A DNA stretch of 64,000 nucleotides from the human T2T-CHM13v2.0 reference genome, Homo sapiens: assembly GCF_009914755.1 (NCBI RefSeq), contig NC_060938.1. One strand, written 5' to 3'. Shown here piece by piece: positions 1 through 64,000 of the stretch; position 1 is the stretch's first letter; every line of letters begins with the position of its first letter. The notes beneath the pieces were generated by a model. The model made no database searches. It saw only the letters and a program-made list of their open reading frames with translations, and was not told the origin of the DNA. A program made the position numbers and the translations under genes.

Positions 1-2008
1 GAAATTTAACTACCTTCTTGATATTTCATTGCTCCTTAGTTCCTCCAGAAAAGAGAGTAGAAAAAACAAAAGGGGTGATAATATGATTTTTCACTGACTT
101 TTTAAAGCAATGGGATGTTTATTTTATTAAAGACTTTTGATACATACTAATGGCTTTAAGCATGGTAATGAATATAATGCATTTTAAATCTTCCTTACTC
201 TTCTGCCTGCCTTCATCTTGGACAGAATGATTTTTACCCTAATTAGGGAACATGAGGTGATAGAGAAAGCTACAAAGTGTCACTTGCTCATATATAAAGG
301 CTGGATGCATGAGAAGCCCCCCATTTTTTATAAAATGTATTCAGTCTGTGGTCTAATCTATGTCTCAGCAGTTAGCAGAAAGTGTCTCTGATTTGGGCCC
401 TAAGAAAGACACTGGAAAAAATCCCAAACTTCACTCTCCTAGGATCTTGCAACCAAAGCTGACTATTGGTGGCTACACTGTGTACTAATGGGGTTAGTGC
501 TACATGCAAATTATGTGGAAAAATAAAGCAAGATGACTCCACAGATTTTTACCCATAACCACAGCTACATCTGCATGGGACAAGGCAAGCCTGCCATGCC
601 ACCCACCCCCATCTCAGGCCTAAGAGTGATGGAGATGTGTTCAGATGAGAGTCTGTGACTCAGCCTGCCATACCTTCCTCTCCAAGTTCTATTCAACATG
701 GAAACCAACTGAGGCCAGGGACTTAGGTGTCAGCTCCCTAGTTCAGTGTCAACTTAGAACCAAGCAGCAAAAAGGGTGGGTAGCTCGACGGAGAGATGGA
801 GTAGCAGATGGAGCTATTTTATTCCTTAATTAACATAACAGCTGTAAGCAATCTCTCCCCACCCCCATAATCTTACCAACAACACTGAGGGGTTCTACCT
901 GTGTTTATTGGCTGTTTGTGCTGTGTGTTTCCAATAATTGACAACATATGTGATTTTGTTATTCTACACTGAGCTTGCTTCGTCTGCATATTCATTAAAA
1001 AAGAATTTTTAAAATCTTTGTCAGATGTTCTACATCTGAATCATCTTCTAGTATTAAACCACAGCCAAGAACTTTTATATCTTTTATCACATTAATATAA
1101 AGATTCATGGAAATTTGGGGACTTGGTGGTTGAGAATTTTTCTAGTTTCTCCAATTTGTTTACTTTTTAAAGGCAAGCTGTAAATATTGGTGATAACGAT
1201 GTGCTGAATGGAATTATATTTCTATATCCACTTCAGAAAGATTAGACTAATCCAGGAGCCAGAAATCAGTGCAATTACAAACTATCCAATTCTTGGTTGG
1301 AGTTTTGAAGCAAAGTTTTTAAAGAGTAGTTTGTGGTTTAAGTTGCATATTCCCTCTGTAGTTTACTTTGAGCTATTTGAAATGCAGAAGTACATATGTG
1401 TAAGATCATCCGTTATATCACACATAATATATAAAATGCAGATAACTGTGTAAGGCAGCTCACCAAATGGTACTTGGCATGCAATAAGCATTAAATGAAT
1501 ATGAATGAATAAACTAAAGAAAACGTGCTGTCCCTAACAGGGTCGTATCTGATTCCTGTGGCCAAGGAAGTGCAAGAGTCTGTGGGAGGTAATACCAAAT
1601 GTTGCCAAATATGGCCTGGGGAAACAGATCACCAAGATGGACAGTATACTACGATATGTTGAAAATGGTGAAAATATGCTTTATTTACTTGAAAAAAATC
1701 TTATAAATCAGCTGAAATCGGCCACAGAAATATTTCTTGTGTGGATTTTAGCTTTTCCTCTACAAACTCTAAGCTGTAGAATCGAGCCACTCCAGTCTCT
1801 GTTGGGGATAGTCAGGGAGGCTGACTGGCTGGTGTTGAATTTGGTCCCAAGAGCTTCTTCATCATCCTCCTTCAGCTTGAATATCAGTAAGGCAAAAATA
1901 AGCTACATGTAATGTGGGCATCAGGAAGGTGAAAGAGTGGTTTACAATTGCAGACAGCAGTCTCCAGACATTAAAAGATGAGGGAAGGGTGTAGGAATGG
2001 TGGACTCC

Positions 2009-2009
<1 letters not shown>

Positions 2010-2059
<50 letters not shown>
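2010..2059 (+). repeat. Pure poly(A) run, 50 nt, not attached to a recognisable retroelement
   Basis: Uninterrupted A run between ggactccc and ttctcccc; no Alu or L1 body upstream. Confidence 0.95.
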
Positions 2060-2061
<2 letters not shown>

Positions 2062-2159
2062 CTCCCCCTGCAAGGAACCATGTAAGGCAATCAAAAGACA
2101 TAACAATAACCAACATCCACGCAACTCCTGCCAGGTGCCAAACGCTGGATGACCTCACT

Positions 2160-2300
2160 ATCCTCATGGAAAAGGAGGTGGTAAGTACTGCTCATATCTT
2201 CTTCATTTTCCTTTTGAGGGAACCAAGACACAGAACGATAAAGTAACTTGCTTAGGTTACACCATTAGTGAGAGGCACAGCTCGGTTTCAAACCCAAACT
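2160..2300 (-). mobile_element. MIR fragment
   Basis: Degenerate match to the reverse MIR core (aagtaacttgcttaggttacac...ggtttcaaaccca); boundaries approximate. Confidence 0.6.
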
Positions 2301-2302
2301 GA

Positions 2303-2727
<425 letters not shown>

Positions 2728-3212
2728 CGCTCCAAGTACTTCTACACATAGCATAGGGTTCCCCTACAACTAACCACGCCGGCGACCTTGAGAAAATCCC
2801 AGACCCTTGAAAATCCAGGGCAGCCACTCCATGGTCCCTGCTCTCCCTGCATGAATCATTTGCATCTCCAGACCATGTTCCTTTCTGACCCCTAATGTTT
2901 GTCAGCCTCTCACCCCTGCGCACACCAGGGTGCCCCTTCCTTCCTGCACTGCCTTCTTCCTTGTTCTTCAGCTGTCAGATTGACTCCTCCTTTAAGAGCC
3001 ATAAAGTTTGTCATGGCCAGTCCAATGCCAGGGATTATAATGCTGTACACATTCATCCACTCAGTCAACAAACATTTATCAATGTGCTTTCAGCATCAAG
3101 TTACAGAAAATCCATCATAAACTGGATTTAGTAACAATGGAATAGTTGGTTCGCATTCCTGGAAGTCACAGCAGGAGACCAGTGTTTAGGTTGCTTAGAC
3201 TGGAAGCTTTAG

Positions 3213-3543
<331 letters not shown>

Positions 3544-3799
3544 GTGCAAATTCTTTTAAAAAGTTGTTTTTTTTTGTCAATGAATTTGTGACTCTACCCT
3601 CCTCTGCATGTTGACTTCATCCTCACTTTGTAGAAAGATGGAATAAAGAGAGTCGGTTCTGGAAGCAGAAGTCAGAACTTTCTCAGGAGTCCCTAGCAGC
3701 TTCTCATTGGTCTGATTGAGTGGCATGCCTGTCCTGGACCAATCACCAGCAAGTGGGATGAAATTACCCCTGGTGCTATCATTCCCACACTTGGAGCCA

Positions 3800-4563
3800 G
3801 GGTTGTGGTTGGCATATATAAGGGAACTTAATTCCTATGTGAATCTGTGAAATAAAGTAATTCATAGTTTGTAGCTCATAAATGCACAGTATTTCATTCT
3901 TACCAAGCAGGGAAATACTGCACACAACTAATTCAACAATTTTTATTTCATTTCTTGATATGTGCACATTCTGCTAACACTCTCTACATTGCTACTCATT
4001 GTGATTAAGGAAGGACCTAAGGAAATAAAAGAACCATGGGTTGCCTTATCTTTCCCTTCCATCATTTTCAGAATAAGTGTTTGACTAACACAAAGGTGTA
4101 ACATGAGTAAGAAAGGCTGTGAAAAGCTTCCTTGATCATTTGTGTTTCTTAGAATACCACTGCCTTCTTTCTGTGTCCAAGCAAGTTATGACTGGAATGG
4201 AAAGTATAGCCACCCGGGGCTGTCAGTACCCCTACCTACTCAATTGCAGACATGTTGATACAGAACATGATCATCGAATTCCAGTGAAGCCACAGTGATG
4301 GGAGTCCAGCAAGAGTAAAAGCAAGTAGAAGGTAAGTATGTTACGGAGGTAGCAAATGGGATGGCTAAGATAGCAGATGTGCATATTATGTTTATCTTAC
4401 CTGCTCACTGTGTGCTGTGTTGTCCCAGCAGACTTTACTTGCAAACCAGAAGTTCTAAGATAAAATTATTAAGCATTTCAAGATGGTAATAGCAGAGCAT
4501 TTCCCCAAGCACAGGACCCTTCTGAGCATGTGGCCCTGTCACCTGTCCATGAAGCCAGCCCTG
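3800..4563. mobile_element. MER45-family (hAT-Tip100) DNA transposon fossil
   Basis: Terminus ...ggacccttctgagcatgtggccctg...ccatgaagccagccctg resembles the MER45 end; left boundary approximate. Confidence 0.6.
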
Positions 4564-4800
4564 GATGAGTAATTACCTAGACAAAACTAGGGTTCTGTTA
4601 GAAAGGAGGGGATGGAGGTTGAATTCCCAGTCAACCTTGTCCTGCATTGGCATTGACTTCATTTTTTAGATGAGGGATCAGGGGCTCAAAAATGTCTGTC
4701 TAGTTGTTGTAAAGCTGATATTCAAACCTAGATCAGTCTATGAAACAAGTACATGTCCACTACACTCTTCCTTTTCTCGTATTGATAACCTGTAACATGG

Positions 4801-5223
4801 TATATTAGTCTGTTCTGCATTGCTATAAAGAAATACCTGAGATTGGGTAATTTATTTTAAAAAGAGGTTTAATTGGCTCATGGTTCAGCAGGCTGTACAG
4901 GAAGCATGATACTGGCATCGGCTCAGCTTCTGGGGAGGCCTTAGGAAACTTAAAATCATGACGAAGGTGAAGGGGGAGGCAGCATGTCACATAGCTGGAG
5001 CAGCAAGAGAGAGCAGTGGGGAGGTGCCACACACTTTTAAACTACCAGATCTCACAAGAATTCACTCACCGTCACAAGGACGGCACCAAGGGGGATGGTG
5101 CTAAACCATTCATGAGAAACCCACCCCCGAGATCCAGTCACCTTCCACCATGTCCCACCTCCAACACTGGGGATTACAATTCAACGTGAGATTTGGGCAG
5201 GGACACAGATCCAAACTGTATCA
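4801..5223 (-). mobile_element. MSTA/MSTB solo LTR (ERVL-MaLR)
   Basis: tatattagtctgttctgcattgctataaagaaatacctgag...cagatccaaactgtatca; perfect 5-bp TSD catgg at 4796-4800 and 5224-5228. Confidence 0.9.
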
Positions 5224-6123
5224 CATGGGAATCAGTTTTACGTCTGGATTTGTGTGTTCCAGTGGATTGTCACTAAGTAGAAATCTATGCTCCTGGATCC
5301 CTCACAGAAATCAATTGGAATTCTGTGTAAACAAAAATACTTCCTAATGAATTCTAGGGAGAACCATTTATGTGGGTTTACGTATTCAATTTGTTATCAC
5401 TGCTCCTAATGCTAGGAGGTGTGCGTAAAAGGAAGAAGGATTCCAATATTACATTAAGGGAAGCCGTAAAAGTCCCTTAAAGGGAAGCGAGATACCAACG
5501 GTTTGAATTGCTTAGTCTCATTTTTGAAACAGGCCCCCTTTTTAAATGTCTGGGCCTTGAAGCTGGAGATTCCGCTTCTGCTTCTCTGGGCTGGTGTTTC
5601 ACAGGGCACTGTTGTAGAGATGTATTTCAGAGAATGACATTCAGATATTGGGAAGTAAATGATGAATGAGCAGACATTATTTGGGCAATGCAGTTTTCAG
5701 ACAGAGGCTGCAAGAGAATATATTTTCGGGTGCTTCTGTTGGTATTTAACTTGCAGACTGTATATACAGTAAATCAGGAGGGCCAATAATACAGTACATA
5801 GGGAGATGTTTTATGTAGGGTTCTGACAATGTACAACAGCTGCCCTAGCAGAAGGGGTATGGATTTATGGACACGCTTGCAGGTGATGACAGCCAATATG
5901 TAGCAAGGTTCTCTATCGATACCTGGAAGTATTTATTTTTTTGGTTCATCCTGAGGTAAAGGAAAAATGAAAGGCAACTATGGATCTTTTGACACCAGAT
6001 ATGCAAGCTGCGTAGCAATTGCATAGCTTTTAAAGGATGGAGAAAGAGCTTAATATAACACACTCGCTCGGAGTCCTTTTTAAGACTCAGTTTCTTGGTG
6101 TCAGTACCATCCAGAAAAGGTCC

Positions 6124-6150
6124 TTTTTTTTTTTTTTTTTTTTTTTTTTT
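6124..6150 (+). repeat. Poly(T) run, 27 nt, orphan
   Basis: Direct count; no Alu body follows. Confidence 0.9.
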
Positions 6151-6186
6151 GCATCCCTGATGGTTCTCTCATTTTATCTGTGGGGT

Positions 6187-6455
6187 GGGGCCAACTTATC
6201 CCATAGGCACAGCAGGCGCAGCGGCTGAGCCCACACCACTTTCAGGGGGCCACAGAAAATGTTTCAATTTTAGCTTCTTTTAAAATCAGAAGAAAAATGA
6301 ATATAATAATAACAAATATATAGTGATTGGTCCAGCATAGATTATACTTGTCTTTACACCAATGAAGTCATAAAATATTTTAATTATTTTTTTAAATGCA
6401 GGAAGAAGCCCAGAAAAACCAAAGCGCCTAAGGCCCATGAAAGCTGTAATGACTC
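6187..6455. mobile_element. Short non-autonomous hAT-Tip100-type element (ORSL-like)
   Basis: cccataggcacagcaggcgcag...ggggccacagaaaatgttt...ttttaaaatcagaagaaaaatgaa...gcctaaggcccatgaaag, recalled as ORSL-like; ends approximate. Confidence 0.5.
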
Positions 6456-6729
6456 CTTACCATGAAGGTGAGCCAGGCTTAAAATCTCGCTTTTTCCCAT
6501 ATCCCCAGGCAGGCACCAGAGACTGCCCGTGGCATTGGGCATTTGATGAGGGCGAGCTGTTTCTGGTCTCGAACTCTCTCTGAAGAAACTCAGCTAGGGA
6601 TTGGGGCCTGTCCATGAACCAGGCTCCCTCAGCCCATCCAGAAGCCACTCCCACAACCTTGACTCGATTTTCTCCCTACCTCACCCCAGAGCTGAGACAC
6701 TTTCATGACTCCTCTGAGCATCTCTCCAG

Positions 6730-7445
<716 letters not shown>

Positions 7446-8129
7446 TTGGGGGCCAGGGAGGTGTGGGGCAATAGAACTCCTAAAATCAGTTCACGAAGAT
7501 GCTGTGATCTCAGTGTGGGTTTGGAGTGTGAGCCCCTTCTGCCTGATGTTCCAAAGCAACTCAGCGTGAGTGAGGCCTCTGCACCTCTCTCAGTTCACTC
7601 TTCTCCATCCCAAGGGAGGTGTGTGCCCCCTCACTTCCAGGAGTGTAATCAGGGATTCTCGTGCCCAGTGCCAGGTAGGGGGGAAGGGAAAAGAGACAGG
7701 GGTCTCCATCACCTCCTGTATAACCTCAACGCCTACTCAGCAGGAAGTGGGTAAAGAGTGGACAGAGGAGTTGAGGTGAAACAGAAGGTCGCCAGATGTG
7801 GGAACAGAGGAGGAGGTAGCTGACAGGTAGGACCAGAACCAGCCAGCTTTATCTGATTGTCTCGATGTCAATTTCACACTACTCTTTTCATGAGCAGGGT
7901 GGAGGATCCAACCCAGGCCAGGGTCAGGAGCATAGATGCTGAGTCTGAAGAGCGGGTGTGGGTGTCGGGAGGCAGGGGGGTTTGTAGGGCTGGCATGGAG
8001 CCCAGGACACATGTGGGAAGCACTGAACAGTTCAGCACAGCAGCTGTAGGCATTAGCCAGTTTAGTTAATCAGCAGTGCAAGCCCCCAAGGCTCAAGTCC
8101 TCTTTGTACAAAGATGACAGTAAACAGGA

Positions 8130-8380
8130 GTGGGCGCAGTGGGAAAAGAATAGACTTGAGAGTTAACCAGACCTAAATTTAAATTCTAATTCTGAGTCCA
8201 CTTGGCTTTAGGCAAATCACCTTATCTTTCTGGCCCCAAGTTCCCACATCTTTTAAATATAAAATGGGAATAATAATAATAATAATACTTACCTTATAAG
8301 GTTGTTGTGAGGGCTAGATGTACTTATATGAAAGAGAGAGTCCTGGCAGGTGGTAGGTGATGAATAAATGGTAGCCAGTA
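8130..8380 (+). mobile_element. MIR fragment
   Basis: ggcaaatcacctta...aaaatgggaataataat...taccttataaggttgttgtgaggg matches the MIR core and 3' part. Confidence 0.7.
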
Positions 8381-8644
8381 ATGGTGGTGAGAGAATCTTG
8401 TACTAACTAAATAGTATCACTCACACTATGTGCTTGAAGTCGAAACCAAGGCTTAAACTTCCAGGAGTGGTTCTTTAGTTGTGGGCTTAAAATGTACACA
8501 CAGGGTCTCACATATTGTCCCTGGGTTAAAATTTTTGTAAAATAAGTGTCATTTTTCTCTCTATGGGACACAGATAGAAGTGGTCAGGATGTTACAGGGA
8601 AGTGTATTCTTTCCTATTATCAAAGGGGTGATAATGCCCAGTTA

Positions 8645-9430
<786 letters not shown>

Positions 9431-10583
9431 TGCTGCTGCCTCATATTCTATATGCCTTGTACACTGTAACTCCACTGAAGTGCTGGTGGTGGTGGCGTGT
9501 GTGTGTGAGAGGGAGAGAGAGAACTGGGGCATCGGGAGGCCCCTAGCCCTCACACCTACCAGCCCAGCCACTGTGCAGAATGCAGGGATGAGTTGTTTCA
9601 TTTCAGGTGTTCACTCTGCTTTTTGCAGAACATATTGTCCCTTGAAGGATATTAATACAGGAAATGAATAAAGAGTGGCTTCAAAACAAATTTGAGACCA
9701 GGACAGCTTCCATCTTATGTGTTTCAGATAAATAAGCCCTTACAGTAATCAACTCTTCAGGGCCAGACCTCTCTCCCTGGAATATGAAGTGCTCCAGCAC
9801 ACTGTAAACAACAGTGATGTGACTCATTTCCTGAACTGTGTCGTGGCCATCTGCTCAAATATCTGCCTTCCTTTTCCTGTATTCTAATGATACAGCAACT
9901 CTATGGACAATTATGTAGCCATTAAAAATGGCAATTTAAATTTTCAAAGTTAAAATGCATAACAATGTGGGGAAAATGCCTATAATACAATGTTAAGTGA
10001 AACAATTGCACACAAGAGGTGCATGTATGTAAAATGTGTATGCACGAGGCCAAGGCCTAGAAGGACATGGAAAAGGAAGCTTGTTTTCAAAAACTGGAGA
10101 CTTCTTTTTTAAAGTTTCACATATACTTTTAAAATTAGAAATAAAGCAAGACGCTTCGTTGTGCAATTTCACTGCCATCAACTACAAACATAATGTTTAC
10201 ATACCGACCCAGTTTTTTTGGAGCTGGGAGGATCTCTAAGATTGATAAAAAATAGTTATTAAAATGGCAGATTTTTCTGGATATGGGAAAACTTATCATA
10301 AGAGAAGTATGTCGTTTCCTTATCCTGTTTGAAATTTTTTAATGGTTGGAGAACTTGTGAGGAAGGAGATTAAGAATGAAACAGTAATCTTTTCTTTAAA
10401 ATGTTATCTCACACCAGATACAGAGAATAAATGAGCAGTTTCCAATCCTTTTTAGGAAGGAGGCAGGACATAAATAAACAAAATATGGACTACATGAAAT
10501 ATAACTTAAGCAATCTCCCTAGATACATTTTTCAATAAACCTAAAATCTATTAGGTATTTTTGTAGTTCTTCATTTCCTTTAC

Positions 10584-10756
10584 TCACTTAAAGTCTTACT
10601 TGTCCTTGTTGCCTTGTTCTGCCTTTATTTTACTCACTGAGTCATCTGTTGTCAGCTTTGGGTACTTGAGGCTTGCTGGAGTGAAAAGAATTTTTTATAA
10701 TTCAGCTCTGTTTACTAATACATCTTTTTTAAGGTAGATATTGCACGTAAAAAGTG
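10584..10756. repeat. Inverted repeat pair 1, right arm (probable donor)
   Basis: tcacttaaagtcttacttgtccttgttgc...gatattgcacgtaaaaagtg is the reverse complement of 9162-9332. Confidence 0.95.
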
Positions 10757-10929
10757 TTTTTTTTTTTTAAAAATCAGCCAATGCCCTTGTGAAGCTACTT
10801 CATTTGCTCTGTTGGTCCAGGTCAGCTAAGTTTCCCACACATCTTTAGTATTGATGCATCAAAGGACTTAGTGAAATTAATCAACTGCATTTTAGAATGA
10901 AGGCTTCATTCCACAGGATGTGTGGGCCG

Positions 10930-11071
10930 TTAACAAAAGTGAATTTTTCCCAACTCAAAACGGTATAGAAAGGAAAATGTAAATGAAATGACTTGGAGTA
11001 AGTTCAGTATAAGGCTAATTTTTCTTAAGGGTAAGCTTGTGGTTTAGGTTAGAACTCATCAAGTTAATTGT
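10930..11071. repeat. Inverted repeat pair 2, left arm (probable donor)
   Basis: Reverse complement aligns to 12291-12431 with about 25 substitutions and 1 gap over 142 nt (~82%), including the exact 19-mer atttacattttcctttcta. Confidence 0.93.
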
Positions 11072-11439
11072 CTTCTGATCCTTGAAAGTCAAATCCAGAC
11101 ATCTTCTTGATGATTCCTGTTACCAAAGTCTCTGGTACAAGTGATGTTTCCTGAGCCTTCTTAAAGACTCTGATGCTAAGGAGGTCCTTCGGGAACCCAG
11201 TGCTAATAACGTATGATACTGGAATAAAAAAGCAATGGAGTAAATGAACTTGCTGAGAAGGACCCCAGTGAACCATTGTTCCTGAATATAAAAACTAATT
11301 CCTGAAGATTGTGGCCAAAAAGTAGGTCCCAGTGGAAAAGAAGGAGAATCAGAGTTTGGAAATGTGATGAAATTTCCATTGGCATAGCAGAGAGTAGATC
11401 TTGTCACTAGTTGACATGTGCTGCTGCCAAGGTGTGGCC

Positions 11440-11705
11440 CTTGGGAGAGTACAGCTAATGGCCTCAGCGTCACCTGGAGGTCTGTTACAAATGCAGATAG
11501 ACCACGAAAGGATTTTTGTCTCTTCGTTCACTTCCATCACCCTAGTGCCTTTAACAATGTCTGCACATAATTGCTGGACGAATGAATTTCTTGAGCCCAA
11601 TCCCAAATCATTGAACTAAAATCTCTGGGGGCAGGTCCCAAGAATCTGTATTTTAACAGGATCCCCAGTTGGTCCTCAGGCATAGTTTAGTGTGAGAACC
11701 ATTGC
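11440..11705. mobile_element. MER5A/B (hAT-Charlie) with an L2 3'-end-like piece inside (~11505-11588)
   Basis: tcagcgtcacctggag...gttacaaatgcaga, then later aaaatctctggggg...aatctgtattttaacag...tgagaaccattg; the intervening part ends in gaatgaat like an L2 tail. Confidence 0.6.
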
Positions 11706-12216
11706 CCTCCTGTACATGGATACTGGCCAGTGTAGTACAGTGTTGATTCCCCTGAAAGCACCAAACTCTAGAAACCTGAAAATGAAGGAACAGCCGCACC
11801 TTGGTTTCTACTATGATTATGATGATGATTCTCTGGTATTGCATAAAACGTTTACACCCAATATATCCAGGGGTTAGGTTAGGCAGTTACACTTATTCCC
11901 ATTTCACAGTAGAAAAACTTGGACATATGCAAGGTCAGATAATTAACAAAAAAAGAATCAAAACCTACCCCACTAGACAAAGTTTAGGAGATGATGTGCT
12001 AAGCCTGAACTGGACAACGTGACATAATTAGCAAAGAGTGAAGGACAGCACTCCACTTGGGTCTATTATTGTTATGACCAAGGTCATTTTAAAGTATCAG
12101 AGCCACTCTCCAGGCGAGTTATAGGAAGAGGCCACAAAGAACCCGAAGAGATGGCGTCTTTCAACCACCTCTGTTACTCTGCCAGTGATCTGAGAACAAA
12201 AGGCCCTCTTGGGCTA

Positions 12217-12290
12217 AAAAGAACAAGTTACGGAGTCAGAAGCGGGTATTAGGGAAGGGAAAGTGAGCCAATCCCTGGGGCTCACCAGGA
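12217..12290. repeat. Inverted repeat pair 3 arm (diverged reverse complement of 12903-12977)
   Basis: gtgagcc-aatccctg matches GTGAGCCCAATCCCTG, with collinear, mostly transition-type similarity (~65-70%) over ~70 nt. Confidence 0.65.
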
Positions 12291-12431
12291 ACAATTAATT
12301 TGTTTAGTTCTAACTAACCCATGGGTTTACCTTGAATGAAAGTTAGCATTATATTGAACTTACTCCGAGTCATTTTATTTACATTTTCCTTTCTACATCA
12401 TTTCGAATTGGGAAAAATTAGATTTTGTTAA
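12291..12431. repeat. Inverted repeat pair 2, right arm
   Basis: acaattaatttg...gggaaaaattagattttgttaa; reverse complement of 10930-11071. Confidence 0.93.
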
Positions 12432-13395
12432 TTTTAGCTCCTTGGGCAAAAGGCACCGCATTCATTCCCAGCATTATCATTCCCAACACTTCGCATAGTA
12501 TTAGATCACTTTCCTATAATCACTTCATTCTCTTTTATGAGACTTGAGGTTTAATTGGAGGTTCCAATAAGAGACTTTATGTGTTTAATGGATTTTGGTA
12601 TAATAATCAGAGTCTGAAATGCTAGTCAGAAGGCCAGTTGACTTCTAATGAGGCTGCACTTGGGAGAAAAGGGTTTTAAAGATACTACAAGTCTATGCTG
12701 TAGAAGTAGACATGCAAATGTTTAGGGAAAGATGTAAAGTGTCTTGTTACTTCTAAATCACAGGCATGTGTACTCCAAAACCTATTGTTAGACTGGGTTA
12801 ACTGGTGAAAAACATTCAAATTGATGAGTGGGCAGTTCAACTTTTGAGAGGGACTCAGTGAAAATAGTAACGGGACACTCGGATGCATTCTCCTGTTGGC
12901 CACTTCTGGAGGCTTCAGGGATTGGGCTCACCCTCCTTTCGCTGGTAACCCCTCGTGACCCCTCGGCCTGGGCTTCTCTTCCTCCTGCACGCTCCCCTGC
13001 AGAGTGGAACACAGACTTTCCAGCCCTCCTAACTGCAACCCTTCCTTACCGTCTCCAAAACATGCACCTGCTCACTTCTTTTTAATTATTACTTAAGGAA
13101 TTTTTCAACTGGACACGCTAAGGAAAATGGGATTACAAAATAAACAAGAAATGAGGAAATTGAATATTATGGGAAATCTTATATTTATAGCTATATCAAA
13201 GCAATTTCCCTAGGAAATTTTATGGTATATTGCTGGCTAGGCATTTTCTTACTTTCCCATTACTCGTGGGAATATTTTAAACAGAAGACAAGCACTCTTA
13301 CCATGGAGCTATATTAAACTTAATATATTTAAATACTACATATTGCATATCTCAAATATTACGTGTTTTGCCTACACATGGAAACTAATTTTTAA

Positions 13396-13812
<417 letters not shown>

Positions 13813-13893
13813 CACGAGCTTTTGACCCTGGAACTGCATGGATAGTCTTTGCCTTTCACCAAAGTGTAAGTGATGCTAACCACACTCGGTGAT

Positions 13894-14810
13894 CAGTGGT
13901 TCTCAAATTGGAATGTGCATGACAGACAGCTAAGGCACACAGTAGGAATTTAGATTCTTGGTCACCAATCCTACAAATGGATTCAGCAGGCCTGAGAGGG
14001 GCTCAGGAACCTGAATCTGCATTTGTGCCCACCTCCTAACTCCTGGGTGATTCTAAGGACTACTCTTGAACTCTAGATCCTGCCTGGAGAAGCAGGGTGC
14101 CCTGCCCTATCTGCATTGGACACTTGGGGCCACAGCTGCTGCCCTGTGAGGTATGAATTAGTCTCTGGGTTACTCCCTGGGGCCCCATTTATTCCATAAC
14201 TGCTTGAATTCTCTGAAGTCAAGCTTTGAGCTTAAGGTTGAAGAATTCTTCCCTAAGTATAATCTCCAAAGCTTCCTCTCCATGAGCTGCAGGACATCCT
14301 GTATTAATTGGGAACATTAATTAAGCTCCTTTACTTATCCTGGAAGGTCTCTATTGTTTCAATAAGTTGTTCAATTTGCCAGCCACATTAGCTCATAATT
14401 TCAGGATATGGACTCAGTTTCTTCTTAATCTGTTGCTCTAGTGGTTCCCGAACTTAGATGGGGACAAGAATTACTGCAGAGCTTATTAAACAAAGGGTGC
14501 CAAGCTCACCCAAGGCTTACACAGCCAAAATCTCTGGTGTCTGTGCTAGAGATTTTGGGATTCTGTGTTTGACAAGCCCTACTGGGGTTCAGATACCAAA
14601 CATTTAGAATTGTTGCATAATCCAGTTATTCTCAAATGTCAGGATGTATCAGGATCACCAAGGGGACTTGTTTAACAACATCACTGGGCCCTACCTCTCA
14701 GGTGTCTGGTTCGGCAGATTTGGTTGGCGTCTGAGAGTTGACATTTCTATCAAGTTCCCAAGTGACATCGTTATTTGTGGACCAGGGCCTACACGTAGAG
14801 AACCACTGAC
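13894..14810. mobile_element. Cluster of three MER5A/B-like fragments (~13894-14060, ~14440-14600, ~14623-14810)
   Basis: cagtggttctcaaa-, tagtggttcccgaac- and cagttattctcaaa-type termini; the last ends gagaaccactg. Confidence 0.6.
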
Positions 14811-16131
14811 TAAGCTAGTATCTGGGCCCAGGCTGCACTTACAGCCATGTGTCACCATCAAACCAAACATATGGTGGCTTTAAAGCAGCTTCTTATCAAA
14901 ACAAACACTTCCACTGAGCCCCACTAAATTCCTGCTTTTAGGCTGGGAGGGCCTTTTGTTCTCAGATCACTGGCAGAGTAGCAGAGGTGGATGAAACATG
15001 CTATCTCTCCAGGTTCTTTGTGGTCTCTCCCCATAACTCACCTGGAGAGTGGCCCTGACACTGCAAAATGACCTTGGCCATAGCAATAGTAGACCCAAGT
15101 GGAGTGCTGTCCCTCACTCTTCACTAGTTATATCACGTTGTTCAGTTCTGGCGTAGCACATCGGGCAGTTCTTGCTCCTGCCTTTTGATCACGCACAAAC
15201 ACTTCCCCAAGACTGAACCCCTCCTCAAATTTCATTTCTCCCCACCTCAATAGAACTCGTAAAGCACTATTTGGTAATGTCGGTTTTCCAGGCTGTTTCT
15301 GGAAAGATGGAGAAGAGAATATATCAAACGCTGCACTACACAACACTTCATCAAAATCTCCACCTTAGTTGTCTCCTTCTCTCTTGTCCTCCCTGCCTCC
15401 CACCAGTTTTTCTCTTGATCTCTTTCCTCCTCTGATTATGTAGAATAATTTAGGTGTCCTCCCCCCTTCCAATTTGCATCCACCCACCTGAATCAATTTA
15501 ACACCCCCATCTTCCTTCAGCAACTAGGGGATCTTCTTTGGGATCCTTCCTCCTTAGACATTAGGAGAGGATTGTAAAAATATATCCTTTCCCATCCCCA
15601 CTCCACCTTGACACCAACTCCAACAGTGGGAGCAAAGAGGTTCTCTTTAGGGGAGAATATTTGCCTTTATGGAGCATGTGATCCACCCCTCTGTGATCCC
15701 CTTCTTTCTCCAAGCAAAATGAGACAGGCACAGCTGGGAGATAGAAATCTCCCTTCTATGTGGGGCTTATGAGGTTGACATGCATCCCCATCTTTCCTGT
15801 AGGAGAATGCACTTGCCCATGCAATATGGATACTTGGAGCCTTTGGGTCAGGGCAGGGGAGTGAGAGAGAGAGAGGTGGGGAGGTGGAGGGTTCACTTAG
15901 AGTGGAGTCTTCAAATGCTTTGAGAGGCTTAGAGCCACCCAAAGCTATGTCTCCCTCATCACCCTCGGGTTCACACTACCCCCGTACATAGACCCTCTCC
16001 TCAGCCACCCTCACTGGGGTTCTTGGCATGGCAGCCTGCCCCCCATGTTGAGTTATCCCAACAGCCACAAAGTGTTTAGAGCTTCTTCTGAGTCTCCTGC
16101 AGCAGCACAGAGTTTCATGACACAGCATGGA

Positions 16132-16142
16132 ATGACTCAGCA
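16132..16142 (+). promoter_or_regulatory. Consensus ARE / NF-E2 / AP-1 site, overlapping a TEAD-type GGAATG
   Basis: catggaATGACTCAGCAaag is an exact match to RTGACTCAGCA; motif only. Confidence 0.5.
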
Positions 16143-16257
16143 AAGTCAAATGAGGGCAGAGAAGACAATCAGAGGGAATTACAACACTTTGAGTAGAATG
16201 ATGAGAAAAGGCCCTTATTAAAGAGCACGCACGAAGTTCAGACTGCCAAACACTGTA

Positions 16258-16271
16258 GTGCCATCTGCCGG
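16258..16271 (-). promoter_or_regulatory. Candidate CTCF core motif
   Basis: Reverse strand reads CCGGCAGATGGCAC, matching CCRSYAGRKGGCRS at all positions; occupancy unknown. Confidence 0.6.
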
Positions 16272-17694
16272 CTGAGGGCCCTCTTGCATAGGCCCCCATT
16301 CTTGAAGCTATTCTCCACGCCCCGAGCCATGGCCAGGATCTCTGAGACCACTGGAGATACTTTCGCTGTCTGTGTGACCTAGATTTCAAAAGAGGTCGTT
16401 CTATGAGTCTGTCATGCTCTAATGGAACCTCTCTCTGTCCTTGAGGAACTTGGATGATCTAAAACTCAGAGGGATCTAAAACTGTTGAAAGGCATTGAAG
16501 GTGTTGAAATGAAAGAAAGAAAATATACTAAACCTAGCAGCTAAAATATGTCCTTTGGATGTTTTGTATGTGCCTAAAATTCTTCAAGATACCATAAAAT
16601 GGTCACCAACTACACTATTAATGTCATTGTGTAAATGATCATTGTCCTTCTCATGCCCCTAATTGTTAAAGACCACCAGCTGCAATCCAGCTCCTTGGTG
16701 GACAGGCATAACCGCGGACTTTGGATTACATCCCCTCTATTTCTTCTGCCCTATATTTATAGACATAAGTGATCCTTAAATTTGCTAATGAAGATGGATC
16801 CTAGTTTCAGTGAGATCAACGTTGCTGGCTGATTATTTATCAATACATTTTAACCAGGAATTGCTTCCAGAATCATAAAGGCAGCAGAAATCCAGGCATG
16901 TATTTGGAATTTGTCTTTAAATTCTAATACCTTTGTCTAAAGACTTTACTGCTACATCCATTTCTCTACTAGATGAGCAAAATACTTTTCCCTGGACACT
17001 AAGGTTAACTTCTGCTTTTTCATCTCCTAGAAGTGTTAGCCATTTGGACCTTTGTTTAACAGCTTCTTTGAAGCGTTATGCTCTGACAGCTTGCCTGATG
17101 GATGGAGCTGTCAGCATATCCCCAGTCCAGAGATGAGGAGGACATTACCTCACCTACCCACTCTATAAATCAGATGAATAAAAATTAGTACCAAGCTAGG
17201 CCCAGGGATCCTTTCTCATTTTAGTACTCTTTGTAGATTATAATCTTCAGAATGTGCTTCAGGAAAAAAAAAAAAAAGAAAAAGACTTTAATGTTGCTTT
17301 GCTCTAAAGAATTAGCATTGATTTACTCTACAAAATAACTGCTCATGGCTAAGATATTTGAAAAAATTAGTACTATGTGCACAAACCTGTCCTCTGTGAC
17401 CTGCAATCATAACTTTAGGGGTTGGAGGTCTGATCTGAAGTGCAGAGAGGGAGATATTAGCAGAAATGTCAATACCCAAGGGGGACTGGGCAGAGTGGGC
17501 AGGGCAGAGATGAGATGCCAAAGTGAGGCAACCAGAGGCACTCAGGAGAGGTATCAAGGAGAAAAGAAAGCCTTTCCTCACCCATCAGAGACAATTACTT
17601 CTGTGGTTTCCAGGACGTTTCTTTACAGATCTACCTACATCTTTACATGTCGGTTTTCCCTGGTAGCCCCTGAACCCCTTGACGTTAGGAACTG

Positions 17695-17780
17695 AGACTC
17701 ATTCATCTTTGTGTCCCCAGGTTCCCAGCCCTAGGTCCCATGGCCGGCATTCAGTGTAAGATCTATGAGTGAATGAATGG
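17695..17780 (+). mobile_element. L2 3'-end fragment
   Basis: tcattcatctttgtgtcccca...gagtgaatgaatgg. Confidence 0.55.
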
Positions 17781-19109
17781 GATCAGGTACTTTAGCAAAA
17801 TAACTAGGGTAACTCTGGATGAGAAGAGAACGACATAGTCTGGCAGAGGTATGTAGAAAAAAAATACCCAGAGTATGAATATGTAAAAAGGAATTGTGGG
17901 AAGTAAACGGCAGCAATAAACATGTGATCTCATACTTCATTCTTAGCTGAGAAAACAGAATTCTTACGCTGCAGACACATGATGCTGTGTTATAGACCTC
18001 AAGTTCTTCACTGGGGAAGAAATCAGCAGTTAGACTGTGTGTTTTCCTAGGTCACCACTTTGCCCTGCTCCAAGTTGACACAGAACTGGTATTCGCTCCC
18101 ATTTCCCTGATGACCGTTGTGTCTCCCTTGGGACTTGGGGTAGTTTTAAATCAACCATGGAGTGGTTTCCAGTTCTGGCCCCACCGTGTTCATGTTACTG
18201 AAGTTTCAGGGTTTCAGCTTTCACCATCTGTAAAATTTAAATGGCAACACTATGCCTTGGCTGCTAAGCAGGACTAGAATAAAAAGTAAGATGTTGTCAG
18301 GAAAGCCTGTAAGGCGTTTGCATGGCACAGGGGTAAAAATAGCCAAAAGGCAGATAAATGCAGTCAAATATTTTGTCATTTGCTTTGCCTTAAAATTTTC
18401 ACTACTCTTCATGAAAATGAAAAGATGTCCTTTTGCAGGGTGACAGCTGCTGTTGGTTGCAGGAAGCTGCTGTCTGCTACTGATAAACAAATGACAACTT
18501 CCCCTGAATGGGTCCATATATTGCCGGAAGCAGATTTATGATTAAATTTTTGCTGGCCTTTTTTTTTTTTTGACCACGGAAAAAGATTTGGCTGGAGTGA
18601 GTATATTTCCCTCTTGACCAAATCCTTTGGTGTTTTGAAAACTTTCCAAGTGAGAAAATGAACCCTTTTACCCAGCTTGAGTCAGATGCTCAAAACACAA
18701 GATAAAAATAGCTTCTTGGGAAGCTGTCACACTGCTTTGCTCTGCCCCCAGGATGGTTAACCCATTCACAGGGCCTTCAGCGCAGTGAGTGAGCTCCCCC
18801 GGCTTTTGTTAGAGATGGTCCTTCTCACTTTTCATTTAGGATGTCCTTGTTACGACCCATGTGAAGTCACCTGTGATTATGAACAGGAAACTTGAGGGTG
18901 AGCCAAATGTCAAAGAGCTCTTTCCAAACCATCTGCACTGAGGTGCTTTCCTTGTGGAAGGGATCAGTTTTTGGGCTTAACTCTTCCTATTTCTAATAGT
19001 AGTTTATGGTTTGACTTCTCTCTCCTAGACAATTTAATAAATCTGATTAATCATTATGTCAATTTTAATAAGAAAAATGGCATGGTTGATATTAAAAGTT
19101 AACAGTCAA

Positions 19110-19315
19110 TGAATATATTTCAGGCACCTTATATGCATATATAAACATCATTCTATTTAGTCCTCATACAGGATTCATGAAATAGATGCTATCGGCAGTC
19201 TCTCCATTTTACAGATGGGGGAAGTGAGACTTGCCCAAAATCTCGTAGCTCAAAAACGACAGGCAAGAGATTAAACTCAGAGCTGTCTGTCCAGAGTCGG
19301 AGCGCTTAGCCAGTG
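19110..19315 (-). mobile_element. MIR fragment
   Basis: atttagtcctcata...ctccattttacagatgggggaagtgagacttgcccaa. Confidence 0.65.
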
Positions 19316-19334
19316 TGTCCTGCCAAGCGAGTGA

Positions 19335-19757
<423 letters not shown>

Positions 19758-20141
19758 TGAATGCCAAGGCCTTAACTGCAGGTTGCAATAAGTATGAGGT
19801 TCAGGTGGCCAACAGTCTAGCACCCAGTGGCAAGACTCATTACTGCCTTGAGGAATAACAGTCATTAAGACAAATGTAGGCCTGGGAGTCAGCATTGCTG
19901 GGTTGGCGTTAATCTTGTTTGTTTGGAAATCTGTAATGCATTTTGGATACCCATACAACATCTCTGGGGCTTAATTTCTTTTTGAAGTTGAGAACTGGGG
20001 GTAAATGAGGATTAATCATGTAACTTAATGGTCAGGAAATTTACAATCCAGTAAAGGAATTAAAGTGCCCGAATCTTGTTATGAGCCACAGGGTCATAAT
20101 GAACTGGGATGCAGGGTAATTTTTCTCAGGTATCTCCCAGT

Positions 20142-20185
20142 CTTATCTCTGCAAGAAGTCTACTTATCTCTGCAGAAGTCTACTT
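20142..20185 (+). repeat. Two-copy tandem duplication of a 20-21-nt unit
   Basis: cttatctctgcaagaagtcta followed by cttatctctgca-gaagtcta. Confidence 0.9.
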
Positions 20186-20747
20186 CTGGGGGTGTTCAGA
20201 AAGGCAAGGAGCCTTTTACATGTCAGGCCATCCAAGATTGAAGGCATGAGCTGCTTCACTTGGATGCAGGTGAATGGGTGTATGTGTGAAGGGGGCCTTT
20301 CCTCCAATTTGAGAAACAAGAGGTCAAGTGAACAGGACCTGGTGATTGGGGCTTCCACTGGGAAAGCAGCAAAAGTGCCGTTATCAGCCCTTGGCGAGTC
20401 ATTGTTTCCGCCCTTCAGGGTCCTAGGAATAAAAGCTCACATCACTGGGTTCATCTCAACTGACTTATTTAAAAATAAAAATTGAAAAACATGTGTTTAT
20501 CTGGTTATTATAGAAGTAATAGCATTACAAAATGAATTCACAAGGGACTGAAGTTTACAATATGAAAAACAAGGCTTCCTCCACCTTGTTCTATCCCTGG
20601 GCCCGCTAGTGCTGCTGCCCAGGGCAGTTACTTAAAGACTCGATCTTTACCTCACCTCTGCCCAGCCCTGAGCTCCCTCTTTAATATTCCAGATTCTGGT
20701 TCTTCCAGTGGTTTCCTCCATGTCTGCAAATATTAAGTGTATGCTGC

Positions 20748-21132
20748 TGGTATGGTTTGGCTGTGTATCCCCACCCAAATCTCATCTGGAATTGTAATAC
20801 CCACATGTTGAGGAAGGGACCTGTAATCCCCATGTGTCAAGGGAGAGAGGTGATTGGACCACGGGGGCAGTTTCCCCCATGCTCTTCTTTTGATAGTGAG
20901 TTCTCACGAGATCTGATGGTTTTATAAGCGTCTGGCATTTCCCCTGCTTGCAGTTCTCTCTCCTGATACCATGTGGAGAAGATCCTTACTTCCTCTTCAC
21001 CTTCCACCATGATTGTGAGTTTCCTGAGGCCTTCCCAGCCATGCGGAACCGTGAGTCAATTAAACATCTTTCCTTTATAAATTACACAGCCTTGGGTATT
21101 TCTTTACAGCAGTGTGAAAATGGACTAATACA
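20748..21132 (+). mobile_element. THE1D/MSTA-like solo LTR
   Basis: tggtatggtttggctgtg...ggactaataca; perfect TSD gctgc at 20743-20747 and 21133-21137. Confidence 0.9.
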
Positions 21133-21633
21133 GCTGCTGACTCTTCCTCCTATGACAGATGAGTTCTTAGTTCACTTACATTACTCCCTTTCTTTCTCAC
21201 AACACAGTTACATTGCTCTTGTAAAGTCCTCTCTATGTTACTTTTTTCACTACAAATAATATGACTAAACTTCTTATTTTTAATCCTATTAGTGATAGGT
21301 AAATTATCTTGTCTCCTCGCTTTATAATATGAAGATAGAGTGCAGTTGCAATATGTGTGCACTTAGCTCATACGTATTAGCTAACTTCATCTGGCCAGAA
21401 AAGAAGAAAGTGGGTATGAGGAAGAAGTGAGAGAGAAAACGGGGGCAGGAGGAAGACAGGCCGAGGGGGTGTGGGGGAGGCAGAACTCTTAAATAGTGTG
21501 AATGATGATTTCAGCTGCACCTGCATTTTGCCCAATAAGTGAGCTGGGATGGGAGGTATGATCAGTGCTCATTTGGTCTCATTCACCACCACCACCCTGC
21601 CTCATATTTGTGAGTATCTCCCTCAAATTAGTA

Positions 21634-21887
21634 CAGGTTGAGCATCCCTAATCTGAAAATCCAAAATCCAAAATGCTTCAAAAATCCAAAACTTTTTGAA
21701 AATGCTTATCAGTAGCATATAAATTCAGAGTCAGAGATGATGGTGATGCTAAATACCAGATTTTCCACATGGGTGGCTGAGATAGTGACACCTTTGCTTT
21801 CTGATGGTTCAACGTACACAAACGTTGTTTCATACACAAAATTATTTAAAATATTATATAAAATTAAATGTAAGCTATGTGTATAAG

Positions 21888-21934
<47 letters not shown>

Positions 21935-22070
21935 TTTAGACTTGGGTCCCATCCCCAAGATATCTTCATTATGTATATAATATATGCAAATATTCCAAAT
22001 TCCAAAAAAAAAATAAAAAATCTGAAACTCAAGTGTTCCCAGGCTTTTTGGATAAGGGACACTCGACCAG
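21634..22070. mobile_element. Tigger4b/MER46B-like Tc-mariner MITE containing a (TG)n run at ~21890-21935
   Basis: TIRs caggttgagcatccctaatc and gataagggacactcgaccag; TA on both sides (21632-21633, 22071-22072). Confidence 0.8.
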
Positions 22071-22072
22071 TA

Positions 22073-22207
22073 TCACCTGAAAACTTAAGCAAATTCTTGG
22101 GCCCCACCCCGGACCCACTGAACCAGAAACTCTGGGGTGAGACCAGCAATCCGATTGAACAAGCCCTCCAGGTGATTCTGATGCAAGCTTAAGTCTGAGA
22201 ACAACTG
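22073..22207. mobile_element. MER5A fragment
   Basis: tcacctg...ttcttgggccccaccc...cagaaactctggggtga...aacaagccctccaggtgattctgatgc...tgagaacaactg. Confidence 0.75.
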
Positions 22208-22429
22208 TTCTGAATTAAGTGTAATTCTAATGTTTATAGAAAAGTTATTTTTCATGCAATATAACCCCGAAACCCAAGCTGATTATGTCCACTGATTACT
22301 GATTTCATTTGGTAGGGAGGAAACAGTAATCTTGGTAACACTTTTTGTTCTGAAGCCATAGTTGTCTTTCACACTTTCTCCATAGGTTCATTTTTAAAAA
22401 ATGAAAACGAGTTAAAAGTATTTACAGTT

Positions 22430-22739
<310 letters not shown>

Positions 22740-23730
22740 TTATGTTATATAAATTTTTCCATTAGAGCCAAGAAGAAATGATTACATTTTTTTCTCTCTG
22801 ACTCCAATGTCATGACTTAAAAGGAAAGTTGATTTAAAAATAAAATTGATTTTTCTTTCTTACAGTTTACCAGTTGGTCACCATCCATCATGTCATAGCA
22901 ACCTTTGCTTCGTAATTGAACCATACCTTTCTTATAGGTGGCTATTGTCTTGTTCGGGAGTTTCCTATTACCTTCTTTTTCAGTTGCTGGAAAAAGAATA
23001 ATATTCACTCATCATTGTATTTCTGTTATCTTCCAGCTTCTTCTTCTTTGGGCTCTCTCTTGCTTGGAATCAATTTTATTTTTTCTGAAGCTCACTGACT
23101 TCCAGGTTACTTTCATTTGGGCCATAATTCGTATCACCTTTAATGTATCCTAAAACCTTTAAATGCTTTTTCTTTTTTTTTTTTTTTTCCTTATCATCCC
23201 TATTCCTCTATTCTGTGCCCTTTTCACAGTATAAGGGACTTCCAATTTCTTTGTAATCGTATATAGTTCACGGAATCCCTTCCTCCCCCCAATGCTAGTC
23301 CTCTCCCTCTAGAACATTACCTGTTCTGGCTGCTCCCCAAAGCCACCTGCCCAGCTCTTTCTTATCCTGGAACTTCTCTGAGCTACTTTCCTGAATTGAA
23401 GCCACTGTTTTCTGGATCCTATATCTACCTTTTTCTTGCTTTACATCCTTGTGTACTGGAGCATATCCTTAAATAACTCCCTAAAAAAAAATGATGATAC
23501 AAGAGAGGTATAGGAGGGTGAGTTTTCTGTATCTTTACATGTCTGAAAATATCTTTGTTCTGTCCTCAGGGTGAACTAAGAGTTTGACTATGTATAGCAT
23601 TATAGATTAAAAGCAAGATAAATTTATCTCAGACTTCTGAAGGAATTGCTCCATTGTCTATTAGTATTTAATGTTGCTGAAACTTACTTTTTCCATATTC
23701 TGTCCCACTACCCTTTAAGTTTAGGGTCTA

Positions 23731-24030
<300 letters not shown>

Positions 24031-24174
24031 AAGTTCAGGGTCTAGTTACTCTCCTTAATTTTTAAAATATTGCAGTGATGTATTTCAGTGATCTCCCTCC
24101 TTCTCCCAGCCTTGACTGACCTCCACTTATCTGGCCTGATATTGAGTAGGTTATTTTTGAAGATTTTGGTCTCT

Positions 24175-25260
24175 TTATTAGTTTCCTATTGCTGCTATAA
24201 CAACCTCAAATTTAATGGCTTAAGATAACACACATTTATTATCCTGCAGCTGTGGAAGTGAGAAGTCCAAAATGAGTCAACAGTGCTCCGTGTCTTCTTA
24301 AGGCTTTTTGGAAGAATCCATTTCATTGCTGTTTCTGGCTTCTAAAGGCTGCCTGCATTTCTCAGCTTGTGGCCCTTTCCTCCACCTTCAAAGCCAGCAG
24401 CATAGCCTCTTCAAGTCTCTCTCTTACCGACTCTGTTATCACATTGCCTTTTTTCTCTGACCTTTCTACTTCCTTCTTATAGAGACCCTTGTGATTAGAT
24501 TACTGGATAATCCAGGGTAATATCCCCATCTCAAGATCCTTGCTTAATCTTCTAAATCCCTTTACCATGTAAGGTAAATTATAGGGGTAAGGATGTGAAC
24601 TTTTTTGGGGAGCCATTATTCTGTCTAGCACAGTCAGTCTTTGGCCTCCTAAATTCATATCCAACCCACATGAAAAATACATACACCCCATCCTAATATC
24701 TTCAAAATTCTCAACCCATTACAGCATCAACTAAAAGTCTAAAATCAAGTCTCATCAGCCTAAAAGCCCCTCAATTTCATCTAAGTCATCTAAATCAGGT
24801 ATGAGTGAGACTCTGAGCATGACCCTTCTTGTGGCGAAGTTCATCTCCATCTGTGAACCTGTAAAACTCAAGAAACAAGTTATCTCTTCCCAAAATTAGT
24901 AGTGGGACAAGTATAGAATAACAGTTATAGACATTCTCATTTAAAAGGGAGAAAGGGGAAGGAAGAAATTACCTGTCCAAGCAATTTCAAAATCCAACAG
25001 GGCAAACTCCATTAGGTTTTAAGGCCTGCACATAATCCTATGGGGCTCCAGGTTCCACTTTCTGGACCCTCAGCTCCACCGTCTGAGTCATTCTTCCTTT
25101 TTCATAAAAGGGTAGTAGAGTTTGCAGCTGAGTAGTTTAATCATCCTGTTCCCTGCCTGTAGAATCCTGAGAATCTGACAACCTTCTTGCATTTCATCCT
25201 CTTTCTGCCCCCTTTCAGTGTAATCTGGTAGTGTTTCAGCTAGTATAAAATTCTCAAAAA
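24175..25260 (-). mobile_element. MLT1D-like LTR (~24175-24632) plus adjoining MaLR internal sequence
   Basis: tattagtttcctattgctgctataac...ggagccattattctgtctagcaca, followed by MaLR-int-like cccacatgaaaaatac...ctgtgaacctgtaaaact...gacattctcatt. Confidence 0.75.
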
Positions 25261-26329
25261 CCTTCAACTCAGGGAAATTTTTTTGCCTTAGTTTTTAAAA
25301 TAATTATCACTCCTAATTTTTTTCTGTTGCATCATTCTTAAACTCTCATTAATAGTGTTGAAGTTCCTAGATTAACATCATGTTTTCATGTTTTCCCTCA
25401 TATTTTACATTTCTTTGTATATTTACTATGTTCTGGGTGATATCCTTCTAAACTTTCTAATACACTGTTTTATTTTAGTAAGATATTCTTAATTTCTAAG
25501 AATATTTCTTATTCTATCATTGCTCCTTTTTCATAGCAGCATGTTCTTGTTTTATGGAGGCAGAATTCTCTCAACACTAAGAAGCGTACTAACTTGAATT
25601 TTCAAACTTTTTTCTGTATCTGATAGGATCTCTTTTCTTCAGAATAAATGTTCTGCCTTTTACAAATCTTAATATTTCCTGTTAATCCATGTTCTTGGTT
25701 TTCCTCAAATGTCTAATAATCTTTGTTAACTGTTCACATTTATGTGCGAAGGGCAATGTTAGGATATAGGGATCCTCTCTTTATCTGTTCTCTGGCTTCT
25801 CACGCAAGTCACTGGGCTGACTCTGGCTTCCATGGAAGTGAAGAGATTGTGTCAATGTATGGCCTTCTTTTAGGGGGCATAAGTAGAGAACACCTCCACA
25901 ATTGCCAGGATAAAGCATATTTACTCTTGTGTTAGTGGTGTGGGAAGTTCTTCACTGTACTTCCCTCTAGGTAGTGCTTCCTTTCTTTTTCTTTCTCTGG
26001 AGTTCCCTCAAGATCTGCTCTGCTCCTTTCAGTGATCCCTTTCCAAGCAGAACTCCCATTCTATTTACTATTCCTTCCTGCAGGTCTTTATTTTGGCCAG
26101 GTGGGGAGGAGGAGGAGGAGGACAGATGCCAAGAAGTAGAAAGAACATTCCCTGACTTGGCTCTCCTAGTTCAGAGACTGCCAGGAGAATAACTCTCTTC
26201 CCTGCCAAGGCTTCTTTCTGTAAATATCCCAAATCTCTTCTCTGCAGCTCCAGTTTATCTATCTACCCGATTCCTGTTTTCTTTCTCCTCAGGAAATTCA
26301 TCAAAAATCTCTGAGTTGCTAATGGCATG

Positions 26330-26683
26330 TGTCTTAGTTTGTCTGGGCTACTGTAACAGAATACCATGGATGGGGTAATTTATAAACAGAAATTTATTTC
26401 TCACAGTTCTGGATCCTGAGAAGTCCAAGGCACAAGCAGACTCAATGTGTGGTGAATAGATGTTTATCAAAGATGCTGCCCTCTGTGTCTTCCCATAGTG
26501 GAAGGAGGCAGAAAGGGTGAACAGCTCCCTCATGCCTGTTTTATAAGGTGACCAATGCCATTCATGAGGGGTCTGCCCTCATGACTTAATCACCTCCTAA
26601 AGGCCCCAACTCTTAATACTGTCACATTGGGGATTAAGTTTCAACCTATGAATTTTGGGGAGACACATTCAGACCGTGGCAGC
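26330..26683 (-). mobile_element. MLT1A/MSTD-like solo LTR
   Basis: tgtcttagtttgtctgggctactgtaaca...taatcacctcctaaaggcccc...cacattcagaccgtggca. Confidence 0.8.
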
Positions 26684-26988
26684 ACACTGTTTTTAATACT
26701 ACCACAGCTTTTCTTTTCTGTTAAATTTTGCTACCTCTTTGATAGAATTTTGTGAAAGCAAGCAGTAACTCTATATGCTCAATTTTCCATCTTGAATTGG
26801 GAGATGTCACCTAAACTCTTAATGATCTTGGGGCTTTTAACATCTTAGATTGGGGGGAACATAGTTACACTTCTGACTTCAGAATCTTAGAAATATTTCC
26901 TACTTGAGACCTGACTATATGTAACTACTTATCAGGATAGGACCTTTTAGCCTGCTTCAATTGGAATAAGTATTTTTTTCTCCCTTTT

Positions 26989-27318
<330 letters not shown>

Positions 27319-27704
27319 TAGGTAGATGGAAGGTAAATACTTCCTCTTGCCCTGGGAATGTTTGAAGATGAAGCCCTCTTTGCCCTCAAAGAAAAAAAAA
27401 TCATTTTTTGTTTGTTTGTTTGCTTAACTGCTAAGAATTTATAAGAGATACATTTTGCCGGGTAATGGTATGTGGAGAGATAAAGATGGGATAAAACTTG
27501 GAATTGAGAAAAGCCTGGGGAAGATTGGGAGCAAAGGGAAAATGAGATGGCCTTGATACAGGGCCTTAGACATATAGGAATTAATGTTGAAAAAGTTGTT
27601 CAAGGAGGGAGAGATCCGGCTGCCCGAGGAGAACTGTGTGAGTAAGTTGCATTTAATGCACGAGGGATGCCATAGTTTCAGTAACATAACAACTATGTAA
27701 ATAA

Positions 27705-28435
27705 CCATATAAATATTGAGTGCTTACTATATTCCAGACACTGTGCTAAGTGTTTTACCCAAATAATCTCATATAATCCTTACAGCGAGTCAAGGAGGTA
27801 GGTGTCATGTGTGATATTGTCTGTTGCCATCTAGTATTCAGTCACATCTCTTTCCGTGCACATTCCTACATTGCTGGTGTTGGAAATCTGTTATAAAAAC
27901 TAGATTCCCTTAAAGCTGGAGTTCTGGATGCTACCTGTAAGAGGCAATGGCCCAAGATTTGGAAGATAAAAGTGAGGTCGTGGCTACATCCTTGCTAGCA
28001 AGTAAGGTCAGAGGAATGTGAGTGTTTGCTACAGAGAATTCCACAATACGGTGTTAGTCACCAGCTTTGTGGGAAGAAGAGGTAGCTGTGGCTGCAGCAA
28101 CAGCAGCTTCGGGGCCTATGGAATTCAGTAATGACGATATGCCATTGAAGTATATGGCCTATTGGTGGCTCCCCTGACTTGCACTACTCCAGTCTTTCCA
28201 ACAAGTTTTTAAACACCACTTCCCTGTATTAAATCCCTTTCTGCTTAAAATACCTAGAATGCTTATTTAGCCTTAAACTTACGTGTACTATTACCACCTC
28301 CAATTTATAGATGAAGCAAATAAGGCTCAAAGAGAATAAGTACCATGCCAAAAATGAACCAACTATTTAGTGGTGGAGCTGGATTTGAATCTAGGTTTAT
28401 TAGATTTTAAGTCCAGTGCACTTAACCACTATGCT
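27705..28435. mobile_element. MIR interrupted by an LTR33-like ERVL LTR (~27808-28275)
   Basis: MIR halves tattgagtgcttactat...taatccttacagc and ccaatttatagatgaagcaaa...cttaaccactatgc flank a piece ending ttccctgtattaaatccctttctgcttaaaatacctaga. Confidence 0.6.
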
Positions 28436-31120
28436 TTATTGTCTCTTGTTCTCCATCTAAAGTTGGCTCATGCAAATGTAGACTGGTTAGCCTTTAATAT
28501 ACAAGGGTACTTGTAAGACTGGTCCACCAGCCTTACCTATGTTTTTAGGATAAGTGGGTCAGGACTATGGCAACTGGGGTTGAACTTTTGCCTTGAGCTC
28601 ATTAACCAAGGCACTCTGAATGAGATAACACTAATCCCTCAAACAATTCTACCAGTTCTAATTTTCTGTAAATTTTTACAGCAAATTCAGTTAACTTTTT
28701 GTGATTCCCAGAACAGGTAACTGGGAGCCTGCAAATTGTTTTCAAAATGAAAATAATGGGAATATTCCTGATCCTGAAAACAGAAAACTTTACTATTTCC
28801 TACTCCTGTAACCCACCACCACTGATACTTTATTAAAATGTGAATAAAAGCAGAGTATCTCAGAAGCAAACCAACGATGCAGAAGATATATTTTGAGAAT
28901 TTTTGTTTTTCCATCTCAGGAACAGTTTGTTGTCATAAAGATATTTGTCATTTTAAGAGAAAGAACTTCTGAATAGTGGCAATTATACATTTGTTTGGCT
29001 CAAATAATAACAGCAGCTAGGTTATTCATCATAATTAAAAGGGATTTTAGTCTCATCAAATCAGCTCAGCTTCCTCCTGTGATTTCCCAGCCTTGTGGAG
29101 AGTGCTGTGAGGATGTGCTAATGGACATTTCATTTTAGATGGAAATGCTCTGTTCCTGCAGTAATGCTCTCATGATTCTCTATGCATTTAGGCTGCTGAA
29201 TCCTCAGAAAAGCCTAGGATTACGTAGCTTGTGCTCTTAAGCCACACGTCCATTGCTCTATGCACATACTGAAATCACAGACATTTCACTTCAAATTGCA
29301 AGGAGCAAGGTAAGCCTATTGTAATTGGGAAAAGCACTAAACTCTGATATTACAGAAATCACTAGTGGGTATTATGGAGAGGACCTGAAGAGTTCTGGTT
29401 GTTATCTCCAAGCACTTACTATTTATCTAATCTGAATAAGCTGAGGTTACCCAAGATCTAAATGAAAGAGGCTGGGGCTGGGGACATTATATGGTGTCAT
29501 ATTAGGGACCTGTGTTGATTCATGCAAAAAGGAAGGGAGAGATTGAGGGGGTGAGGTTCATACAGGTGAGAGAGTTAGAACAATACACTTTAACCAGGCA
29601 TTTCATAAAAATCACAGGTCTAACCTAACTGTAACCAAGTGTTGCTCCAATTGGGCTGAAAAAAAAAATTCTCTTTAATCAGAAAATCATTTGTGAGTAT
29701 TAAATGCTCATAGTACTGCCAGGAATTTGTATGTAAAGGAACTGTACATATAGTCTTTGTAACCTTCCACTTTCCAGGGGTCCAGTATATACAGTAAATT
29801 TATTCAAATAGGATCTGAGGGGGATATTAAATTTGTTATTTTTGCTTTAAAAGAGTAATTTGTAATCAGAGCTTGGGGTCTCAGCATAATGATGGTACAG
29901 AGGTTCATTCTGAATTTAAGAAAAGCAAGATTCAGTTTTTCATGGCACTAAATTCTTTTTCCCTAAAAGGAGTTAATGGAAGCCTCAACTCAAGTACACT
30001 GCAAGGATACATTTTTTATCTTGTATTTCTGAACCATCATTTTTTTAGCAGCCTCATTCACTTATGTGAAACATAACTAAGAATCTGAAAGGCAACAGAA
30101 AACACCTCTTAGCAGCAAAATACTGTTCACAAAGCCCAGGTACTAAAGGTCATGCTCTTTACCTACAAAAGAATCTTTTGGTGTTCAGCAGAGCCTCTTT
30201 ACTCTTATTTTGCCCGCAAATCAATGAGCTTGATTATCTGGTAATAAAACAGATTGGGAGCAGCAGTTAGAAGGGATGACCAAGTAGCTACTGCAGAGGC
30301 AAGCTGAAACAAAGGGAGTAGAAAGAAAAACGGTAAAATGTAGAAATAAGAATTCATATAATTTTTATGTGCCACAATGTATTCTACTTTTTAAACGAAT
30401 TGATTTAGGGAGTATAAGTGAAATTTCGTTACATGGATGTATTACATAGGGGTGTTTATTCTGTTTCTGATTTTTTAACTGTTGATAAATGTAAAAGCTA
30501 TTCTGAAGCTCATGAGCCATGCAAAATCAGGCAGTAGTTGGTCGTGACTTGTAGAGGGGCAGGCCATCTTTTTCTAACCCCTAGTCTAAAGCAAAAAATA
30601 TTAGCAACGAATTGTATATTTGTAGCATATACACATTTTTTAAATATTGATAAATGAATTGTGGTATATCCATAAGATGAAATACTGCTGAACAATAGAA
30701 AAAATAAGCTATTGATTTCATGAAACAACAGCAAAAAAGGATTCAAAGAACAGTCAGCTGAGGTCACTTCATGGATTGGAAAATAGTCAACACCTTAAAT
30801 ACCTTCAATGAACTCCAAAGGTGTATATATTACACCCTTGTATTACCATGTTCATAATGACAAGCCTCAGGTCAAGGAAGTGTTTGATATTCTTCTTTTA
30901 AGATGCAGAGAAGAGAGAAGCACATTTCAGAAAGGTTACCATCCAGAAAAGCGAAACCTAAAACCGATAATTGTAAAGGTCAAATTTTGATTAATTTGGA
31001 ATTCCTCATGTATCCAGATGAATTTATTTCGCATGAGTGTCCAATAGTCAATGTTTTACTTTATAAGATTTTACCTGGGGGAGAGAAAAATTAAAAGGAT
31101 TATTTATTCATGGCTACAAG

Positions 31121-31371
31121 GTATATACATATATATATACATATATATACATATATACATATATATACATATATACATATATATACATATATATACATAT
31201 ATACATATATATACATATATATACATATATACACATATATACATATATACACATATATACATATATACATATATACATATATATACATATATACACATAT
31301 ATATACATATATATACATACACACACATACATACATACACGTATATATATGTGTATATATATATACACATA
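31121..31371. repeat. Compound (TA)n/(TATACA)n microsatellite, ~250 bp
   Basis: Direct; source of the YI/HI-repeat ORFs on both strands. Confidence 0.97.
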
Positions 31372-31849
31372 AACAAATAGCAAGTGTTGTCAATGTATAT
31401 ATGTGCATATAGAAATATTATCATACTGTTTAAAGTGAGTACATGAGTATGTTTAAGTGAACATGCCAAAGCTTCCTGCAATCAGAAGGTTTCTAAAAAG
31501 TGTATGAAGGTTTAAGAATAAGATACTGATGTCTGATTAGACTTTCAGTTTTGCCATTGCTTGATGATTTATGCTGTTTGTCATAGCTTCCTCGTATTCA
31601 TTAGAAAATTGTGTTTTCCTCACATCCTGTGTCTACGCTTCTTTAAATGTTCGAGACACAAGGTTTAGAAAATCAAGTGGATAGTTTCTGAAGCTTATCT
31701 TAACAATGAATATCTTAGACTTAAGGATCTGGGACTACGATATAGAGCAATCATTATAATAATAATAGCTAATGTTTAACAACTTGGCCATTTACAAAGC
31801 ACTTTCAGCTTTGTGTTTCTTTTGGTTGGTACAGTCTTGATTTTTAAAA

Positions 31850-32400
31850 ATATTTATAACAGGTAACTCTTCCTTTTTAAATGCCATTTTTTATTGAATA
31901 CTGGCTTATGTATCCTGTGGCAGAATCTCACAATCTCTATTTGTCTGAGTCCACACAATGTCATTTAACATATTCCTCTATCCCCCATAAGTTTGTAAAC
32001 TAATATTTGCATCTGAAGACTTGATTAGATTCAGATTTAAGTTTTTAAAAGGTTACCTCATGGCAGGGCTATGAAATTTCCATTGAATCCCTTTAGAAGG
32101 CTCATAATATCTGGCTGTCTTTCCATTAATGCCTTTAAGGTGGATTAGTCAAATCAGGTTGTCAAGTTGATCCATCCTTTATAAAATTCCCCATCACAAT
32201 TTTACCTAATGCTTTGAGCAGTCACTGATCATTGCCTAGAATAGACCCCTTGTTTTACCGGGTGTTCCAAAGTGTGAATTTTCTAATTCCACTATTCTTT
32301 ATGCATTTATTAGCTAGAATTCCATAAGAAGAACTTACCCTTGTCAACTAGTTAGACATCCTAAAATACATTCAATACAGAAAAGACAGGATAAATGTCT
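31850..32400 (-). mobile_element. Ancient L1M 3' fragment
   Basis: ttgattagattcag, cataatatctggctgtct and caatacagaaaagacaggataaatg resemble L1MC/ME 3' sequence; approximate. Confidence 0.5.
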
Positions 32401-33848
32401 ATCCCATGCTTTTAACCACTGTGCTATCCTGGAAAGATAATGCTTTCTCACAAGCATGATCTGATAGGGTGGGGCTGGCATCAAAAGGGTCTAGCTAGTG
32501 AAGGTTCTCATCCTTAGGTCTCAGGAGACTATGCAGATTGAAGCAGGATTTCTGTTGGGAGATGGAAAGAGGAGATCAGGGCAAGCTACAGGGAGAGGAG
32601 TCTGGCAAAGTTTCTGCCCCAGCCCATGAGGCTGCCACAGACACAGAACTGGAGTGTGATGGGGAAATAGGACAGAGGCCCTGGAATATGGAACAGGCAC
32701 ACTGGGTGAGGTTAAAAGCGGGAGGAGTTAAGAACATCACTGGAAATGAAAGGGTCTAGGGTCTCCACCCAAGCAAGAGGAAGCTGAGCCAAAGTGTAGC
32801 TGGGCTCCTTAAAGGGGGCGGGGAATGAATACTAGACAATGTGGGACTGAGCCCTGGAGGGAGTGTTCTGAAAAGTGTTCGTGAAGGGCTGGGTTTGTAT
32901 GACTGAAGAATCGTGCTGTACCACTGGGTCCGGAGCTGCTATGCCTTAGCTGGTTTGGCACCAGCCACCTCCTCATGAACCCCAACTGGAAACTCCACTT
33001 CCATGACCGAACAAAAAGGACCAGATTTCCAAAGGGACACAGCTAGAGGAAATGGAGCCAATACTAACTTTATATGGCCAATGCATTCATCACTGGTTCA
33101 AACCGGTACCCAGTCAGTGAATCCGCCACCCTGATTTTGCCCATGTATGACCCTACTCCCAGCGCAATCACATAAATGCCCCCAAAACGTTGAGTTGGAG
33201 TATTTCTGGTTCTAGAGCTGTGTTATCTAGGCCAGAACAGCTAAGAGATGTAAATGCAGACTCTCCAGGGCCTCTGCCCATCCTCTCAGCACCTGACTCC
33301 TCTCACTTGGGGCTCCAGAGACCCATCCCTGCTATTATATTCAGGAATTGACTGTAAAAACCAAACCACTCTGACCGATTAAAATTTCTTGTCTTCCTGC
33401 TGCATTACTTACAAGAGAACCAAGAACTATTTTTAGATTTAAAAAACAGCAGTTTGCTTGTGCTTGCCATCCCATTTGTAACAGATTTCCAGAGATTAAC
33501 ACTTGCTAGGTTTTTGGCCACGTTTAATCACAAAAGTAATTCTCCATTCCATCAATACGCTCAGCTCGAGGGATAAAAATAGCACTGCAATCTGGTTGGG
33601 TGCCTCTCAGCCGTGGGGCTCTGCTTCCCCAGTTGCTGTTTTAATGTTGTTATGGAATTGCTGACCCGCTTTAAGGATATGTGTGTGCAAGGCAGCACAT
33701 GAGGGTGGCCCGTATCTGATGTGCTGTTAGGCTCAGTGAGGCCCTCCGCATGCTAGAAAAGCGGTCTCTCCACCGAGCAAATGAAGAGTGTAATTGTGTC
33801 TGATTATCTGGCCAGATTTTATAAGTGAGAAACTATATAGTACAATTG

Positions 33849-33974
33849 TAGCTACTTGAGAGGCTGAGGCAGGAGAATCGCTTGAACCCGTGAGGCAGAG
33901 GTTGTGGTGAGCCAAGATCACGCCACTGTACTCCAGCGTGGGTGACAGAGCAAGACTCGGTCTCAAAAAAAAAA
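33849..33974 (+). mobile_element. 5'-truncated Alu (partial right arm only)
   Basis: agctacttgagaggctgaggcaggagaatcgcttgaaccc...gtctcaaaaaaaaaa; no TSD found. Confidence 0.9.
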
Positions 33975-35301
33975 ATTACTTTAGATAAGAAGTATTAATA
34001 CTTCAGTAGGTGAAAATTACTCCATGACAGCCATCCTGGCTGTGGCTCCTCTTTTCCTGTAGGGTGTCCACTAACCAACCGCTAAAGAAGGGAAGAAACT
34101 CCAGTAGGAATTGCATGTCAGCTTCTGCCTTGATTTGCTTTTGTTTCTCTGTATAACTCCAGTTGTGTAGATCTGCCAATATGGAGCTCTTGTGGCTCAC
34201 AGGAAATAAATGTCACTAAATGCCACTACAATCAGTTTACATTGGTCATCCTGTAAAGTTTTCTTTCTGGTCTCTAGAAATTACTGATATTCTTGGATCT
34301 CCACATACCTGTGGTGGATTTTCAAGGCGTGAAGAAGGTACCCCCAGCTGCCTCCAGAGAGAAGGCATGGGGCTTCACCTCTCTGTTTGGAGAGCTTTCA
34401 ATCCTCTGTGCTGCTTCTGCAGTATGTTAAATGATGTCTCATTCATTGCTCATCATGTGTTATTCTGTGGGTGAACGTCTTGGTGGCAGAACTTCTGAAT
34501 CTATCAGACACAGTCTTCCTTTCTCTGATAACAGCCACCCCAAGAAGACATACAGGTCCCCTATGCTCACAACTAAGGTAAAAAATAACACACACAGAAG
34601 CATTCTGGCCACTCCAAATGTAAGTAAATTTGAAAACCCTGGAAGAGTTATTGACTTTCCTCCTGACAGAGTCCTCCATAGCGCTTCCTGCCTCCTTGTC
34701 CTTCCAGGCCCTTTTTTCTGCCATATTCTTCATCAAGCTTAATAACTTAGGAAACACCAATCCCTCTTCTTGGGACCCTTTTCTTCTTGGGAAATGGATT
34801 TTCTTAACTGATCAATTATATGATGTCTTACATTGATGGACATGATTTTTCATAACATCATGTATTTTAGAATTAGGGAGGAAAAAACAAAGAATATCTA
34901 GTCCAGCATTTATCCAAAGTATAATCTGAAACACACTGAGCAGAGAGATGTTATAGAAAAAGCGTCCCACAGTCAAGCAAGTCTGGAGAACATTAACCGA
35001 AATTCCCAAGTCACATTGGCTAAATTTCAAAGGCTTCTCTCAGACCCCCTTGCGGTAACAGGCTAGTCTAAATATGTTAAACCCATTGTTTTCAAATTTT
35101 TACTTAGGATAACTTTTCTAGATAATGTTTATTACGTTTCTATAGAACATAATTCAGAAATGTCAATCCTATCTATTTTCTCCATTTTACAAATGAGAAA
35201 ACGGGCTCGGAGATTCAAATAACTAAGATTAGTTTGTCAGTATTTGGAACCTGATAAAGTCTTACAAAGTTAGACTTATGACCCCATTAAGCTATAACCC
35301 A

Positions 35302-40901
<5,600 letters not shown>

Positions 40902-41645
40902 GGCACATTTAAGGAAGCCCTGCCCAAGAAAAATTTGTATTGTTTCCTTGAATCTCTTAAAGGAAATCAAAGAGGATTGAAGCAACAACCTTAAGTACCC
41001 TTTCCTCACTTTCCATCTGTCGGTTACCCAAGGCCTTACCGGAAAAACTGAAACCAAAACATTACCTTTATCTCAGCCCATGAAGCTTTCACTGTCTCCC
41101 CTCTTGTTCAGCTCTTCACTTATGTGTAGTCCCTACACATCTTTCCAGAGGCCCTTACAATGCTCCTTCTGTCTCTCTAATCTATTTCTGATACAACATC
41201 TATTTTTTGATCCAACATCAAAAGTGCCAGAAGAACTTGTCTGGCAGAGATAAACTCTCCTCAAGGGAGGGAATGGAGAGAGGAAAATTGAAATGGCAAT
41301 GGCAGGCATCTTTTAGAAAGATCAGAGAAGATGGGAAGTCAAGGACCACTCTCATCATAATAAATTGTATCTTATCACACATTTGTTTCTTAGTGAAGCA
41401 TCCACTATGAGAAGGGAATGAAACAATTCCCCTGATTCTTCATTCCTTGGTTTATTTTTTTGTGTTGCATCAATAATTATTTTTCTTTTGAAGATGTATT
41501 CATATTCGTTTGTATCCACCATTAAATTTATTTCATAATTTAAAGTATTCACCTATTTTATTTCTCTTCACTGACAATGTACAGTTGAAGCGTAGGTTCA
41601 AGGTATTTCTAATGTTTATTTTATGTTTTCCAAAACTCTGCCATC

Positions 41646-42073
41646 TGATAAAAGAAAAACTTCAGCAGAATTAAATTTAAAGGAGTTTAATTGAGCAATG
41701 AATGATTTGTGAATCGGGCAGCCCCCAGAATCACAGTAGATTCACAGACTCCTGCACAGCCATGTGGTGGAAGAGAGTTGTAGACAAAAAAGGGAAGTGA
41801 CATACAGAAATTTGGAAGTGAGGTACAGAACAGCTGGATTGGTCACAGCTCAGTGTATGCCTTATTTGAACACAGTTGGAACACTCAGCAGTGTATGACT
41901 GGTTGAAGTACAGCTTCTGGGATTGGCCAAGACTTAGCTATTGTTACAGATGCATACCACTAAGTTAGGTTCTCAATTTTGTCTGCTTATTTAACCAGGT
42001 TACAGTTCATCCACAAGGACTCAAATATAGAAGTACAGAGTCCTTCTCAGGCCATATTTAGTTTGCTTTAACA
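41646..42073 (-). mobile_element. MER57A-like ERV1 solo LTR
   Basis: tgataaaagaaaaacttcagcagaattaaatttaaaggagtttaattgagc...tttgctttaaca; 4-bp TSD catc at 41642-41645 and 42074-42077. Confidence 0.85.
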
Positions 42074-42724
42074 CATCTAATATGAAAGAAAAGTATTCTG
42101 TTGAAAGCAGTCCTCAATTTCCCCAGATAAACACTTCCTGAGACCAGGCACAGTGCTCTGTAGACATTTTGAATGAGTGATCTTTGTTAACTCCTTCTGT
42201 TCAGACCTCATTGTTTGCTTATTTGGCCATTCAGTATGTATTTGGGAAAATCATGCTTGTTGTGGAATTTCATGTTTCTTCAGATGAGGGATAACTTCTA
42301 ACCTTTGAACCTCTTGAAATTTGAAACCTGGAAAGCAGCATCTCAAATCATGAACTTGAAACAAACCCAAGATATTCTTATGGAGCACCTGGGTGGGAAG
42401 GGAAGGAAACAAGAGGGGCTGAAAAGTAACAATGAGGTATTTATAAAACAAAGAGAGATACAGAAAAGTCTGCTGTTTCTCACTGGAGGCCTTCCTTACT
42501 CTCCTTCTGAGACCTGACTTGCCTAAGTATAGTAAGAGGAAAATTTGAAATTGCTTCAAATTATTTATTTTATTTTAGGAATATAGGTTGTTGCCTAAAG
42601 GTATCTTAGAAATAATTTCTCCTTTATGGGTGAGTAAGGTGTTTATTCCAGGTAGGAGTGTAGAATAAAAAACGCTTAAGTGATTTCACACTTTTTTTTA
42701 AATTTAAGATTCTACTTGCAGACG

Positions 42725-42980
42725 TGGTAACTAAATGTAATGTGGTATCCTGGAAGGAATCTTAGACTAGAAAAAGGACATTAGATGAAAACTACAGACA
42801 TTTGAAGCAAGTGTGGACTTTAGTTATTAATAATGTATCAATATTGGCTCATTAGTTTATTTTATGCTAATAATGTAAGATATTAACAATGGGTGAAACT
42901 GGGTGTGAGGTATAGGGGAACTCCCTGTACTACCTTAACAACTTTTCTATAAACCTAATATTAAAGTTAAAAGTTGATTT
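42725..42980 (+). mobile_element. Old L1M (MC/MD-type) 3'-end fragment
   Basis: aactaaatgtaatgtggtatcctgga...aatgtatcaatattgg...gaaactgggtgtgaggtata...caacttttctataaaccta. Confidence 0.7.
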
Positions 42981-43979
42981 TAAACAATCCTCCTGTAGCA
43001 GATTGGGATTTGCAGGCAGCTCTTTGGAACTAGTAAGAGGTCAACACATGACTGTTAAGAGTCATGTCCCAAAAGCTCCCCATTCCTGATGTAAAGAGAA
43101 GTCCAGATCTGAACTCTATGAAGCAAACCCTTGCCTGTATAGGGTTATTAGAGGACAAGAAGTGACACGGTGCTCAGTGCTCTCCTGAAACAAGGCCTGA
43201 AAACATCAGGAAGAATTGTGTGTAGATTCCTCAGGTTCCAAATCATTTTGATAAGGAGCTGAGGCTGGCTCACCTGGTCCCTGCTTCTCTGCCTCCCAAC
43301 CTTCCTCCCTTCTTTGTTATGTATCTTTTAACCCTGTATGTTGTCAAGGCAGCTGTCCCTGCTCCTTTACAACAGATCCCACAGGGATAGAAATAATGAG
43401 GGGACCCCTCTGGTCTGTACCCTTTGAGGAATGGCCCTGGCTCTCAGATTCCATACCTGGTACTTCCATTTACCTCCCAGCCAACGGCTCATCAGGAGTG
43501 GCAGTCATTTTATGGTAATATACCATTCTGAGGTGGAAATGTCAAAGGTGTCACTGCTTCTGACAACTTACATAGGCAAAAGTTGACAGAATACTTATTC
43601 AGCTCAGGCCCTGAATGCACTGTGCACTGCAATCTTCTGTTACCAAAGCTCATTTACCCACACATTTCTATTTCAGGGCTACCTCAGGGAGACAAAAACT
43701 GTAAGGACAAAGACGACAACTTCTGGATGACAGCAGCCAATTTCAGTCTTCTCTGGAACATTATCTGTGCTGAGTACTAGCACTAGGCTATTTGCATGTG
43801 GTTTTAAAGGTCTTCTTTCAGAGCACTGGGCTTTTAAATTAGCTGGATTTTCCCAACCTCTGCATAGCTGGCATATGATAGGAGGGTTAGAGAACGCAGT
43901 TCTGAATCTTTTTGATTAATTCCTACCTTTTCCCACCACTCCTGCTGTATCCCTGTGATGTGACTACCTAGTGACTTTT

Positions 43980-50808
<6,829 letters not shown>

Positions 50809-52574
50809 ACTATGTAGTGACTTTTGATCTTTTAGCCTTGTTTTCTGCTCCTGGCCCTAAATGTGCCCCCTTGGATCTGAAGGTGGATCTGGTCTCATAC
50901 CTTCTCCTTTGGCAAGTTCCTCAAACCTGGTTTGCCTTTCTTCTTGGTTCTTTCTGTTCCAGCTCTTCTGGTTACCATTTTGCCTCAGCAAGCCCCTAGC
51001 CCTAGGTCTCCTCCTAGCAATGACCTTCACCAGCCAAGAGAAAGCTCCTTTCAAGGGCAAGAATAAGGGAGGACCCCCTAGAGTTTGGAGCCAGAAGTTA
51101 TCTTGCTTGCCTAAGCACCAAATAATTTTTCCTTGGGCTTTCAGTAGGGAGCCCTAGAACTGTCGGGCTGCTTCTTATGATGTCTGGGATGATGACTGGG
51201 GAAGGCTATGAAGATAAAGGATTTCAAGCAAAGGAGTTAGGTTACAAGGGTGGCATGTTGCCTGCTCAGGGCTGACTGGGAAGCTTGCACAGACAAAGCA
51301 TGTAAAAATGTCCAAGCGGATGATTTGGCCACACGAAAATTTCATCTCTTCCCGTATTTAATGTATTGCTAGGTATGAAATATCAAGCATAGTAAATAAA
51401 CCTGAAAATATTAAATGAAAGATTAAATCAGTTTTTAAAAACCTCAGCATTAAAAATGTATACTTTGCAAAGTATGTATTGTTTCTTGCAAAAGAAACAG
51501 TCCTCTGTATGATTCTTATCTCCAGTGATTTTTGTTGAAGACATTGCTGATTTGTTATTTTAATGGGCTTTCCAAAATTAGCTGTGATATTCATTATTTT
51601 TGCATGGTTGTTTTATTCTTCCATTTCTCATATAAACAAGGGATCCAGGGGACCTGTGGATGTTAATTATTCCATAACCCTAGCACCGTGACAGCAGGGC
51701 TTTCACCTCCTGTTTGGAAATGGTAGCAAAAATACAAGGCTGAGGCCTGAATGAGGATTCTCTTGGTCACAGTATAAATATGAAAACATAATATGTCTGT
51801 ATTTAAATTCTGCAACAACAGATTGTCTTCAGCCAATGTGCACACTGGGTTCTTAATAGCAGAGGTAGCACTGAAGTGAAAAACCACAGAAGCAGATGTC
51901 CAGAGGATCATCATTCCTTTTACTTTCTCCTTAATTCAATATTTTTTTCACTTATTAGTTGCAAGTATACCTTTATCTTGGGCCTGTGAATTTTATGCTA
52001 CGAAATAATGTGTGATTTCCAATGTATTGACCCCCCCACCCCCTTCTTTCACAGATGTATCCATCACTACCTTTATTCCTGCCATCATAATATGTACCCG
52101 CCCCTCTTGATCAGGCAGGCCCTGGTAGAAGAAATTTCTGATTAGCATGTGAATTAGGCTGGGCTTCAACATCTAAATAAGCACCTGAGTCCTGAGAGAG
52201 GGTCTTGACGAATTGGTGTGGATCGTCCTTGACTAGCAGGCCTGTGTACTGAATGAGGCACTTGGAATCAGCTGAAAGGGCATCAGAGAGTCACTTCTGA
52301 GTTCTCAGTAGTCACTCCAGTCACGTATCTTTCCTTCTTCTCACTTTCCTATCTGTTTGCCCCACCCCTGGCCCCTCTAATTTCCCATTGTCCTTATTCA
52401 ATTGCACTTCACTAAATATTTGTGAATGTTTATACTTCCTAAACAAGACATATTCATGTAGCTGAACTTGAGGATATTTTATTCATATCCATCAGCTGCA
52501 GAGAAGGGAGAAGAGAACCAAGGGGAAAGAAAGAAGTTTGCTCCTCAACTGTGAGACTGTGTTCCAAACAGCCA

Positions 52575-52780
52575 GAGAGGCCTAGACTCAAATCCTTGTT
52601 CTACCATTTGATATCTGAGTGCCTCTGGAAACCTACTGAACATCTTTTAGCCTTAGTTGCCTTATTTGCAAACCAGGCATAAAAATACCTACATTTCAGG
52701 GTTGTTGTCAAGGTTAGAGACAGTGTATAAGTTCCCAGCTCACGGTAGATGTTGAGAAGATAGTTGCTATTAATATTTTA
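52575..52780 (+). mobile_element. MIR fragment
   Basis: tcaaatccttgttctacca...gccttagttgccttatttgcaaa...tacctacatttcagggttgttg. Confidence 0.65.
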
Positions 52781-52896
52781 CATAGCGTTTTATATATATA
52801 ATTTTACATCTTGCTTTTCTTGCTTAGCACTATAATATGAGCATTTTGCCACATTCTGAAAAACTCTTTGTAAACCTCATTTTAAAATGCTAGAGA

Positions 52897-53020
52897 AGCC
52901 ACGTGCAGTGGCACACGGCTGTAGTTCCAGCTGCACGGGAGGATCACATAAGCCTAGGGGTTCAAGTCCAGCCTGGGCAACATAGTGAAACCCTGTCTCT
53001 AAAAAAATATATTAAAAATA
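52897..53020 (+). mobile_element. Free Alu monomer (FLAM-like) with a small internal deletion
   Basis: agccacgtgcagtggcacacggctgtagttccagct...gttcaagtccagcctgggcaacatagtgaaaccctgtctctaaaaaaa. Confidence 0.8.
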
Positions 53021-53086
53021 ACATACCAAAGAGTAGTTAATCAAACAGATGTACTGTAATTATGTAACTTATTATTAGATCCTTAA

Positions 53087-53254
53087 GTCCTTCCTTCCTT
53101 CTTCTTTTCCTTCCTTTCCTTCCTTCCTTCCTTTTCTTTCCCTCCCTCTATCTCTTCCTTCTTTCTTTGTCTTACCTCCATTCTTCCCTCTTTCTTCCTG
53201 CCTTCTTTCTTTCCCCCTCTCTTTCTCCTTCCTTCCTTCCTTCCTTCTTTCCCT
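53087..53254. repeat. (CCTT)n-type polypyrimidine tract
   Basis: Direct; source of the K/E/R-rich ORF at 53075-53287. Confidence 0.9.
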
Positions 53255-53449
53255 TATAAAGGTGCTACAATGAACTCCTCTAAGCACAAAGCTTTATCTA
53301 CATTTAGGTTCACCTTCCATGGGCTTTATTTCTGGAAGTCAAATTACTTTGTCAATGTGTATGGATGCTTTTAAGTATCCTAGTATATAGTGCCAGATTA
53401 CTTTCCAGAATGTCTACCAGCTGCATGTGGCCCATTTTACTATATCCTT

Positions 53450-53945
53450 GGCAGCCAGAGCAGACACCACAGGTTACCTACCCAAGAGTCACTATTTCCC
53501 CCTTTTCCCTGTTACTAGTGGCTTAATTTCTTCAGATGTCCATGCTTCCTCTGAGAATAAATCCTTATCAGCCTAAGCCAAATTTGCTAATCTCATTTCT
53601 CTCACTAGAGATTGGTTTAGAGATGGGCACGTGACCGAGCTGGGGCTAATGAGATGAACTGTGACGTTTACTAGGTAAATGTTTTTCATTCTTAAAAATA
53701 GACCAGAACAGTCTCCTTCTGTGTGTAGAACATTGTTATGTATGCACATACACCTTGAACTATGACAGCCTGAGAATAAAACCAGTGGAGGATAAGAGAC
53801 TGATAATGCTGTCGAACCCTAAACCAACTCAGGAGCTGTCCTTCCTTGGGACTTCTTTGTATGTGAAATAATATATTATACATACTGTTTTAGAAGTTTG
53901 CTTTGGGTGTTGATATTGCAGCTGAAGCATTCTAACTGGAACACT
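53450..53945. mobile_element. Old ERVL LTR (LTR16/MLT1-like)
   Basis: gattggtttagagatgggcacgtgacc, ggacttctttgtatgtgaaataat and ttgcagctgaagcattctaact motifs; subfamily uncertain. Confidence 0.5.
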
Positions 53946-53985
53946 AGCGTTGTAATTATTAAAGATCTTTCTCAAATTAATTCAA

Positions 53986-54008
53986 ACACACACACACACA
54001 CACACACC
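53986..54008. repeat. (CA)n microsatellite
   Basis: Direct. Confidence 0.9.
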
Positions 54009-56214
54009 TTAATTTTGATTCAACCTGCTGTTCTTTAATTACGATGAGAGCACGTGCTTATTCATATCTTTGTTAATAATTTGCATTGTCTTTTCATAAA
54101 CTATCTGAAAAGATTTTTGAAAGATCAGTGGTCCACAGAAGAGGATCATTTGCAGACTAGACTGAGCAGATGAATGTGGCATTGAGGGCACAGTTAAGGT
54201 CACGTTGGAACTAAGCCTCCAGATGTCCAAAAACTCCTGTTGCTTGTCATGCAAATACTCCTCCAACTTGCAAAATGTCTTCAGCCCAGGGAAATCAGCT
54301 TCTGTCCAAAATATGGTAATGATGGAAGTCAGTCTTTCAGGACTCTTTGCTTATAAAAAGCTAGACCCTGGATGGCATTCTCTCAACAAGGAGACAAGAG
54401 GTCTGGCGGGCAAAAGAAAAGTAAGACTGAAAATGAAGGAAGGGTTGAGCAAGAACAAATACCTGCTGAGGACCTGCTGCCCAGAACACATAATGCGTTT
54501 CTCTCTGCTTTTTCCTGGCATTCCCAGTTTCAAGTCACTGTGGTCCTCCCATCCCTTGCCCAGTTAAGCTTATCTATGTTTCCGTTCTAGCATAAGAATG
54601 TTTTCATTAGATTTTCCAAATAGAGAAATGTTTTTCAATTACTCTGGTTTTGAAATAAACTTTGAACACAGGCATTGCAGCAAAAGTCTCTGATTCATTT
54701 CCTAGAAAAGGGAACATACGAAAATGAATCACCCTCCCTTTTTATTAGCACATCAGAGAGGCACAGAGTACTGAGTCATCAGTATTAAGGTAATGTATAA
54801 TGGTCAGATAATTAGAAATTTAAATGGCTTGGGTTTAATAGGAGGTTTTCAATATTATGAATAGTCAGTGAATTCAAGCCCGACTGAGAAATGCCCCAGA
54901 TGAAGTCTTGCCGATGGGTGTATGTATAATACATGGGTAAGGTTGTTTTATAAGAGACTTATTGACTTTATGGTCAAAGCTCTAGTACCTTCCATCAAAG
55001 TCTTGTTCTAAACCATTGTAAATTAACAGATCAATAGTTAATGGTACTGCCAGCCAAGTTTAAAGCCAAATAACTCAGATTCCAAGACAACTCGATTTTA
55101 CTCATTTGTGATTCAGAGGCACTTTGGTAGACAAATTGATGTTTGTTTAGTCAATTTGTATATCCAGGGTCTTCAGCCTGAACCTACTTTCATTAAGCCC
55201 ACAAAGACCATCTGCAGAGTGGGGCTGACTAATCTGAAGCTTGCTTCATTTTTGTTTGTGTCAAGACCTTTTATTGTAGAGATCCTTCACTAGGGGCATC
55301 TTGTATGATTAAATCTGATCGTCTGTGGTAAGATCTTTAAGATCCTGACTAAATAAAAAGTGGGCTTCATTACAAAGTTGGGAGTGAGAGAACATGAGAA
55401 TGTGTGTGAGAGAAAAAAAGTACATTTTTAAAAGAAATATGAAACAGTTCGAGGGTGGGAGAGTGTGTGTTGTGAGGTGTACATGCCATGTGGCCTGTGG
55501 ATGTATTGGTGGGTGAGGAGTGTTTATGCCGCTTTCCATTGCCTGTTAGCTGTGCCCACCACTTGGGGATTTAAAAAATAGTATTTCTCTAGCTTTAATG
55601 TGAACTCTGTTGGGAGGAAAGAACATAGAGGAAAAAAAATAGATCATGTGTGTTTCTGGCTGCCTGCTCTTTACATGCAAAATTATAAAATAAATAGGAT
55701 CCCAAAATAGTACTGTCTCTGCTCCCAAAGAGATCTTCCACTCCGCTCTGAATTATAAAATCCTCTGTTAAAAAAGGACTAGATAATGAATTAGGCTCAC
55801 GTGGGAAAAATATAGGAGCAGGAGGCAAGACTAATTTAATGGAGGGCTCAGGCTCAGCAGAGCTTGTTGATGTTTGTTGGAGGAGAGTAATATCTCAGTT
55901 CTCAGTCCTGGTGGGAATGGTGCTGTTCTGGGGATGCAGACCCCAAACTGTGGTCATGAGCTTTTCTTTCCTTCCCAAAAAAGCTCTGGGTGAACAATAC
56001 CAAAGAGCCTTCCCATTTAGTCACAAAACCACTTAATTGTTTAAGACAGATAATATTTCTTCAACCCTGACATGCCCAGCTGTCTGGTAGAAGAGAGCTA
56101 TCAAAGCTTTGGCTAAGAAGGCCTGAGGTTTCATCATCTCCTCCTCTCCCTTCCAGCCCCAAGCCACATGATTTTTCATTTGGCATCCAATCACCAAAAC
56201 CAGTACAGCACTTG

Positions 56215-56358
56215 TATCAGACCCAGATTCCTGGGTCGAGATTCTAATCCTGAATCAGAATCTCTGCAAGTAGAGCCCAGGAATGAGCCTTTTTGACTTG
56301 GGCCCCAGTAATTCTTATGCTCGTCCATGTTTTTATGCTAAAAGTTTAAGAGCCACTA
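56215..56358. mobile_element. MER5-like fragment
   Basis: cagattcctggg...tgaatcagaatctctg...gcccaggaat...aattcttatgc...aaagtttaagagccact. Confidence 0.6.
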
Positions 56359-57665
56359 TCATAGTTTCTTTCTTTTGAGCTTCTTTTTTTTTCCTTTCCA
56401 TTTCTAGCTAAGATCACCTTTGCCTCCTCCTCCTCCTCTTCTTCTTCTCCTTTCTTCTTTCTTCTTTAATCCCTATCAAAAGAAGAGCATTTTGATGAGA
56501 TTCTAGAAGACTTTATTGTTCTGGTGGCAGGTTGGCTCTGGTTGGTCATTTGACTGTGACTCAGTTTGGGTCTTGCCTAATCCAGGTTGGATATCCCTGA
56601 GAGAGCCACACTAATCACTTTAACGTTGGTAGTGGGCTACATGTACTCTTTACTCTGTTCTTCAAAAGACATTTCATTGGACCAGGGGAAGAAATGGTGT
56701 CAGAAGACAAAATAACTCCCCTATACTAATCCAGCCTCTGCTTTTAATATAACTGTGAAAATGTCCTCAATGACTTTAATATTATTAATAATTTCTTTTA
56801 TTATATAGTCTGTATAGCCCTTAACCTGAAGAATAATGAACTTAATGTATAGCAAATTCTTAATTATTCACTTTGTGGATTTTTCTAATGTAATTTTTTT
56901 ATTCCAAGGTCAAAGTCTCCAGTGCTCAGAACCCTGCCAAACTGCTATCTCCCAAATAGTTTAAGCTAAACATAACTGGAAAGGTGTATCTGCTACATAA
57001 GTATGGATTCTAGATTTTGCTATAATTTGGTTTCAAATCTATGGTTTTCAATTAAGGGCTATTGATTATTATTATTATTCACATGTGTTAAGAGGAAAGA
57101 GCCAGCTTTTTTTACACATATTTGTTGTTGTTCCCCCCTTTTGTAAAGATAACTTATGGTGATTAGAGAATAGTTCTTAATTCATAAATTATTGAAGCTA
57201 CAATAAAGAGTTTTCATTTTCATGAAGATGTCTTCTCAAAGCTTACCCAATGCTGTAGAGGAAGCTCTTTAAGAGAAGGGAAAAGTCAGATTTAAAGGTC
57301 CCCACCCTATCAACTGGGAAGACACAGCTCCTTGGCCAGGATCTCTCTTGATCTCCTTATTTCTGTTCCAGCTTCATTTCTGGATAGCCTGACATTTGTC
57401 AAGGCTGTAGACTGGAAGACACTCTCCAACATTTTGTTCTGCTCTTTCCCCAATCCCATCTCCACCCTCCAGTACTCCCAGAGAGATCCGCACACCTCAG
57501 AGCAGGATTTGAAGGCCAAGCCAACTGATAGCTGACACTTCCACCAAGGTCGGACAACCAAGGTTTCCCAACTCTGACTTAACCCTGTAGGCTCCAATGG
57601 GACTTAACCCAGGCTTCTGTTTGACCATCTCACACTGTGTATTATTAGCTATATTTGAAGCCCGA

Positions 57666-60600
57666 CTTTTCCTTTTTAATTGTGGGTACATAGTAAGTGT
57701 ATATATTTATGGAGTACCTGAGATATTTTGATACAGGCATTCAATGCATAATCACATCAGGGTAAACGGGGTATCCATCACCTCAAGCATTTATCCTTTC
57801 TTTGTGTTACAAACAATCCAATTATACTCTTTTAGTTACTTTTAAATGTATAATAAGTTATTGTTGACCATAATCACGATGTTGTGCTATCAAATACTAG
57901 GTCTTATTTATTCTAACTATATTTTTGTACCCATCAACCATCTCCTCTTTTCCTTCCTCCTCATATCCTTCCCAGACTCTGGTGACCATTATTGTACTCT
58001 CTCTCTCTCTCTCCAAGACAGTAGAATGAGTTCAATTGTTTTAATTTTTAGCCCTCACAAATAAGTGAGAATATGCGGTTTGTCTTTTCAGTGACTGGCA
58101 TATTCCACCTAGCATAATGGCCTCCAGTTCCATCCATGTTGCTGCAAATGACAGGATGTCATTAGTTTTTATGGCTGAATAGCACTCCATTGTGCATATG
58201 TTCCACATTTTCTTTATCCATTCATCTGTTTATGGACACAGGTTGCTTCCAAATCTTGGCTATTGTGAAAAGTACTGCAATAAACATGGGAGTGCAGATA
58301 TCTCTTCAATATACTGATTTCCCTTCTTTTGGGTGTATATCTAGCAGTGGAATTGCTAGGTTATATGGTATCTCTAGTTTTAGTGTTTTGAGCAACCTCC
58401 AAACTGTTCTCCAGTGGTTGTACTTATTTACATTACTGACAGTGTACAAGTGTTCCCTTTTTTTCACCTCCTCACTGGCATTCATTATTGCCTGTCTTTT
58501 GCATAAAAGGCATTTTAACTGGGGTGGCATGATTTCTCATTGTTTTTGATTTGCATTTCTCTGACGATAAATGATGTTGAGCACCTTTTCATATACCTGT
58601 TTGCCATTTGTATGCCTTCTTCTGAGAAATTTCTGTTCAGATCTTTAGTCCATTTCCTAATCATATTATTAGATGGTTTCTTATTGAGTATTTTGAGCTC
58701 CTTATATATTCTGGTTATTAATCCCTTGCTGGATGGGTAGTTTTCAAATATTTTCTCTCATTCTGTAGGTTATCTCTTTGTTAATTGTTTCCTTCACTGT
58801 GTGGAAGCTTTTTAACATAAGGTGATCTCATTCATCCATTTTTGCTTTGGCTGCCTTTGCTTGTGGGATATTACTCAAGAAATCTTTGCCCAGTTCAATG
58901 TACTAGAGAGTTTCACCAATGTTTTCTTGTAGTAGTTTTATATTTTGAGGTGTTAGATTTAAGTCTTTAATCCATTTTAGTTTGATTTTTGTATATGACA
59001 AGAGATAGGGGACTAGTTTCATTCTTCTGCATATGGATATCCAGTTTTCCCAGCATCATTTATTGAAGAGACCATCCCTTCTCCAGCATATGTTCTTGGC
59101 ACTTTTGTTGAAAATGATTTCACTATAAATGTATAAATTTATTTCTGAGTTATCTATTTTGTTCCATGGTCTATATATCTGTTTTTATGCCAGTACCATG
59201 CTGTTTTGGTAACTGTAGCTCTGTAGTATAATTTGAAGTTAGATAATGTGATTCCTCCAGTTTTGTTCTGTTTGCTCAGGATAGCTTTGGTGATTCTGGG
59301 TCTTTTGTGGTTCCATATAAATTTTAGGATTACTTTTTCTATTTCTGTGAAGAATGTCATTGGTAATTTGATAGGGATTGCATTGAATCTATAGATTGCT
59401 TTGGGTAGCATGGACATTTTTACAATATTAATTTTTCCAAACCATGAACATGAAATATCTTTTATTTTTTGTGTCCTCTTCAATCTATCATATCAATGAT
59501 TTATAGTTTTCATTATAGAGATCTTTCACTGCTTAAATTTATTCCTAGGTATTTTATTTTATTTGTAGCTATTGTAATTAGGATTACATTCTTGATTTCT
59601 TTTTTAGCTTGTTAGCTGTTGGCACATAGAAATGCTACTGACTTTGTATCCTGCAACTTCACTGAATTTGTTAATCAGTTCTAATAGTTTTTTGGTGGAA
59701 TCTTTAGGTTTTCCTAAATACAAGATCATATTATCGGCAAACAAGGTTAATTTGACTTCTTCCTTTCCAATTTGGAGGATCTTTATTTCTTTTTCTTTTC
59801 TGATTGCTCTAGCTAGGACTTCAGTACTATGTTGAATTGCAGTGGTGAAAGTGGGCATCCTTGTCATCTTCCAGATCTTAGAAGAAAGGTTTTTAGTTTT
59901 GCCTCCTTTAGTATGATACTAGCTGTGGGTGTGTCACATTTTATTCTTTTTTCTGTTTTTCTGTTTTATTCTGTTGGGGTATTTTCCTCCTATACCCAGT
60001 TTTTTGACTGTTTTTATCATGAAGAAATACTAATTTTATCAAATGTTTTTTCAGCATCAACTGAAATGATCGTATGGCTTTTGTCTTTCATTTTGTTGAT
60101 ACAATGTATCACATTGATTGATTTGCATATGTTGAACCGTTCTTGCATTCATGGGATAAATCTCACTTGGTCATGGTGAATAATTTTTTTAATGTGTTGT
60201 TAAATTCAGTTTCCTGTTGAATTCAGTTTCCTAGTACTTGCTGAATTCAGTTTCCTAGTACTTTGTTGAGAACTTTTACATCAATGTTCATGGGGAATAT
60301 TGGCTAGTAGTTTTCTTTCTTTCCTTTTTTTTGGTGTACTTTCTTTGGTTTTGATATTAGAGTAATATTGGCCTCACAGAATGAATTTGGAAGTATTCCC
60401 TACTCTTCTATTTTTTGAAATAGTTTGAATACAATTGATATTAGTTCTTCTTTAAATGTTTGTTAAAACTGAGCAGTGAAGCCATCAGGTCCTAGGATTT
60501 GCTTTGCTAAGAGATTTTTTTTATGGCTTCAGTCTCATTATTTGTTTTTGGTCTGTTCAGATTTTAGGTTTCTTCATAGTTCAATCTAGGTAGGCTGCAG

Positions 60601-63600
60601 GTTTCTAGGAATTTATTTACTTTATTTAGGATTTCTCATTTATTGACATATAGTTGCTCATAATAGTCTCTAATGATCCTTTCAATTTCTGTGTTTTGGT
60701 TTTAATATCTCCTTTTTCATCTGATTTTATTTATTTAGGTCTTTTTTCTTTCTTTCTTACAGTGGCCAAAGGTTTGTTGATTTTCTTTATCTTTTCAAAA
60801 AACCAACGTTTTGTTTCATTGATTGATATGATTTGGTTGTGTTTCCACCCAAATCTCAGCTTGAATTGTAACTCTCATAATCCCCATGTGTCATGGGAGG
60901 GACCCAGTGGGAGGTAATTGAATCATGGGGGCTGTTCCCCCCATCCTGTTCTTGTGATAGTGAGTTCTCATGAGATCTGATGGTTTTATAAGCATCTGGT
61001 GATTCCCCTGCTGGTACCCCTCTGTCTCCTGCTACCATGTGAAGAAGGACGTGTTTGCTTCCCCTTCCACCATGAATGTAAGTTTCCTGAGGCCTTCCCA
61101 GCCATGCAGAACTGTGAGTCAGTTAAACCTCTTTTTTCTTTTGAAATTACCCAGTCTCGGGTATGTCTTTACAGCAATGTGAGAATGGACTAATACATTA
61201 ATCTTCTGTATTGTTTTCTTCATTTCAATTTTACTTACTTCTGCTCTAATCTTTGTTTCTTCCCTTCTACTAATGTTGGGTTTGGTTTGTTCTTGCTTTC
61301 CTAGTACTTTAAGTTATATCATTAGGTTATTTGAAGTTTTTCTTCTTTTTTAATATAGGTGCTTATTGCTATAAACTTTCCTCTTAGTACTGTTTTCAGT
61401 GTATCCCATAGGTTTTGATATGTTGTGTCTTTATTTTCACTTGTTTCAAGAAGATTTTCCATTTCTTAATTTCTTCATTGACCCAACGGTCATTCAGGAA
61501 CATATTATTTAATTTCCATGTGTTCGTATAGTTTCAAAAATTCCTCATATTATTGATTTCTAGATTTATTCCACTGTGGTCGGAGAACATCCTTAATGTT
61601 ATTTTTATTTTATTGGCTGTTTTAAGGTTTGTTTTGTGACCTAATATATGGTCTATCTTTGAGAAGGGTCTATGTGCTGAGGAAAAGAATGTGTATTCTA
61701 TAGCTATTGGATGAAATGTTCTGAAAATATCTATTAGGTCTATTTGTTCTATAGAGAAGATTAAGTCCAATATTTGTTGATTTTGTGTCTGGATAATCTG
61801 TCCAATGTTGAAAGTGGAGTGTTGAAGTTTCCAGCTATTATTGTATTGGGGTTTGTCTCTTTCTTTAGCTCTAACAGTATTTGCTTTGTATATCTGAGTG
61901 CTCCAGTGTTTGATGCATATATATTTATAATTGTGATATTCTGTTGCTGAATTGACCCCTTTATCATTATATAATTACCTTCTTTGTCTCTTTTTATAGT
62001 TTTTGTTTTGAAATCTATTTAGTCTGATATAGCTTCTCCTGTTGTTGTTGTTTTTTTTTTCTTTTTTTGGTTTCCATTGGCATGAAATATTTTTTTCCAT
62101 CCTTTTGTTTTCTGTTGACATGTGTCTTTATGGGTGAAGTGTATTTCTTGTAGGCAGCAGATCATTGGGTCTTGTTTTTTTATCCATTCAGCCACTCTCT
62201 GTCTTTTGATTGGAGAGTTTAGTCCATTTACATTCAATGTTATTATTACCTAAGCACTTATTTCTCCCACTTTGCTTTTATTTTCTAGTTGTTTTGTGGT
62301 CTTCTTTTCCTTTTTTTTTCCTTCCCTTCTGCCTTCCTTTAGTGAGGGTGATTTCCTCTGGTGGTATGTTTTAAATTCTTGCTTTCTATATTTTGTGTAT
62401 CTGTTGTATTTATTTTATTTGATGCTTGGGAATAATATTGTATAATCCATTGTTTTATACTGACAACACTGATTACATAAACAAACAAACTTACAAACAA
62501 GCAAAGAAAACACTAACAAAAACTTGACACTTTAACTGCATCCTGCCACTTTTTAACTTTTTGTTGTTTCTGTTTATATCTTTATTATACTGTCTATGTT
62601 TTGAAAGGTTGTTATAGTCATTATTTTTGATAGGTTCATGTTTTTGTCTTTCTACTTAAGATATGAGTAGTTTACACATCAAAATTACAGTGTTATAATC
62701 TGTGTTTGTCTATGTACTTACTATTACTAGTGAGTTTTGTAGCTTCAGATGACTTCTTATTGCTCATTAATAGCCTTTTCTTTCAGGTTGAAGAACTCCC
62801 TTTAGCATTTATTGTAGGACAGGTCTGGAGCTGATGAAATCCCTCAGCTTTTGTTTGTCTGGGAAAGTCTTTATTTCTCCTTCATGCCTGAAAGATATTT
62901 TCACTGGATATACCATTCTAGGGTAAAAGTTTTTTTCCTTCAGCACCTTAAATATGCCATTCCACTCTCTCCTTGTGTGTAAGGTTTCCACTGATAAGTC
63001 TACTGACAGATGTACTGGAGTTCCTTTGTATGTGATTTCTTTCTTTTCTCTTGCTAAAAGTAGCAAGATTCCTTCTTCATCCTTGACCTTTGGGAGTTTG
63101 ATTATTAAATGTCTTGATATAGTCTTTTGGGGATTAAATCTGCTTGGTGTTCTATAACCTTCTTGTACTTGAATATTGATATCTTTCTCTAGTATTGGAA
63201 AGTTCTCTGTTATTATTTCTTTGAATACAGTTTCCATACTCTCTCTCTCTCTACCTCCTCTTCAAGGCCAATAACTCTTAGATTTGTCCTTTTGAGGCTA
63301 TTTTCTAGATCTTCTGGCATGCTTTATTCTTTTTTATTCTGTTTTCTTTTGTCTCCTCTGACCATGTATTTTCAAATAACTTATCTTCAAGCTTACTAAT
63401 TCTTCTGCCTGATCAAGTCTGCTATTAAGGGACTCTGATGCTTTTTTCAGTACATCAATTGCATTTTTGAGCTTCATAATTTCTTCTTGATTGTTTTTAT
63501 TACATAAATCTCTTTGTTATATTTATCTAATAGAACTCTGAATTCCTTCTCTGTATTATCTTGAATTTCATTGAGCATCCTCAAAACAGCTACTTTGGAT

Positions 63601-64000
63601 TCCATATCTTAAAAGTCACGTATCTCTGTCTATCAGAGATTGACCTCCTGATGGCTTATTTAGTTTATTTGATTAGGTTATGTTTTCCTGGATGGTCTTG
63701 ATGCTTGTGGATATTTATCCACATCTAGGAATTGAAGAATTAGGTATTTATTGTAGTCTTTGCAGACATGTTCATGCCTGTCCTTCTGGGGAAGGCTTTC
63801 CAAGTATTCAAAGAGACTTGGGTGTTATGATCTAAGTTTTTGGTCACTAGAGCCATATCTGGATTAGGGATTATCCCAAGCCCAACAATGCTGTGGCTCT
63901 TGCAGACTCATAGAGGTACTACTGCCTTGGTGGCCTTGGGTAAGATCTGAGAGAAATCCCTGGGTTACCAGGCAGAGATACTTTTCTCTTACTTTCCCCC
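57666..64000 (-). mobile_element. L1MA (MA1-MA3-like) LINE-1, >6 kb, running off the window end; ORFs broken
   Basis: 3' end tgggtacatagtaagtgtatatatttatgg...ggggtatccatcacctcaagcatttatcc; ORF2 remnants (59154-59483, 61534-62237) and an ORF1 C-terminal remnant (62809-63237) separated by a long inter-ORF spacer. Confidence 0.92.
60824..61197 (+). mobile_element. THE1C/D solo LTR inserted in L1MA ORF2
   Basis: tgatatgatttgg...ggactaataca; TSD ttgat/ttaat at 60819-60823 and 61198-61202. Confidence 0.9.

What the first reader, a model, noticed from the sequence alone, without database searches (positions are those of the whole stretch)
12206..12451. Chimeric inverted insert joining two donors 1.8 kb apart, lying inside the interval it skips
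Seen: the + strand of 12217-12431 reads as the minus strand of 12977 down to ~12904, fused directly to the minus strand of 11071 down to 10930. Donor A reads ...CCTCCAGAA|GTGGCC, donor B reads ...GGATCAGAAG|ACAATTAAC, and the insert junction is ...CCAGGA|ACAATTAAT. A degenerate direct repeat, CTTGGGC(T)AAAA, flanks the insert (12208-12219 and 12441-12451), and there is no poly(A) tail. Inference offers two models. One is a DNA template switch at the shared CAGAAG, which predicts one extra nucleotide at the join. The other is a cDNA piece of a GT-AG-spliced minus-strand RNA inserted antisense into its own intron; it fits the join with one substitution and no indel, although both splice sites are weak today. 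In RNA, the insert could act as a cis splint holding the two donor ends together.
Basis: partly seen in the sequence, partly recalled or inferred. Interest (0 to 1): 0.78.

Follow-up and report, generated by a model that had tools for sequence, protein, structure and literature searches.

The report
Ancient patchwork of inverted local copies
A 439-base stretch in an intron of the human non-coding gene LINC02284 is stitched from inverted copies of three nearby pieces of the same locus, most likely an old, harmless copying error of a polymerase that switched templates.

Summary
The chimeric inverted insert is real and larger than reported. Window 12291-12431 is the reverse complement of 10930-11071 (82%, 142 nt). 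12232-12290 is the reverse complement of 12904-12962 (about 73%; 0 of 500 shuffles reach its score). Directly to the left, 11993-12207(-12230) is the reverse complement of 14925-15162 (85-88%). The patch is therefore C'A'B', copied from three colinear donors spread over 4.2 kb, and it lies between two of them. A fourth inverted pair, 9158-9335 / 10581-10760, sits beside it. None of the four has another copy in the genome. No such two-copy pair occurs in 200 kb of control DNA or in the rest of the window.

The patch as a whole has no poly(A) and no flanking duplication. The A/B join is exactly GT..AG on the minus strand. The C/A join is not, and all four candidate splice sites are no better than random GT or AG sites.

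Best reading (about 0.55): one serial template-switching (copy-choice) event, since drifting neutrally. A cDNA of a spliced RNA gets about 0.07. Only outgroup genomes can settle it.

The parts
11993..12207 (+). C' : inverted copy of donor C (secure part)
   Evidence: Reverse complement of 14948-15162. 26 mismatches in 215, no gaps. Only this one partner in the genome.
12208..12231 (+). Joint between C' and A' of uncertain origin. The first 17 nt are a direct repeat of 12441-12456.
   Evidence: 12208-12224 matches 12441-12456 in 14 of 17 columns but donor C in only 9 of 17. It is the worst 17-nt window of the C'/C alignment (316 of 5000 permutations have one as bad). No other local template was found for 12218-12233.
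12232..12290 (+). A' : inverted copy of donor A
   Evidence: Local score 23, reached by 0 of 500 shuffles. 74% identity over 58 aligned positions with 2 gap events.
12291..12431 (+). B' : inverted copy of donor B
   Evidence: 81.7% over 142 columns. Only this one partner in the genome.
10930..11071 (.). Donor B
12904..12962 (.). Donor A
14925..15162 (.). Donor C
12441..12456 (+). Right copy of the direct repeat CTTGGGC-AAAAGGCAC, 9 nt to the right of B'
9158..9335 (.). D : one arm of a neighbouring fourth inverted pair
   Evidence: 88.9% over 180 nt against 10581-10760. Unique in the genome.
10581..10760 (.). D' : the other arm of that pair

Best explanation
The stretch 11993-12431 is a fossil of one complex copy-choice event. 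The inferred course is as follows. A polymerase copying this locus left its template at what is now 11992|12432 and copied the opposite strand, moving in one direction. It copied about 215-238 nt of C, about 59 nt of A and 142 nt of B, skipping roughly 1.9 kb and 1.8 kb between them. It then returned to the original template. Between C' and A' it may have made a brief 17-nt visit to the original template.

This is the pattern of serial template switching during replication or break-induced repair (FoSTeS / MMBIR type). A reverse transcriptase jumping along an unspliced RNA of the locus would leave the same product and is counted in this reading.

The patch was fixed tens of millions of years ago and has since drifted neutrally. 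Its only predictable effect is that the LINC02284 intron RNA can form long imperfect duplexes.

Shown: the anatomy, the uniqueness in the genome, the significance of the arms, and the absence of poly(A) and of outer duplications. Inferred: the single event, the type of polymerase, the age, and the neutrality.
For: 1. All three pieces are inverted, abut each other, and stand in the same order as their donors.
2. The donors lie within 0.5-2.7 kb of the patch, and the patch lies between two of them. Inverted templated insertions close to their template are the published MMBIR signature (PMC8421209, passages).
3. It is not a repeat family. Own-genome searches find only the local partner for each piece. 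The same searches do find old repeats at 68-78% identity, which shows they are sensitive enough.
4. Clustering: the window's only two-copy pairs at E<=1e-6 are three inverted pairs within 9158-15162, with the weaker A pair as a fourth. There are 0 such pairs in 20 control stretches of 10 kb from other chromosomes.
5. The outer flanks show no target-site duplication and no poly(A).
6. A 6-nt direct repeat, CAGAAG, sits at the A exit and the B entry (P = 0.017 against random position pairs).
7. The direct repeat at the C'/A' joint matches the right flank. Template-switch events that return upstream of the departure point are reported to leave such duplications (PMC7954356, passages).
8. The candidate splice sites have no splice-site context.
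9. Substitutions look neutral: 62 transitions and 25 transversions in 601 aligned positions. Transitions that keep a G-U pair number 35 in plus-strand RNA and 27 in minus-strand RNA.
Against: 1. The A/B join is exactly GT..AG on the minus strand. It is the unique best of 483 candidate joins, of which 3 are GT..AG. Under this model that is a coincidence of roughly 0.6%.
2. A GT also follows donor C at the lenient boundary 14925. Both exits read A|GTGG.
3. Using the CAGAAG microhomology predicts a product one base longer than observed.
4. Microhomology at the C/A join is not significant (exact run of 4, P = 0.25), and I saw none at the two outer junctions by eye.
5. Published short-range template switches in apes are much shorter: median 12 nt, maximum 128 nt for the copied fragment (PMC7954356).
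6. Divergence differs between the pieces (K2P 0.149 for C, 0.207 for B, 0.329 for A). One event is therefore not proven.
Confidence: 0.55

Rival explanations
1. A cDNA of a GT-AG-spliced, three-exon minus-strand RNA (exons C, A, B) was captured at a double-strand break inside its own A-B intron, in the opposite orientation. This would be a class-2 'templated sequence insertion'.
For: The three pieces are colinear, in one orientation, and abut, like exons. The best A/B join of 483 candidates is the GT..AG one and needs no indel. A GT follows donor C at 14924-14923 if C' is extended to 12230. The absence of poly(A) and of an outer duplication fits class-2 insertions, and spliced cDNAs are known donors for these (PMC5110952, passages; PMC4516963, search listing and start of abstract only).
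Against: The best C/A join is GT..CG. The best GT..AG pair ranks 23rd of 1400 and needs a 2-nt indel. Secure homology to C stops at 12207, which leaves up to 24 nt that a splice would not produce. Both 5' sites match CAGGTAAGT (a consensus I recalled, not taken from a call) at 3 of 9 positions, and 87% of all 378 minus-strand GTs do as well. Pyrimidine fractions upstream of the AGs are 0.44 and 0.28, and 63% and 91% of all 532 AGs do as well. The roughly 9% change on the donor lineage cannot have erased good sites. No minus-strand gene is annotated (hub table). No repeat-derived promoter was found upstream of C. The described class-2 insertions come from distant loci, whereas this one lies inside its own source.
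Confidence: 0.07
2. A long inverted duplication of the whole 10930-15162 region was inserted first. Two internal deletions of about 1.4-1.9 kb then reduced the copy to C'A'B'.
For: This explains the colinearity and the single orientation without any skipping. The direct repeat CAGAAG at the A/B deletion ends is what microhomology-mediated deletion leaves. That long inverted repeats are unstable is established knowledge, recalled rather than drawn from a call.
Against: It needs three events. The copy would have had to insert inside its own source. The donors show no comparable deletions. The predicted join is again one base longer than observed.
Confidence: 0.15
3. Two steps. C' arrived first. 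Later the two-piece chimera A'B' (12225-12440) was inserted 17 nt to its right, duplicating a 16-17-nt target.
For: The direct repeat 12208-12224 / 12441-12456 matches in 14 of 17 columns, and 21 of 2000 shuffles score as high. Its left copy fits the right copy better than it fits donor C (14 against 9 of 17). That an inverted repeat can itself provoke further breaks is an inference.
Against: Two independent inverted insertions would have to land 17 nt apart and, by chance, in donor order. B'/B is more diverged than C'/C (17.7% against 12.1% mismatches), the opposite of the predicted order, though the difference is not significant by my rough estimate. Fillers of 7 and 9 nt would remain unexplained. 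There is no poly(A), so this is not an L1-type insertion.
Confidence: 0.15
4. The pieces are copies of an old interspersed repeat, or nested transposable elements.
For: Old repeats do occur nearby: 11588-11708 and about 14604-14814 each have several hits at 68-78% identity on other chromosomes.
Against: None of C, A, B, D or their copies has any other match in the 3.1-Gb assembly, in searches that detect 68-78% relatives. There are no Rfam families apart from Alu-related hits elsewhere.
Confidence: 0.02

Closest known systems
MMBIR / FoSTeS templated insertions (serial replication template switching)
   Same: Inverted copies of nearby sequence, several template pieces chained together, no poly(A), and a short direct repeat at one internal join. 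The published signature is an inverted insertion in proximity to its template (PMC8421209).
   Different: Microhomology is significant at only one of four junctions and is off by one base there. The three templates are used in strict order along one strand. The event is an old fixed germline change, not a disease or tumour rearrangement.
Short-range template-switch mutations in great apes (four-point model)
   Same: Both create inverted repeats from local sequence and can leave a duplication when the return point lies upstream of the departure point (PMC7954356).
   Different: Those events copy a median of 12 nt and at most 128 nt in one excursion. Here 439 nt come from three templates 1.8-1.9 kb apart.
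Class-2 templated sequence insertions (cDNA patches at double-strand breaks)
   Same: No target-site duplication around the whole patch and no poly(A). Several joined pieces resemble spliced exons (PMC5110952).
   Different: The donors are local rather than distant. Only one of the two joins is GT..AG, and no site has splice-site context.
L1-mediated processed retrocopies / class-1 templated insertions
   Same: Loss of the sequence between the donors.
   Different: No poly(A), no outer target-site duplication, and no L1-type arrangement of the repeat that is present.
Reverse-transcriptase template jumping that mimics splicing
   Same: Colinear 'false introns' bounded by short direct repeats (PMC2923612 and PMC8240250, search listing and start of abstracts only).
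   Different: Those are artefacts in vitro. Here the product would have had to be integrated into the germline.

Membership tests
L1-mediated retrocopy / class-1 templated insertion | Target-site duplication of at least 5 bp flanking the whole insert | tested here: not met
   The flanks of 11993 and 12431 score 6.0, and 1082 of 2000 shuffles score as high.
L1-mediated retrocopy / class-1 templated insertion | Poly(A) tract at the 3' end of the sense copy | tested here: not met
   B' ends ...GTTAA and is followed by TTTTAGCTCC. There is no A or T run at either end.
Spliced cDNA (any route) | Every internal join coincides with GT..AG in the donors | tested here: not met
   A/B: yes, rank 1 of 483. 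C/A: the best join is GT..CG, and the best GT..AG pair ranks 23rd of 1400 with a 2-nt length difference.
Spliced cDNA (any route) | Donor boundaries have splice-site context (5' consensus, polypyrimidine tract) | tested here: not met
   3 of 9 consensus matches at both 5' sites. Pyrimidine fractions 0.44 and 0.28. All are at or below the median of random GT or AG sites in 9000-16000. The consensus motif was recalled.
Spliced cDNA (any route) | A transcript on the required (minus) strand | not testable with these tools
   No minus-strand gene appears in the hub's RefSeq table. No RNA-seq data were available.
MMBIR / FoSTeS templated insertion | Inserted sequence is a copy, often inverted, of nearby sequence | tested here: met
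   Three inverted templates lie within 0.5-2.7 kb of the patch.
MMBIR / FoSTeS templated insertion | Microhomology at the junctions | tested here: inconclusive
   A/B: exact run of 6, P = 0.017, but the product is one base short. C/A: run of 4, P = 0.25. Outer junctions: none seen by eye.
MMBIR / FoSTeS templated insertion | Formed in one event | not testable with these tools
   This needs outgroup genomes. Divergences of D, C and B are compatible with one age by my rough chi-square (about P = 0.1, computed by hand from the counts). A is higher.
Interspersed repeat family | Multiple dispersed copies in the genome | tested here: not met
   Only the local partner is found for each piece. The same searches recover 68-78% repeats elsewhere.

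The most novel reading that the evidence does not exclude
The patch is a germline fossil of RNA-templated repair in cis. A now extinct, weakly spliced three-exon antisense RNA of this locus was reverse-transcribed and pasted into its own intron. That would preserve the exon structure of a transcript that no longer exists. It would also show that local nascent RNA can patch chromosome breaks in the primate germline.
Probability: 0.07. Interest if true: 0.6.

Novelty: new member of a known kind. Interest (0 to 1): 0.33.

Why it matters
The locus is a clean, fully resolved, old example of a multi-piece inverted templated insertion: three or four pieces, with a fourth inverted pair next door. Such events are mostly known from patients and tumours, or at a scale of tens of bases in ape comparisons. 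With primate outgroups the locus could date the event, show whether it happened in one step, and test whether RNA or DNA was the template. Nothing suggests a function. The practical consequence is long-range double-stranded RNA potential in an intron of LINC02284.

Tried and rejected
1. Repeat family: own-genome searches with 12206-12451, 10400-13450, 9030-10800, 13830-15400 and 15150-16900 found no further copies.
2. Rfam: only Alu/SRP-type hits at 13531-13837, plus one weak chance hit.
3. Does homology to donor C resume to the right of 12431, which would make A'B' an insertion inside a longer C copy? No. The best score is 11, against a shuffle mean of 10.7 (218 of 500 shuffles as high).
4. 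Further short templated bits in the right flank, the left flank and the C/A joint: none above shuffles (204, 237 and 268 of 300 as high).
5. Homology of each donor running on past its join into the neighbouring piece: not significant (130, 119, 276 and 857 of 1000 as high).
6. Target-site duplication for the D' copy: none (324 of 2000 as high).
7. Coding potential: the longest stop-free frame in the patch is 74 aa, and the three frames scanned gave 0 Pfam families.
8. Selection for RNA pairing: transitions that keep G-U number 35 in plus-strand RNA and 27 in minus-strand RNA. Only B'/B is lopsided (13 against 4), which is not significant after four tests.
10. Literature: a search for retrocopies inserted in their 'own intron' returned 29 papers, and none of the 10 listed contains that phrase. 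The 3 papers that mention LINC02284 are, by their titles and the start of their abstracts, on unrelated topics; I did not open them.
11. A target-site duplication for the L1 next to the chr10 copy of the 160-bp piece: not found within the 2 kb fetched upstream.

Full report
**What is there.**
- Arm A is real but shorter than stated. 12232-12288 against 12962-12906 scores 23 in a local alignment. 500 dinucleotide shuffles searched against the same 3.8 kb give mean 11.7, sd 1.3 and maximum 17, so 0 of 500 reach it. It is also the best match on either strand of the whole window. The extension to 12217/12977 matches at only 7 of 15 (hand count).

**A third piece.** A search of the window's own assembly with 10400-13450 showed that 11993-12219 is an inverted copy of 14936-15162 at 87%. 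A more permissive blastn extends this to 11993-12230 / 14925-15162, 85.3% over 238 nt without gaps. The stretch is therefore a three-piece patch, C'A'B', at 11993-12431. Its donors lie in the same order on the chromosome: B at 10930-11071, A at 12904-12962, C at 14925-15162. All are in one orientation, and the patch sits between B and A. A fourth inverted pair lies alongside: 9158-9335 against 10581-10760, 88.9% over 180 nt.

**Not a repeat family, and not a common pattern.**
- Own-genome searches return only the local partner for each piece.
- The same searches recover old repeats at 68-78% identity at 11588-11708 and about 14604-14814, so sensitivity is adequate.
- A word-size-7 self-comparison of 7000-18000 with three Alus masked finds these four inverted pairs. 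It finds nothing else significant apart from three weak chance-level hits (E 0.14-0.37), one of them direct.
- In the whole 64-kb window these are the only two-copy pairs at E<=1e-6.
- In 20 arbitrarily chosen 10-kb control stretches from 20 other places in the genome (200 kb), the same procedure finds 0 such pairs of at least 100 nt, against 3 in window 9158-15162.
- The cluster is therefore a local peculiarity: either one complex event or a cascade at an unstable site.

**Ends of the patch.** There is no poly(A) or poly(T) at either end. The outer flanks share no duplication (1082 of 2000 shuffles score as high). No further templated bits were found in either flank. Homology to donor C does not resume beyond 12431.

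It is probably real: 12208-12224 against 12441-12456 matches in 14 of 17 columns, and 21 of 2000 shuffles score as high. Its left copy lies at the C'/A' joint, though. That 17-mer matches donor C at only 9 of 17 and is the worst 17-nt window of the C'/C alignment (316 of 5000 permutations have one as bad). Secure C' therefore ends at 12207, and 12208-12231 is a joint of mixed or unknown origin. There are two readings:
- a short return to the original template in the middle of a serial switching event, since events that return upstream of the departure point are reported to leave duplications (PMC7954356, passages); or
- a real flank duplication of a later A'B' insertion (the two-step rival).

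**The joins.**
- For A/B I scored all 483 combinations of exit and entry points. The unique best is 12904|11071, which is GT..AG on the minus strand. Only 3 of the 483 combinations are GT..AG. This is the strongest point for splicing.
- The competing signal is the shared CAGAAG, an exact run of 6. Such a run occurs in 1.7% of random position pairs from this region. Using it predicts a product one base longer than observed.
- For C/A the best joins, tied, are 14925|12963 (GT..CG) and 14924|12962. The best GT..AG pair ranks 23rd of 1400 and needs a 2-nt length change. Microhomology there is not significant.
- Both exits read A|GTGG, which I cannot explain.

**Splice-site context.**
- On the minus strand both candidate 5' sites match the recalled textbook consensus CAGGTAAGT at 3 of 9 positions, the GT included. 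87% of all 378 GTs in 9000-16000 do as well.
- The pyrimidine fraction in the 18 nt before the AG is 0.44 for B and 0.28 for A. 63% and 91% of all 532 AGs do as well.
- Pooled K2P distance for C, A and B is about 0.19 (hand calculation), so each lineage has changed at roughly 9% of sites. That is too little to have erased good sites.
- No minus-strand gene is annotated (hub table), and nothing repeat-like that could have served as a promoter lies upstream of C.
- I therefore rate the spliced-cDNA model at about 0.07 despite the exact GT..AG at one join.

**Were the donors already apart?** The intervals between them contain unique sequence plus repeats whose copies differ from each other more than the arms do: 68-78% against 82-88% identity. 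The skips were therefore real at the time of copying. This is an inference, because repeat copies can come from different source elements.

**Age and selection.** K2P distances are 0.105 (D), 0.149 (C), 0.207 (B) and 0.329 (A, 58 nt). There are 62 transitions, 25 transversions and 4 gap events in 601 aligned positions. At commonly used mammalian neutral rates, which I recalled, this means tens of millions of years. I cannot name the lineage without outgroups. There is no sign of selection for pairing. Transitions that keep a G-U pair number 35 in plus-strand RNA and 27 in minus-strand RNA; only B'/B is lopsided (13 against 4). The patch has no coding potential.

**What it can do.** In RNA of either strand the arms can form long imperfect duplexes. 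Dimer energies in plus-strand RNA are -152 (B), -365 (C), -76 (A) and -242 (D) kcal/mol, against -43 to -136 for shuffled arms. The plus strand is the intron of LINC02284 between the exons at 6402-6467 and 20954-21050 (hub table). This is a generic property of inverted copies. The pairs cross each other (B..C'A'B'..A..C), so they cannot all form as simple nested helices. The 'splint' idea has no support beyond this.

**Verdict.** The best mechanism is serial copy-choice: a DNA polymerase in a FoSTeS/MMBIR-type event, or less likely a reverse transcriptase on unspliced RNA. My estimates are 0.55 for this, 0.15 for a long inverted duplication trimmed by deletions, 0.15 for a two-step history, 0.07 for a spliced cDNA, and 0.02 for a repeat family. 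The event is a new example of a known kind. Its interest is moderate and lies mainly in its clean anatomy and in the testable RNA-versus-DNA question.

**Papers.** I read passages of PMC5110952, PMC8421209 and PMC7954356. PMC4516963, PMC2923612 and PMC8240250 I saw only as search listings with the start of their abstracts.

Noticed in passing
window 10398-10557; L003 2001-2160 (G000:C10:57242229-57242388): A 160-bp stretch has exactly two copies in the genome, here and on contig C10, at 96% identity. On C10 it follows the 3' end and A-rich tail of an L1 element after 21 nt. In the window it ends 17 nt after an AATAAA, and it lies 23 nt left of D'. It looks like a small L1-related transduction or templated insertion. 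The direction of transfer is undecided.
   Followed up: partly
window 9158-9335 and 10581-10760: A fourth unique inverted pair (88.9% over 180 nt, K2P 0.105), 170 nt left of donor B. It may belong to the same complex event or be a somewhat younger one.
   Followed up: partly
window 12903-12900 and 14924-14921 (minus strand): Both places where copying left a donor read A|GTGG on the minus strand, a shared 5-mer at the two exits. Unexplained.
   Followed up: no
window 11941-11951 and 12423-12433: An exact 11-nt inverted match (AATTAACAAAA / TTTTGTTAATT) between a site 42 nt left of the patch and the last bases of B' plus 2 nt of flank. It is part of pair I6 (22 nt, 77%). It could be chance in AT-rich sequence or a trace of the return switch.
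   Followed up: no
window 11588-11708 and about 14604-14814: Old interspersed repeats with several hits at 68-78% identity on other chromosomes. Family not identified, because no repeat library was available.
   Followed up: no
window 12291-12431 vs 10930-11071: Of the 17 transitions between B' and B, 13 keep a G-U pair in plus-strand RNA and 4 in minus-strand RNA. This is nominally lopsided but not significant after four tests.
   Followed up: no
window 13531-13837: Rfam hits below the gathering score to SRP RNA and to the Alu-derived miRNA families mir-3135, mir-1268 and mir-619, all inside the Alu at 13482-13817. Ordinary.
   Followed up: no
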